A DNA stretch of 58,200 nucleotides from Candidatus Woesearchaeota archaeon (lineage in GTDB: Archaea > Nanobdellota > Nanobdellia > Woesearchaeales > JAGVYF01): contig JAGVYF010000033.1 of NCBI GenBank assembly GCA_018303425.1, positions 1 through 58,200 on the forward strand, in the 5' to 3' direction. Positions 1 through 58,200 of this stretch are shown here, in pieces. The notes beneath the pieces were generated by a model. The model did no database searches and was not told the DNA's origin. It worked only from the letters and a program-made list of their open reading frames with translations. Position numbers and translations under genes: made by a program. The number at the start of each line of letters is the position of its first letter. Position 1 is the first letter of the stretch.

Positions 1-233
1 TGAACGATTTAGAACTGATTTTCACAATGCTTGGTGAAGCATCTACTACAAGAATTGCAAAAGATAAAGATGCTCAAGGATTTATCGAAAACAAAGAAGC
101 GGCAAAGAAAGGCGGAATAGTTGGGGGTGTAGCTAGAAAAGAACTTGAACAGCAAAGTGTTAGAAAAGTATCTACTCCAGAGAATTATCTTACTGAACCT
201 GAAAAAAAGAAAAAACTCCCGCGTCAGAAATAA
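1..233 (+). CDS. DinD/Bro-N family protein, C-terminal fragment (gene starts left of the window)
   Basis: The frame is open from the window edge (codons from nt 3: NDLELIFTMLGEASTTRIAKDKDAQGFIENKEAAKKGGIVGGVARKELEQQS..) to TAA at 231-233. It is a close paralog of the C-terminus of ORF 9845..10690 (HDLELIFTMLGEASTTRIARNKNAKGFIENKDAAAEGGTVAGIARKELEQRS..). Confidence 0.7.
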   Translation, partial: NDLELIFTMLGEASTTRIAKDKDAQGFIENKEAAKKGGIVGGVARKELEQQSVRKVSTPENYLTEPEKKKKLPRQK

Positions 234-272
234 AAAACTCACATCTCTACAAAAAGTTATACTTTTTTGACA

Positions 273-776
273 TTATTCACAATCATAAGTTTCATTATTA
301 ATATAAACAACATTATTTTCTTTCCTTAAACAATTCATTTCACCAAGCTTAATCCCGTAAGGATTATCAATCACAACGTTGCGTGAAATTTTACGAATCA
401 CCGTATTATCTTGGAGAGTATATTTAACAATTATTTCAGGTATTAATACATCGCTTCCACCGCAATCAACATGATTATTTCTAGTATTATCTAAAACATC
501 TTTGTAACTTGCATAGAAAGCGCAAATTTTAACTTCATATTCTTTATTAATTAAAGTAGCAGGCAGTTCAAAGACTCGCCTAAACCCGTTTTCAGTAAAT
601 GCAGTATTATCAATTTCTGTAAGTATTACCTGGCTGATTTCTTCCAATAAGACCATATCGGAATTTTTAGCAAAATCAAGTGTCCTTTCTTGAATTGCGC
701 CCATATAAATCAGGAATACAAATAACATAAAAGCAACTAAAATAGTAAATTCAGTAGAAACTTGGGCCTTTCTCAT
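273..776 (-). CDS. Type IV pilin-like protein (class III signal peptide), minor pilin candidate
   Basis: The N-terminus MRKA|QVSTEFTILVAFMLFVFLIY has basic residues, Ala-Gln, Glu at +5 and a hydrophobic helix. I moved the start to the internal ATG at 774-776, because the track start at 800 would overlap the upstream gene. It is the last of three consecutive pilin genes. Confidence 0.65.
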   Translation of the reverse strand: MRKAQVSTEFTILVAFMLFVFLIYMGAIQERTLDFAKNSDMVLLEEISQVILTEIDNTAFTENGFRRVFELPATLINKEYEVKICAFYASYKDVLDNTRNNHVDCGGSDVLIPEIIVKYTLQDNTVIRKISRNVVIDNPYGIKLGEMNCLRKENNVVYINNETYDCE

Positions 777-777
777 C

Positions 778-1257
778 TTAAATAATGTCAAGTTCAACAT
801 ATTCCTGCGTAATAATAACTATTTTTTTTGCTCCGCCCGAATATTGTGCAGGTTCAAAACTTACGGGGTACCCGGTTTTTCCTTTAATTTTAAGTGGTGC
901 CTGAGTTGAAAATACAATTTCATTTGATCCTTGAGTGAATGTAATCTCGCAATATTTTGGAGGGTTATAATCAGTTTTGCAATTAATGCCTAAATTGTCT
1001 ATACCTGACGGCATACTAATATCCAAAGTTATCTTTGACCCTTTTCCTAAAAAATAAGAATTTTCAGCGTTATTAACAATCGCATTACCTATATCAGTAA
1101 ACCTTGCAGTTCCTATCTGTTCAAGAGATGATTGAGAATAAGAATAATACAAAAAAATTCCAGGAACAAGCAGTAAAAATAATACACCAATCACTAGCAC
1201 ATATTCCATTGCAAATTGCGCTTTTTTATTTGAAATGTTATAACTGGAGATAACCAT
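778..1257 (-). CDS. Type IV pilin-like protein (class III signal peptide)
   Basis: The N-terminus ..NKKA|QFAMEYVLVIGVLFLLLV shows the same KA|Q..E+5 plus hydrophobic helix pattern as its neighbours. Confidence 0.65.
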   Translation of the reverse strand: MVISSYNISNKKAQFAMEYVLVIGVLFLLLVPGIFLYYSYSQSSLEQIGTARFTDIGNAIVNNAENSYFLGKGSKITLDISMPSGIDNLGINCKTDYNPPKYCEITFTQGSNEIVFSTQAPLKIKGKTGYPVSFEPAQYSGGAKKIVIITQEYVELDII

Positions 1258-1541
1258 TTATAAAAATTAAGCTTAATTAATATATAAATGTTGGTGAAAT
1301 ATGTAAGTGCATAGCACTGCCAATCCGTGAAATTGTCTATTATATTATTTATGTAAGATACTATCTATGTAGGCTTAACTTACATTTATTATTTGATAGA
1401 TAACATAACGGGCAAAAACTATGCACAGACTAAAATATAAATGTTGGTCAAATCAGAACTTCACACAAAAATCAATATAATAATAATTCATTTTTAAAAT
1501 AAATAAGAATAATAAAAAAATAAGAAAATAAAAAGCTAAAT

Positions 1542-2021
1542 TTAGCTTTCAATAGTAGTTATAACATCCCCTGATGCAGTATGTGTAAAAGCACCTGCAG
1601 TACCTTTATAATACACAAGTTTAGGAACTAATTTTACTTTTGTGCCTACTGTGCCCAGATTACAGCTGGTGGATGTTGAAACTGTGCCGCTTGCGCTATT
1701 TTGTATTACAACTGGTGGTATTAAATTTGCAGTACTAGAACCACATATTACTGATCCAGTTGCTGGATCTTCAACCCATGCTTTTGTTATTGTAATTTTA
1801 TCACCTAAAGCATTCTTTATTAATAAAGTAGCACTAGCACTTTTAAACTGATGTTGGTTACATTCTAAACCTACCTGGAAAAAACATTTTTCCGGCAACA
1901 CATTTGTTGGATTTAAAACTCCAAAATATGCTAAAGCTCCTATAACCACAAGAACTACTAAAATCGCCCAACCATAAGTCATTAAAAATTCCATAGCTGC
2001 TTGCGCTTTTTTATTATTCAT
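1542..2021 (-). CDS. Type IV pilin-like protein, probable major pilin
   Basis: The N-terminus is MNNKKA|QAAMEFLMTYGWAILVVLVVIGALAYF. Residues 5-54 are nearly identical to the N-terminus of ORF 44698..45804. Confidence 0.75.
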   Translation of the reverse strand: MNNKKAQAAMEFLMTYGWAILVVLVVIGALAYFGVLNPTNVLPEKCFFQVGLECNQHQFKSASATLLIKNALGDKITITKAWVEDPATGSVICGSSTANLIPPVVIQNSASGTVSTSTSCNLGTVGTKVKLVPKLVYYKGTAGAFTHTASGDVITTIES

Positions 2022-2116
2022 TAATTATCACCTTTTTTATTGTTAATCTGATATTTAATTAATTTTAAGGGGGAATTTATATATAAAGCTTTCGCATGAA
2101 AACATCGCCTAATAAT

Positions 2117-3163
2117 TTACAATGAACCTACAAATGAAGAGAATACCCAACCAAACAAAACCATTAATATGCTGTATATAATATAAGCCCCAAAAACATA
2201 CATAGGGATATACTTTATCCCGCCACGAATGTCTCCTTTATTTATAATAGAAACTATCATCGCCGCAAAAAACGCAATTGTCATTAAAGCTAAACGTGAA
2301 AAAGTAATAAAATCCGGCAAAGCAATTGCAATGCTGATTTTTCCCATTACAGAAGACAGCGTAGCAGTTGATAATATATTTTTTGAAAAAGTGTCAATCA
2401 TTGAAAGCAGATAATATGATAACGAGAAAAGTGATGGGGCAATGCCTAAAACAATGGCAGTAATAAATATGGTATAACTAATAGTATTTGCAATCATTCT
2501 TTCCTTTAAAGCAGTAGTCTTTTTAATGTCATCAATCACTTTATCAATCACATACGAAATTTCTCCCCCTCCACGCATACTTTCAGTTATCAATGAAAAA
2601 GCCCGTCTTAATGTAATAGAGTCATACTTATTTACAAAATCTTCAAGCGCGCTTACAATATCGTCACCGGTCATAACGCGTTTTGCCGCAATCTTGATCT
2701 CATTTGAAAGCACCCCGAATTCAGGCTTAATCGCTCTCCATAACGCCTTATCCAGCGTCATGCCCGTTTTTAAGTTGTCATTAAAAATGGATAAAAAATC
2801 AGCAAGCACGTCTTCCATTTCTTTGGTTCTTTGAAATATTTGAACATCAATATACACATAAACAATACCCATCATAACTAATGCTAAAATAAGTTCAGTA
2901 ACAAAAATAAAAATGAATGTATATGCTAATGTTTTTAATAAGCCCAACCCAACAAAATATATTGGCCAAAGATATGCAAATAATAATCCGGTAATAATCA
3001 CACTTATGTAAAACATTACTCCGAATATTGTATAGGGAATTTTATAGATACCAGCCTTTTCAAGATAACGCCTAAAAATGGGCCTAACAAAATCAGGAAT
3101 AAACGCTTTACCAAAATCCTCTGCAAGGATAAAATAATCCCCCCATTTTTTTGTATTTTTCAT
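2117..3163 (-). CDS. Pilus-assembly polytopic membrane protein (T2SS-F / TadC / FlaJ-like)
   Basis: It has several TM helices flanking a soluble helical segment (..DKALWRAIKPEFGVLSNEIKIAAKRVMTGDDIVSALEDF..), as in GspF/PilC/TadBC platform proteins. It lies in an operon with the secretion ATPase. Confidence 0.65.
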   Translation of the reverse strand: MKNTKKWGDYFILAEDFGKAFIPDFVRPIFRRYLEKAGIYKIPYTIFGVMFYISVIITGLLFAYLWPIYFVGLGLLKTLAYTFIFIFVTELILALVMMGIVYVYIDVQIFQRTKEMEDVLADFLSIFNDNLKTGMTLDKALWRAIKPEFGVLSNEIKIAAKRVMTGDDIVSALEDFVNKYDSITLRRAFSLITESMRGGGEISYVIDKVIDDIKKTTALKERMIANTISYTIFITAIVLGIAPSLFSLSYYLLSMIDTFSKNILSTATLSSVMGKISIAIALPDFITFSRLALMTIAFFAAMIVSIINKGDIRGGIKYIPMYVFGAYIIYSILMVLFGWVFSSFVGSL

Positions 3164-3182
3164 TATTTCTTTCTATTTTCCA

Positions 3183-3998
3183 TTATAATAATACTGCCGG
3201 CCTGATTGATTTATATAATGATATAAACATAAACTGCACAAATGCTATAATAAATATAATGAAATATAACACGTTTAACGGGATTATTATCCCGACAAAA
3301 CTTGATATAATAGACAGCATTGTAATTCCAAGCGATGGCACAATAATCGCAAGCACCATATAAAAAAGAGTGATAGAATTTATTTTTCTTCCATACTTTT
3401 CAATTTCTGTGAAATATTCTTCATTAATTCCGTCTAAAATAACACTTAAACTTTTGGTCATGTCTGAACCAGTTTTGATAGAGTTAGAAATTTCCCATAA
3501 TATTTTTCTAAGATTTCGGCAAGGATTATTTTTAATGGATTTATCAATTGCGTCTTCAATCTTTGCGCCGAAATGTATGTCCTGCACTATCTCGTTAAAT
3601 ACTTCCCCTGTTGCGCCATAACTTTTGGCAACACCGATTAACGAACCAAATAAAGGTTCACCGGATTGCACTTTAACAAGTAAATACCTGCCGGCAAATA
3701 ATACGTTCTTATTAATCTCTTTTTCTCTTTGAGAGATATAAACAAAGGGTATATTAATTAAAAAAAAAAACACTAAAACAAAAATCACCGGCCCTAATAA
3801 AAATAGTAATAATAATGAGACACCATAAGACTTGAACAGCATCAGCAATAATAAAATTACGGCACCCATAATCATTATTGAAGTGAATAGACTTTCAGCC
3901 ACATACCTTTCAGCTGTTTTTTTCATCCGCGCCATTAACAATTGCTGCTGTAAATTTGGAAGATAACTTACTATGACTGGCGCTATTTGTTTCATCAT
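3183..3998 (-). CDS. Pilus-assembly polytopic membrane protein (T2SS-F / TadB / FlaJ-like)
   Basis: It has the same architecture as 2117..3163 (..SLIGVAKSYGATGEVFNEIVQDIHFGAKIEDAIDKSI.. between TM helices) and lies directly downstream of the ATPase gene. Confidence 0.65.
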   Translation of the reverse strand: MMKQIAPVIVSYLPNLQQQLLMARMKKTAERYVAESLFTSIMIMGAVILLLLMLFKSYGVSLLLLFLLGPVIFVLVFFFLINIPFVYISQREKEINKNVLFAGRYLLVKVQSGEPLFGSLIGVAKSYGATGEVFNEIVQDIHFGAKIEDAIDKSIKNNPCRNLRKILWEISNSIKTGSDMTKSLSVILDGINEEYFTEIEKYGRKINSITLFYMVLAIIVPSLGITMLSIISSFVGIIIPLNVLYFIIFIIAFVQFMFISLYKSIRPAVLL

Positions 3999-4013
3999 TT
4001 TGTTAGCACTCCA

Positions 4014-5594
4014 TTATTTCTGTTTGCTTTTCTTACTGACTACTTTTTTTTGCAGTTTTGTATTATCCTTATCATTCTGCAATTCATTATTATCTTTATC
4101 AGAAGCTTTTTTTACATGTAATTCATTGTACGATTTTTTTTGTTTGGCTTCTTTTACACTATTTAAATAATATTTAGCTAGAATTAAACCAATCTGATTA
4201 ATATCATTAATGTTCCTATTGACTAAATCTTTTAATATGCTTATTTTTTCTTTTAAATCATCATCGATATCCTTTTCACTCATTCCTGTGTAAAGGTTAA
4301 GAGTTTCGTATAAAGTTTTAGACTTATTTTTAGGGAACATCATATCTTTTTGAGCATCATACTGCATAATCACATTGGGATCTCCATCAGGCATAATCTC
4401 TGCAATTTGCAGAGTTCTTCTTTTGCCAGTACGCCTGTTCCTGTTTTGCACAAGTATTAAGTTTAAAGCAGGCAGCATTAATTTTGGAACATCAATCGGA
4501 GGATTTGTTAGCCTTGTCACTGTTTCACGCGCATTATTAGCGTGGATTGTGCCGTACACCGAATGGCCTGTATGCATTGCTTCAAACAATACTTCAGCTT
4601 CTTTTTGTCTTCTAATCTCTCCCACTAATATCCTGTCCGGTCTCATCCTTAAAGAATTAACTACTAGGTCCAGCATAGAAACTTCACCTTTTCCCTCCGG
4701 ATTAGGTTGCCTGGTTTCCATTGGCACCCAATGTAAAGTTGTTGGCAATTTTAACTCTCTAGTATCCTCAATGGAAATAATTCTCTGATTGGGCGGTAAA
4801 AAATTACATAACACATTAAGCATAGATGTTTTACCTGAACCAGTTCCGCCAGCAATCAATACTGACATTTCGTTTTGTATCGCTAACCAAATTAAAGCTG
4901 CTGCTTCATAGGATATAGTATTTGCCTTTAAAAAATCAGTAATTGTCCATGGCCTGGCTGCAAATTTTCTGATGGTAATTGTATTGCCAAAATTCGAGAT
5001 AGGGTTAAGTGTCGCATTAACCCTGTCACCCGTTAATAGATGCGCGTCCATTAATGGCGAGAGGATTGTAATTTGTTTGCCCACGTCTTTCCCTATCATA
5101 GTAGAATAATGCCTTATCTGTTCTTCAGATTCAAGCCGAACATTAGTTTTCAGCCATCCGTGAATCTTGTGATAAACCCATATTGGTTCTTTTGCGCTAT
5201 TCACAACTACTTCTTCCAAATTAACATCTTTCAATAAAATTTCTAAATGACCCAACCCCAAATCTTGCTGAATCAGGTAAGTAGTTAGTAATTTTAAATT
5301 TTCATTATTAATGTTAGGAAAAAGTTTTTTAAGGAGCAATTCCATTTCTTCTTTAAATTTTTCTTTAACTTTTTGCATACCTTCAAAACCGCTAATTTCA
5401 ATAGTTCCAACATTAACCTCAGAAACAAATTTTTGTCTTATTTTTTCAAGTATGACGCTTGTAGCTTTGCTAATATTTAAAATAGAAATTTCATAACTCG
5501 GCACAAAATCCTCTTCGCCTTGACTTATATTTACATCAACTAAAATACCATCTGCATCGATTTGATAAGAATCAATTTCTTTCAATATATTCAC
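4014..5594 (-). CDS. Type II/IV secretion system ATPase (FlaI/GspE/VirB11 family)
   Basis: It has a Walker A motif (IAGGTGSGKTS), SIEDTRELKLP, and LVGEIRRQKEAEVLFEAMHTGHSVYGTIHA, which is typical of this family. The C-terminus is a Lys-rich tail. Confidence 0.9.
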   Translation of the reverse strand: MNILKEIDSYQIDADGILVDVNISQGEEDFVPSYEISILNISKATSVILEKIRQKFVSEVNVGTIEISGFEGMQKVKEKFKEEMELLLKKLFPNINNENLKLLTTYLIQQDLGLGHLEILLKDVNLEEVVVNSAKEPIWVYHKIHGWLKTNVRLESEEQIRHYSTMIGKDVGKQITILSPLMDAHLLTGDRVNATLNPISNFGNTITIRKFAARPWTITDFLKANTISYEAAALIWLAIQNEMSVLIAGGTGSGKTSMLNVLCNFLPPNQRIISIEDTRELKLPTTLHWVPMETRQPNPEGKGEVSMLDLVVNSLRMRPDRILVGEIRRQKEAEVLFEAMHTGHSVYGTIHANNARETVTRLTNPPIDVPKLMLPALNLILVQNRNRRTGKRRTLQIAEIMPDGDPNVIMQYDAQKDMMFPKNKSKTLYETLNLYTGMSEKDIDDDLKEKISILKDLVNRNINDINQIGLILAKYYLNSVKEAKQKKSYNELHVKKASDKDNNELQNDKDNTKLQKKVVSKKSKQK

Positions 5595-7834
5595 CTTTCA
5601 TTTAAAGATTGTTTAGCCTTTTGCTTTATAACAAAAGCTTCTTCATTATCTGGCTCAATATTTAATGCTTCTTCAGCATCAGCCATTGCACCGCTATAAT
5701 CAAATTCTTCAAGCTTTACTACTGCCGATGCAATTTTTTCATCAGCTTTTGAAAGCCGAATAGTGCCCTGGCCTTTTTTATCAAGGTTAATTTCTTCCAT
5801 CATAGCCTTTGCAGGACCATAATTAGGATTAATCTTTGATACTTCTTTAAGATAAGCAATTGCTTTAGGATGATTTTTAATCGTAAAATAATTCATCGCT
5901 TTAATCATTAAATCATCAATACGATCCATTTTAAATTCTTCATCTGAGAGGGCAGGCAACTGCAACCTTTCAGTTGGAGCGATTTTTTTAACATTCATTT
6001 GAAAATTAAAAAGTTTGGATTTTGCATAATTAATTAAAGGCGCAGAGTTTGGAATTTGGGTTAATACATTTTCAACCATCCCGTTTGCTTCGCTCAAAAT
6101 TGATTGCACATTAGAAACTTCATTTGATTTACTTGCATTTTCCAGCGTTTCAATCAATAAATAAAGTTTATACATTAAATAAATATTTTTGATTTCCTCT
6201 TTAAGGCGGGTTTTTTTAGATGCAAGCGCTAATGGAAGTTGCTGGTAAATTAAATAAATGCTTTTGTAAACATCAGGCAGTAAATTAAACCTGTCAGTAC
6301 TGACAATTTCATAAGCATTCACTATTAATTTTAATAATGAGAAATATTTCTCTTTTGCATAACCTTCTAACTCTCCCAAAATTACCATATCCGAATGTGA
6401 TACTATCTCAAAGTAAGTTTCATATATCATATTTCGCACTTGCACTTTAGTTTTATTAAATCCCTTTGGCAGTGAGTTATAACAATCAATACTTTCTTTA
6501 TAATATTGAAACCCTAAATCAAAATTAGTTTTAGCAACGCATTTTTTGCCTTTTTCAAGATAAGATTGAATTTTTTTCTTTCCATTATGAATTGCGTCTA
6601 ATGCCGAATCATTTTTTGCATTTGTAATCTCTTTATATGTTTTCAATATTTCATTTTGAATAATATGTTCGTTTTTAATAAACCCCTTGGGCATTTGGCT
6701 GTACAAACTTTTAATTTCCCCGTACCTTTGGATTGCGATAACAATTTCTTTATTTTTAAGCAAATCCTGAATCTCTAAAAGTAAGCCCCTGATGGATTTA
6801 AGTTTAGATTCTGCATCAGTCAATGAATAAAGTTTTTTAACATCGACAATTTGTTGGTGTATTTCTGCCAATTTTTGTTGCAAAACAACCTTTTCAGCAA
6901 AAAAACCTTCCGGTAATGCAGAATATGCCTCTCGCGCAAGAGAATAAGCCATCGTAGCTTCATCAACATTTTCTTTTTTAAGCGCCAACCTAATAATTCC
7001 TAATTGTCGCTCAATCAAATTAGATTTGTCTTTAAGCGTGTTTTTTGCGACTTTACTTTTTAAATTGTTTAGATTTTCATAGAACTCTAATACCTTTTTA
7101 GTCAAAATTATTTTTTCTTCAAAAAATCCGGGAGGCAATTGCTTATAAATTGCTTTAATACTACTGTATATTATAATTGATTTGTCTATTTCTCCGGACC
7201 TTAAATAGGTATAAGCCTCTTTTAACAATTTTAATATTTCAGATTGCTTGTTTACCATCTCTTCTTGAACTTTATTCTCAAGTGTTACAATAATCTCATT
7301 ATTAAGTTTGATTAAATCATCTTCAATCTGCCCCATTTTCTCAAGAAACATTTCAGGCACTTTATTGAATGCATCATATAATTGTTCATACGTTTTTTTT
7401 GCTTTTTCAAATTCCCCTTTAACGACTGAATCGTGCGCAAGATTCATCAAATTTGCGACATCTTTAGGTTTTGTAATGCCTCTCTCTTCATCTAAGTCAT
7501 TTAGAGAAAGTAAAGATTTTGCTTTTGCCAAAAGATTTTCATGTTCAGGCTCATTTAATATTCCTTCATCTCTTAATGTTTTTTTTAATTTGGGGGGCAG
7601 TACCCCCTTAGAAACAATCTCTTGATTACCAACCCACTGAATAAAGGGAGTAGTAAATTGATAACTTAATTTAATAAAACCTACTTCTTCAAAATAATGC
7701 GCCCATTCTTCAACAACCCCTGGTGATACTCCTAATTCTTTTGCGGCATCATTGATAGAAATATTTTTTCTATTTTGCAAAAGACTCATTAAAGAATCAA
7801 CGTCAGTTTCCATTATTCCTTTTTTTTCAGACAT
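5591..7834 (-). CDS. Pilus-operon protein of unknown function: N-terminal HTH-like segment, six internal repeats ending Y..LP.GF, C-terminal TPR-like region
   Basis: The N-terminus (ISINDAAKELGVSPGVVEEWAHYFEEVGFIKL) looks like a wHTH. The repeats are YKQLPPGFFEEK, YSALPEGFFAEK, YSQMPKGFIKNE, YNSLPKGFNKTK, YQQLPLALASKK and FNKVPEMFLEK. The C-terminus (..AIAYLKEVSKINPNYGPA.., ..AEEALNIEPDNEEA..) is TPR-like. It overlaps the ATPase gene by 4 nt. Confidence 0.5.
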   Translation of the reverse strand: MSEKKGIMETDVDSLMSLLQNRKNISINDAAKELGVSPGVVEEWAHYFEEVGFIKLSYQFTTPFIQWVGNQEIVSKGVLPPKLKKTLRDEGILNEPEHENLLAKAKSLLSLNDLDEERGITKPKDVANLMNLAHDSVVKGEFEKAKKTYEQLYDAFNKVPEMFLEKMGQIEDDLIKLNNEIIVTLENKVQEEMVNKQSEILKLLKEAYTYLRSGEIDKSIIIYSSIKAIYKQLPPGFFEEKIILTKKVLEFYENLNNLKSKVAKNTLKDKSNLIERQLGIIRLALKKENVDEATMAYSLAREAYSALPEGFFAEKVVLQQKLAEIHQQIVDVKKLYSLTDAESKLKSIRGLLLEIQDLLKNKEIVIAIQRYGEIKSLYSQMPKGFIKNEHIIQNEILKTYKEITNAKNDSALDAIHNGKKKIQSYLEKGKKCVAKTNFDLGFQYYKESIDCYNSLPKGFNKTKVQVRNMIYETYFEIVSHSDMVILGELEGYAKEKYFSLLKLIVNAYEIVSTDRFNLLPDVYKSIYLIYQQLPLALASKKTRLKEEIKNIYLMYKLYLLIETLENASKSNEVSNVQSILSEANGMVENVLTQIPNSAPLINYAKSKLFNFQMNVKKIAPTERLQLPALSDEEFKMDRIDDLMIKAMNYFTIKNHPKAIAYLKEVSKINPNYGPAKAMMEEINLDKKGQGTIRLSKADEKIASAVVKLEEFDYSGAMADAEEALNIEPDNEEAFVIKQKAKQSLNER

Positions 7835-7880
7835 CTCTATATATCGTTAGATTATTTATATATAAAGTTATTGTTTTACT

Positions 7881-8011
7881 GGTGCTGTCCGAAAAGTTCA
7901 TTGTCTGTATATTTAGATCTAAAAATAAACTTAATATCTGCAAGAAGTTTTTTGCTAATCCAATTAAAAGCGAGCATACTAATTAATAATGGAACAACTC
8001 TAAAAAGCACC
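7881..8011. repeat. MITE-like repeat, copy A (degenerate, 131 bp)
   Basis: The left end is GGTGCTGTCCGAAAAGTTCATTGTCTGTATAT and the right end is CATACTAATTAATAATGGAACAACTCTAAAAAGCACC. The termini GGTGCT and AGCACC are inverted. It is related to the copies at 32415 and 37943. Confidence 0.55.
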
Positions 8012-8175
8012 ATTTTATGTGACGTCATATGAATAATAACATGCAGAAGCGTATAAAGAATCAATTACTCGCGACAATCAACACACTTGTGAAAAATGAG
8101 ATTATATATTGAATTTAAAAAAAACATATTTAGTAAATATTCATTTTAGTAATGTCCCGCATAAAACAACTATAA

Positions 8176-8700
8176 TCATAACTTACTTTTTACAGCTTTA
8201 TCAGAAATAATTGCGCTATTTCCCGTAGGATCTTCAATAATAATTTTTAATGGTTCTTGACCCCATAATACTTTATTAAGTTTTTTTAATAAATTTTTAG
8301 CTTTTTTCTTTTTATCTTGGTCTTCTTCATTGTCACGTACGCTTTCAATCATATTCATAACTCGATTGATTACTCCTTCAATGTTAGTTATATAGCCATT
8401 TGAACTAGGTCCAGATTCAATTGTCATAATTCGAGGAATTTTTACAGTTGCTTGCGCAGATTTAACAACCCTAATTTTTAGATCTTCTTCACTATTAATT
8501 TCAATAGTAAATTTAGAAGGTTCATGAGTCTCAATTGCTTCAATATCAGATTTGTGGTATTTACATGCGCTGCAACTCATCGAAAAAATATACATCTTAT
8601 TAAAATAAGGTACTTCAACTTCTTGTTCTATAAGGGTTAATGCATTTTCACTACAAATCGGACATTTTTCCCCTTTCAAAATTTCACCAGTTTCATCCAT
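8176..8700 (-). CDS. ZPR1-type zinc-finger protein
   Basis: The motif CPICSENALTLIEQEVEVPYFNKMYIFSMSCSACKYH (CxxC..CxxC around the PYF motif) is followed by the ZPR1 beta domain. Confidence 0.85.
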   Translation of the reverse strand: MDETGEILKGEKCPICSENALTLIEQEVEVPYFNKMYIFSMSCSACKYHKSDIEAIETHEPSKFTIEINSEEDLKIRVVKSAQATVKIPRIMTIESGPSSNGYITNIEGVINRVMNMIESVRDNEEDQDKKKKAKNLLKKLNKVLWGQEPLKIIIEDPTGNSAIISDKAVKSKL

Positions 8701-8762
8701 GCAAATAAAGAAAAGAAATAAGGTATAAAAACCTTGCGGAGTAATTTATAAAAAGTGAGAAA

Positions 8763-8805
8763 GGTTTGAACGAAGTTCATTACCTTGTAAAGGTTTGAAC
8801 GAAGT
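8763..8805. repeat. 29-bp tandem repeat, left part (one full unit plus the first 14 nt of the interrupted unit)
   Basis: GGTTTGAACGAAGTTCATTACCTTGTAAA lies at 8763-8791, followed by GGTTTGAACGAAGT at 8792-8805, which is cut by the island. Confidence 0.9.
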
Positions 8806-8828
8806 CGTATTGGTCACCCTGTAGATGT
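8806..8828. repeat. Left terminal inverted repeat of the island
   Basis: CGTATTGGTCACCCTGTAGATGT. Confidence 0.85.
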
Positions 8829-8912
8829 TAACCGTTGGCTGTTAAGAATTCGGCTGTTTTAAGTCATTTTTGCAGAAAATTGTCCAAAATCTTGTTTCCA
8901 CTCATGTTTGCT

Positions 8913-9356
8913 TCATCCATTCCATATTTTGAATGCTTCATCTTCGTATTTTTGAAAGTCTATTTTGGTACAGTTATTTACCTTGCAGAAATGGTTTGTG
9001 ATATCCTCTTTTGTTAATCTTTCTTTTTTAAGCATATTTTCACCATCGGATGTATGTAACCATAAGCCAACGTGTTTAATCTTATGACAAAACCCACATA
9101 AGTGATGAATAGTATCTAATTTTTGTATGTGATTATCATCATCATAAATCCAGAATTCATGTGCTTCTAATCGAACATTTTCTTTTCCACAAATCCAGTA
9201 TTTTCTGCCTTCTTTTATGAACAATTCACTCTTGAGTTCTTGCCATTTTTGAAGTTTATTCTGTTTTTTGTAATATTGGTAAATACTTGCATACCACACT
9301 GTTAAAGGAACAAGTTCAATAGTTAGCTTAAATTTATCAGTAGTCATTTTTATCAA
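8913..9356 (-). CDS. Small HNH-type (beta-beta-alpha-Me) nuclease-like protein
   Basis: The pattern ..ELVPLTVWY..WICGKENVRLEAHEFWIYDDDNHIQKLDTIHHLCGFCHKIKHVG.. (C..leaHE.W..LC..CH..kH) matches small HNH endonuclease families from memory. It overlaps the upstream ORF by 20 nt. Confidence 0.6.
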   Translation of the reverse strand: MIKMTTDKFKLTIELVPLTVWYASIYQYYKKQNKLQKWQELKSELFIKEGRKYWICGKENVRLEAHEFWIYDDDNHIQKLDTIHHLCGFCHKIKHVGLWLHTSDGENMLKKERLTKEDITNHFCKVNNCTKIDFQKYEDEAFKIWNG

Positions 9357-9858
9357 AGCTTTTTGAAATTTTATATTTTGAATTGATTAGTTTTGCAGAA
9401 GATATTCTGCTTGTCCTAAATTTTCTTATTTCCTTTCGCAGATGGCAATATCCTATAGTGTATTTTGCTGAGGTATAGTATACATCGAGTTTTCTTTTTT
9501 TAAATTCTGCATTTTCCATGTTAAAATACTTAATCTCTACAGTTTTAGACTGCTTAAATGCTTTCTTGAGTGTAGTATAGACTTTTGAGTCAATATTGTT
9601 ATTGTATGGATGATATTTTTTTCTTAGAAATTCTTTATCAATTTCATCTTTAGCTTCTTTGGGCAGACTGTGGTTAATCTTTTTTAGAATTGACTTAATT
9701 TGTTTTTTATCTATTGACGTCTCATATTCATCATCATAGCTGTTATAATCCTCTTCATCATTATTAGGTGTGTCTTCTTCGTATTTTTTTACGAGTTTAT
9801 AGATTATCTGTAATTCAGAAGGAATCAGATGGAGTGATTCTGATTCATTTTTTGTCAT
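9337..9858 (-). CDS. WYL-domain protein
   Basis: The C-terminal half (VEIKYFNMENAEFKKRKLDVYYTSAKYTIGYCHLRKEIRKFRTSRISSAKLI) fits the WYL signature (..Y.igyC.lr...R.FR.sRI..). The N-terminus is acidic and helical with no clear HTH. Confidence 0.55.
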   Translation of the reverse strand: MTKNESESLHLIPSELQIIYKLVKKYEEDTPNNDEEDYNSYDDEYETSIDKKQIKSILKKINHSLPKEAKDEIDKEFLRKKYHPYNNNIDSKVYTTLKKAFKQSKTVEIKYFNMENAEFKKRKLDVYYTSAKYTIGYCHLRKEIRKFRTSRISSAKLINSKYKISKSFDKNDY

Positions 9859-10690
9859 CCTTTAACCTTCTCTTTTTTTGCGACTCGGATTCTTGAAGAT
9901 AGTTGTCGGATGTTGCTATCTTCTCTCCACTTCTTTGCTCAAGTTCTTTTCTTGCTATGCCTGCAACAGTGCCGCCTTCAGCTGCAGCATCTTTATTTTC
10001 TATGAATCCTTTGGCATTCTTGTTTCTTGCAATTCTCGTAGTTGAAGCCTCACCAAGCATTGTGAATATAAGTTCTAAATCATGCATATGGTCTCTAAGG
10101 TTTTCATTTTTTAATCCTTTCAATTTCTTGTACTCAGTTGGAGTCATTCCAAATGTTGCTTTCGAAATTTCGGCTGTAAGAATGGCAAATTCTCTGTCTG
10201 CTATAACTCCTCTTTTCTTCCATTCATCAGTCAACTCATCCCTTATCGCAATGCCTCGGACTCTTTTCTCAATCCACTCTTCAGAATATCCTTTGAATTT
10301 GAAGATTTCCTTCATTCTCTTTTGAGCAAGTTCAGGATTCTCTATTTCCTTAACTCGGTCATAACCTACTTTTGCTAGCCACAGCTTAAATGGTTCAGCT
10401 TTGGGAGAAGGAATAGACTGGATAATCCTAAATGCTCCTTCAGTGTTTACGCAGTTTGTTTCCCTTTTCTTGCTATCTGGAGCAAGAAGCTCAAGTGGGG
10501 TACAAATTGTACCCCAGTTCGCATTCAGAACAGGATCACGGCTGCGCATCTTTTTGACATATTGTTTAGGATCAGCACTATCTGTAAGAATTGAGATTAT
10601 ATCCAAGATAGAGAACCACCACCCATTATTGTGCCAAGTTCTCCTTATGTTCTTTCCCTGAAAGACCACGATAGCTTTATTTGTGTCCAT
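9845..10690 (-). CDS. DinD-like protein with N-terminal Bro-N domain
   Basis: The N-terminus (VVFQGKNIRRTWHNNGWWFSILDIISILT..TNCVNTEGAFRIIQSIPSPKAEPFKLWL) is Bro-N-like. The C-terminus (..LRDHMHDLELIFTMLGEASTTRIARNK..GGTVAGIARKELEQRSG) resembles E. coli DinD from memory. Confidence 0.75.
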   Translation of the reverse strand: MDTNKAIVVFQGKNIRRTWHNNGWWFSILDIISILTDSADPKQYVKKMRSRDPVLNANWGTICTPLELLAPDSKKRETNCVNTEGAFRIIQSIPSPKAEPFKLWLAKVGYDRVKEIENPELAQKRMKEIFKFKGYSEEWIEKRVRGIAIRDELTDEWKKRGVIADREFAILTAEISKATFGMTPTEYKKLKGLKNENLRDHMHDLELIFTMLGEASTTRIARNKNAKGFIENKDAAAEGGTVAGIARKELEQRSGEKIATSDNYLQESESQKKRRLKDDKK

Positions 10691-10693
10691 GTT

Positions 10694-11581
10694 TCAACCC
10701 CCCGAGCTTATAACACCTAATAAACGAGTTAACTCCATCTCAAATTCCCTAGAAACATCAGAAGCCCCACTTAATGCATGAGCGGTTTCATGTAAAAGTG
10801 TTCCTGCATAGTCTTTTAAATTTTTTAATTGATCACGCTTAATAATTATATTCGTTCCATCCCACAAACCTGAAGCTTCACTAAATGAATTATCTAATCT
10901 CATTGTTTCTGAAATTAATACTTGTTTGATGTTACGGGGTTTACCACCAATCAAATCAAAAATCTTGGTTGTTTTTTCAAATATTTCTTTCTCAGGCTTA
11001 TTAAGTTTTGTTGGGTCAACAAATTTGAACTTAAAATTATCATTCCATTCTTGTGTATATTGCCCTAAGTCTCTAATAGGATTACCTGCATAATCTTTTG
11101 TGCCCCTGATTTTTTCCTTAACTGTTTCAGGAATTATCACAACTTGAAAACCGGAATTCTTTGCATCATCAACCATATTTCTGGCGTCAAACATTTCCAT
11201 TGAAGTTAGAAATATTACCTTCTTCAAAGAATTTAATAGCTTACACGCGTGAACTGCAATGTCGATCCAAACAAGTTCATCATGACATTGACCAGAATCA
11301 TATTTTGATAAATCTGATGTCAACAATTCAGCAACCTTTTCAGTTTTGCATTGTAAAAGAACATCTTTTACTCTTTGAGTGTATGCTGTCCTACCAACAT
11401 TAGTTCTTTCTCTGTTCAGAGCTTTCCTCATTATTTTTGTTATTGAAGTAATATTATATGAAAACAAGAAGTTTTCTTCCTCTGCAATTAACAAACCTCC
11501 AACATATATTCTAGAGGTTTTACCTTTTATATAAACTTCTCCAACATCAGTCTTTTCCAATAAATTCTCATTAGAGAACAT
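10694..11581 (-). CDS. HExxH-motif protein (putative zinc-peptidase-like C-terminus), possibly 5'-truncated
   Basis: The C-terminus is ..YAGTLLHETAHALSGASDVSREFEMELT... The N-terminus ..VYIKGKTSRIYVGGLLIAEEENFLFSYNITS.. resembles the middle of longer ATP-binding proteins, from memory and unverified. The frame stays open 114 nt upstream of the ATG with no start codon. Confidence 0.5.
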   Translation of the reverse strand: MFSNENLLEKTDVGEVYIKGKTSRIYVGGLLIAEEENFLFSYNITSITKIMRKALNRERTNVGRTAYTQRVKDVLLQCKTEKVAELLTSDLSKYDSGQCHDELVWIDIAVHACKLLNSLKKVIFLTSMEMFDARNMVDDAKNSGFQVVIIPETVKEKIRGTKDYAGNPIRDLGQYTQEWNDNFKFKFVDPTKLNKPEKEIFEKTTKIFDLIGGKPRNIKQVLISETMRLDNSFSEASGLWDGTNIIIKRDQLKNLKDYAGTLLHETAHALSGASDVSREFEMELTRLLGVISSGG

Positions 11582-11704
11582 TAAGAAGAAATCTTTTACG
11601 GCAGCTATATGCTCATCTTTACAATTCTTTAATATAACTTTTGTACCAATAAATTTGACATCCTCAGTTTCTTCCGAACATCCGCTACTTAACGGTCAGA
11701 CACG

Positions 11705-11727
11705 ACATCTACGGGGTGACCAATACG
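11705..11727. repeat. Right terminal inverted repeat of the island
   Basis: ACATCTACGGGGTGACCAATACG is the reverse complement of 8806-8828 with one mismatch. Confidence 0.85.
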
Positions 11728-11805
11728 GAACGAAGTTCATTACCTTATAAAGGTTTGAACGAAGTTCATTACCTTATAAAGGTTTGAACGAAGTTCATTA
11801 CCTTA
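11728..11805. repeat. 29-bp tandem repeat, right part (rest of the interrupted unit plus about two further units)
   Basis: GAACGAAGTTCATTACCTTATAAA lies at 11728-11751, a full unit at 11752-11780, and a 25-nt unit at 11781-11805 that runs into the sepF stop codon. Confidence 0.9.
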
Positions 11806-12201
11806 ATCTAATTTTTCGGTTTTTTGCGTTCTGTAAATATTTGCAAAAGCAGGCGTTACACAAATCCAGTCATCACCAAATCCTGCTACATCTCCCCCAA
11901 TAGCATCGCAGGTTTTTTTAATCTTATTAATTGCTCTTTTAAGCTCAACAATATCTTTATCTTTTAAAGGTTTAATATTAATAAGCGCAATAGTATTACC
12001 AACTCTTAATGAATCTAAAATATCACGCACGCCTTCAAAATCTTCAATAATAAATGGCCGTACTTGTACCTTTTCATTATTTTTCCCAAAAGATTCTGGC
12101 GCAAGTTCTACATAATCATCTACTAATTCCTCTGGTTCTTCTAATACTTCTGTACTAAATGTTCCCCCTAAACTTTCTTTTAACTGTGAAAAAAATCCCA
12201 T
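11803..12201 (-). CDS. sepF: Cell division protein SepF (archaeal)
   Basis: This 132-aa protein has a flexible N-terminus and a SepF core: VRPFIIEDFEGVRDILDSLRVGNTIALINIKPLKDKD..AINKIKKTCDAIGGDVAGFGDDWICVTP. Confidence 0.8.
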   Translation of the reverse strand: MGFFSQLKESLGGTFSTEVLEEPEELVDDYVELAPESFGKNNEKVQVRPFIIEDFEGVRDILDSLRVGNTIALINIKPLKDKDIVELKRAINKIKKTCDAIGGDVAGFGDDWICVTPAFANIYRTQKTEKLD

Positions 12202-12409
12202 AATTATTCCCCTCCTGCCCTCACATATTTAATATAATTATTTTTTATACTTAATTTTTAAATTTTCTATAAATTATGATAATATAGATATATTTAAAGT
12301 TTTTCATTATTGATAAGATATTATGTTGATATAACTATATGCAAACTATATACTCTTTTTCATATATCTATAAAAGAATGATAGTTAATATACATCAGGG
12401 GTATAATTT

Positions 12410-14044
12410 ATGGTTAATAAAAATAAGGATATACATTTGGAAGATTTAGTAAAATTTATTGAAAAAAACCAGTCCAAACTCACAGATAGGACAGTTAGAA
12501 TAGGAATGGTCGGTCATGTTGATACAGATTGTGATTCTGCAGCATCTATGTTCCTATTGGAAAGAATAATCAAAAGTTCATTGCCAAGCATTGAAACACA
12601 AATTATATTAAGTGAAAAACCAAAGGATGACGTTGCTCAAATATTGGGAGAGTATCCTTCAGAATTTGAATATCTAACTTCAAAAACAAATGGTGCGCAG
12701 GAAAACCTAAAAAATCCAGATATAATTATTTATGTAGACGGGGCCCATAACCCGGGCAGGCCATATATTCCCGAATCGTGGGTGGATTTAAGCGCGCAAA
12801 CAATGGTCTTTGACCATCATGATGGACAAACTAAATTTGATTTTGGCAAAATTGACACAGAAGAATGTAAAAGCACAGTTTCATTAGTTTACAATTTATT
12901 CTGCCAAACTCCAGATTTACAGATAGATACTGGTTTAGCAACCATGTGTGTTCAAGCAATCAAAATAGATACTTCTTACTATACAAAAGCAACTACAAAG
13001 GATTTTACAGCTAATTCATTTTTTTACAATTTAGCAAATAAGGCATTACTAGAAAATTTAGTAAATAAATTAAAACATAGCCAATGGAAAGTAGGGGGTT
13101 CAAGCGCATCACATAGCAGGATGATTGAAGATATATGCTGGTTTTCATTTGTAGATAACATCTCTAAAGAAGATTGGAGAGGCATATGCGATTACGCTGA
13201 AGAGGCAATCAACAGAGTAAACGATCCTATTTTACCTTTAGCCATATTTACAGCGATAGGCCCATCAGATCAATATGGACGGGGCATCCAGATAGCAATC
13301 CGCGGTAAAAATTGCAGTGAAGTAGCGACAAAATTATTTGATGGCGGCGGTGATGATGGCAAAGCTGGTGGCCAAATAGAAATCCCTTACCTTTTTGATG
13401 AAGTGATGAGTACTGATGCTTTTAATAAATTAGTTGAAGAAGAACTCGAGTTAAGGATTAAAGGTTCATATCTATCAAAAAAACCTAAAGAAGAAAAACC
13501 CAAACCTAAACCTATACGGGGCACTGAGACAGCAATAAAATCTGAAGAAGAAAAATCATTGCAGTCAATATTAGCTAAAAAAGAATTAGATAATAAAATA
13601 TTTGATTGCTGCCTAGAAGCTATGAAAGCAAGACATACCCCTTCAAATGTTGCATCTGCGTTTGTTTATAAAAAAATGGGAGATGGCAAAACTGCAATAA
13701 CTGAAGACAATGTTAATTCATTATCCTATATAATTGAACAATTTAAACGTGTTCCTCGGCATAATACTTATGTTGCATATGCTGTTGTCGATGGTCCTGC
13801 CAATATGTATGTGCTTACTTTAGTTTCTTCAAAAGAAGATGATCCAAAAGCAGCTAAAATGCTAGCAATGAATGTTTTTGGTGAAGACCGCATTCTCGAG
13901 GAACTATCAACTGATGAATATGTAGTTGCAAAAGTAGATCTGTTTTTTGAATATGCTTTTGGCACTAAGCTTCTTGACTGTGTTGATACCGCAATTAAAA
14001 AAAAGATAACCAGTTTGTATGAAGATAAACCAATTAATAGTTAA
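12410..14044 (+). CDS. DHH-family phosphoesterase (RecJ/NrnA-like) with a long C-terminal extension
   Basis: The DHH motifs are GHVDTDCDSAAS (I), IYVDGAH (II) and VFDHHDG (III), with a GGG motif (DGGGDDGKAGG). A Lys/Glu-rich linker and about 170 extra residues follow. Confidence 0.7.
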   Translation: MVNKNKDIHLEDLVKFIEKNQSKLTDRTVRIGMVGHVDTDCDSAASMFLLERIIKSSLPSIETQIILSEKPKDDVAQILGEYPSEFEYLTSKTNGAQENLKNPDIIIYVDGAHNPGRPYIPESWVDLSAQTMVFDHHDGQTKFDFGKIDTEECKSTVSLVYNLFCQTPDLQIDTGLATMCVQAIKIDTSYYTKATTKDFTANSFFYNLANKALLENLVNKLKHSQWKVGGSSASHSRMIEDICWFSFVDNISKEDWRGICDYAEEAINRVNDPILPLAIFTAIGPSDQYGRGIQIAIRGKNCSEVATKLFDGGGDDGKAGGQIEIPYLFDEVMSTDAFNKLVEEELELRIKGSYLSKKPKEEKPKPKPIRGTETAIKSEEEKSLQSILAKKELDNKIFDCCLEAMKARHTPSNVASAFVYKKMGDGKTAITEDNVNSLSYIIEQFKRVPRHNTYVAYAVVDGPANMYVLTLVSSKEDDPKAAKMLAMNVFGEDRILEELSTDEYVVAKVDLFFEYAFGTKLLDCVDTAIKKKITSLYEDKPINS

Positions 14045-14192
14045 AAAAATTAATACTCAAAAATTAGTTAACCCAACCTTTTTGCCAAGCAAAACTCAAG
14101 AACTAAGTTCTGAGCACAGAAATGCCTTGCATTTCTTATGAGCTTGACCAAAATCTGAGACCTGCACTCACTTTGTTCGCTTAGTCTCAATT

Positions 14193-14498
14193 TTATTCCG
14201 CATCATCAACTGTAAAAAGAGTACTATCATGCACATCAAATAACCCCAACCTGGCGCCAGCATCAAGCCAGCCATGCGCATAATTAAGCGCGGCAAACGC
14301 ATCCACAATATTGCCAAGTGAATTAAAATGTTCTGCGTCTGTAATATAACGAGATATCATATCAAGAAAATCATTGCGCGCCAATAACATGTCTTCACTA
14401 TTCAGTCGAGAGCCTGAGCCTTTTGCCATGTCATAGGCTTTCTTAGTAACTGAGAAATATTTCTTAATGTGTTCTAATGTAATTTGATCTTGATTCAT
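14193..14498 (-). CDS. DUF357-like small archaeal protein
   Basis: The C-terminal motif ALNYAHGWLDAGARLGLFDV matches this family as I recall it. Confidence 0.55.
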   Translation of the reverse strand: MNQDQITLEHIKKYFSVTKKAYDMAKGSGSRLNSEDMLLARNDFLDMISRYITDAEHFNSLGNIVDAFAALNYAHGWLDAGARLGLFDVHDSTLFTVDDAE

Positions 14499-14518
14499 TT
14501 TCGTTTAAATAAAAAAAA

Positions 14519-14728
14519 CTATGCCCTTTTAGGCATAGGTCTTCTCACTGTTATTGGCAAAGTGCCTTTCTGAAATTCCATTTTGGCAATTTCTACAGGG
14601 TTATACTTTATACTCTCTAAATCACTTTTCTTAAGTTTTAGAGTAAACGGCGCCCCCATTGAAAGCTGTAAAGCTCTACTACCAATAATACGCGCTTTTT
14701 CGTACTTAGTCATTGTTTCTTTTTCCAT
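14519..14728 (-). CDS. rpoK: DNA-directed RNA polymerase subunit K (Rpo6)
   Basis: It contains TKYEKARIIGSRALQLSMGAP. I placed the start at the internal ATG 14726-14728 so that it does not overlap the rrp42 stop. Confidence 0.85.
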   Translation of the reverse strand: MEKETMTKYEKARIIGSRALQLSMGAPFTLKLKKSDLESIKYNPVEIAKMEFQKGTLPITVRRPMPKRA

Positions 14729-14738
14729 TGTGAATGCC

Positions 14739-15503
14739 TCATAACAATTTTCTAAGTTCCTTTCCTTTAGCAACAGCAATATCGATTGCGTTAAAGATTT
14801 CTTCTTGCGTTAATGCGTCATTTCCCCCTTTTTGAAATGCGCTAACAGTGCCATCTTCAAGTGTTGCAATTGTTAATCTTGCATCAACAAATTTTTCTTC
14901 ATCTCTTGATGGGTCAATAAGGAAATCTTTCCCAATCTTATAAACTGTAACTTCAATTGGAACTTTGTTTAATGGTAATCCTTTATTAGTCTTATGTTTG
15001 TAATCAATTTTGCCATTATCATCAATTACAGGAAATTTTACATCCTGCAAAGCCGCAATTGCCCCTAATGACGCCGCATCAAACAAGTTGCCGTCAGCAT
15101 TAACTGGCACTATGTCGATAGTTATCATCCAAACTTTTTCACCTTCGGTGATACAAAGCTTTTTAAAATCTAAAGCCCCAGATTCTCTAATGCCCCTGTC
15201 AACTACTCTTGCTAACTCAATTGAGTCGGTTGATGGCGGACCAGATTCAAAATCAGGACTTGCCATAGGCAATAACTCTGCCCCAACCATGATAGAACCT
15301 TGACCTGGCTGATCAGGGTATGGCACCATTGTTTCAAGTTTAATTCCTACAATAACATCAGTATTTCCAATTTTTACTCTTGCAGAACCTTCTGCTTGCG
15401 GAAATGATCCTTTCTCTACTGTTAGTGGTTGTCTGAATTCTTCTAATTTTCTACCATCCAATCTTATCCCTTGGTTTAATAATTTTATGATGTGATTTTT
15501 CAT
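14739..15503 (-). CDS. rrp42: Exosome complex component Rrp42
   Basis: It is an RNase PH-like fold (RLDGRKLEEFRQPLTVEKGSFPQAEGSARVKIGNTDVIVGIKLE) and sits downstream of rrp41. Confidence 0.9.
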   Translation of the reverse strand: MKNHIIKLLNQGIRLDGRKLEEFRQPLTVEKGSFPQAEGSARVKIGNTDVIVGIKLETMVPYPDQPGQGSIMVGAELLPMASPDFESGPPSTDSIELARVVDRGIRESGALDFKKLCITEGEKVWMITIDIVPVNADGNLFDAASLGAIAALQDVKFPVIDDNGKIDYKHKTNKGLPLNKVPIEVTVYKIGKDFLIDPSRDEEKFVDARLTIATLEDGTVSAFQKGGNDALTQEEIFNAIDIAVAKGKELRKLL

Positions 15504-16210
15504 TGTGCTTGCACCCCAAACTTATTTTTAAGTGCTGCTTTTTGAATCTCGTAAATTTGTTTACAAGTTACAGTAGCTAAATCAAACGCTTTTTTTAACT
15601 GTTCTTTAGTCATCACACCATCCATTTGTAATAATGTGATCTGTCCTGTGCTTGGAATTATTGCCAAAGGCAAATCAGTTCCGCCTTCGTATGAATCTTC
15701 GATGTAGTTAAGATCTACCAATATTTGGTCTTCAACTCTCCCTACTGCAACAGCAGCAACTAAATCTTTCATTGCAATCCCCGCGTCTGCAAGCGCCATT
15801 GAAGCTGCGCAGATACCAGCGCACCTTGAACCTGCATCACATTGCGGTAATTCAACAAAAACATCAACAACTGCGTTCGGAAATTTAGAAAGATCAATAA
15901 CCGGCGCTAAAGCTTTTTCAGTAATTAATGAAATCTCTTTAGCTCTTCTATTTGGACCGGGCCTGGATCTTTCACCGGAACTTGCAAATGGCATCATATT
16001 ATAATTACATCTTAAAATCCCTTTTGAAGGGTCCTGCAAAAATCGAGGATAAAGCTCTCTTGGACCATATACTGTCGCATAAGCAATAGTCTTTCCAATT
16101 CTAAACATTGCAGAACCTATTGCATTTGGTATAATCCCCACTTTAGCTTCCATGTCTCTTGTTTGTGTTAATTTTCTTCCGTCTTCTCGTTTGTAAACCA
16201 TTTTATTCAC
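15500..16210 (-). CDS. rrp41: Exosome complex exonuclease Rrp41
   Basis: It contains REDGRKLTQTRDMEAKVGIIPNAIGSAMFRIGKTIAYATVYGPRE. It overlaps both neighbouring genes by 4-8 nt. Confidence 0.9.
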   Translation of the reverse strand: MNKMVYKREDGRKLTQTRDMEAKVGIIPNAIGSAMFRIGKTIAYATVYGPRELYPRFLQDPSKGILRCNYNMMPFASSGERSRPGPNRRAKEISLITEKALAPVIDLSKFPNAVVDVFVELPQCDAGSRCAGICAASMALADAGIAMKDLVAAVAVGRVEDQILVDLNYIEDSYEGGTDLPLAIIPSTGQITLLQMDGVMTKEQLKKAFDLATVTCKQIYEIQKAALKNKFGVQAQ

Positions 16211-16922
16211 TCTCCTCGACTTCTAACTTAATTCCAGTTTCCTTTTCAAGAAAATTTTTAACTTTTTCGGTTAGTCCTGAAGTGTGTGCTTTGCTTTCAA
16301 TTAATTTGATTGTTTTTTCAGCTATAGCTTCTTTAGAAGCATCTTTGCCAGCCAACCATATCCAACCGTTTTGTCCGACAGTGATTTGGCAATCTGTAGC
16401 TTTTTTAATCATGCTAACCATTGAACCTTTTTTACCTATAACTCTAGGTACTTTACAAGAAGTTATTGAAATGATTCTTCCTTCATGAAGTTTTCTAAGA
16501 CCAGGACCTCTCATAGTTAAATCTACAAGATTCTGACTAGTTACATTTGTGATTCTTGCTACAATATAATCTTCAAATGTGTAATACTTTGTTAAATCTG
16601 CCCCCCTTTCAACAAAATCAGTTGTGCCTTCTTTCAATGAAAGCATTGCAGAATATGCAGAGTTTATTTCCGCTCTCCACCCTGAAAATGTTACATCAAA
16701 CACTTTAGCAAGAATTACATCTCCTTGTTTAGGTATATATTTTCCTGCTAAAGGAATCAACTTAATTGTCCTTCCTTCTACTGAAGTTAATCCCAGCATT
16801 CCTGCATGGATATTTTCTCCGTTTCTGTAAGTGCCGTATCCAGGTAAATTGTCTAATCCACTTGCTAATATTTCACCGGGAACAACTACTTCTTTTGGTT
16901 TTACTAATATTCCTTGTGTCAT
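16203..16922 (-). CDS. rrp4: Exosome complex RNA-binding protein Rrp4 (S1 + KH)
   Basis: It contains VVPGEILA..GTY..KYIPKQGDVILAKVFDV (S1 domain) and VPRVIGKKGSMVSMIKKATDCQITVGQNG (KH domain). Confidence 0.9.
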   Translation of the reverse strand: MTQGILVKPKEVVVPGEILASGLDNLPGYGTYRNGENIHAGMLGLTSVEGRTIKLIPLAGKYIPKQGDVILAKVFDVTFSGWRAEINSAYSAMLSLKEGTTDFVERGADLTKYYTFEDYIVARITNVTSQNLVDLTMRGPGLRKLHEGRIISITSCKVPRVIGKKGSMVSMIKKATDCQITVGQNGWIWLAGKDASKEAIAEKTIKLIESKAHTSGLTEKVKNFLEKETGIKLEVEESE

Positions 16923-17037
16923 TTTATTGACCTCCTTGTTTTCTCTAGATTAAATATATCAGAAGCGTTAGAAACCCGGCACTTCTGCACCTAATTCTGC
17001 ATCTAATAAATAAATCAGTTGTATCATATGTATTTAT

Positions 17038-17766
17038 CTAAACTATATCCACCTGAACATCCCCATGTGAAAACGAATTTACCTGGTCAATCAAATCATT
17101 CATTAACCCTGCAGGAGTTTGCACCACGCATGTAAGAGAACCATCATTGTTCCAGTCTTCTTTTAAAACTGTAGCAATTCTTCTTAAAAAAGATGGAGCT
17201 TTTACCGCATATTTTTTACTAAACCGAATTTTGAGTTCTTTAATCTCAAGTTTAATAGGTATAACTTTTTGTAAATCTTTTATTACTCTGTTAACTTGAT
17301 CTTCTGCGCTTTTATACTCTTCAATTTTAATGTTTTCTTGTTCAAGCGCATTTTCTATCCGTTCAATTGGGATTGGCGCATTTGTTCTGCCGTCAATTCC
17401 ATTGTTATGTATATGCTGTATTATCTGCCGCCTCTTTTGCTCTCTTATTTTTGCCCTATACTCTTGCGTAAGTTGTATTTCGCCTTCTCTTAAAATTACC
17501 TCTCCAATCTTATAAACATCATCGGTTTTGAAAAGTTCCTTAAGTAAATGTTCAGATGCTTTCATTCCCCGTTTTGCATCTTTAAAAATGTTGTCAGTGA
17601 GCAGTACATCCCTAATCTCAATATCCTTTCCCTCAAGAAATTCCATAGCTTTATCAGCATCAATTGATACTTCAAACCTTTCTCCCCCTTTCTTTAGCCT
17701 TGCCAAATGAAAATGTTCTGGTTCATCCTTTGAAAATATTTCTTGTCCTTTTTGCATTTTGTTCAC
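17038..17766 (-). CDS. SBDS-family ribosome maturation protein
   Basis: It contains ARLKKGGERFEVSIDADKAMEFLEGKD and occupies the conserved position in the exosome superoperon. Confidence 0.85.
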   Translation of the reverse strand: MNKMQKGQEIFSKDEPEHFHLARLKKGGERFEVSIDADKAMEFLEGKDIEIRDVLLTDNIFKDAKRGMKASEHLLKELFKTDDVYKIGEVILREGEIQLTQEYRAKIREQKRRQIIQHIHNNGIDGRTNAPIPIERIENALEQENIKIEEYKSAEDQVNRVIKDLQKVIPIKLEIKELKIRFSKKYAVKAPSFLRRIATVLKEDWNNDGSLTCVVQTPAGLMNDLIDQVNSFSHGDVQVDIV

Positions 17767-18509
17767 TTCTTTTTAGTTCCTTTTAGCATTTTTTCAATTT
17801 GTAATGGTGTTAACCTTACAAACTCTCGATTTTCAGTCTTTATGTATGCTGCATCTAATCTTTCGCTTGATAATTCTTTACCTAAAACTTTGCTTAAAGA
17901 ATTAATTGCCAGCCTGAATCCATCTTCAATTGTAATGTCATTTGAATATTCACTGTACAAAATCTCCTCAATTTCAGGTTCAACATCGCCTATTGCTTTA
18001 GCTCTATACCTAAAATAAATTCCTGCAGGATCAGTTTCATATAAAACCGGCCCTGTTTCATCAACCCCAATTATTAAAGTTGAAACTCCAAAAGGCCTCA
18101 AACCCCCGGATTGGGTGCATAACTGTTTTAAATCACATATATCTTTTACGATTGTAAGAATGTCTATAGGAGAATCATATGTTACCTTATTTTGTTGGGC
18201 CCTTACTTGCGCCCTTTCAATGAGCACTCTTGCATCAGACACCATTCCTGCTGCAGTCGCACCAATGTGAGAATCGATGTTCCATATCTTTTCAACAGCT
18301 TCAGGAATTATTAATTTATCAACTAACCTTTTATCAGCTACAAGTATTACTCCGTCTTTACATACCATTCCGATTGCAGTAGAACCCTGCCTGACCATTT
18401 TTCTTGCATATTCAACCTGTAATAATCTTCCATCCGGACTGAACATAACCGCTGCCCTATCATACCCCATCATTTGATGTTGTGTTTGTTGGTTTGATTG
18501 CATTTTCAT
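17763..18509 (-). CDS. psmA: Proteasome subunit alpha
   Basis: It contains YDRAAVMFSPDGRLLQVEYA. Confidence 0.9.
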   Translation of the reverse strand: MKMQSNQQTQHQMMGYDRAAVMFSPDGRLLQVEYARKMVRQGSTAIGMVCKDGVILVADKRLVDKLIIPEAVEKIWNIDSHIGATAAGMVSDARVLIERAQVRAQQNKVTYDSPIDILTIVKDICDLKQLCTQSGGLRPFGVSTLIIGVDETGPVLYETDPAGIYFRYRAKAIGDVEPEIEEILYSEYSNDITIEDGFRLAINSLSKVLGKELSSERLDAAYIKTENREFVRLTPLQIEKMLKGTKKK

Positions 18510-18632
18510 TACACCTCATTATTATATTTTTTATATTTTTGATTTGTCATGTTTTTTATTTCTCGATTAATTTAATTAAAAATACAGGCATTTGAATAAA
18601 GTGAGATTTGCTTGCATTTTGTTGCACCCCAG

Positions 18633-18989
18633 TCATAAATTAATCATTTGTTTTTTTGCTTTATCAATTATTCCTGATACCGTAATAGATTTGATAAGTA
18701 CCGGTTTCTCGTTAATCATTGTGATTAACATTAAGGCAGTTTTAAGTTGATTGACATATTTATTTCCAACTCTAATAATGCCTGATTGTTTTTCAATATC
18801 ATAAGTTTCTTTTAATATTTGCACACCTGCATCAGCCAGACCTTTCTGGCCAAAATAACTGACTATTTCATTTTTGATTTCTCTTAACACATCAATAATT
18901 GGCATTTTTGTATTTGATAATACTTTGAATACAAGGTATCTTTTCTTTTCTCTAAGGCAAGGTAAGAGCCTTTTCATGGTTTTTGCCAT
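18633..18989 (-). CDS. RNase P protein component 2 (Pop5/Rnp2)
   Basis: It is 118 aa and contains LPCLREKKRYLVFKV. It is the first gene of the proteasome/exosome superoperon. Confidence 0.75.
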   Translation of the reverse strand: MAKTMKRLLPCLREKKRYLVFKVLSNTKMPIIDVLREIKNEIVSYFGQKGLADAGVQILKETYDIEKQSGIIRVGNKYVNQLKTALMLITMINEKPVLIKSITVSGIIDKAKKQMINL

Positions 18990-19190
18990 TTTAAAATCTG
19001 TTTTTGGTTAACAGAGAAAAAATAATAGTTCTTTCTCTTCTTTATATCTCCGAATTTATATAGATGGCACGTCTTTATAAATGTATCGGTAATCCCCCTG
19101 TTCTAAAATGAAAGTCCATATATCAACAGATTATAAATTTGAAATAAAGTAGTATCTTATTTAAATTTTAAAATAATGCGTCCAATTGTT

Positions 19191-19661
19191 CTATTTTTGA
19201 TATATGGAAATTAATGATCTGGTATTGTCTATGCCTTCCACTAATTGTAATTTTCCAAGTAATACCTTATTGAATTCTTCCACATCTTTAACCCTAATTA
19301 CAACAACTAAATCTGCCCCCCCCGTTGTTATGTCTACTTTTTCAACAAAATGAAACTTTTTAATTTCATCCGCCAAATCATATTGCGTTCTTTTTTTTTC
19401 TTTCAGCGCAGATAAATTGGCAGTAATTAATACATAGACTAAAAACCCTTTATTTATCTTCTTGTAATCCGGCTCTATTGTATATTTTTTAATAACTCCA
19501 GTTTTTCTCATTTTTTTAATCCTGTTGTGTATAGTAGTAACTGGCAATAATGTTTTTCTAGCAATTTCCCTGGTCGTATATTCAGAATTATTTTTTAAAA
19601 TCTCTAAAATTTGTAGATCTTTTTTGTCTAATTTGTGTTCCATATGGAACATACGTCCCAT
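19191..19661 (-). CDS. Lrp/AsnC family transcriptional regulator
   Basis: It has an HTH (LDKKDLQILEILKNNSEYTTREIARKTLLPVTTIHNRIKKMRKTGVIKKYT) plus a RAM/ACT-like C-terminal domain. The true start may be the ATG at 19643. Confidence 0.85.
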   Translation of the reverse strand: MGRMFHMEHKLDKKDLQILEILKNNSEYTTREIARKTLLPVTTIHNRIKKMRKTGVIKKYTIEPDYKKINKGFLVYVLITANLSALKEKKRTQYDLADEIKKFHFVEKVDITTGGADLVVVIRVKDVEEFNKVLLGKLQLVEGIDNTRSLISIYQK

Positions 19662-19747
19662 TAATTATATAAATCTTACTATTATTGGACGATTTTTCAA
19701 TAAATTAATCGTTATTTTTATAAATAATTTAAGTTTGTATTATATCC

Positions 19748-20461
19748 ATGATGAGTCTTGAAGCTATTGCATCGGAAAACAAAATGCCTGCGCATTATGA
19801 AAATGAAGAAAAGATACAGGCAGAAAGGCGATATATATTAGATGTTGCAAATACATTAAACATACCATTGAGAATTCTCCAACATCCATATGCCACTAAA
19901 ACTTGTCAGGAAAAATATTGGTTATTATTAAAAACGCATCCGGAAAATTCATGGACTCCAAAACAAATGGTTAAATCAGTTTTTGCTGATATTAGTTGGG
20001 AGCTTTATTTATTTGTATTTCCAGAAATACTTGAACCAAATAAAAAATTTAAAATGGGAAACCAAAAAACAAAACAATTAACTCAAGAAAGCATTAATTA
20101 TTTATTTGACCGGTTTAAAATTCCAATAAGATATTCTTTAGAAATGTCTAACGGTTCAGTCTGCATTCCAAACCAAATGGAATATGGCACTTGCACCCCG
20201 TTTCTTTCCCGCTCAGAAATGGACCCTTGCCGCGAAATAAATGAAATATATCTGGGCATTAAAGATATATTTATACATGAAGATCAGAGTCTGGATGATG
20301 AACTTGTTGATGTTTCAATAGGAGGCAAAGGTAACGAAGCGCAAAAGTTGTCAGTACAGCTACCTTATGCAGGAATATATAAAATTCTAGAAATGCAATA
20401 CCCCGGAAAAGTGTATAAAGCAGATTTCTGGAATTATGAAAAAAAAGGTGAAACAAAATGA
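19748..20461 (+). CDS. Hypothetical protein, translationally coupled to asnA
   Basis: It is a 237-aa ORF with coding-like composition. Its stop overlaps the asnA start (ATGA at 20458-20461). I recognise no motif with confidence. Confidence 0.5.
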   Translation: MMSLEAIASENKMPAHYENEEKIQAERRYILDVANTLNIPLRILQHPYATKTCQEKYWLLLKTHPENSWTPKQMVKSVFADISWELYLFVFPEILEPNKKFKMGNQKTKQLTQESINYLFDRFKIPIRYSLEMSNGSVCIPNQMEYGTCTPFLSRSEMDPCREINEIYLGIKDIFIHEDQSLDDELVDVSIGGKGNEAQKLSVQLPYAGIYKILEMQYPGKVYKADFWNYEKKGETK

Positions 20462-21486
20462 ACTCATTTCCAAAAAAATATAAACCAAAATTAAATTTGC
20501 GTGAAACTGAAAAAGCAATAAAATTTGTTAAAGATGAATTTGAATTAAGTTTATCTGAAATGTTAAACTTAGAACGAGTTTCGGCTCCCCGGTTTCTCGA
20601 AACAGGAACGGGTTTACAGGATGACTTGGCAGGTACACAGAATCCCGTGAGGTTTGAAACCAAATTTTCGAAATCTCCCATTGAAGTTGTGCATAGTTTG
20701 GCTAAATGGAAACGTGATGCGCTTGGCAGGTACGGTTTTCAGCGGGGAACTGGGCTTTATACCGACATGGATGCAATAAGAAAAGATGAAGATATTAGCC
20801 CAATACATAGTATTTATGTTGATCAATGGGACTGGGAAAAAGTTATAGGGCCCGGAGACAGGCATTTAATATATTTAGAGAACACTGTACAAAAAATATA
20901 TGCTGCGATGGGTTATGTTAACAGAATTCTCGGGGAAGAATTCCCTGTTCTTAAAAGAGACCTCCCTCCAAAAATGACTTTTGTTCATTCTGAAGATTTG
21001 GCAAATGAATTTCCTAACTTAACCCCGCATGAACGTGAACATGAACTTGCCCGAAAATATGGAGCGGCATTTTTAATAGGCATAGGCTATCCACTGGATA
21101 ATGGCAACCCGCATGATTTACGCGCAGCTGATTACGACGATTGGTCTAGTGAAACATCTGACGGAAAATATGGATTAAACGGAGATATCATTGTATGGGA
21201 TGATGTGCGTGAAACTTCACTTGAACTTTCTTCAATGGGTATCAGAGTTGACAGCGATTCATTGTCAAGACAATTACAAATGCATAACCTCATGGATCGT
21301 TTAAATCTTGAATTTCATAAAGGTATAATTTTAAACAAATTACCCTTAACAATTGGCGGCGGAATTGGACAATCACGCCTATGCATGTATTTCCTGCAGA
21401 AAGCCCACATCGGTGAAGTTCAATCAAGTGTTTGGCCAAAAAAAGTAAAAGATGATTTTAACAAACAAGGAGTTGGTTTACTTTAA
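20458..21486 (+). CDS. asnA: Aspartate-ammonia ligase (asparagine synthetase A)
   Basis: It contains ..RETEKAIKFVKDEF..ERVSAPRFLETGTGLQDDL..IHSIYVDQWDWEKVI..GGGIGQSRLCMYFL. Confidence 0.85.
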   Translation: MNSFPKKYKPKLNLRETEKAIKFVKDEFELSLSEMLNLERVSAPRFLETGTGLQDDLAGTQNPVRFETKFSKSPIEVVHSLAKWKRDALGRYGFQRGTGLYTDMDAIRKDEDISPIHSIYVDQWDWEKVIGPGDRHLIYLENTVQKIYAAMGYVNRILGEEFPVLKRDLPPKMTFVHSEDLANEFPNLTPHEREHELARKYGAAFLIGIGYPLDNGNPHDLRAADYDDWSSETSDGKYGLNGDIIVWDDVRETSLELSSMGIRVDSDSLSRQLQMHNLMDRLNLEFHKGIILNKLPLTIGGGIGQSRLCMYFLQKAHIGEVQSSVWPKKVKDDFNKQGVGLL

Positions 21487-22754
21487 GCGCGAAGGTCAAA
21501 TTTAGTTATTTTACTTATTTTTATATCTACTTTTTGTCCAAGCTCATAATTCCCTTCAAGAACTATGGGCTTATACGCATAATTTCTTGCAACCCATGTG
21601 CCATTAATCCCCTGTTCATCAACAATAACTGTACCCTTCCAATTATACCATCTTTCATTCCTCATATACGCAATATTATGAAATATTGAAGTTATTAAAG
21701 CGCTGCGATTCTTAGCCTCTGCGCTTTCAATCTGTTCATCCATTTTTTTGGCCAATGTGTTTTCTCGCGCACGGAATCTGGAAATATGCAGCACATCTGG
21801 ATTTATCCACTTGATTAAATCTACTGTATTACTAAACTGGTTCCGCGATTCAGAAGGAAAGCCTATAATTATATCTGTTGCAATTGTTATTTCTGGAATT
21901 TTATCACGAAAATTTTCAATAACTTTCTTAAACTCGCCTGTCATATAATCTCTCTTCATCTTTTTTAAAATTCCATCATCTCCTGATTGCAACGGCAAGT
22001 GCAGAAACTTAAACATTTTTTCATGTGTATAAACTTTAATTAAATCATCCATTATAGGTAAAACATTGTTTGGATTCATCATCCCCAACCTTACCCTAAA
22101 ATTTCCGACAATTTTTAAAATTTGGTTTAATAATTCAACTAATTTGTTTTCATTATTATCCAAGCCATAACATGCATTATCCTGGCTGGTTATCCAAATC
22201 TCTTTACAACCTTTGATAATAGCTCTGCGCGCTTCTGATACTATATCTTCAATCGGGTATGAAACAAGCTTGCCCTTCACTTTGTGCACAGAACAGTATG
22301 AACATGAACCATTACACCCGGATAAAATTGGAATTATTGAGATTATCTTATTTTTCCTGACTCTCGGTAAATTAATTTTTACATCAGCATTGTATGTTAA
22401 AACTTCAACGGGATTATCATTTATGGTTTCTTCAACAACAGAAACAATCTCTTTAATGTTATGAGTGGAAATGAAACTTGCATCGCCGCAAATTTGTTTT
22501 ACCTCTTTAACAACCTCTTTAGTCAAACACCCGGAAACAACAATTTTTTTATGGGGAAATTGTTCATGCAAAACTTTAACATGCTTAATTGCGCCATAGT
22601 CTCCTTTTACAGTGCAAACATTAACTATTAACAAATAAGCATCTTCAGCATTTTCTACTTGTTTAAATTCATATTGTTCAAGCAACCCCGCCATTACTTC
22701 ACTTTCAGATAAATTGGTGCTGCACCCATAAGATTCAATGTAAAAGCATATCAT
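21483..22754 (-). CDS. Radical-SAM tRNA methylthiotransferase, archaeal MiaB-like/MtaB type
   Basis: It has an N-terminal UPF0004 domain (ESYGCSTN..VNVCTV), a radical SAM cluster (CNGSCSYCSV) and a C-terminal TRAM-like domain. Confidence 0.85.
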   Translation of the reverse strand: MICFYIESYGCSTNLSESEVMAGLLEQYEFKQVENAEDAYLLIVNVCTVKGDYGAIKHVKVLHEQFPHKKIVVSGCLTKEVVKEVKQICGDASFISTHNIKEIVSVVEETINDNPVEVLTYNADVKINLPRVRKNKIISIIPILSGCNGSCSYCSVHKVKGKLVSYPIEDIVSEARRAIIKGCKEIWITSQDNACYGLDNNENKLVELLNQILKIVGNFRVRLGMMNPNNVLPIMDDLIKVYTHEKMFKFLHLPLQSGDDGILKKMKRDYMTGEFKKVIENFRDKIPEITIATDIIIGFPSESRNQFSNTVDLIKWINPDVLHISRFRARENTLAKKMDEQIESAEAKNRSALITSIFHNIAYMRNERWYNWKGTVIVDEQGINGTWVARNYAYKPIVLEGNYELGQKVDIKISKITKFDLRA

Positions 22755-23362
22755 AATTCTCCTCTAATCTGTTCAATCATCTCTTTATAATCATCAAAAT
22801 AATCTGCGCCAATGTCATATTGATATTTTTCTTTGATAATTGACGAGCCTCTTGCAAATATTAAGTCGCTTGCAGTTAATACTTTGTAACCTTTCCTTTT
22901 GGCAGTTCGGGCAGTTTCATATACACAAAATTCGGCATAAAGTCCTGTCAAGCATAATTTACTAGCCCCCCATTTATTTAATACTTCTTCAAGCGCTCTT
23001 TCAGAGAAACCATCCATTTCTTTTTTTACCAAATATAAATGTTGGGGAATTTTTTCAATTTGAGACGATACTCTGCCCAATGTTAACCCGAACCTATCCA
23101 TTTGTAATGCAATAGTTGGAATATTATATTCTTGACAAAATTTCAATATTTTAATATTTGGCAGGATCAAGTTTTTTTCAACGGCGTTTCTGGATGTTTC
23201 TTTAATACTGGACTTTAAAAAACGTTGTTGTATGTCAATCACTATTAGAGCATAATCAGTTTCTTGCCTAATGCATTCTTCCAAACTTATGTTTGTTACT
23301 GGTTTGAATGGCAAAAAATCTTTGTCCTTAAAATAAATTTGGCTTCCCATTTTACGTCCCAT
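22751..23362 (-). CDS. Isochorismatase-family cysteine hydrolase
   Basis: It contains ALIVIDIQQRF and CLTGLYAEFCVYETARTAKRKGYKV. Confidence 0.75.
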   Translation of the reverse strand: MGRKMGSQIYFKDKDFLPFKPVTNISLEECIRQETDYALIVIDIQQRFLKSSIKETSRNAVEKNLILPNIKILKFCQEYNIPTIALQMDRFGLTLGRVSSQIEKIPQHLYLVKKEMDGFSERALEEVLNKWGASKLCLTGLYAEFCVYETARTAKRKGYKVLTASDLIFARGSSIIKEKYQYDIGADYFDDYKEMIEQIRGEL

Positions 23363-23402
23363 AATCCAAAGAATTCTTTAAACTCTATATAAAACTTACT
23401 TC

Positions 23403-23451
23403 ATATTAGTTGCGGACAAAAGTTTAGTATATATTTTTCCGCAACTAATAT
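23403..23451. promoter_or_regulatory. Perfect 14-bp inverted repeat bracketing a TATA-like box
   Basis: ATATTAGTTGCGGA (23403-23416) and TCCGCAACTAATAT (23438-23451) flank ..TTTAGTATATATTT... The site lies 40-90 nt upstream of the isochorismatase gene start. Confidence 0.4.
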
Positions 23452-23750
23452 TTGAAAGACATTTTATATTATACTATACCTATGTCTTTCATTATATTGC
23501 ACATAGAAAATCAGGCGCAAAAAAAATAACCCCATTTCCAGAAAACTAATCATTCTCTTTATTCAACAAACCCAGCTTATCTTTTGTCAAATATCAATCA
23601 CCGAACCGGAACAAATTTTTAATAAACAGACTTTCGGCATACTTCTCATAATTTATTACCGGCATAATATATTAGGGTTTAGAACAACAGCGCAGCACAA
23701 ACATAAACTATATAAACTAAACTCAATATTTAGCAATTTAGGCGCTTATC

Positions 23751-25157
23751 ATGAAAGAATTATTACAAAAAATTAACAATTACGAATGGATTCTCCCAAA
23801 GACAGCAAGAAAAGAAATGCGTGTTGAAGGAAAACTAATTGCGAATAAGGCTATTTTTGATGCAATGGAATCTGAAACAATACATCAATTAAGCAACGTA
23901 TGTTGTTTGCCGGGAGTAGCAAGTCCGGTTTGCGCTTTGCCTGATGCTCATATAGGTTATGGATTACCGATGGGAGCGGTTGCGGCATTCGATGCTAAAG
24001 AGGGAATTATTTCTTCAGGGTTATGCGGTTTTGACATTAACTGCGGTATTAATACTATTAAAACTAATTTGACCTATGATGAAGTTAAAGATAAAATGCA
24101 AGAGCTTATTCCTGCGCTTTTCAAAGCAGTGCCCTGTGGTGTGGGCAGTAAAGGAAAACTTAGACTTGAAAATAGCCAATTGTTGGAAGTTATGAATAGG
24201 GGGGTTGACTGGGCAATTGAAAATGGATATGGGGTAAAAGAAGATGCCAAACATATGGAAGAAAAAGGCAATATGCCTGGCGCAGATACCGGTAAAGTTT
24301 CAGATATGGCATTTAAGAGAGGTAAACCTCAGCTTGGCACACTTGGAGCAGGCAACCACTTTTTAGAGATACAAAAAGTATCAGAGATTTATGATAAAAA
24401 AACTGCAAAAAAATGGGGAATTACCGACCCTAATCAAGTGATGATTATGCTTCATTGCGGATCCCGCGGTTTAGGCCATCAAATTGCATCAGATTATTTA
24501 AAAATTCAGGAAGCTGCTGTTGACAAATATAAGATTTGGCTGCCTGACAAACAATTAGCATGCGCGCCTGCAACTTCCACAGAAGGCCAAGATTATTTTA
24601 GCGCGATGGTTTGCGCTGTCAATTATTCCTTTACAAACAGGCTTGTAATGACCCAATGGATTAGAGAAACATTTGAACAAGTTTTCAAGAAAGACTGGGA
24701 ATCAATGGGCATGCATACTCTTTATGGTCTGTGCCATAATGTTGTAAAACTTGAAGAACACAAAATCGATGGAAAAAAGAAAAAACTATATGTCCATAGA
24801 AAGGGAGCAACACGCGCATTTCCCGGAGATATTGCATTAATAGCAGGCAGCATGGGCACGTCTTCATACATTCTTGAAGGACAGCAAAAAGCTTTAGACA
24901 TCACATTTGGCAGCGCTTGCCATGGCGCAGGCAGAGCAATGTCAAGACATGAAGCAATCAGAACATTTAAGTCAGGAGAAGTAAAATCAAAACTTGCAAG
25001 TATGGGTATCACTGCAAAATCTGCAACTGCCCAGGGTTTAGCTGAAGAAGCTCCAGAAGCTTACAAGAATGTTACTGATGTAATTGCAAGCGTTGACGAG
25101 CCCGGAATTGCAAAGAAGATTGTCAGACTTGACCCTGTCGGCGTACTTAAGGGTTAA
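23751..25157 (+). CDS. rtcB: RNA-splicing ligase RtcB
   Basis: It contains PDAHIGYGLPMG, GAGNHFLE, HCGSRGLGHQ and CHGAGR. Confidence 0.95.
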   Translation: MKELLQKINNYEWILPKTARKEMRVEGKLIANKAIFDAMESETIHQLSNVCCLPGVASPVCALPDAHIGYGLPMGAVAAFDAKEGIISSGLCGFDINCGINTIKTNLTYDEVKDKMQELIPALFKAVPCGVGSKGKLRLENSQLLEVMNRGVDWAIENGYGVKEDAKHMEEKGNMPGADTGKVSDMAFKRGKPQLGTLGAGNHFLEIQKVSEIYDKKTAKKWGITDPNQVMIMLHCGSRGLGHQIASDYLKIQEAAVDKYKIWLPDKQLACAPATSTEGQDYFSAMVCAVNYSFTNRLVMTQWIRETFEQVFKKDWESMGMHTLYGLCHNVVKLEEHKIDGKKKKLYVHRKGATRAFPGDIALIAGSMGTSSYILEGQQKALDITFGSACHGAGRAMSRHEAIRTFKSGEVKSKLASMGITAKSATAQGLAEEAPEAYKNVTDVIASVDEPGIAKKIVRLDPVGVLKG

Positions 25158-25234
25158 AAATATTTTTGTATTCTTAATTTACCCAATAGAGCTTGCAAAG
25201 CCGGGATTAGAAAAAAACATATTTTGCGAAGAAG

Positions 25235-25604
25235 TTAATTTAAGCTCGATAAGTTGTCCTTAATTTTTTTAACACTCTCAACTAATTTCTTTTTTTCAAT
25301 TTCATTTAATTGAATTTGTTTAATTCCAAGAACTTCTGTATTTTTTATTCTGAATGGTAAACCAATCGCCACATTTTTTATTTCATAAAATGGTTGTTTC
25401 AAATAATGCGAAACATTAATTACCTCTTCTTTTTTCGAGGTTAGTTTTTTGAAGAAATTGGCAAACTCTTTTCCTACTATTTTAGAAGGAATTCCTACAA
25501 AGATTTTCTCTTTAATCGCGATTCATTTTCCAAAACATAATAAAATTAGGTGAAAGTCTACAATACATGGCAAGAAATTCTGAAAGAATTCCGCCGAATT
25601 TCAT
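25235..25604 (-). pseudogene. Possible frameshifted small gene (30-aa ATG-initiated ORF plus a 95-aa start-less ORF in the +1 frame)
   Basis: ORF 25512..25604 is MKFGGILSEFLAMYCRLSPNFIMFWKMNRD*. The frame at 25235..25522 (IAIKEKIFVGIPSKIVGKEFANFFKK..KIKDNLSSLN*) has no ATG/GTG/TTG near its 5' end and overlaps the first ORF by 11 nt. Confidence 0.3.
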
Positions 25605-25676
25605 ATCTCCGAAGATAATTTGCGATTATATTTGCTGGAAGTGTACAAAATTTAGAGTAGTGAAAAAATTATAAAA

Positions 25677-26231
25677 TTAACCCAGCCGAATATTGCTCTT
25701 AAAACTAGTTCCGAGAGCATGAAGCGACCTTTCAACGCTTTCAAAAATAACGCCGTCATATTTAATCATTGAATTATTTTGAAAAAGTCTCAATTCCGGA
25801 ATAAAGATATGCTGTTTAAATTTTATAGAATTTTTATTGAGATGTTCAAGTGTTTCATAATCTGGATTGGTTTCATGCACACCCTTTTGCACATAATAAC
25901 CGATATACCTGGAATCTGTTGTGAACGCTTTAATCTTATTTATATCCGCTTTTTTAATTTTCTCATAAGGTTCCATCATAAAGATCCAGTGACACGTTGC
26001 ATTTTTCAAAGCTTTATTACGCGCTTTAGAAAAATTATTGTCCCACACATGATGAATTACTTTGCATGACACATTATTCTCTTTTTCAAATCGTCCAACT
26101 TCTTCTAAAGTTTTGTCCCTTGAACCGGTATCAACAACAACAATCTCATGAGCAATATGTTTAACACTTTCTAAACTTGCCCTAATCGTATCACCATCAT
26201 TTTTTGTTAACATACAAATTGAAATTGACAT
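25677..26231 (-). CDS. Family 2 glycosyltransferase (short)
   Basis: It contains ISICMLTKNDGDTIRASLESVKHIAHEIVVVDTGSRDKT. Confidence 0.7.
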   Translation of the reverse strand: MSISICMLTKNDGDTIRASLESVKHIAHEIVVVDTGSRDKTLEEVGRFEKENNVSCKVIHHVWDNNFSKARNKALKNATCHWIFMMEPYEKIKKADINKIKAFTTDSRYIGYYVQKGVHETNPDYETLEHLNKNSIKFKQHIFIPELRLFQNNSMIKYDGVIFESVERSLHALGTSFKSNIRLG

Positions 26232-26299
26232 ATCCTTAATAAATAAAGTATCTGAGTTTTATATACTTTTTGGAGATTACATTATAAAGAACAACATCT

Positions 26300-28096
26300 C
26301 TATAATAAAATGGGTGTACCTGTTTTAAATTTTGGTTTTATGAGATTATAATCAAATTTACCATCATTATATCCCATAAATAAAGTACTTTCAACTGGCG
26401 CGGGTACGCCATTATCCAATTCTTCTATCCATTTTTCAAGATAAAACTCAAGTTTTCTTCTTATTTCCCTTGCTCCATATTCTGGAGTTTGACATTCAAT
26501 TAATATCTCTTTTTTTGCATTGTCGCTTATTTCAAGAATATAGTTTTTTTGGTTGTAAACCCTTGCGCTTATTAAACCAAATTCTCTTTCAAGAATCTTT
26601 TCGATTGCTTTATCATTCAAAGTATTATACTCTAAAAACGTTGCTCTCCCTTTAAATGGAGAATCAAACCTTAAATTTTTAGCTTCTTCTTTCAATCTTC
26701 GGGTATTGCTTTTTTGATCTGCACTATAACCAATGGCTCTTTTACCCAAAGTTAATGAATCATTCCCAATATTGCTTGTTAATAAAATAAGCAAATGTGA
26801 AATATCATAACTTTGCTGTTTATTGTCAACCATACTTCCAGTATCAAGTAATGTTAATAAAAATTTGATAATACCATCGTTAGCTTTTTCAATTTCATCG
26901 AATAAAACAACACCCATCCCATATTCTCTAACATAGTTAGCTAATCTTCCTCCTTCATCATGCCCAACATAACCTGGAGGTGACCCAATTAATTTAGATA
27001 AACTATGTTGTTCATTCAATTCAGTGCAATCAATTCTTAATAATGGCTGATCTCCGAACAATATTTCTTGCAATGCCAGGGCAGTTTCAGTTTTCCCAAC
27101 ACCGGTAGGTCCATGCATAACAAAGCCCTGGGCTCTTTCAGAGTTTTTAATCCCGAAATCTTTACTTCTTAAAGAATTAATAATTCGTTCTAAACTTTCA
27201 TCTTGCCCAAATATTCTTTTAAAGAGTTCTCTTTTTAATAAAGGTAATTTGCTCTTATATTCGGATTTAGCTTTTTCAAGATCAAATTTAGATTTCTCTT
27301 CATCATCATCTTCTTCTTTTCCGCATAAAATGCGAGGTTTAGGAACCTTAGCAGGCAAATTTTCTTCACTATCTTCACTATCATCAAATAATACATATGT
27401 CTCATTAGATAAATACATGCCTTCAGGATCAATGGCCGGAACACTATTTTTTGCAAGATTTAATATTTTTTTTCTTAATTTCGTATTCTTTTTTTCAAGC
27501 TTACTTCCAGTTATATAATTAATATCACAGTTTAAACTATACAGCCTTATTAAAGCATAATCTAAAAATAATGCGGATATTCCGCTATTTTTACTTAGCC
27601 ATATTTCAGCAGCATTTAAAGCTCTTTTATACTCTTTTTTATTTTCATCTTGCCCAAAATTATCCAACTGTATTAATTTAGTGATATAAGAACCCAAAGA
27701 TAAATTCCCTTTTTCAAAGTCTGAACCTAAATTATTAATTTTTGTTAATTCATTAACGGTCAGTTTTGGCGCAAAATGGTGTATATAATTAATTTTAAGT
27801 TTATCTTCACTCCCCAAAAATTCTGCAACTGATTTATAAAATTCTCCCGAAGATAAATGTAATAACTTTTTAAATGAAGGACTAGGTTCATCTCTTAACT
27901 CATTAAAATACTGTTCATTAAATTCTCCCAAATATGCCCATTCAGATAAAATTGAAAGCAATAAAAACGTTGTATATTTATCAGGGTAGCCTATCTGGTG
28001 TATGGAATCTTGTAAGCTAATTAAAGGGTTATCTTTATCATAACTTTTAAGAATCAGATCAAAATGCGCTTTATTGATATTATTTTCCAAGGTCAT
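26300..28096 (-). CDS. AAA+ ATPase with a ClpA/ClpB D2-type module and an uncharacterised 300-aa N-terminal region
   Basis: It contains GFVMHGPTGVGKTETALALQEILFG..LIGSPPGYVGHDEGGRL..VVLFDEIEKAN..LLDTG..ILLTSNIG. I recognise no motif in residues 1-300. Confidence 0.75.
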   Translation of the reverse strand: MTLENNINKAHFDLILKSYDKDNPLISLQDSIHQIGYPDKYTTFLLLSILSEWAYLGEFNEQYFNELRDEPSPSFKKLLHLSSGEFYKSVAEFLGSEDKLKINYIHHFAPKLTVNELTKINNLGSDFEKGNLSLGSYITKLIQLDNFGQDENKKEYKRALNAAEIWLSKNSGISALFLDYALIRLYSLNCDINYITGSKLEKKNTKLRKKILNLAKNSVPAIDPEGMYLSNETYVLFDDSEDSEENLPAKVPKPRILCGKEEDDDEEKSKFDLEKAKSEYKSKLPLLKRELFKRIFGQDESLERIINSLRSKDFGIKNSERAQGFVMHGPTGVGKTETALALQEILFGDQPLLRIDCTELNEQHSLSKLIGSPPGYVGHDEGGRLANYVREYGMGVVLFDEIEKANDGIIKFLLTLLDTGSMVDNKQQSYDISHLLILLTSNIGNDSLTLGKRAIGYSADQKSNTRRLKEEAKNLRFDSPFKGRATFLEYNTLNDKAIEKILEREFGLISARVYNQKNYILEISDNAKKEILIECQTPEYGAREIRRKLEFYLEKWIEELDNGVPAPVESTLFMGYNDGKFDYNLIKPKFKTGTPILL

Positions 28097-28127
28097 AATA
28101 ATATTATGGCGTATGATATTTATATAT

Positions 28128-28730
28128 TTAAAGCTCGATAATTCTGCCTTCTTTGCTCACATTAATAACTTTGGTATTACCAATTTGTTCTTCAAGGCCT
28201 GATGCTTCATGTATGTGTCCGCAAAGTAATAAGTCCGGTTTAAGCTCATTTATTGCTTTTTTAATTCCTTTGCTGCCTTTAAACCCCGAAAATTCAGCTT
28301 TAGAATCTGCCGCGTGCATGTGCGTTATCATGATTCTCTTTTTCATATCTTTAATCCGTTCATGTCCTGCTTTTAATAAATAAAACATTTCATTTTCAGT
28401 TAATATTGGCGCAGGCCCAACATTTGTCGCTCCACCGCAACCAAATAATCCTACATTTTCATGCTTGATTGAATAACCATGCAGATTAGTTGCGCCATAC
28501 TGTCTTGCAAGAAATTCGGCGGTTGCTAAAGTTTCATGATTTCCCGGAATAAGTATAACTTTTTTATTTTTTTTAATAAATGGACCTATTAAATTCTCGA
28601 TAGAAGTTTCGGCATATGTAATATCCCCGCACATTACAACTAAGTCAACGTTTTCTTGTTCAGCTCTATCCGCTAATTTCTCTGCTAGTTTACTGTCTCC
28701 GTGTAAATCTCCAAATGCTAATATTTTCAT
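28128..28730 (-). CDS. Metallophosphoesterase (YfcE/MJ0936-like)
   Basis: It contains FGDLHGD, CGDITY, GNHE, THMH and CGHIH. Confidence 0.85.
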   Translation of the reverse strand: MKILAFGDLHGDSKLAEKLADRAEQENVDLVVMCGDITYAETSIENLIGPFIKKNKKVILIPGNHETLATAEFLARQYGATNLHGYSIKHENVGLFGCGGATNVGPAPILTENEMFYLLKAGHERIKDMKKRIMITHMHAADSKAEFSGFKGSKGIKKAINELKPDLLLCGHIHEASGLEEQIGNTKVINVSKEGRIIEL

Positions 28731-28826
28731 TATAATTATTCTAGATTTTGGAAAATTAGATAATATTTATTTCCAAAGCTAAAATCCCCCTAATATTAAG
28801 GCAAAATCATTGCTTTATATAAGTTG

Positions 28827-29348
28827 CTATCTTTTAAGAATTTCATGATTGATTAAATTAATAATTGTGGAAGGATGACCCTCTTTTTTCCCGTCATATA
28901 CTATAAAATCCACTTTCTTAGCAATCTCTGCATCCAAGTTATCAAAGGATGTCATAAACTGGTTACCTGTTTTATTAACTGAGGTTGTCACTATCGGAAA
29001 ACCAAATTTAGCAACTTGTCTAGTTATCCAATGGTTAGGCATTCTTACTCCGACTGTTCCAGAACCAAGATTAACTTCTTTGGCAATCACTTTTGTTTTA
29101 AGTTTCACAATTAAAGTGTAAGGTCCGGGCAGTTTAGATAAAGCACCTTCATTAACCTCGCAATTTTCCATTATCCATTTTTTAGAAGGGGCAATTATTG
29201 AAACCGGTCTATCGTATTGCTCTTTGATTTTTCTTAATCGAATTACTGCTTTAGAATTAAGAGCATTGCATCCTATCCCGTAAATAGTATCCGTGGGATA
29301 AATAAATATTGCTCCCCGTTCAATTGTTTCTAATGTTATTATTTTCAT
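28827..29348 (-). CDS. L-threonylcarbamoyladenylate synthase (YrdC/Sua5/TsaC domain)
   Basis: It contains IYPTDTIYGIGCNALNSKAVIRLRKIKEQYDRPVSII. Confidence 0.85.
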   Translation of the reverse strand: MKIITLETIERGAIFIYPTDTIYGIGCNALNSKAVIRLRKIKEQYDRPVSIIAPSKKWIMENCEVNEGALSKLPGPYTLIVKLKTKVIAKEVNLGSGTVGVRMPNHWITRQVAKFGFPIVTTSVNKTGNQFMTSFDNLDAEIAKKVDFIVYDGKKEGHPSTIINLINHEILKR

Positions 29349-29402
29349 AATACTTAAGAATTATAACTTGTTTAATAAACATTGCTCTTTAACTAACGGC
29401 TA

Positions 29403-31052
29403 TTACAAAAATAGTAAGAAACCAAATGCTCCTGTTAAGAATAATGCACTAAATCCATAGCCAATCATAGTCCACATTCTATTATAACTCTGAATTTCTT
29501 GTCCATCTACACTGAAATTATAAAGTTCTAAATGATGCGTATTACTTCTTAAAAACCATCCATTTACATCGGCATGCAAACCAAGTAATTTTTCAACCTT
29601 TTTCCACGCAAAAAATAAATTTCCTAATAGCGGTATCCCACTTTCATAGTTCAGATAAATAAATCCAGTCTTATCTTGAAACATCATATCTTCGCTGAAC
29701 ATGTACCCTGCCTGGGCCCTACCAATTGCTTCGCCTTCTAATGCAATGGGTGTACCGCGAACAGGTGACGCATAAATGTCAGACATACAATCAATGATAT
29801 GTTTTTTTTCAAAACCCCCATGCAGTGGATATTTATAAAATAATTTTGTCCTATATTCAAAGATGAGCACTACAAACAATATGAAAATGTTTACAAATAA
29901 ATAAGTTCTATTTACAAAACCAATCGGTATCAATAATAAGAAAATTAAAAATGTTAATGATGGCAGATACGTAATTAAAATGTCTTTACCAAACCCTCCC
30001 CACATTCTTTTTTTACTATATGAAATGTTTTTAATATTATCAAAATCATATGCAGGGTTGTTTGTTAATTTACATAATGCATCAATCCTTTTTCCTACCA
30101 ATGGATGCGTAGATTTTAATTCTCTTAACCACGCCCATGGGTTAACTAAATCAAACAATAGTGACTTTTCAAGTTTACTTTTGTCATCTTTAACATTTGA
30201 ATGTATTAAACCAATCTCTTTGGAAGTTTTAACATCAAAAATTCCTTGCGCTCTTGTGCTTTCAAGTAATCCGCTCATTGATGCGGTGTCTGGCACAGTT
30301 GCAATACCATATGCAATTTTGATAAGCGCTGATGATAACGAATTAGGGTCACGTGTTTCTTTTGCAGAGAACTCGTCTGCATAATATTCTCTCGTTCTAC
30401 TTAAAAACATTAACAAATAAGTTCCAACAAAATAAAATACAAATGAAACTAATCCTAAAAATATGAATGGATCGCCTTTTTTTTCTTCACCCTTTTTACC
30501 AACATAGTTTGAAGTCATCATTCTTGATCTTGCAAAGATTACATAAAATTGATAAAGTAATTGTAATAAGGTAGAAGCAATTGTCATTATAATAAAATCT
30601 CTATTGATAATATGTCCAAGTTCATGGGCAATTACAGCTTCAACTTCTTTCTCGTTCAGAAATTTAAATATACCTTTAGTAAGAACAATTCTAGCATTAT
30701 AAGCTGCAGAGCCATAAGTAAAAGCAGTCGGATTTAAATCATCAATAATACCAATCTTTGGAACCTTTATATCATATTTATCACAAATCTTTTCAACAAT
30801 TTTCATCCATGATTCTGATTTTAATTCTTCATGAGTATAAAATTTAGTCTTGTAGAACCATTTATTTATTAAATCACTAAACCATGGACTAACTAACCAA
30901 ATAATAAAGTTAATCAAAACCGTAAAAATAATAAGCGCAGGAGCAGAAATAAAGCTACCATAATACGCAACAGCAAGAACTATTGAAAATACAAACCCTG
31001 ATAAAATTCCGAGGGTTAATAACGATGCAAATTGTAACTTTAATTTTGCCAT
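29403..31052 (-). CDS. M48-family (HtpX/Ste24-like) membrane zinc metallopeptidase with a C-terminal extension
   Basis: It has HELGHIINRD, a downstream EYYADEF and several TM helices. About 200 extra C-terminal residues follow. Confidence 0.8.
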   Translation of the reverse strand: MAKLKLQFASLLTLGILSGFVFSIVLAVAYYGSFISAPALIIFTVLINFIIWLVSPWFSDLINKWFYKTKFYTHEELKSESWMKIVEKICDKYDIKVPKIGIIDDLNPTAFTYGSAAYNARIVLTKGIFKFLNEKEVEAVIAHELGHIINRDFIIMTIASTLLQLLYQFYVIFARSRMMTSNYVGKKGEEKKGDPFIFLGLVSFVFYFVGTYLLMFLSRTREYYADEFSAKETRDPNSLSSALIKIAYGIATVPDTASMSGLLESTRAQGIFDVKTSKEIGLIHSNVKDDKSKLEKSLLFDLVNPWAWLRELKSTHPLVGKRIDALCKLTNNPAYDFDNIKNISYSKKRMWGGFGKDILITYLPSLTFLIFLLLIPIGFVNRTYLFVNIFILFVVLIFEYRTKLFYKYPLHGGFEKKHIIDCMSDIYASPVRGTPIALEGEAIGRAQAGYMFSEDMMFQDKTGFIYLNYESGIPLLGNLFFAWKKVEKLLGLHADVNGWFLRSNTHHLELYNFSVDGQEIQSYNRMWTMIGYGFSALFLTGAFGFLLFL

Positions 31053-31340
31053 TGTTCAATCTTAATCAGGGGTTTATTTAAAGTTATCGAAGAATTGTTA
31101 ATAAAACGTAATACTTTAGCTTTGTGAAGCGACAAACCAAAGTTAACGTCGGTTTGTGTGCTCATGTTTAGTTTAATGCAACCAGAGGTTGCTGTGCTGA
31201 CAAATGCACTATACTCAAAGCATTAAATTATTGTACATTTGAATGCTTTTCGTAATAAGCAAGTGTGCTTGATATTTTGCATTTTGATAACTTTAATTGT
31301 TTGAATATTTAGCACACTCGCTATAACAGATTTAGAAGAA

Positions 31341-31550
31341 TTGGAAAGTATAAAGCAAGTTGCAGGAAAAGATTTATCAGAAAAACTGCTATGTTTAGCA
31401 AGTGAAAAAACACTGATTACTTGGTTCCAGACCCCTTTGCCACAATACTTAAATAAATGTCCTTATGACATTTGTAGAGAGGGCGGTAAGCTTAGAGAAA
31501 AATTTGAAAAAGATATCACTGGCCTTTATCAAGGCGATTTTCCCAGATGA
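31341..31550 (+). CDS. Small protein resembling the Xre/MbcA/ParS antitoxin C-terminal (DUF2384-like) domain, orphan
   Basis: ..LITWFQTPLPQYLNKCPYDICREGGKLREKFEKDITGLYQGDF fits the W..P.p.L....P.......G......l..i..G pattern as I recall it. It has a TTG start and no RES-type toxin partner nearby. Confidence 0.35.
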   Translation: MESIKQVAGKDLSEKLLCLASEKTLITWFQTPLPQYLNKCPYDICREGGKLREKFEKDITGLYQGDFPR

Positions 31551-31552
31551 AT

Positions 31553-32344
31553 CTAAACCATAATTCCATACCAGAAAAACAGTAGCCTGTCAACAGCTTT
31601 AACCAAATTTTCATCTTTGCCAGTTATAGTTACACAATTATCATCAAATATAACTTGAGGTTCTTCACCTGCTTCATCTATGAAAAATACTGGTTTATCA
31701 GTATTATTACAAGTAATAAGCGGAACATTTACGCATGCAATGTGATTTTCAGTGCACGCTGCTTTTAAAGGCAGACGCATTGCTCTGGCCATTGACAATT
31801 GCAACTCCCCGCTTGCCAAAGCAGTATATTTTAAATTTTCATTATTTGGATTAAATGTTACATAATAAACATCTGAGCTTAAAAACTTTTTAGATAACCT
31901 GCCTTGAATTTTAACATCTCTTACAGAATCTGGATCATATTGAAACCCTACATTAAATAGAGTATTCATTTGTTTATTAAATACATCTGTGTACCAATTA
32001 CCATCAATAGAAGTAAACTCGTAACCATTAAAAATGTAACTTTCATCACTAGCCCTTACTACGTTGCCGGACGGGGTGAATATTTCAATAAATTTTGTAT
32101 CTCTAAAGTAATTGATGCTAAATATAAGTCCTAAAATAAAAAATAGTGACAATATTGTGTATAATGCAAATCTAGAACTTTTTTGATCAATTTCAGGATC
32201 TTCAATAATCTCCTTTTCTTTTGTTTCAACCGGTTCATCAAATCCAGATTCACCAAATCCCGGTTCACCAAATTCATCTTCTCTTTCTTCAAAACTTTCT
32301 TCTGCTTCATCAGAATCATAATTTTGACTATCAAAATCTTTCAT
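31553..32344 (-). CDS. Membrane-anchored hypothetical protein (acidic cytoplasmic N-terminus, one TM, extracellular domain)
   Basis: It has an acidic N-terminal 55 aa, a TM helix (FALYTILSLFFILGLIFSINYF) and a C-terminal domain containing Cys residues. Confidence 0.6.
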   Translation of the reverse strand: MKDFDSQNYDSDEAEESFEEREDEFGEPGFGESGFDEPVETKEKEIIEDPEIDQKSSRFALYTILSLFFILGLIFSINYFRDTKFIEIFTPSGNVVRASDESYIFNGYEFTSIDGNWYTDVFNKQMNTLFNVGFQYDPDSVRDVKIQGRLSKKFLSSDVYYVTFNPNNENLKYTALASGELQLSMARAMRLPLKAACTENHIACVNVPLITCNNTDKPVFFIDEAGEEPQVIFDDNCVTITGKDENLVKAVDRLLFFWYGIMV

Positions 32345-32414
32345 TTTGATTTAATTGCGAGCTAAACCTTTATAACAATTTCTCTAATTCAGAATAGATA
32401 ATGGTATTAGTGAT

Positions 32415-32818
32415 GCTGTCCAGAAATTTTATTGTCTGTATATTAGTGTATAATGTCAAATAGAAATCGACCACTGTTGGTCAATACACGAGAAATAGCA
32501 AAGCTATTTCTGTGCCAAGAATCGAAGATTCTTTGGACCAACAGCATGCTCGCTTCACCCGGGTCGATTTATTTTGAGCACAGTCGAAATTCCAAGATAA
32601 TAATCGGTGGTGAAACCACTTGTCAATACTTATAACTTTGTTGTAAGTTAGAAACGAAGTGAGTTAATACGAGTGGAATTTCGATGTTTGAAACATAAAG
32701 CAGCCAAGAACGGTCGTTAAAAGTTTAACTTTTAACTGCGGAATAAAGCGAAATGACAGCATTGCAGTTATAGTTAAATCCGAAGATACTAATTGACAAT
32801 GAAACGACTCTGGACAGC
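32415..32818. mobile_element. MITE-like element, copy B (long form, 404 bp)
   Basis: Its ends are GCTGTCCAGAAATTTTATTGTC.. and ..GACAATGAAACGACTCTGGACAGC. These are inverted, matching over 10 nt plus ATTGTC. It shares both end modules with copy C but has about 300 extra internal nt. Confidence 0.6.
32461..32760. ncRNA. Candidate structured RNA of unknown class inside MITE copy B
   Basis: At least seven perfect 5-10 bp helices are arranged in a nested, non-conflicting way (listed in the findings). By eye it is less AT-rich than its flanks. The strand is undetermined. Confidence 0.3.
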
Positions 32819-32905
32819 GCCATGCCATAGAAAACTATTTAAAGATAATCTTCAAATTATTTAATATAAATTTTAATAAATATAAAAAAAGAAGATTTGA
32901 TAAAT

Positions 32906-34264
32906 ATGAAAAAGACAAATATAACAAAAATAATTTTATATTTAATGTTATTAATTATATCTGTAAACCTTGTTTCAGGAGCAATCGGCAGCCTAATAGG
33001 TTCAACTGGTGATTTAGCTGCAACATTATCTAGTCAGCTTCCTGACCCTGTAGAACCGGGAAATTTTGTAGAAGTCCGTTTCAATATCCAAAACGAAGGC
33101 GCAACTGAAAACGACGTTACTTTTGAATTACTTCCTTCTTATCCTTTATCATTATTGCCGGGGGACAATGGCGTTAGAAAAATTGGCACTATGTTAGGTA
33201 GACAAATGGGGGAAGATGCAGTTCTGTTATATTATAAACTAAAAGTTAATCCTGAAGCAACAGCTGGCAATTCAACATTAAAATTACGATATATGACAAA
33301 GCCAAGAGTCTATAAACAATTTAAAGATTTTATTGTCAGAATTAGAGAACCCCAGGCATTTTTAACGATTGATGCAGTCAAAACTGAGCCAGAAGAATTA
33401 TTACCAGGCAGGATAGGTTATGTGAAAATTGGTTTAACAAACTATGCGAAATTTGGAATGCGCAACATTTGGCTTACTCTAGATACAATAAATATGCCAT
33501 TCTCCGGTTTTGAAAGTTCAAATGAAAAATTTATTTCAAGAGTTGAACCGGGTGAAACAATATATGAAACTTTTAAAATCATTGTTGATGGCGATGCAAC
33601 TTCTAAAGTTTATAACGTCCCTATCGCCTTATCATATGAAGATGATATTGGAACTGAATATAGCCGAGATGTAGAAATAGGCCTAATTGTAAATGAACGC
33701 CCTAAATACTTGATAAATATTGAAGAATTAATAGTATTATATGAAGGTCAATCTGGTGAAGTTATATTTAGTATTTCCAATGTTGGCACTGCCGATATTA
33801 AATTTGCTATTCTAGAGTTATTGCCTTCTTCAAATGATGAGTATAATATAATTTCCGCTGAAAAAGTTTATGTTGGAAACCTAGAGAGCGACGATTTTGA
33901 AACAATTAATTACAAAATTCACGTTGATGGCGTTACAAAAAAAGAAGTGCCATTTAATCTGGTATTAAAATATAAAGATAACTTCAATAATCAATATGAA
34001 GATGTGCACCAGTTGCCTTTTAAGATATATTCAAAACGAGAAGCAGGCAAATTAGGGCTTGCAGATGTACCAGGGATAGGCTCATACTTATTTTCATCTA
34101 TGATTGCCATGTTAATTATAGTGTTTACAACTTTCATGATACTTGACTGGATGACTAATAAAATGGCAAGATATAAAAGAATATTATGGTTAATTGTTAT
34201 TCTGACTCCCGGAATAGGCGCGCTTGCATATTACTTTTTTGGGAGAAAAAAATCTGAAATATAA
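32906..34264 (+). CDS. Secreted COG1361/CARDB-like surface protein with a C-terminal TM anchor
   Basis: It has a signal peptide (MKKTNITKIILYLMLLIISVNLVSG) and repeated beta-sandwich modules (LPDPVEPGNFVEVRFNIQNEGA.., ..GEVIFSISNVGTADI). The C-terminus has TM helices ending LWLIVILTPGIGALAYYFFGRKK. The track start at TTG 32897 is an alternative. Confidence 0.7.
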   Translation: MKKTNITKIILYLMLLIISVNLVSGAIGSLIGSTGDLAATLSSQLPDPVEPGNFVEVRFNIQNEGATENDVTFELLPSYPLSLLPGDNGVRKIGTMLGRQMGEDAVLLYYKLKVNPEATAGNSTLKLRYMTKPRVYKQFKDFIVRIREPQAFLTIDAVKTEPEELLPGRIGYVKIGLTNYAKFGMRNIWLTLDTINMPFSGFESSNEKFISRVEPGETIYETFKIIVDGDATSKVYNVPIALSYEDDIGTEYSRDVEIGLIVNERPKYLINIEELIVLYEGQSGEVIFSISNVGTADIKFAILELLPSSNDEYNIISAEKVYVGNLESDDFETINYKIHVDGVTKKEVPFNLVLKYKDNFNNQYEDVHQLPFKIYSKREAGKLGLADVPGIGSYLFSSMIAMLIIVFTTFMILDWMTNKMARYKRILWLIVILTPGIGALAYYFFGRKKSEI

Positions 34265-34292
34265 TTTTATTTAAATTTGTAGGGGAAATATA

Positions 34293-34622
34293 ATGAAAGC
34301 TTTATGTCTTAAAGAGCCATACGCGAGTTTAGTATTACAGGGGAAGAAAATAATAGAAACAAGGATTTGGAAAACAGATTATAGAGGAGATATCTTATTC
34401 TGTTGCAGTCAAAATCCTAAATCTAATATTTCAGGCAAAGCTTTTGCAATTGTTGAGCTTATAGAATGTAGGCCAATGCTTAAAAAAGATGAAAAAGCTG
34501 CATGTTGTAAAATATACCCAAGGGCAAATGCATGGTTATTAAAAAATATTAGGCCAATTAAGCCATTCCCTATAAAAGGTCAATTAAGTTTATTTGAAAT
34601 AAAGTTCAAACCAAAAAAATGA
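34293..34622 (+). CDS. ASCH-domain protein
   Basis: It contains LCLKEPYASLVLQGKKIIETRIWKTDYRGDILFC..AIVELIECRPM. Confidence 0.65.
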   Translation: MKALCLKEPYASLVLQGKKIIETRIWKTDYRGDILFCCSQNPKSNISGKAFAIVELIECRPMLKKDEKAACCKIYPRANAWLLKNIRPIKPFPIKGQLSLFEIKFKPKK

Positions 34623-34628
34623 AATATA

Positions 34629-35321
34629 ATGGCTAAAATCATAATCGAATTGCGTGACGTCTGGAAAATTTATACGATGGGTAAAGTTGAAGTTAAAGCG
34701 CTTAGAGGTATTAATTTAAAAGTAAGACAGGGAGAATTTGTCGCTATTATGGGCCCTTCAGGTTCAGGCAAATCAACTTCTATGAACATGGTGGGTTCTT
34801 TAGATGTACCAACAACAGGCACCGTATTTTTAGACGGGCAAGATATTTCAAAATTATCTGAATCAGATCTGGCCCAGCTGAGGGGCAGAAAAATTGGCTT
34901 CATTTTTCAACAATTCAATCTTCTCAATACGTTATCGGCAATAGAGAATGTTATGCTCCCTATGATTTTTCAGAACATTAATAAACATAATCGTGAAATG
35001 CGGGCAAAGAAATTGCTTGAGCTAGTACAGTTAGGCCACAGATTACACCACAAACCTGCAGAAATGTCTGGCGGAGAACAACAAAGGGTCGCAATTGCAA
35101 GATCATTGGCAAATAATCCTGAAGTTATACTTGCCGATGAACCCACTGGAAATTTAGATACAAAAACAGGCAGGATAGTTATGGATTTTTTAAAATATTT
35201 AAACAAAAAGGAAAATCGAACAATCGTCATGGTTACTCACGATGAACATGTTGCAAAGGAAGCAAAAAGAATTACATTTTTGCGAGACGGAGAAATAATA
35301 AGTGATAGGACGGTAAGTTAA
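34629..35321 (+). CDS. ABC transporter ATP-binding protein (MacB/LolD-type)
   Basis: It has Walker A (GPSGSGKST), the signature motif (MSGGEQQRVAIARSL) and Walker B (ILADEPTGNLD). Confidence 0.9.
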   Translation: MAKIIIELRDVWKIYTMGKVEVKALRGINLKVRQGEFVAIMGPSGSGKSTSMNMVGSLDVPTTGTVFLDGQDISKLSESDLAQLRGRKIGFIFQQFNLLNTLSAIENVMLPMIFQNINKHNREMRAKKLLELVQLGHRLHHKPAEMSGGEQQRVAIARSLANNPEVILADEPTGNLDTKTGRIVMDFLKYLNKKENRTIVMVTHDEHVAKEAKRITFLRDGEIISDRTVS

Positions 35322-36548
35322 ATGGACTTCCGTGATTATATGCTATTCACGTGGGGGCATATAAAACATAATTCTTTACGTACTTGGCTTACAATGATAG
35401 GTATATTTGTAGGAATAGCAACGATCGTATCTTTAATAAGCCTCGGTACTGGGTTAGAAGAAGCAATCACTTCAAGGTTTAGTTCACTTGGCGCAGACAA
35501 AATTATTGTACAAAATTCTCAAACACTGTTTGCTCCTCCGGGCCAAGGCACAGTTGATAAATTAAATGACCGCGATTTAAGAGTGGTTAAACAAACTAAA
35601 GGTTTTGAACTTGTAATTGGAAGGCTTTTAAGGTTTGAAAGTATAGGGTTTAAAAATAAAATTATTTTTGGGGCGATCATCAGCGTACCTTCAACTAGCC
35701 AGGGTGTTGAATTAATTAACGAGTTTATCGGTGTTAGCACTGTTGCCGGCAGGCAGTTAAAAGCAAATGACCGCGGTAAAATAGTAATGGGTTATGATTT
35801 TTATAATAAAGAACTGTTTGAGAAAAAACTGAGAGTGGGCGATAAAGTAACAATCAAAGATAAAAGTTTTTCGATTGCAGGGTTTTTACAAAGAACTGGC
35901 CAGCCATTTGGAGAAACATTTGTCATGATGAATGAAGAGGACATGAAAAATTTGCTTGATATTAATGATGAATGGGATATTATAGTTGGCAAAGTTGCAG
36001 AAGGCATTGATTCTGTTGCAGTAGGCAAAACACTAGACAAAAAATTTTTACAAGACAGGGGTTTAAAAGAATGGGAAAAAGATTATACAATACAAACTCC
36101 AGATGATATTATTGATTCTCTGGGTAATATTCTGCTCGTTGTTCAAGCAATTTTAGTGGGAATTGCCTCAATCTCTTTAATTGTTGGGGGGATAGGTATC
36201 ATGAATACAATGTATACTGCTGTACTTGAAAGAACAGGGGAAATTGGCATCATAAAATCAATTGGAGCGAGGAATAGCACTGTTTTATTAATATTTTTAT
36301 TTGAATCAGGTATGTTAGGTTTGGTCGGCGGACTTATAGGTTTATTATTGGGCGTAATATTGAGTTTAACTGTTCAATTTTTTGGAACTCTTTACTTTGG
36401 AACTCAATTACTTAACGCGTCATTTCCAACCTACTTAATGATTGGCGCACTACTTTTTTCTTTTAGCGTTGGTTCATTTGCAGGCACGTTTCCCGCAGTA
36501 CGAGCATCACGGCTTAAGCCAGTTGACGCTTTGAGGTACAGAAAATGA
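35322..36548 (+). CDS. ABC transporter permease (MacB/FtsX-like)
   Basis: It has an N-terminal TM helix, a large extracytoplasmic domain and a C-terminal FtsX-type bundle (GGIGIMNTMYTAVLERTGEIGIIKSIGA). Confidence 0.85.
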   Translation: MDFRDYMLFTWGHIKHNSLRTWLTMIGIFVGIATIVSLISLGTGLEEAITSRFSSLGADKIIVQNSQTLFAPPGQGTVDKLNDRDLRVVKQTKGFELVIGRLLRFESIGFKNKIIFGAIISVPSTSQGVELINEFIGVSTVAGRQLKANDRGKIVMGYDFYNKELFEKKLRVGDKVTIKDKSFSIAGFLQRTGQPFGETFVMMNEEDMKNLLDINDEWDIIVGKVAEGIDSVAVGKTLDKKFLQDRGLKEWEKDYTIQTPDDIIDSLGNILLVVQAILVGIASISLIVGGIGIMNTMYTAVLERTGEIGIIKSIGARNSTVLLIFLFESGMLGLVGGLIGLLLGVILSLTVQFFGTLYFGTQLLNASFPTYLMIGALLFSFSVGSFAGTFPAVRASRLKPVDALRYRK

Positions 36549-37792
36549 ACTTAAGAAAATTTAATTTTAATACCGCCCTTATTTTAGAATATCTCGAATT
36601 AGTGGTTAATAGTTTAAGAAAGCGTTATCTTCGTACTACTTTAACCATGATAGGAATCTTTATAGGCATTGCCGCTGTTGTTGCTCTTGTAAGTTTAAGT
36701 GAAGGCTTAAAATTAGCAGTCCAAGAACAGTTTGAAGCGCTGGGCGCTGATAAGTTAATTATTAGCTATAGGGGCGATGTTGTACCGGGCCTGTCTGCAA
36801 GTTCTGGTGGTTTGACTTTAAAAGATTACAAATTTATTAAACGCCTTAAACAAGTAGAAAATACAATATATTGGTACTTTGATTCTGCCAAAGTAGTATT
36901 TAAAGACCAAACCTTATTTTTGCCGGTTATTGCATATCCAACTGACGACAAGCAAGAACTTTTTAATGAAATGTGGTACTTTGATATTAAAACTGGAAGA
37001 ACTCTTAAAAAAAATGACAAGTATAAAATTAATACAGGTATTGCATTTTTTGAAGATAAAGTGTTTTTAGACAATCTAAAAATACGGGATAAATTAACTA
37101 TAAATGGCCTGGATTTTAAAATAGTTGGATATTATGAGCGGGTTGGAAATTCGCAGGATGACAAAAATATATTCATTGAAGAAGCTACATTTAAAGAGTT
37201 GTTTAATGTTGATGAACAGGTAAGTATAATGGTCGCAAAAGTGAGACCAAGTCTTAAGCCTTCAGCGGTTGCTAACATTATAGAAAAAAAGCTTAGGGAG
37301 TTTAGGGGTCTAAAAGAGGGCCAAGAAGATTTTGTGATACAAAGTTCAGAAGAGTTTATGAAAGCAGTCTCAGACATACTTAACATTATCCAAATAGTTT
37401 TAGTGGGTATTGCAGGCATTTCGTTATTTGTTGGCGGTATCGGGATAATGAATACCATGTACACTGCTGTAACCGAGCGTACTAAAGAAGTCGGAATTAT
37501 GAAGGCAATTGGCGCCCGCAATGAAGACATTTTTTTAATGTTTTTAATAGAGTCCGGGTTACTGGGTTTTTCTGGCGGCCTGATAGGAATTTTAATAGGT
37601 ATGGGTTTTGCAAAGTTAGTAGAATATTTTGCGCTGTCAATTTTAAAAACTAATTTACTTAGTCCGCAATTCTCAGGATTTTTAATATTAGGTTCATTAT
37701 TCTTTGCATCATTTATCGGCGCAGTTTCTGGCACTTTCCCTGCAATGCAGGCGAGTAAGCTTGCGCCTATTGAGGCGCTTAGGTATGAATAA
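36545..37792 (+). CDS. ABC transporter permease (MacB/FtsX-like), paralog
   Basis: It has the same architecture (GGIGIMNTMYTAVTERTKEVGIMKAIGA) and overlaps the upstream gene by 4 nt. Confidence 0.85.
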   Translation: MNLRKFNFNTALILEYLELVVNSLRKRYLRTTLTMIGIFIGIAAVVALVSLSEGLKLAVQEQFEALGADKLIISYRGDVVPGLSASSGGLTLKDYKFIKRLKQVENTIYWYFDSAKVVFKDQTLFLPVIAYPTDDKQELFNEMWYFDIKTGRTLKKNDKYKINTGIAFFEDKVFLDNLKIRDKLTINGLDFKIVGYYERVGNSQDDKNIFIEEATFKELFNVDEQVSIMVAKVRPSLKPSAVANIIEKKLREFRGLKEGQEDFVIQSSEEFMKAVSDILNIIQIVLVGIAGISLFVGGIGIMNTMYTAVTERTKEVGIMKAIGARNEDIFLMFLIESGLLGFSGGLIGILIGMGFAKLVEYFALSILKTNLLSPQFSGFLILGSLFFASFIGAVSGTFPAMQASKLAPIEALRYE

Positions 37793-37942
37793 AAGTTGAT
37801 AATATTTAAACATTCAGACAATAAAAAATCTGTTTATCAAAAGTTAACTTCGGTTCCATAAAAACTGAAAGTTCTGTCCGTAAAAGCTTCGCTCCTTGCG
37901 AACCGTTCATACTGCCAGTTATAAACTTGTTGGAAACACAGC

Positions 37943-38066
37943 GCTGTCCAGAAATTTTATTGTCTGTATATTATTATATAATTTGAAGTATAATGTAATC
38001 AAAAACGTTCTTGCAGTTATAGTTAAATCCGAAGTACTAATTGACAATGAAACGACTCTGGACAAC
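37943..38066. mobile_element. MITE-like element, copy C (short form, 124 bp)
   Basis: It reads GCTGTCCAGAAATTTTATTGTCTGTATATTA..TTGCAGTTATAGTTAAATCCGAAGTACTAATTGACAATGAAACGACTCTGGACAAC. Both ends are nearly identical to copy B. Confidence 0.65.
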
Positions 38067-38114
38067 GTAGGAAACACAGATTTTATAAATAACAACATAT
38101 TTATTTTTAAGATA

Positions 38115-39305
38115 ATGGCAGATCAAAACAGATTAATACAACTCGTCAAAGAAAACATTTCCCAAGGTTTTACAACTGCCCAGATAAAAACTAGCATGCT
38201 GGATTCGGGATGGCAGGAACAAGATATTGATATCGCCATTCTTGCGGCTACAGGTAAAAAAACAGGCTATGAAACAAAACCTAATCACGGTTTTAGCACA
38301 TCTGCATTTTATATGGACTTAAAATTTAAACTTTCAAACATAACCCCATCATGGATAAACATAAAGACTATTGCTGGAGGGTTTGGAGTTTTATTAATCT
38401 TATTATCGGGTTATTTCTTTTACCCATTACTGTTTCCAGAACCAATTTGCGGCAATAATAAACTCGAAAAAGATGAAACTTCATTAACCTGCTGTGAAGA
38501 TGCAGGATGTGATGGGGATTTAATATGTGAAAACGGCGAATGTCTTGCGCCAACACCCGCTTGTACAGAATGCCAATATTTAGACGGAAAAGTTTGTAAA
38601 TCTTATACCTGTTGCGCCGATATAGATTGTGAGGCAGGAGATGCATGCGCAAATCCCAGCACAATACAATCTTCATGTATTGAACTTGAAGAGTCTTCAT
38701 TTTCTTTAAAAGTAAATGAAGAAGGAATTTTCAAAGTTGACGGAGAGCCGCATATAGTTAAACTTTCAGATATTAATGATACTAGCGCAGAAGTAATAAT
38801 CACATCCGAACCAATAATTGTTATAATATCAATCAATGAAACTAAACAAATTGATATTAATAATGATACTATAAAAGATATTGAAATAAATCTAATATCT
38901 ATAAAAGGCAATAAAGCGGATATAACTCTTAAAAATCTTAAAAAAATTGAACCTAAACCAACACCGCAACAAACAATTACAGGAATGAAATGTTCAAAAC
39001 ATGTTCAATGTGATGATGGTAATGTTTTAACAAAAGATATATGTTCATTTGAGGCAGGTTCAAGGTTTGGTATTTGCCAAAATTGGGGTGAAGGAGATAT
39101 ACAGAATGAATGTGAAGAAGATAGCGAATGTGATGATGAATTGGATCTTACAAATGATGTTTGCTTTGGCATACCAAAAACCTGTCATTTTTTAGATATT
39201 ACTGAATGTGAAAACGGAGATGGTTTTTGCGCATATGGATGTAGTTATGAGGCTGATTCTGATTGCCCTGAAACAAATACAACGGCAACAAACTCTACTG
39301 CATAA
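38115..39305 (+). CDS. Cys-rich membrane-anchored surface protein
   Basis: The start is at ATG 38115 (MADQNRLIQLV..), because the track's TTG start at 37896 reads through the MITE. It has one TM helix (IAGGFGVLLILLSGYFFYPLLF) followed by clustered Cys motifs (CGNN..CCEDAGCDGDLICENGEC..). Confidence 0.7.
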   Translation: MADQNRLIQLVKENISQGFTTAQIKTSMLDSGWQEQDIDIAILAATGKKTGYETKPNHGFSTSAFYMDLKFKLSNITPSWINIKTIAGGFGVLLILLSGYFFYPLLFPEPICGNNKLEKDETSLTCCEDAGCDGDLICENGECLAPTPACTECQYLDGKVCKSYTCCADIDCEAGDACANPSTIQSSCIELEESSFSLKVNEEGIFKVDGEPHIVKLSDINDTSAEVIITSEPIIVIISINETKQIDINNDTIKDIEINLISIKGNKADITLKNLKKIEPKPTPQQTITGMKCSKHVQCDDGNVLTKDICSFEAGSRFGICQNWGEGDIQNECEEDSECDDELDLTNDVCFGIPKTCHFLDITECENGDGFCAYGCSYEADSDCPETNTTATNSTA

Positions 39306-39532
39306 AAAATAAATATATATAAATCATAATGAATACCCTATGTGAATAATGATATACATAAACCAAATAAAACTCATAGAAAGGAACATCGAACCTAATA
39401 AAAATTTCTTAAACTGCTATATGAGACTGAAGATTTGACTGACGCAAACAAATGGTTTGACACTTTAGATTGTCTAGTTTCATTTGAACGAATATTAAAT
39501 CAGGTCATGAATTTAGACCGATTTTTAGAAAA

Positions 39533-39775
39533 ATGAAAAAAACATCAAATGTAACATTACAGATAAATTCGCCGGTCCCATATGAAATTAGGTATTGCGT
39601 AAATAATTTTGGAGAAAAAACAGATTTTACAATGGTTTATTGTCCCTATAATGAACATAATTTTAAAATTATTTCAAGACTTTATGAAGATGCTTTTCAA
39701 ACCAAATTAGAAGACGAACCATCGCCGGATTATCTGCGAAAGTATTTTTTGGAAAGGATTCGACTAGGATTTTAA
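39533..39775 (+). CDS. Hypothetical protein
   Basis: It is an 80-aa ORF with no recognised motif. It is convergent with mutL and overlaps it by 4 nt. Confidence 0.35.
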   Translation: MKKTSNVTLQINSPVPYEIRYCVNNFGEKTDFTMVYCPYNEHNFKIISRLYEDAFQTKLEDEPSPDYLRKYFLERIRLGF

Positions 39776-41487
39776 ACCACTCTCTTAAATTTGCGTTCAA
39801 GCTCAGATATAGTAATAGTGATTATAGTGGGGCGTCCATGCGGGCAGGTAAACGGATTCTCGCACTGATATAATTTCATCATCAGTTTTTGCATATATCC
39901 AACTTCAATTCTGTCGCCCTGTTTGATAGATTTACGGCACGCCATTCTCGCTATAATACTATCTTTGATGTCTTCAAAGTTTCTGACACGTTTAGCATTT
40001 AACTCATCAATCATATCAAGTATAGTGCCTTTACCCATTTGCCGACCCATAATAACGGGAGTTGCCCTTACAAGGAAAGAATTACCGCCAAAATCTTCAA
40101 CATCAAATCCAAATTTTTTAATAACTGGCAAATTATCCCGTAAGATTATTGCATCTGTTGGAGATAACTCAATATGTGTGGGAATTACTAATTGTTGGCT
40201 TCTTATGTAACCTGAAGCATATTGTTCATGAAAAAGTTCATAATTGACCCGCTCCTCTGCAGCGTGTTGGTCAATGATGCAAAAACCATCCTCATTCTCA
40301 GCAAGGATGTAACAGTTATGCACTAGCCCCAGTATCTTGAGAGAGGGCATTTTCTCGTCTTCAACTTCGGATGTAATTGATTCTAAGACTCTCTGCGCAA
40401 AACTGTCAACTCTAAACTTTTCAGCCACTGTTTGTTTTAGAGTGCCAACCTCAGCAAATTTTGTCTGAGTTGCGCCTTTAACATTTATTTCAGGAATATG
40501 CAGCGTACTTTCAAGCGCATCTTTTATGCCCTCATTAACAACTTCAGATACAAATTTTTCATCGCTGAACCTTATCTCCTTTTTTGTCGGATGCACATTA
40601 ACATCAATCTTTGCAGGATCAATTGTTAAAGATAAAATTGCTACTGGAAACCTGTGTGAAAATAATAATGTGCCGTATGCATCATGCAGCGCATGCGATA
40701 AGATTGAGCTTTGTATATACCTTCCATTTACATAAAAAGATTGTTGTGTCTTATCTGCCCGGGTTAAAGAAGATTTAGAGGTGTAGCCAGCTATCTTGAT
40801 TCCGTTCTTTTCATAAAACACCGGAATCAACTCTTTTGCTATATCCTTGCCATATATGTTCAATATGTTTCCCAATTTATCGCGTACTGCAGGAGAATTA
40901 AGCACGGGATTGCCGTTGTGAAGTAACCTAAAATATTTGCCAGGATTTATTAAAGCATACCTGATAACAAGATCAGTTATCTTTTTTGCTTCATTTAAAA
41001 TGTTTTCTAAATATTTTTTCCTTGCGGGCGTATTAAAAAACAAATTTGTAACTTCAATTATTGTGCCAACTGTACTTGAAACTTCTTTTTTGACTTTTAT
41101 AACCCCATCTTCAACCTCAATAAAATTTCCATACAGAAAATCATTAGTCCTCGATGTAATGCGCAGATTTGAGACCGATGCAATAGATGCGAGAGCTTCA
41201 CCGCGAAAACCTAATGTATTAATATTGAACAAATCTGTAACATCCTTTATTTTTGAAGTTGCATGTTTTTCCACACACAAGACTATGTCTCTTGGCCCCA
41301 TGCCCAGACCATTATCTTTAACTTTAATCAAAGATTTGCCGCCTTCAACAATCTCAATGTGTATATTAGTTGCGCCCGCATCTAAAGAATTCTCAATTAG
41401 CTCTTTAACAACTGATACAGGACCTTCTATCACTTCACCAGCTGCTATCTTATTTATCAAATTTGAGTCTAATAATCTTATGACCAT
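39772..41487 (-). CDS. mutL: DNA mismatch repair protein MutL
   Basis: It has a GHKL N-terminus (IAAGEVIEGPVSVVKELIENSLDAGATNI..DNGLGM) and a C-terminal dimerisation domain (..CPHGRPT). Confidence 0.95.
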   Translation of the reverse strand: MVIRLLDSNLINKIAAGEVIEGPVSVVKELIENSLDAGATNIHIEIVEGGKSLIKVKDNGLGMGPRDIVLCVEKHATSKIKDVTDLFNINTLGFRGEALASIASVSNLRITSRTNDFLYGNFIEVEDGVIKVKKEVSSTVGTIIEVTNLFFNTPARKKYLENILNEAKKITDLVIRYALINPGKYFRLLHNGNPVLNSPAVRDKLGNILNIYGKDIAKELIPVFYEKNGIKIAGYTSKSSLTRADKTQQSFYVNGRYIQSSILSHALHDAYGTLLFSHRFPVAILSLTIDPAKIDVNVHPTKKEIRFSDEKFVSEVVNEGIKDALESTLHIPEINVKGATQTKFAEVGTLKQTVAEKFRVDSFAQRVLESITSEVEDEKMPSLKILGLVHNCYILAENEDGFCIIDQHAAEERVNYELFHEQYASGYIRSQQLVIPTHIELSPTDAIILRDNLPVIKKFGFDVEDFGGNSFLVRATPVIMGRQMGKGTILDMIDELNAKRVRNFEDIKDSIIARMACRKSIKQGDRIEVGYMQKLMMKLYQCENPFTCPHGRPTIITITISELERKFKRVV

Positions 41488-41635
41488 ACAAAACCTGAGA
41501 ACATTGGTATTTTATAATATTATCGTGGTAGAATATATGCGGTAGAATGTAGGTGATAGAGTTTTTGTGAATGAGTAACTATTATTAAAATCTAAAACTA
41601 TTTAATTATCAATTTTTTAAGTTATTTAATCATCT

Positions 41636-41860
41636 ATTCAAGATTCATTGTAATTACCTATAATAGGATTACCTTATTTACGGTATAAACTTTTCATATT
41701 ATAGAAATGCATAGCTCTTGCCGGTTTAGTTACATGTCTCATGTTACCTATCTCATTCTGAAAAGTAAGCCAAATTTATATAGGTATATTATTCTGCAAT
41801 AACTCTCTTACCTATTTAAACATGAACATACTAATTAAGAATGAAACGACTCTGGATAAC
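41636..41860. repeat. MITE-like repeat, copy D (right end clear, left end degenerate)
   Basis: The right end CATACTAATTAAGAATGAAACGACTCTGGATAAC ends at 41860. A possible left end ..ATTCAAGATTCATTGTAATTACC lies near 41636-41660. Confidence 0.45.
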
Positions 41861-41907
41861 ACTGTAAAGTAACAAAACTTATATATTTGAACTTTCTAAA
41901 ATTTAAT

Positions 41908-42141
41908 ATGGAGTTAATAACAATATATAGATCAGATAATGAAAAGATTAATCTCATGGGTCCCTGGGCGAAAGAAGAGAATGTAGCATATGTCTTTGGT
42001 ATGGAGCAAGGATATAATTTTTTGTATATTATGATTATTAGTGTAGAAGAGTTTAATGAAAATTTTAAAGCTTCAGGCTATGGGTTTATTCCAATACGAA
42101 AATATGAGTATGTAAAACTTCAAAGAAAACCTATCTCTTAA
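41908..42141 (+). CDS. Hypothetical protein
   Basis: It is 77 aa from ATG 41908, with a TATA-like CTTATATATTT 20-30 nt upstream. The track's TTG start at 41887 lies inside that box. Confidence 0.4.
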   Translation: MELITIYRSDNEKINLMGPWAKEENVAYVFGMEQGYNFLYIMIISVEEFNENFKASGYGFIPIRKYEYVKLQRKPIS

Positions 42142-44606
42142 ACCCAGTCAACTAATCCCCCCTGAACTTCTTCCTTCTTATTCACATTTTTAACAATTTT
42201 GTCAGAACCTTCAAGTTTGCCCATAATCTGCTTACTTCTAGAAATAATTTCGGCAGGCACACCCGCCAACTTTGCTACCTGTATCCCATAACTTTTATCA
42301 GTACCACCTTCTATCAATTTTCTTAAAAAAACAATATCATCATCAGTTTCATTAACTGCAATGTTATAATTTTTTATTGACGAATATTTTTCAGCAAGAT
42401 GGTTTAACTGGTGATAATGCGTAGCAAATAATGTTTTTGCTTTGATATTATCGTGTATATACTCGGCAACTGCCCATGCAATACTAATTCCGTCAAAAGT
42501 TGAAGTGCCCCTGCCAATCTCATCTAAAATAATTAAGGATTTAGAAGTTGCATTATTCAGAATATTTGCCGTTTCCAGCATTTCAACCATGAATGTGCTT
42601 TGTCCCATTGTCAAATCATCATAAGCCCCAACACGAGTAAAAATCCTATCAACTATGCAAACATTGGCTTTTGAACAAGGAACAAAAGAACCAAGCTGCG
42701 CAAGTAACTGGACAAGAGCAACTTGCCGCATTGCTGTGCTCTTTCCGGACATATTAGGCCCAGTTATAATCTGCAATCTGTTGTCATTAGTCAAATAAAA
42801 ATCATTAGGCACAAAACTTTCCGTCAATGTTTCAACGACTGGATGCCTGCAATTTTTTAGCTCAATAACCTCGCCATCATTTATTGTAGGTTTTGTATAA
42901 TTATTTTCAACTGCAACAATTGCCAGAGATACGAAAACATCCAGCTCTGCAATTCTTAAAGCGCTTTTACTGATATCTTCAAAATACGCCGAAACTTTTT
43001 TAAGAACTTCCATAAGCAGATCATATTCCAATGAATGAATTCTTTCTTCAGCGCTTAATATTATATCCTCTTTTTCTTTTAATTCAGGAGTAATATAACG
43101 TTCAGCATTGACTAAAGTCTGTTTTCTCATATAATCTGCCGGCACTGAACCAATGTTTGCATGGCTGATTGTGATATAATATCCAAAGACTTTATTAAAC
43201 CCCACTTTTAATGTTCTTATGCCGGTGCGTGCCCTCTCTTTCTCCTCAAATAAAACCATCCAATCTTTAGTATTATATGCCAAATGCCTAATCTCATCGA
43301 GTTCATTGTTGTAACCTTTCTTGATAAGATTACCTTCTCTTAATGTTAAAGAAGGTTCATCTTTGACTGCCGTTTCTATTAATGATACTGCTTCATTAAG
43401 TAAGGGCATTTCTTTTATCTTTTGCATAAGTTCCCCTTCTTTTCCGCTAAGAAGTTCTTTTATTTTGGGGATATGGTTAAGTGAATTACGCAAAGAAATC
43501 AAATCGCGGGCATTTGCATTTCCGTACATGACTCTGCTGATAGTCCGTTCAATATCATTTATGTCTTTAAGGATATCAATTAATTCTGCCCGTAACAATG
43601 TATCGTTATAAAGCTCGCTGATGCAGTTCAGTCGTTGGTTAATTAAACTTTTTTCAATTAGCGGTTCAAGTATAAACTTTTTTAAAAGCCGGATGCCCAT
43701 TGCAGTCTGAGTCTTATTCAAAACTGAAAACAAACTGCCCCGCGCAGAATTCTCTTTAATGTTTGTTAATAACTCTAAATTCCGCATAGTTGATGAATCA
43801 AGCACCATGTGAGATGAAGGAACATATAACTTAATCTTATTAATATATTTCAGCGAAGTTTTTTGTGTATTTCTTAAGTAATGAACTAATGCGCCAGCTG
43901 CCGAAATACTTAACTCTTTATCTTCAATCCCAAAACCTTGTAATGTTGTTACACTAAAATGATTTAAGAGATTAGGATAAGCAATAGTTTTGGTAAAATA
44001 ATGGTCATTATATGGATTAATAAAGCCTTTTAATTTATTAAGGAGTTCTTTGTTAACCTTTAAAGATTCAGGGATTAATATTTCTGCTGGATTAAACCTT
44101 GTAATCTCATTAAAAAGTTTAGATTCATCGTCTACTTCCGATACTATGAATTCTCCAGTTGAAAGTTCAACAATTGCAAGCCCAAAATTATCCGCTTTAG
44201 GGTATAAACACATTAAGTAATTATTATTTGAAGGTTCAAGCATATTAGCATCAACCATCGTACCTGGCGTCACAACCCTGATAACTCCGCGTTTAACTAT
44301 GCCCTTTGCATGCTTCGGATCTTCTAATTGTTCGCATATCGCAACCTTATAACCCTTTTTAACAAAACGTCCGAGATAATTGTCTAATGCGTGATAAGGG
44401 ATACCTGCAAGTGGTGCCCGACTTTCACCTTTACCCCTGGAAGTCAGGGTAATTTCAAGTTCTCTGGTGGCAGTTTCTGCGTCTTCATAAAACATTTCAT
44501 AAAAATCACCCATTCTAAACATTATAACGCAATCCGGATATTGCTTTTTCATCTCAACAAATTGTTCCATTGCAGGCGTTAATTTTTTCCCAACTAAATA
44601 ATCCAT
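42138..44606 (-). CDS. mutS: DNA mismatch repair protein MutS
   Basis: It contains TPAMEQFVEMKKQYPDCVIMFRMGDFYEMFYEDA, Walker A (ITGPNMSGKST), DEIGRGTSTFDG and FATHYH. Confidence 0.95.
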   Translation of the reverse strand: MDYLVGKKLTPAMEQFVEMKKQYPDCVIMFRMGDFYEMFYEDAETATRELEITLTSRGKGESRAPLAGIPYHALDNYLGRFVKKGYKVAICEQLEDPKHAKGIVKRGVIRVVTPGTMVDANMLEPSNNNYLMCLYPKADNFGLAIVELSTGEFIVSEVDDESKLFNEITRFNPAEILIPESLKVNKELLNKLKGFINPYNDHYFTKTIAYPNLLNHFSVTTLQGFGIEDKELSISAAGALVHYLRNTQKTSLKYINKIKLYVPSSHMVLDSSTMRNLELLTNIKENSARGSLFSVLNKTQTAMGIRLLKKFILEPLIEKSLINQRLNCISELYNDTLLRAELIDILKDINDIERTISRVMYGNANARDLISLRNSLNHIPKIKELLSGKEGELMQKIKEMPLLNEAVSLIETAVKDEPSLTLREGNLIKKGYNNELDEIRHLAYNTKDWMVLFEEKERARTGIRTLKVGFNKVFGYYITISHANIGSVPADYMRKQTLVNAERYITPELKEKEDIILSAEERIHSLEYDLLMEVLKKVSAYFEDISKSALRIAELDVFVSLAIVAVENNYTKPTINDGEVIELKNCRHPVVETLTESFVPNDFYLTNDNRLQIITGPNMSGKSTAMRQVALVQLLAQLGSFVPCSKANVCIVDRIFTRVGAYDDLTMGQSTFMVEMLETANILNNATSKSLIILDEIGRGTSTFDGISIAWAVAEYIHDNIKAKTLFATHYHQLNHLAEKYSSIKNYNIAVNETDDDIVFLRKLIEGGTDKSYGIQVAKLAGVPAEIISRSKQIMGKLEGSDKIVKNVNKKEEVQGGLVDWV

Positions 44607-44697
44607 GAAAACTTACTACATAGAAACGATTTATATGTTTTTGTATACTTAGAAATGTAATTAAGATAAATTTATATATTAAAAACTATTAAAAATA

Positions 44698-45804
44698 ATG
44701 ATGGCACCAAAAGCGCAAGCTGCAATGGAATTCTTGATGACTTATGGTTGGGCGATTTTAGTAGTTCTTGTGGTTATAGGAGCTTTAGCATATTTTGGAG
44801 TTTTAAGTCCAACAAGTATATTGCCCGAAAAATGTTTTTTCCAAGTAGGTTTAGAATGTGAACAGTATGTTGTAGGCAATGGACAAGCACAGTTTATTGT
44901 TCGTAATAATTTAGGTAAAAAATTGACAATAAACAGTTTAAAACTTATCGATGAAAATAACAATGAAGTTTGTAGTACTTTGAGCGCAGTTTCCGGCATA
45001 GATAATGAGAAAAGTGGAACTATTACAACTTTTTGTAATATTAATAGTAATCCCGGCGACAAAAAAAAATTTACTGTAGAAATTGAATATTATACAGGGA
45101 ATGAAATATCATTCACGCATACGGCTAATGGAGAATTATTGAGTATTATTGAGGAGTTAGATTCCCCAAATATACCTTCACCCGGTGAAATGGTTTTATA
45201 TTCTTCATTTGATAACCCCCTGGATGAAAAAACTATTGATATGGGTAATGGTATAATAGGGACATGCACTGATCCGAAATGTCCAATATATCTAGATAAC
45301 CAAGGGATTCTGGGCGGAGCATACAGTTTTGAGGGGGATGATTTTATTTCAATTCCAGATGAGGATAGCTTGACAAGACAAATATTTTCAATTTCGGTTT
45401 GGGTTAAGCCTTCCGAATTAAGTGAATATGATGAAATTATTTCAAAATACAACGAATTTCTAATCAGAAGGAATGGGGCATATATTCTTTTCTATCTCTA
45501 TGAAGCGGCTAAACCTACAGCGAAATGGGAACCTAGAGTACCAGGTATAACTCTTGTTGATACGGTTAATTGGCATCACATTGTAGTAACTTATGACGGT
45601 CGATACATGTCTAGTTATGTAAACGGGATACTACAAGGTACTATAGATAGAGGAATTACTTTAACCAATAGCCCATATAATCTTGAAATTGGATCATGGG
45701 GTTCTGGAGCTAATGCATTCCATGGATTAATTGACGAAGTAATATTTTGGGATAAAGCGTTATTACCTTCAGAAGTTTCTACACTATACAATAGTTATTC
45801 TTGA
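44698..45804 (+). CDS. Type IV pilin N-terminal module fused to a LamG/concanavalin-A-like lectin domain
   Basis: The N-terminus is MMAPKA|QAAMEFLMTYGWAILVVLVVIGALAYF... The C-terminus (GGAYSFEGDDFISIPD..FSISVWVKPS..WHHIVVTYDG..YVNG..FHGLIDEVIFWDKAL) is typical of Laminin-G_3-type domains. Confidence 0.75.
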   Translation: MMAPKAQAAMEFLMTYGWAILVVLVVIGALAYFGVLSPTSILPEKCFFQVGLECEQYVVGNGQAQFIVRNNLGKKLTINSLKLIDENNNEVCSTLSAVSGIDNEKSGTITTFCNINSNPGDKKKFTVEIEYYTGNEISFTHTANGELLSIIEELDSPNIPSPGEMVLYSSFDNPLDEKTIDMGNGIIGTCTDPKCPIYLDNQGILGGAYSFEGDDFISIPDEDSLTRQIFSISVWVKPSELSEYDEIISKYNEFLIRRNGAYILFYLYEAAKPTAKWEPRVPGITLVDTVNWHHIVVTYDGRYMSSYVNGILQGTIDRGITLTNSPYNLEIGSWGSGANAFHGLIDEVIFWDKALLPSEVSTLYNSYS

Positions 45805-45846
45805 ACCTAATAATCCTTTTAAGGTAGTTTGATGTTGTTTTTTCTT

Positions 45847-48315
45847 ATGTTAATTAAATCGCTTAAATTGAAAAACATACGAAGTTATAAGAATGAAATT
45901 ATTAATTTTCCGGCAGGTTCCACTTTACTTGCCGGAGACATCGGTGCAGGAAAATCGACTATACTTCTGGCGATTGAATTTGCGCTTTTCGGTTTACGTC
46001 GAAAATATCTGACAGGACCTGCCTTGCTGCGCAAAGGCGCAAGAGAGGGGGAGGTTGAACTTGCCTTTTCATTGCCAAATAAAGAAATTATTGTTAAACG
46101 TGTTTTAAAAAAAAACAATAAAACAGTTGAACAAAGTTCGGGACACATCATTCTTAACGGAGTTAAACAAGATTTGACTGCTGTCGAGTTAAAAGCAAAA
46201 ATGTTAGAACTCTTAAATTATCCGATGGAATTACTGAATAAATCCAAAAATTTGATTTATACTTATACGGTCTATACTCCGCAGGAAGAAATGAAATCAA
46301 TTTTAACAGAGGAACCGGATATAAGGTTAGACGTCCTAAGAAAAGTGTTTGGATTCAGCAAATACAAGGTTATTCGGGAAAACAGCATGATTGCATTTAA
46401 AGAAATGCGCAATAAAGTTAAAGTGTTTGAAGGAAACACGACAGATTTAACTGAAAAAATAAAGTTTAAAGAACAATATATGCAGGAATTAAACCGCTCA
46501 GAAAAAATTTTGGAAGACACGGTTAAAAAAATAAATATTATAAAACTTGACATGGGAAAAAAAAAAAGTGAAATGCATGCGCTTGAAAAACAAAGAGAAG
46601 AATTACAGGGATTAAACCAAAGCTTGTTAAATGTAAAAATTAGAGTTGAAGAACGGATAAAAAATAAAAATTTAATCCTTGCAAATATAATTAATACTGA
46701 AGAAGAGCTAAACTTGCTAAAAAATCGGATTGATGCTTTGATTCTTGTTAAACCTCTAAATACAAAAGAAGAAATTGAAAAAGAATTAAAAAATAAAGAA
46801 AGTTTAGTTTATAGCGTAATTAACCAGGAAAATGCAGTTAAAATTAAACTTGTACAGTTCCAAGCATCAATAACTTTATTGGAGAAAGAAATTAATGAAT
46901 TAAATTTAAAATCTAAAGAGTATGAAATTGACGTGTTAGAGCTTAATAAACTTTATACCGAGATTGCAGGTAAAAACACAATACAGACAAAACAAAAAGA
47001 GCTTGAACAGAGGTTTATTAAAATTAATGAAAAAATTCAGGAATTTAATCTAAAAAAATACACTGCTCTAGAAACCATAGAAAAGATAACCCGGCTTGAT
47101 AACTGCCCATTATGCTTGCAGGAAGTTTCACATATGCACAAAAATCAGATTCATTCAACTGAAACTGATAAAATTAGCGTGTTAAATGATCGGTTAAACA
47201 AAAGTTTTCAAGAAAAAAGCATAATTGAAACTGAACTTAACAATATTTCTGATTTTTTAGAAAATTTAGGGGTTAAAGAGTCAGGATATATTAGGTTAAA
47301 ATTGAAAATTGAAATGTTTAACCCTTCAAAGATTAAAGACAAACATGAACAATTAAATGAGTTAACAAACTTTAAACAAGATTATAATTTTAAATTACAA
47401 GAAATTTTAAAGAATGATGTAATCACTATCAAAAACGAGATAGATAAGCTGAGGCAAGAATTAAAAGTTTGGCAAAGGTATGAATTTTCTGCAAAAGATA
47501 AATTGGATTGGAAAAAACGTTCAGAAACTCTTGCAGTGTTAAAAATAAAACAACAAGAACAGTTAGCTGAAATTGAAAGGGAAACTATTGATCTTGAATC
47601 TAATAAAAAAACGTTTATAGGGAGTCTTGAAAAATATAAAGATTTAGAAATTAAATTTAAGATATTAAAAGAAGAAATCGAAAATATCAACACAATTGAG
47701 AAAGAGTTAATCGCAAACCAAGCCACTCAAAAAAAAGGAATAATTGACCTTGAAAGACAATTGCAAATTTTAGCTGTTGAAATTGACAAAAAAGAAAAAC
47801 AAGCAAAAGAAATGAACAAATTAAACCAAATGATTAATTGGCTAAATAAAAGTTTTATCCCGTTAACAGTGACAATTGAACAACAAATGATGGCACATGT
47901 ATATAATTTATTTGATGAATTATTTAAAAAATGGTTAAATATGTTAATCGAAGATGATTTATTAACTGTTAGCTTGGATCAAGAGTTCAGCCCTTTAATA
48001 TGTCAAAATGGATTTGATGTTGAATATGAACATTTATCAGGAGGAGAAAAAACATCTATTGCTTTGGCCTACAGATTAGCGCTAAATAAAATAGTAAATG
48101 AATTATACCGCGGTATTGGCACATACGATATAATCATATTAGATGAACCAACCGATGGATTTTCTCATGAACATTTAGATAAGTTAAAAGACGTATTTGA
48201 TGAGTTGAAAATGAATCAGTTAATTATTGTTTCTCACGAAAATAAAATTGAAAGTTTTGTTGAACACGTTGTGCATATTGTTAAGAATGAACACGTTAGT
48301 GTTGTGAGTGATTAA
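45847..48315 (+). CDS. rad50: Rad50/SbcC-type SMC-like ATPase
   Basis: It has Walker A (LAGDIGAGKSTILLAIEFALFG), long coiled coils, a zinc hook (NCPLCLQEV), the signature motif (LSGGEKTSIALAYRLAL) and Walker B (IIILDEPTDGF). I placed the start at ATG 45847. Confidence 0.85.
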   Translation: MLIKSLKLKNIRSYKNEIINFPAGSTLLAGDIGAGKSTILLAIEFALFGLRRKYLTGPALLRKGAREGEVELAFSLPNKEIIVKRVLKKNNKTVEQSSGHIILNGVKQDLTAVELKAKMLELLNYPMELLNKSKNLIYTYTVYTPQEEMKSILTEEPDIRLDVLRKVFGFSKYKVIRENSMIAFKEMRNKVKVFEGNTTDLTEKIKFKEQYMQELNRSEKILEDTVKKINIIKLDMGKKKSEMHALEKQREELQGLNQSLLNVKIRVEERIKNKNLILANIINTEEELNLLKNRIDALILVKPLNTKEEIEKELKNKESLVYSVINQENAVKIKLVQFQASITLLEKEINELNLKSKEYEIDVLELNKLYTEIAGKNTIQTKQKELEQRFIKINEKIQEFNLKKYTALETIEKITRLDNCPLCLQEVSHMHKNQIHSTETDKISVLNDRLNKSFQEKSIIETELNNISDFLENLGVKESGYIRLKLKIEMFNPSKIKDKHEQLNELTNFKQDYNFKLQEILKNDVITIKNEIDKLRQELKVWQRYEFSAKDKLDWKKRSETLAVLKIKQQEQLAEIERETIDLESNKKTFIGSLEKYKDLEIKFKILKEEIENINTIEKELIANQATQKKGIIDLERQLQILAVEIDKKEKQAKEMNKLNQMINWLNKSFIPLTVTIEQQMMAHVYNLFDELFKKWLNMLIEDDLLTVSLDQEFSPLICQNGFDVEYEHLSGGEKTSIALAYRLALNKIVNELYRGIGTYDIIILDEPTDGFSHEHLDKLKDVFDELKMNQLIIVSHENKIESFVEHVVHIVKNEHVSVVSD

Positions 48316-48466
48316 TTTTTGGAGCGATTTTATAAGAAACTATAGCTGAAACAATTATAACTGACCATAGCATTAATTGGGTAATTAAACCTAAAGCAAA
48401 TAAAACTATATTCATAACTAAAATAATAATTAGTGATACGGAAATTGCTTGCAACCAGCGATTCAT
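48296..48466 (-). CDS. Possible 56-aa membrane peptide
   Basis: It reads MNRWLQAISVSLIIILVMNIVLFALGLITQLMLWSVIIVSAIVSYKIAPKINHSQH. Its ATG overlaps the stop of the upstream gene (ATGA). It is below the ORF-track size cutoff. Confidence 0.35.
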   Translation of the reverse strand: MNRWLQAISVSLIIILVMNIVLFALGLITQLMLWSVIIVSAIVSYKIAPKINHSQH

Positions 48467-48678
48467 TTTCTTCTGTGTCTATGTATTTTTTGGAACCAGA
48501 GCAGATATATAATAGGCAAAATCCCTAATGTGTTAAGCAAAAGCATTATAATAAACCAATAAACCTGGCCATTTTTAGCAGCTTTCCACATACCAATGCC
48601 TTCCCAAATTGCTGTCCACAATAATGAAATTCCCAGAAGCATTAAACTGACTCCTTCAAAAATGGGGTATGTTAGCAT
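48463..48678 (-). CDS. Small two-TM membrane protein
   Basis: It is 71 aa with two hydrophobic helices. The YWFIIMLLLNTLGILPIIYLLWF motif resembles the C-terminal anchor of ORF 32906..34264. Confidence 0.5.
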   Translation of the reverse strand: MLTYPIFEGVSLMLLGISLLWTAIWEGIGMWKAAKNGQVYWFIIMLLLNTLGILPIIYLLWFQKIHRHRRK

Positions 48679-48745
48679 TTTTTAGTTCACTTGTTATTAT
48701 TTGGGGCAGTTACCTTTATAAAATATTCTATATTCTGAAATAATT

Positions 48746-49678
48746 ATGACCAAAAAAGTTTGGTTTGGACGATGTATATTTTTAAGTTGGTACTGTGATA
48801 TTGGTACTTGCCAGTTTTGTTACCGTGCAACTATTAAAAGCCGTATATCGCATGCAGAACATGCCAAAAGATCGCTTAGCTCAATATTAGTTGAAGCGTT
48901 GCTTGCAAAGAATTTAAGATGGCGTATTGAATTTTTAACTGGCGGTTATAAGATATATCCAATGCCCGAATTAGTTGAAATTACTCGGTTAGTAAGTTCC
49001 ATATACGGCAAAAAGATATGGTTAAACCTTGGAGTTTTGTCTAAAGAAGACTTGAACCAGTTTAGGCCTTATGTTAAAGGTATAGTTGCATCTATCGAAT
49101 GCATCAATCCTAAATTACACGATAAAATTTGCCCAGATAAACAAATTCAGCCATATGAAGAAATGTTTTCTTATGCAGGCGACCTGAAAAAATCTATAAC
49201 AATTGTGATAGGCCTTGGCGAAGTTCGCAAAGATTTTTCATTGTTAAAACAATTTATTGAAAAGCATAAACTTAACAGGATTACTTTCTATGCTCTAAAA
49301 CCTGTAACTGGTACCCCGTTTAGTCATGGACCAACTGAAGAAGAGTATACTTGGTGGATTTCTGAAACACGAAAAGCGTTTCCGGATTTACAAATTATCG
49401 CGGGCATTACCCCTAGAACAGTTAACTATGTATTACCTGTACTGGAAGCTGGAGCTGATGCTATCACTAAATTTCCGGCAACTAAAAAATTTGGTTCTGC
49501 TGATGCAATATCATTTGAAAAGCAAGTTAAGGAAGCAGGCCATGAGTTTGTCAGTACATTGACTAAATTACCTGATGTTAATTGGGATGCGCAGATTTCT
49601 GAACTAGATATTCCCGAAAAAATGAAACGGGATGTTAAGGAACAGCTTGAGATGTATCTGAAAAGGATGAAGCAGTAA
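48746..49678 (+). CDS. Radical SAM protein, BioB-like
   Basis: The Cys cluster is WYCDIGTCQFC (spacing Cx4Cx2C). It also has ITIVIGLGEV and FYALKPVTGTPF, which resemble the BioB GlGE and GTP motifs. Confidence 0.6.
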   Translation: MTKKVWFGRCIFLSWYCDIGTCQFCYRATIKSRISHAEHAKRSLSSILVEALLAKNLRWRIEFLTGGYKIYPMPELVEITRLVSSIYGKKIWLNLGVLSKEDLNQFRPYVKGIVASIECINPKLHDKICPDKQIQPYEEMFSYAGDLKKSITIVIGLGEVRKDFSLLKQFIEKHKLNRITFYALKPVTGTPFSHGPTEEEYTWWISETRKAFPDLQIIAGITPRTVNYVLPVLEAGADAITKFPATKKFGSADAISFEKQVKEAGHEFVSTLTKLPDVNWDAQISELDIPEKMKRDVKEQLEMYLKRMKQ

Positions 49679-49709
49679 GCTTTATATAAGCTAATTCTTT
49701 TGTAAGTGT

Positions 49710-51161
49710 ATGAGTAAAGAAAATAAGATTGGTTTAACCGTTAAGAAATCAAATGATTTTAGTGAATGGTTCACTCAAATTCTACAGAAAGCAGATTTAA
49801 CTGATTATACTGAAGTTTCCGGTTGTATAGTATTCAAACCAAGAATCTGGGCAGTCTGGGAAAAGATAAGAGATGAAGTTGATACAAGGATTAAACCTTT
49901 GGGTATTAAAAATGTTTATTTTCCAATGTTTATTCCTGAAAAATTTTTGACAAAAGAAGCCGACCATGTCAAAGGATTTGCGCCTGAAGTCGCATGGGTA
50001 ACTCATGCAGGCAATACAAAATTAAGTGAACGGTTGGCTGTACGTCCTACATCTGAAGCTATCATGTATCCTTCATTCTCAAATTGGACAAGGTCATGGA
50101 GAGATTTGCCTATAAAACTAAACCAATGGAGTAATGTTGTAAGATGGGAATTTAAGCATGCAACTCCTTTACTTAGAACCAGAGAATTCTTATTTAATGA
50201 AGGACACACGGTTTTTGCTACCGAAGAAGAAGCTTTAGCTGAACAAAAACAAATAATTGATATGTATACAGATATTTGCGAAAATTATTTGGCAATACCC
50301 GCGCATATTGGAAATAAAAGTGAAAAAGAAAAGTTTGCTGGCGCAGTATTTACAACCTCAATGGAATTTTACATGCCTAATGGCCGTTCTATTCAAGGAC
50401 CTGATTTTCACCATAACGGACAAAACTTTGCAAAAGCTTACGAGATTAAATATTTAGACCAAACCGAAAAAGAACAATATGCATGGCAAAATACCTGGGC
50501 AATCTCATCCCGGATGCTTGGTGTAGCTGTTGCGGTGCATAGTGATGATAATGGTTTGGTTCTGCCGCCTAAAATCGCTTCTGAACAAATTGTTATTGTA
50601 CCTATATTATTTGATGATACTAAAAAAAAAGTCCTTGCTAAAGCTGAAGAGATTAAAAAAAAACTAGATAAGCAAAAATTAAAAGTTATCCTTGATGATA
50701 GAAATGAATATTCAGCAGGATGGAAATTTAATGAATGGGAATTGAAAGGAGTTCCCATACGTATCGAACTTGGACCAAAAGATATTGAAAATGGCACTGC
50801 AATACTGGTTAGGCGTGATACTTTAAAAAAAGAATCTGTCAAACTGGAAGATATACATAAACAAGTGCCTAAAATGCTAGATGATATGCAAAAAAGTTTG
50901 TTCAAGAAAGCTAAAAAAATGTTAGAAGATAATACCTTGGAAGTTAAAAACAGGAAAGAGTTCTTGGAAGCTGTTGATAACAAGAAAATTGTACAGGCTT
51001 ATTGGTGCGCTGAAAGAAAGTGTGAAGATTTGATTAAAGATGAAACAAATGGCGTTAAAACTCTTAACAGCCCATTTAAACAGCCTTCGATGAAAGGTAA
51101 AAAATGCATATATTGTGGTAAAGATGCTAAAATGTATTTCTTATTCGGGCGTTCTTATTAA
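49710..51161 (+). CDS. proS: Proline--tRNA ligase (archaeal/eukaryotic type)
   Basis: It has class II motifs (..RPTSEAIMYP.., WSNVVRWEF..TPLLRTREFLFNEGH, ..WQNTWAISSRMLG) and the C-terminal Zn-type tail ending ..FGRSY. Confidence 0.9.
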   Translation: MSKENKIGLTVKKSNDFSEWFTQILQKADLTDYTEVSGCIVFKPRIWAVWEKIRDEVDTRIKPLGIKNVYFPMFIPEKFLTKEADHVKGFAPEVAWVTHAGNTKLSERLAVRPTSEAIMYPSFSNWTRSWRDLPIKLNQWSNVVRWEFKHATPLLRTREFLFNEGHTVFATEEEALAEQKQIIDMYTDICENYLAIPAHIGNKSEKEKFAGAVFTTSMEFYMPNGRSIQGPDFHHNGQNFAKAYEIKYLDQTEKEQYAWQNTWAISSRMLGVAVAVHSDDNGLVLPPKIASEQIVIVPILFDDTKKKVLAKAEEIKKKLDKQKLKVILDDRNEYSAGWKFNEWELKGVPIRIELGPKDIENGTAILVRRDTLKKESVKLEDIHKQVPKMLDDMQKSLFKKAKKMLEDNTLEVKNRKEFLEAVDNKKIVQAYWCAERKCEDLIKDETNGVKTLNSPFKQPSMKGKKCIYCGKDAKMYFLFGRSY

Positions 51162-51262
51162 TTAGATTTTGCTGTAACATTTAATATAGATAATTTTTAT
51201 AAGAAAATAATATGCCTAAGAAAAGTTAAATTTATAAACCATTTCTAGTTCTATTCTTTTAT

Positions 51263-51346
51263 GCTGCGATCGCATAACTCGGTAGTGCGCTGGCCTTGAG
51301 AGCCAGTTTCCTTAGGGATTTCCCGGTTCAAATCCGGGTCGCAGCG
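51263..51346 (+). tRNA. tRNA-Ser (anticodon UGA), type II with long variable arm, no encoded CCA
   Basis: I folded it by hand. The acceptor stem GCTGCGA/TCGCAGC is perfect (7 bp). The D arm is GCAT-AACTCGGTA-GTGC. The anticodon stem CTGGC/GCCAG closes the loop CTTGAGA. The variable arm is 15 nt (TTCC-TTA-GGGA). The T arm is CCCGG-TTCAAAT-CCGGG and the discriminator is G. Confidence 0.9.
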
Positions 51347-51349
51347 CTA

Positions 51350-51355
51350 TTTTTT
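51350..51355 (+). terminator. Oligo-T tract after the tRNA
   Basis: TTTTTT lies 4 nt after the discriminator base. Archaeal terminators are oligo-T runs. Confidence 0.4.
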
Positions 51356-51604
51356 AAGCAATTTTTATGTGAAATTAGATCATTCTTATTTTAATTCTTT
51401 ACCATATAAAAATCTACTAAAAAAATAAACTAAAAAAACACAAGTTTTATAAACTAATCTTCATTCATATATATAAAGTTATTGTAGTCATTATTAATTG
51501 ACTTTTTTAAAAAAATATGAAATAGATACTAAAACATAATTAATATTCATAAAATTTAAGCTCATACAAAAAATTTGCGCTTAGAAAACCAGGAGGTTTT
51601 AAAT

Positions 51605-52528
51605 ATGTCAATGGTAAAAAAATGCCCGGAATGTGGAAGTATAAATTTATTTTGGAACCAAGAAAAAGGAGAAATTATTTGTAAAGACTGTGGTCTTGTT
51701 ATTGAAGATAAAATGGTTGATTTTAGCCAGGAATGGAGAGCATTTGACTCTGAAGGGGTAGAAAGAAAACGCAGAACCGGCGCACCTATGACTTATACTG
51801 AATATGACAAAGGTTTAGGCACAGAAGTGGGCCAAAAAGGAGATTTATTAAAATTACAAGGAAAAAGTAGAAGTAAATTTTTTAGATTAAGAAAATGGCA
51901 ATATAGAATAAGTACTGCTATTGAAAGAAATTTAAAACTTGCGCTCGCTGAACTTAAAAGAGTATCAAGCTACTTAAAATTACCTAAATCTGTAGAAGAA
52001 GAAGCTGCAAGAATTTATACGCAAGCTGTGCAAAGAGGTCTTGTGCGGGGCCGTTCAATGGAATCTGTTGTTGCGGGCGCATTATACGCTGCTTGCAGAA
52101 GGCATGAAGTTCCAAGAACACTTGACGAGCTTGCAGAAAGTTCAAACATCGAAAAGAAAGAAATAGGTAGAACTTATAGATTTATAACAAGAGAACTCGG
52201 AATAAGTATCCTACCAAGCAACCCTGCGGATTACATCGCAAGATTTAGCTCAGCTTTAAAACTTAACCCTGAAACTCAGTCAACTGCAATAGAAATTCTG
52301 GAAAAAGCGCAAAAGGCCGAACTTACATCCGGTAGAGGTCCAACTGGTATAGCTGCTGCATCTTTATATGTTGCGGCATTATTACATGGCGAAAAACGCA
52401 CACAAAGAGAAGTTGCGGATGTAGCCGGTGTAACTGAAGTTACTATTAGAAATAGGTATAAAGAGTTGCTTGAAAAGCTTAAACTTGGCAGCGATGTTAA
52501 AAAAGTAAAGAAAAAAAATAAACCTTAA
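51605..52528 (+). CDS. tfb: Transcription initiation factor B (TFB)
   Basis: It has a Zn ribbon (CPECGS..CKDCG) and two cyclin-like repeats. The start is at ATG 51605, preceded by GGAGG. Confidence 0.95.
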   Translation: MSMVKKCPECGSINLFWNQEKGEIICKDCGLVIEDKMVDFSQEWRAFDSEGVERKRRTGAPMTYTEYDKGLGTEVGQKGDLLKLQGKSRSKFFRLRKWQYRISTAIERNLKLALAELKRVSSYLKLPKSVEEEAARIYTQAVQRGLVRGRSMESVVAGALYAACRRHEVPRTLDELAESSNIEKKEIGRTYRFITRELGISILPSNPADYIARFSSALKLNPETQSTAIEILEKAQKAELTSGRGPTGIAAASLYVAALLHGEKRTQREVADVAGVTEVTIRNRYKELLEKLKLGSDVKKVKKKNKP

Positions 52529-52610
52529 TTTGTCAAAAGCTCACTATAAACCAGGTATTTTGGCTATTGAATAACCCCAGTTAAAAATAATTGAAAAGGG
52601 GGGGGATATT

Positions 52611-52874
52611 TTAATTTATTTTATCGTATTCATTAAGTTTATACATTAAAAAGGCAATATCAATATAAGTTGACCAATCTTTTTCATACCTATCTGCCTT
52701 AAGCTTAGCCATCATTCTTAATTTAGGTTGAATATAATTTTTTAAAGCATACAGCGCATGATAAACAAACATCGGGTTAGAAGATAATCCCTTTTTAATT
52801 GATTTGTTAATAATCTCAATTGTCATTTCATTTGAATAAAACCTAGTCTTAATTTCAAGATCATCCATACTCAA
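52611..52874 (-). CDS. Hypothetical protein
   Basis: It is an 87-aa ORF with no recognised motif. Confidence 0.35.
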   Translation of the reverse strand: MSMDDLEIKTRFYSNEMTIEIINKSIKKGLSSNPMFVYHALYALKNYIQPKLRMMAKLKADRYEKDWSTYIDIAFLMYKLNEYDKIN

Positions 52875-52887
52875 ACACCTTCATCAT

Positions 52888-53097
52888 CTATAATAAGATT
52901 CTAAAGATTAATAAAATAAACATTAAATAATTTCCTGAAAATGATTTATCAATATATTTCTCTTTATCATCATTATAAAATAATCCGTAACCCTTATCAA
53001 GTTTGGGAATACTAATAATATTTAACCTTTTAACCTTATCAAAATTTACAATGTTGAATAATTCGTTTTTATCTGCAAAAATCACGCATGTGAACAT
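52888..53097 (-). CDS. Hypothetical protein
   Basis: It is a 69-aa ORF with no recognised motif, on the same strand and close to its neighbours. Confidence 0.3.
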   Translation of the reverse strand: MFTCVIFADKNELFNIVNFDKVKRLNIISIPKLDKGYGLFYNDDKEKYIDKSFSGNYLMFILLIFRILL

Positions 53098-53107
53098 AGA
53101 ATTAAAA

Positions 53108-54307
53108 TTAAAGTATGCTATTTATAATTTTACCTAAAATCTTTTTATCATAAGACTTTTTATAATCTCTGGAAAGTTCTCTAAGTTTGGTAATATTTAT
53201 AAAAACTTTCTTCTTTTTTAAATCTGGTTTCATCATAGATAAATATTGGCAAAATTGCGTAACATTATGCGGTTTTGTTGATTTATTTGCTCTCTCAAAA
53301 TCTAATAAAATAGGCGTTGATTTAATTAAAATATGTTTATGGGGATGATGCATCTCCTCTTTATTAATCTTTAATTTATCCATTTCATAGCATTGCTGAA
53401 ATAAATTCCGGATAACTACCATAATATCCTCTTTATTTGATTCTTTCACATACTGCGGGAAAAATTGCCCATCGATATAATCATATATAAAATAATCATT
53501 AGTTGCTTTTAAAACTTTAGGACCGATTTTTTTTTTATTTAAAACCTTTAAAATTTCTACCTCATTCTTGATTCTGCCGCAGGCTTTAGATTTAGGATTT
53601 TTTAATTTAATTGTAACTTTTTTATTTTTAAATTTACCAGTATAAATATATCCCCTATGGCCTTTATTTAAAAACCTAAACTCCTTAATCTCATTTAATT
53701 TTTTTAATAACGGAGTTTTATCAATCTGATACAAATAAAGTTGTTCAAACATTGGCAAAATCTCTGTCTCTATAAGTTTAAACTGAAAAAGGCATTTATT
53801 AATAATTTCATCAACATAATCTTTATTTGTTAAGGAACTAAACACTAGCAAAATTTTACCATTATCTTCAAGATATTCATTAGCTTGCTCAAGAAACGTT
53901 TCAATAACCTCATAACCATGTTTACCCCCGGTAGTAATTTGTCTTGATGCCGTGTCTTCAAGTTTATCTTCCGGAAGATATGGTGGGTTAAAAATAATAA
54001 GATTATATCTTTGTTTTATATTTTGAAATAAATTTGAAATCTTGAATTCAATTATTTTATCAGAATTGGCTTTTGCATAATCAATTGCTTCCGGATTAAC
54101 ATCAACAGCCGTAACTTTTTGAGTATACTTTAATGCCTCTCTAGCAAGAATGCCTGAACCTGTACCCATATCTAACACTTGGCCTGAAGCGTATTTTTTA
54201 ATGAATTTTAATATTAAATTAGTGTCCTCTTGTGGTTCGTATATCATAGAGATTTGGGGAAATAGTTTCCTATATATAGTTTTCGGTAGATTAATTATAT
54301 ATCTCAT
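53108..54307 (-). CDS. Fusion of a HemK/Mtq2-type N5-glutamine methyltransferase and a small RIO/Bud32-like kinase domain
   Basis: The N-terminus has VLDMGTGSGILA (SAM binding) and IFNPPYLP (NPPY). The C-terminus has LNKGHRGYIYTGKFKNKKVTIKLKN (glycine loop plus Lys) and ..HHPHKHILIK..ILLDFERA. Confidence 0.65.
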   Translation of the reverse strand: MRYIINLPKTIYRKLFPQISMIYEPQEDTNLILKFIKKYASGQVLDMGTGSGILAREALKYTQKVTAVDVNPEAIDYAKANSDKIIEFKISNLFQNIKQRYNLIIFNPPYLPEDKLEDTASRQITTGGKHGYEVIETFLEQANEYLEDNGKILLVFSSLTNKDYVDEIINKCLFQFKLIETEILPMFEQLYLYQIDKTPLLKKLNEIKEFRFLNKGHRGYIYTGKFKNKKVTIKLKNPKSKACGRIKNEVEILKVLNKKKIGPKVLKATNDYFIYDYIDGQFFPQYVKESNKEDIMVVIRNLFQQCYEMDKLKINKEEMHHPHKHILIKSTPILLDFERANKSTKPHNVTQFCQYLSMMKPDLKKKKVFINITKLRELSRDYKKSYDKKILGKIINSIL

Positions 54308-54315
54308 CTATTCAA

Positions 54316-54789
54316 TTAATTATATGTCTCATCTATTCGACTAATATATTCTTTAATCCTGTGTATTATAGATGTTAAAAGATAACGCTCTAATTTATCG
54401 TTAAAAACTTCACCAAGTTTAGAAAACTCCGTAATCCTATAATTATTAATTACTTTTTCTACTAACATAATATCTCTTAAACGTTTTAATTGTCTCCTGA
54501 TATTTGAAGAGGCAATTCCGCTCATCGGTAAGTTATATTTTTTTCTATTTGTAATTACTAAAGCCCTTATCTCTTCCGAAGTAAGCTCCTGTCTCTTATT
54601 TCTTTGCCGAAGCAATACATCTAAAATGTCTACCATAACATCTCTAGAATCTCCGGGTTGTAACATTCCCAGTGATAAACAAAGTTTTCTAACTAATTCA
54701 CGCTCTTGAATTGATTCAGGTTTTTCGTATCTTCTAAGAATTAACTCATTCAATGGCGTGTCCCTGGAAATACTTGGAGCTTTAGTCAT
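54316..54789 (-). CDS. Predicted winged-helix DNA-binding protein
   Basis: It is 157 aa. The region ..SSNIRRQLKRLRDIMLVEKVINNYRITEF.. is wHTH-like. The family is not identified. Confidence 0.4.
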   Translation of the reverse strand: MTKAPSISRDTPLNELILRRYEKPESIQERELVRKLCLSLGMLQPGDSRDVMVDILDVLLRQRNKRQELTSEEIRALVITNRKKYNLPMSGIASSNIRRQLKRLRDIMLVEKVINNYRITEFSKLGEVFNDKLERYLLTSIIHRIKEYISRIDETYN

Positions 54790-54900
54790 TTTTTCACCTC
54801 ATGTTATCATAAACTAAAAAATATTATCAATAATGATAACTTCCCCATTTATAAGTTTCACGCATAAATGTCCAGTGTCCAGTGCGCTAATCACCAAAAA

Positions 54901-56028
54901 TCAAAAATTAAATAAACGCTTTATTATAATGGTTGCATAGCTTCCTTTAGGTAAAGTAAAACATACCTTTATTTTGTATTTATTACGCAAAAATTCGTCA
55001 TTTGTAGGAGAAGAAATAGAAATGTTTGCGGGGGCAATTATAATCTCACGTTTATATGTTTTAAAAAAATTCCCTGAAATATTAATATCAAAATCTTTTA
55101 AATCTAATTTTTCTTTTTCTAAAACCGTTTTTATAATTTCTTTTTCATATGACTCTACTTGCATATTTGAACTGAGTGTCTGAAATGATTTAGGCAGTCC
55201 GTTAATACTTTGTTTAAAAAATAACAAGCTTCCAACATTATATTTTACGGAGTAAAGAGAATGCTTATCAAAATGTTTTTTTAATAATAATTTAATGCAC
55301 TCATTCCAAAGATAACTCTGATAGGCAAAAACGAACATTTCCCTTGCATTAGCAGGTATTTTCTGATAAGCTTTTAACCAATCCCTAGTTTTTTGATATG
55401 TATCAACAATATGTGATAAACACCTTGTTTTTAATTTAACTGGTTTCCCCCAATTATTTAAAATTAAAATTTTATCCTGTTTTATTTTTTTAATTTCAAA
55501 CTTTGAAAAAGAAGTAAGATAAATTTTTACAGCAGTTTCATAATCCTTTTTAATTATATATTTAATGATAAAATCCTTATTATGTACGCTCCCAAATCTT
55601 TGGGAATCATAATAATTAGGAACAGATAAATCATTACATTTTGTAGAAATTCCATGTAACTCCCTTCCAGTTATGCCCCTGATAATAATTTCGAATCTAT
55701 TTCCGCGCAAATCGCCTATCTTGATGGGATTATTCAAATAACCCAATAAAATTAAGGAAAAATTATTTTCAGACAATATTTTTAGTTCATATTTATCATC
55801 CAATGTCAAATATTGTTCAGTTACTGCATGTTTATCTTTTAATCCCGCAATGCCGAAAGCACCGCGAGGTATTTGGTTTGTTCTGGAAAGATAATCAACT
55901 AAATCGAAAGTTTCCAAATTTTTTTTTTTGAGAAGATAAAGTTTATATTTGCCTCTTTTAAGAATATTAAACTTATTTAATTCAAATACTTTAAAATCTT
56001 CAGGTATTCTTCTAATTTTGATTCCCAT
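54901..56028 (-). CDS. truD: tRNA pseudouridine synthase TruD
   Basis: It contains EDFKVFE and GIAGLKDKHAVTEQ, and has a typical length. Confidence 0.8.
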   Translation of the reverse strand: MGIKIRRIPEDFKVFELNKFNILKRGKYKLYLLKKKNLETFDLVDYLSRTNQIPRGAFGIAGLKDKHAVTEQYLTLDDKYELKILSENNFSLILLGYLNNPIKIGDLRGNRFEIIIRGITGRELHGISTKCNDLSVPNYYDSQRFGSVHNKDFIIKYIIKKDYETAVKIYLTSFSKFEIKKIKQDKILILNNWGKPVKLKTRCLSHIVDTYQKTRDWLKAYQKIPANAREMFVFAYQSYLWNECIKLLLKKHFDKHSLYSVKYNVGSLLFFKQSINGLPKSFQTLSSNMQVESYEKEIIKTVLEKEKLDLKDFDINISGNFFKTYKREIIIAPANISISSPTNDEFLRNKYKIKVCFTLPKGSYATIIIKRLFNF

Positions 56029-56064
56029 TTTATTAAATAAAACTATCTTGTTTTTTTCAAAAAA

Positions 56065-56808
56065 TTATTTAATCTTACCGGTTTGCCAATCGTGGAGTAT
56101 CATTCTTGAAGCCCGAACCTGATCAGGACAATTACCTTTTTTTAATAAATTTCTTTTCTTTGCGATTGCCACAATTGATTCTTCAAAGTCTTCTGAAATC
56201 TCTATCCCATAGTAAGCTTCAATCTTACCGGGAAATTTTTCCATTAAATCTGTTACAGCCACATCAGGATTTTCTACTTTATTAAATTCAGTTGCTCCAA
56301 TAAATGCATGCTTATTTTTATCCTTTTCCATAAACGGAATTACACCCGGACTGTCAATAAATAAAATTTTATTATCGGCTTTAATTTTCATTGCACCCTT
56401 AGTAAACCCACTTACGGAACTAGAGGGAGCCGAGTTTTTACCCTTCACCGCGTTAATTAACGAAGATTTACCTACATTTGGATAACCTAAAACACCAACT
56501 ACAAATTTTTCTTTGTCCTTGTAATGTATTTTACCTACCATTAAAATTTGTTTTCTTAATAAAGTAGTGCCTAGATGCTTTACTGAAGAAATAAACACAG
56601 AAGGTTTTAGAACGATCTTATCTAAAATAGTTTTATCGACAAGATCGCATTTTGTTATAACATAAATTAAGGGTTTTTTTGATGCCTTAACATTCTCTTC
56701 AACTTCAGGATTTCTAGTTTCATTTATAAACCGGGCATCTAACACTAATATTAAAATATCCGAATCTTTTATCACTTTATGAACAATATCCCAAAAATTT
56801 TTTAACAT
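56065..56808 (-). CDS. Circularly permuted GTPase (YlqF/RbgA-like ribosome biogenesis GTPase)
   Basis: The motif order is G4 (TKCDL), then G1 (GYPNVGKSSLINA), then G3 (DSPGV). Confidence 0.8.
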   Translation of the reverse strand: MLKNFWDIVHKVIKDSDILILVLDARFINETRNPEVEENVKASKKPLIYVITKCDLVDKTILDKIVLKPSVFISSVKHLGTTLLRKQILMVGKIHYKDKEKFVVGVLGYPNVGKSSLINAVKGKNSAPSSSVSGFTKGAMKIKADNKILFIDSPGVIPFMEKDKNKHAFIGATEFNKVENPDVAVTDLMEKFPGKIEAYYGIEISEDFEESIVAIAKKRNLLKKGNCPDQVRASRMILHDWQTGKIK

Positions 56809-56941
56809 AAAAATATATTAATTGAATCCAATATAAATACTTACTGATTATTAATTATTCCATCTAAATAGTCTTTTAATATATCTAATATAAATTTAAA
56901 GTCTGTAAGAACTCTCTTGCTTATTTAATTAAATACGAACA

Positions 56942-56969
56942 CACTAATTGTCAATTAAACGATAGCGCC
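56942..56969. repeat. MITE-like repeat, fragment E (degenerate right-end module)
   Basis: CACTAATTGTCAATTAAACGATAGCGCC compares with TACTAATTGACAATGAAACGACTCTGGACAGCGCC in copy B. Confidence 0.4.
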
Positions 56970-57024
56970 AACTTAACGTAATATTTATAAAGCTAAAGCA
57001 ACTAACTTATATTGGTGATGTTAC

Positions 57025-57585
57025 ATGAAAAGATTTAGTGCAGTATTATTTATTTTAATTTTAGTTAGTTCTTTAGTAACGGCATACCACAACGACGAAG
57101 AAGTTGGGAGTAATCCTGAAACTGGTGTTATGGTTGATGCAGTTGATCAAGATCGCCCTGAACCAATAATAGCTAAAGAAGAGAAAGCTATGAATGATAA
57201 AGCGGCAGAATCTGTGCCCAAAATAATGGCAGAAAACAAAAGCACTGAAATGGCTGGACAAGTGAAAGCTAAAATGCAAGATAAAATAAAAGGTCTTGAA
57301 AATGCTTTAACTAAAGTTACCAATGAAAATGCTATACAGAGACTAGAACAAAATCTGATAAAATTCCAAGAACATTTACAAGCAAGATTTGAAAGAATGG
57401 AAAATGTTGAAGTTGAAGAAGTTAACGAGGAAACCGGGGCAGTTACAATCAAAGCTCAGGAACCGGTGAAATTTTTAGGTTTTATCAACGGTAAAGCAAC
57501 AAAGAGATTTGAACTAGACAACAACGGAAACGTAACTGAAAAACATCCGTGGTATAGTTTTTTATATGCTGAAGATTCGGAATAA
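57025..57585 (+). CDS. Secreted hypothetical protein
   Basis: It has a signal peptide (MKRFSAVLFILILVSSLVTA) and a charged helical middle region. Confidence 0.6.
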   Translation: MKRFSAVLFILILVSSLVTAYHNDEEVGSNPETGVMVDAVDQDRPEPIIAKEEKAMNDKAAESVPKIMAENKSTEMAGQVKAKMQDKIKGLENALTKVTNENAIQRLEQNLIKFQEHLQARFERMENVEVEEVNEETGAVTIKAQEPVKFLGFINGKATKRFELDNNGNVTEKHPWYSFLYAEDSE

Positions 57586-57645
57586 GATTCTTATTTTTTC
57601 TTTTATTTAGGTATATTTTTAAATTAATAATCATTTTATTTAATT

Positions 57646-57963
57646 ATGACCTTAAAATCAATAGGGGAAATTTTAGTGCCGGATTATTCTAATGGCGGAA
57701 AACAATATCCCCTTTTGCACCATAAGGAATGGGATGAAAAAGTCAAAGAAATTGTGGGCGGATTAACTATATTGAAAACTGCCAAAGGAGAATGGATAAA
57801 TCAAGATGAAATTTTGTTTATTGACAAAATGATTCCTGTGAGAATTTATTGCACTGAATTTGAAATAGACAAAATTATTCAACTAACTCTAAACCATTAT
57901 GACCAAGAAGCTGTTTTGGCATATGAAATTAGTTCCAATGTCAAATTAATTAAAAGAAAATAA
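57646..57963 (+). CDS. Hypothetical protein
   Basis: It is a 105-aa ORF with no confidently recognised motif. Confidence 0.4.
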   Translation: MTLKSIGEILVPDYSNGGKQYPLLHHKEWDEKVKEIVGGLTILKTAKGEWINQDEILFIDKMIPVRIYCTEFEIDKIIQLTLNHYDQEAVLAYEISSNVKLIKRK

Positions 57964-57965
57964 CT

Positions 57966-58200
57966 CTATTTACCTAGAGCTTGTTTAAGATCCATAGCGT
58001 GTTCTTGTTCTATTGCAAGAATGTTCCGTAACTGAGTTGCAAGTGCAAATTCTTGCAACGCTTCCGCCTGAACAATTCTTTCTTTATACCTACGAATTGC
58101 ATCTTCTTCTCCCATTAAATCTTGTTGAAGCATTTTTTCATTTTTTGTAGCTGTCAAAATTTTATCAACTTTAACTGAAGGACTGCCACTAAAAAAATCA
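57966..58200 (-). CDS. Ferritin-like/bacterioferritin-family protein, C-terminal part (gene start beyond the right edge)
   Basis: It contains ..GEEDAIRRYKERIVQAEALQEFALATQLRNILAIEQEHAMDLKQAL (E..H helix pair). The frame stays open upstream of the track's TTG start to the window end. Confidence 0.5.
   Translation of the reverse strand, partial: DFFSGSPSVKVDKILTATKNEKMLQQDLMGEEDAIRRYKERIVQAEALQEFALATQLRNILAIEQEHAMDLKQALGK

Follow-up and report, generated by a model that had tools for sequence, protein, structure and literature searches.

Between the sepF and ZPR1 genes of a groundwater Woesearchaeota archaeon (DPANN) lies a 2,922-bp insert (8806-11727) with four open reading frames (ORFs), and the question raised by this locus is what kind of element it is and what moved it. 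The window, i.e. the whole stretch of DNA analysed (58,200 nucleotides), had previously been read from its letters alone as holding a mobile four-gene cassette that could be matched to no named system. A described architecture does fit, that of the mobile insertion cassettes (MICs), in which IS-type inverted repeats frame passenger genes and the element encodes no transposase itself; examples are MIC231 of Bacillus cereus, with IS231 ends, and the MICs of Xanthomonas with TnXax1 ends (PMC4337579). In our analysis the insert is quite probably a MIC-like element, that is, a non-autonomous, cargo-carrying transposon with terminal inverted repeats (TIR), moved in trans by a transposase encoded elsewhere. 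It combines IS-type TIRs, a target site duplication (TSD) and passenger genes without a transposase, and the same ends are found at more than one site.

The footprint described in the sequence-only reading was reproduced. The TIRs are 23 bp long (CGTATTGGTCACCCTGTAGATGT at the left end), and one aligns to the reverse complement of the other at 22 of 23 positions (Table 1). With up to six mismatches allowed, these two are the only matches in the 58-kb window, and no further copy occurs in 0.6 Mb of relatives; none is expected by chance (100 shuffles). Gapped alignment extends the inverted similarity to about 55 bp inward from each end, bearing out the weaker subterminal similarity that had been noted. 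The 9-bp TSD (GAACGAAGT) directly flanks both ends, and in-silico excision of 8806-11736 restores one unit (GAACGAAGTTCATTACCTTATAAAGGTTT) of the 29-bp tandem array in which the insert lies. The copy number of this repeat differs between population contigs, both on the ZPR1 side (0 or 1 full unit) and on the SepF side. With its TIR and TSD, the insert is a genuine mobile insertion. Among IS families, the combination of a 9-bp TSD, TIRs and subterminal repeats is known to mark DDE-type transposition.

Table 1. Features of the insert and its flanks, in window coordinates.
Feature	Position	Strand	Description
ZPR1-side flank	8768..8805	none	one 29-bp unit plus left TSD copy GAACGAAGT (8797-8805)
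Left end module	8806..8860	+	TIR at 8806-8828, then subterminal sequence in which the motif GGMTGTT..AAG is repeated
HNH-type nuclease gene (ORF4)	8913..9356	-	147 aa from TTG; 144 aa from ATG at 9347
Small WYL-domain protein (ORF3), 173 aa	9337..9858	-	PF13280 1.4e-10; PADLOC WYL 3.7e-15
Bro-N/DinD-like protein (ORF2), 281 aa	9845..10690	-	PF02498 3e-12; phrog_15286 5e-91; full length against family models
5'-truncated GHKL ATPase remnant (ORF1)	10694..11674	-	homology to full-length relatives from ~11674 (codon ~143 of P0002)
Right end module	11675..11727	-	TIR 11705-11727 plus ~30 bp of subterminal sequence
SepF-side flank	11728..11805	none	right TSD copy (11728-11736) starts a 2.7-unit run of the 29-bp repeat

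Comparison with relatives places the insertion within this lineage. Of 53 related Woesearchaeota genomes, 28 have SepF directly upstream of ZPR1 by synteny, at a distance of 50-880 bp, and the spacer in these 28 contains no cassette gene, no TIR and no 29-mer. The insert is lineage-specific, and the ancestral site was unoccupied. Within the population, the insert was found at the identical site in 29 of 29 independent contigs, so that an assembly artefact can be dismissed. Exact-protein look-ups of SepF, ZPR1 and ORF1 gave about 30 contigs, with no nucleotide-level empty site among them; the empty site that had been anticipated was thus found at the level of synteny in other species, but not at the nucleotide level. 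There was no sign of current activity, every contig found holding the insert at the same place.

The four ORFs are all on the minus strand, the first two separated by a 3-nt gap and the following pairs overlapping by 14 and 20 nt (the last overlap is 11 nt with the ATG start that homologues favour). In searches of Pfam, NCBIfam, PHROGs and PADLOC none of them matched a transposase, integrase or Cas1 domain, and all were assigned to other families: GHKL (ORF1), Bro-N/PDC-S13 (ORF2), WYL (ORF3) and small HNH (ORF4). Consistent with the earlier reading, the element is without a transposase, recombinase or Cas1 of its own, and is not an autonomous IS, transposon or casposon. No structured RNA was matched in Rfam, and the plasmid and phage collections yielded merely partial matches to Bro-N and ATP-binding genes.

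ORF1 had been described as a complete gene for an HExxH protein; it is in fact the remnant of a GHKL ATPase gene that has lost its 5' part. The 295-aa frame begins at ATG 11581, the first usable start codon, and the reading frame is open back to 11695. Full-length homologues have about 460 aa (PF13589 and PF25856) and conserve the motifs ExxxNAxD, DxGxG and GxxGxG (residues 34-97) of the N-terminal Bergerat ATP-binding domain, and a full-length relative has the fold of the Hsp90/GyrB/MutL-type ATPases. The window keeps the 3' two-thirds of the gene: its alignment starts at about residue 143 and its translation at residue 173, the whole ATP-binding domain is missing, and the product is probably non-functional. 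The proposed operon therefore stands as four packed same-strand ORFs, but not as a coherent unit. We also looked for co-occurrence of the four families. The DinD-WYL-HNH trio recurs, but GHKL never joins it: relatives of ORF1 were found in other neighbourhoods, full-length copies lying in one case in an R-M island and in another beside a tyrosine integrase (L023), and never beside the other three genes.

The Bro-N/DinD, WYL and HNH assignments, and their defence-island type, were confirmed by profile matches. ORF2 matches the PADLOC profile PDC-S13 over residues 1-276 of 281 (4.4e-117), and ORF3 also matches CRISPR-associated WYL models. In the classical arrangement an HTH DNA-binding domain stands before the WYL domain; domain searches detected no HTH in ORF3, whose N-terminal half is acidic. 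WYL homologues often share contigs with HNH homologues. ORF4 matches phrog_5200 (5.6e-17) and has 103 homologues, mostly of 155-180 aa, with invariant residues C53, C56, H66, E67, C87, C90, H91 and H95 (CxxC...HE...CxxCH). Its AF2 model (pLDDT 90.5) has strands at 64-72 and 77-86 followed by a helix at 88-94, a beta-beta-alpha arrangement, and its fold matches a phage V18 HNH protein in BFVD (E = 6e-4); PDB gave no significant fold match (best E 0.18) and no sequence-profile match. ORF4 is a member of the HNH (beta-beta-alpha-Me) endonuclease family, which is recognised by a beta-hairpin and a helix with a catalytic His and pairs of Zn-binding Cys, and its motif and modelled fold predict nuclease activity. 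Comparison of stop codons revealed that the gene ends at a premature TGA (8913-8915), the ancestral stop being at 8859-8861, where it touches the left end module; the premature stop removes the conserved C-terminal R/W segment.

The trio recurs collinear and with the same overlaps in L089/L090 (69% DNA identity), within a defence island that also holds HsdM, PIN and RhuM, and with no inverted repeats around it; in L034 it is present at 90% identity without TIR. Judged by family annotations and gene neighbourhood, the most likely role of the trio is that of a conflict module combining sensor/regulator and nuclease, in which WYL would be the sensor and HNH the effector. The literature yielded nothing specific on PDC-S13, MPN635 or a Bro-N/WYL/HNH system, and no description of such a trio.

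The ends of the element were found at other sites as well. The left 55 bp recur at 96% identity in L028 and at 86% in L088, each time with different outside flanks. L088 (ERZ27254845 k141_838402) is a contig that ends inside DinD and carries one element end only; it is 93% identical from DinD through the final base of a TIR that has diverged (CGTATTGGTCAATCCGTAGATGT), beyond which the flank is wholly different, demonstrating that a second insertion site exists. In L028 the 55-bp module lies at another locus, beside RadC in unrelated DNA with no HNH, and is a single end within 1.5 kb; this copy may be a leftover solo end and not another type of cargo. Homology also delimits the cargo: on the HNH side the cargo homology to L034 ends at 8858-8862 and the end-module homology to L028 at 8860, and cargo boundaries coincide with end-module boundaries on both sides (~11674 on the GHKL side).

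We searched for an autonomous IS with these ends and found none: exact-pattern TIR scans had zero matches in GTDB genomes and, with degenerate patterns included, in IMG/VR; an exact TIR scan of JGI metagenomes returned L028 alone and again no autonomous IS. This negative is weak, since the scans required exact matches and also missed JGI contigs known to bear the TIR. A cargo-free copy, with joined end modules of about 110 bp, was not found either. Three high-GC TIR matches (L025-L027) fall within a gene for aldehyde:ferredoxin oxidoreductase and were discarded as chance.

Movement of the MIC-like element can be pictured as follows. Two end modules of about 55 bp, each made of the 23-bp TIR and subterminal repeats, enclose 2.8 kb of captured DNA and would be bound by a transposase encoded elsewhere, probably of the DDE type, which would cut the target with a 9-bp stagger. 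The unit inserted into the 29-bp tandem repeat, duplicating the 9-mer. Its cargo is a slice of a defence island, comprising the overlapping trio and, from an adjacent GHKL gene cut at the boundary, the 3' two-thirds. Given that the scans recovered no autonomous IS with these ends, it is by inference that we propose both the mobilisation in trans and the family of the transposase.

The GHKL cut suggests a different origin for the same element, which we consider possible, if tentatively: it could descend by internal deletion from a larger cargo transposon that was autonomous, much as Ds derives from Ac. This alternative concerns origin only, the present element being non-autonomous in either case. 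The ancestor would have carried, in order, the right end, a transposase (perhaps with more genes), a full GHKL gene, DinD, WYL, HNH and the left end, and one deletion, beginning on the inner side of the right end module and extending as far as GHKL codon ~143, would have removed the transposase. The GHKL gene is indeed interrupted internally, at precisely the point where the right end module stops, the HNH stop codon neatly marks the boundary of the cargo on the other side, and a single deletion accounts for this asymmetry. However, no longer copy was found, and the nearest full-length relatives of the GHKL gene, at 87% and 80% identity, adjoin neither DinD-WYL-HNH nor the TIR.

Two further readings are rather doubtful: one that the ends represent a transposon family with an undescribed transposase, or are even moved by the trio, the other that the trio is an uncharacterised archaeal defence system hitch-hiking on such elements among DPANN genomes. 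Still less probable is full self-mobilisation, in line with the earlier suggestion of an element mobilised by an unconventional nuclease: HNH would cleave either the ends or the target, Bro-N would be its DNA-binding partner and WYL the regulator. The trio does accompany the end module both in the window and in L088, which are independent insertions, no cognate transposase turned up in the scans, and HNH homologues occur in selfish-looking places, one of them between hsdS and hsdR. Yet the trio exists without TIR or other inverted repeats in L034 and L089/L090, HNH homologues L029-L033 have no TIR within 8 kb, and the L028 module sits beside RadC with no HNH. The window HNH moreover lacks its conserved C-terminal segment, the pattern of TIR, TSD and subterminal repeats is the one left by DDE enzymes, and we know of no TIR/TSD transposon driven by an HNH nuclease. 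This mode of movement is thus unlikely. Finally, it is highly improbable that the locus is a genomic island integrated by a site-specific recombinase, or that resident genes merely happen to be framed by an inverted repeat: the cargo is typical of defence islands and the relative in L023 adjoins an integrase, but the repeats at the ends are inverted, not direct, neither integrase nor tRNA target is present at the insert (the only tRNA found is 40 kb off), the flanking duplication is a 9-bp target restored by excision, the end module has other flanks at its other sites, and the shuffles gave zero matches.

The MIC-like element resembles bacterial MICs in its short (<100 bp) IS-type ends, TSD and passenger genes without a transposase, and possibly in the different cargo behind the same ends. 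It differs in its DPANN archaeal host, in ends for which the scans found no autonomous IS, and in a cargo that is a defence-island fragment including a gene cut at the boundary. With MITEs, archaeal ones included, it shares the non-autonomous state, TIR and TSD, and the presumed need for an external transposase; MITEs, however, are non-coding and span no more than tens to a few hundred bp, in contrast to 2,922 bp with four ORFs here, although two joined end modules would look like a MITE. Eukaryotic Pack-MULEs and Ds-type derivatives likewise have TIRs, a 9-bp TSD and captured fragments of host genes, truncated ones among them, and rely, as is presumed here, on a transposase acting in trans. 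The parallel is an analogy only; no sign of a Mutator/IS256-type transposase was seen here.

Transposase-less cargo transposons are already known in bacteria, and no new mechanism is revealed here. The locus provides a clean, well-delimited case of a cargo-carrying non-autonomous transposon in DPANN archaea, whose genomes are tiny and whose mobilome is poorly charted, and one concrete route by which defence-island fragments may move between DPANN genomes. The Bro-N/DinD-WYL-HNH trio is a candidate conflict module in its own right. PDC-S13 is listed by PADLOC as a single-gene defence candidate, and ORF2 resembles it over the full length of the profile; unlike PDC-S13 and the WYL-regulated defence modules, the arrangement here is a trio of genes with a WYL protein that has no detectable HTH.

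The element between sepF and ZPR1 had been described, in the sequence-only reading, as bounded by terminal inverted repeats (TIRs) and a target-site duplication (TSD). Reading positions 8400-12200 directly and running a repeat finder, we recovered both: the TIR CGTATTGGTCACCCTGTAGATGT matches its inverted counterpart at 22 of 23 positions, and the 9-mer GAACGAAGT lies directly outside each end. The proposed insertion footprint was also reproduced, since in silico removal of 8806-11736 leaves an intact 29-bp unit of the tandem repeat that flanks the element. Even with 6 mismatches allowed, the TIR matched only the two element ends in the 58-kb window, and the expected number of chance matches at 3 mismatches was 0 (100 shuffles); the remaining long inverted repeats in the window are AT-rich and poorly complementary. 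Each 29-bp unit contains a TATA-like CCTTTATAAGG, as read on the strand that encodes ZPR1 (minus), and also the palindrome TGAAC-GAA-GTTCA, on which the TSD is nearly centred.

Features of the element, its target site and related contigs (window positions unless a contig is named)
Feature	Location	Equivalent or context	Remark
TIRs	8806-8828 and 11705-11727	element ends	
TSD	8797-8805 and 11728-11736	directly outside each end	
Target array	8768-8805 and 11728-11805	upstream of ZPR1	29-bp tandem repeat GAACGAAGTTCATTACCTTATAAAGGTTT
SNP clusters	9700-10200 and 8900-8920	element positions 1556-2070 and 2811-2824	
Stop codons of ORF4	8913-8915 and 8859-8861		premature TGA and ancestral stop
Split sepF	L013 5744-6142; L014 734-1132; also L095, L100, L101	window 11803-12201	
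HNH homologue	L030 8001-8531; L031; L032 4827-5357	type I R-M operon	
22-nt TIR match, judged chance	L025 3689-3710; L026 843-864; L027 2628-2649		

Exact look-ups of the SepF, ZPR1 and ORF1 proteins retrieved about 30 contigs from the same population (mostly ENA re-assemblies; the rest are a small number of JGI records and a single NCBI MAG). In every one the element occupies the identical site, so it is not an assembly artefact, and at its flanks the contigs differ only in the number of 29-mers, on both sides. In several independent assemblies of this population, codon 53 of the cell-division gene sepF has changed from GAA to the stop codon TAA, leaving two ORFs of 52 and 75 aa. Among GTDB species genomes, a search with ZPR1 identified 53 relatives (49-68% identity), most of them labelled Woesearchaeota or Nanoarchaeota. 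In 28 of the 53, SepF is found 50-880 bp upstream of ZPR1, and none of these 28 has a cassette gene, TIR or 29-mer between the two genes. The gene pair is thus conserved, and the 2.9-kb segment between its members is an insertion specific to this lineage. About 8 kb beyond ZPR1, a second DinD/Bro-N paralogue (3-215, plus strand) is cut by the window start; it is 69% identical to the C-terminus of ORF2 and measures 276 aa in contig L011. In L035, the closest relative, ZPR1 also has a DinD-like gene nearby, at a distance of 3 kb.

The element was also compared with other loci. A single JGI metagenome scan yielded a contig (L028, 35% GC) with 55 bp at 96% identity to 8806-8860, past which the similarity ends and a RadC gene follows, preceded by its own upstream sequence; the outside flank of the contig's end module is a PD-(D/E)XK gene, and no second end was found within 1.5 kb. 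An ENA contig from a study shared with several population contigs (L088) matches the window at 93% identity from position 10257 in the DinD gene through to the element's final base, 8806; it has a diverged TIR (CGTATTGGTCAATCCGTAGATGT), beyond which lie unrelated DNA and a different gene. L088 thus represents the same cargo element inserted at a second site, with one end visible on it, as on L028. In a third contig (L034), WYL-HNH homology (90% identity) ends at 8858-8862, directly after the HNH gene's ancestral stop, with no TIR beyond that point. The cargo boundaries (~8860 and ~11674), one of which cuts through a gene, therefore fall where two end modules of ~55 bp each stop on their inner side. 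These ends are separable units that occur elsewhere, and their repeated GGMTGTT..AAG motifs look like protein-binding sites. An exact 22-nt TIR match in high-GC contigs was rejected as chance: it falls within the aldehyde:ferredoxin oxidoreductase gene of an organism with 54% GC, and its three contigs represent one independent event (~0.2 expected, a rough estimate).

Clustered SNPs of some population contigs within the element agree with L088 at 23 of the 25 positions that could be compared, and in one of these patches the HNH protein regains its full 162 aa. Recombination (gene conversion) between the copies and assembler mixing of reads from both would each fit; either way, both copies were present in the same samples.

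The four-ORF arrangement was as earlier described, and Pfam confirmed the Bro-N and WYL domains. The first gene, previously taken as an HExxH protein, is instead a fragment of a GHKL ATPase gene with homology only from about codon 143. Close homologues, among 3,788, are ~460 aa long, and many have an N-terminal HATPase_c_3 domain before PF25856; the best full-length relative (P0002, 473 aa, 87% identity) has an Hsp90/GyrB/MutL-type GHKL fold, and Bergerat motifs are conserved at residues 34-97 across the family. Because the alignment to full-length relatives begins at about codon 143 (~11674), and the first start codon is an internal Met at 11581 in a frame closed by a TGA at 11696-11698, ORF1 lacks the ATP-binding domain. 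Co-occurrence of the four families did not hold elsewhere: full-length ORF1 relatives neighbour MmeI/Eco57I-type R-M genes (L020) or a tyrosine integrase (L023), and never adjoin Bro-N, WYL or HNH genes.

The element carries passenger genes between IS-type inverted repeats and a TSD, without its own transposase, as do mobile insertion cassettes (MICs; PMC4337579); it is a MIC-like non-autonomous transposon, of a known kind, in an under-studied archaeal lineage. Among the matches listed in exact-match scans of GTDB genomes, IMG/VR and JGI, we found no autonomous partner with the element ends, a weak negative, as the JGI scan missed JGI contigs holding both TIRs (L003, L006, L008), the collection being incomplete or masked at the locus. 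By the general pattern of IS families, the combination of TIRs, subterminal repeats and a 9-bp TSD is indicative of a DDE-type enzyme, and we infer that such an enzyme moves the element. The cassette could derive from a larger transposon by internal deletion, and one such event would account for the gene being cut through at the right end; it could also have formed by capture of DNA between two ends.

The other three genes form a collinear trio in L089/L090 (Bro-N, WYL and HNH proteins of 286, 168 and 174 aa), with the same overlaps and 69% DNA identity, in an island that also contains HsdM, PIN, additional Bro-N genes and RhuM; no inverted repeats were found around it. WYL and HNH homologues frequently share contigs. 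Movement by the HNH protein is disfavoured, since trio and ends occur independently of each other, and a DDE-type enzyme remains our preferred reading. PADLOC assigns ORF2 to PDC-S13 by a full-length match (4e-117). The HNH assignment of ORF4 was upheld by a match to phrog_5200, “HNH endonuclease” (6e-17); its family is small (103 matches, mostly DPANN), with invariant CxxC...HE...CxxCH...H residues. The ORF4 model, of high confidence (pLDDT 90.5), a beta-hairpin followed by a helix, matched a phage HNH in BFVD (E = 6e-4), with no significant match in PDB. The window copy ends at a premature TGA 15 codons ahead of the ancestral stop and so lacks a conserved R/W segment; the 162-aa form persists in a single contig that was retrieved under two labels (L017 and L096). 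Judged by annotation and gene neighbourhood, the most plausible reading of the trio is a nuclease module under WYL control, of defence or conflict type.

Elsewhere, HNH homologues are solitary or lie within type I R-M operons. One (69% identity) sits between hsdS and hsdR in an operon that also has a SduA_C gene; at the margin of the island lies a RadC gene, beside a short run of N in L030, that shares 84% DNA identity with the RadC adjoining the L028 end module.
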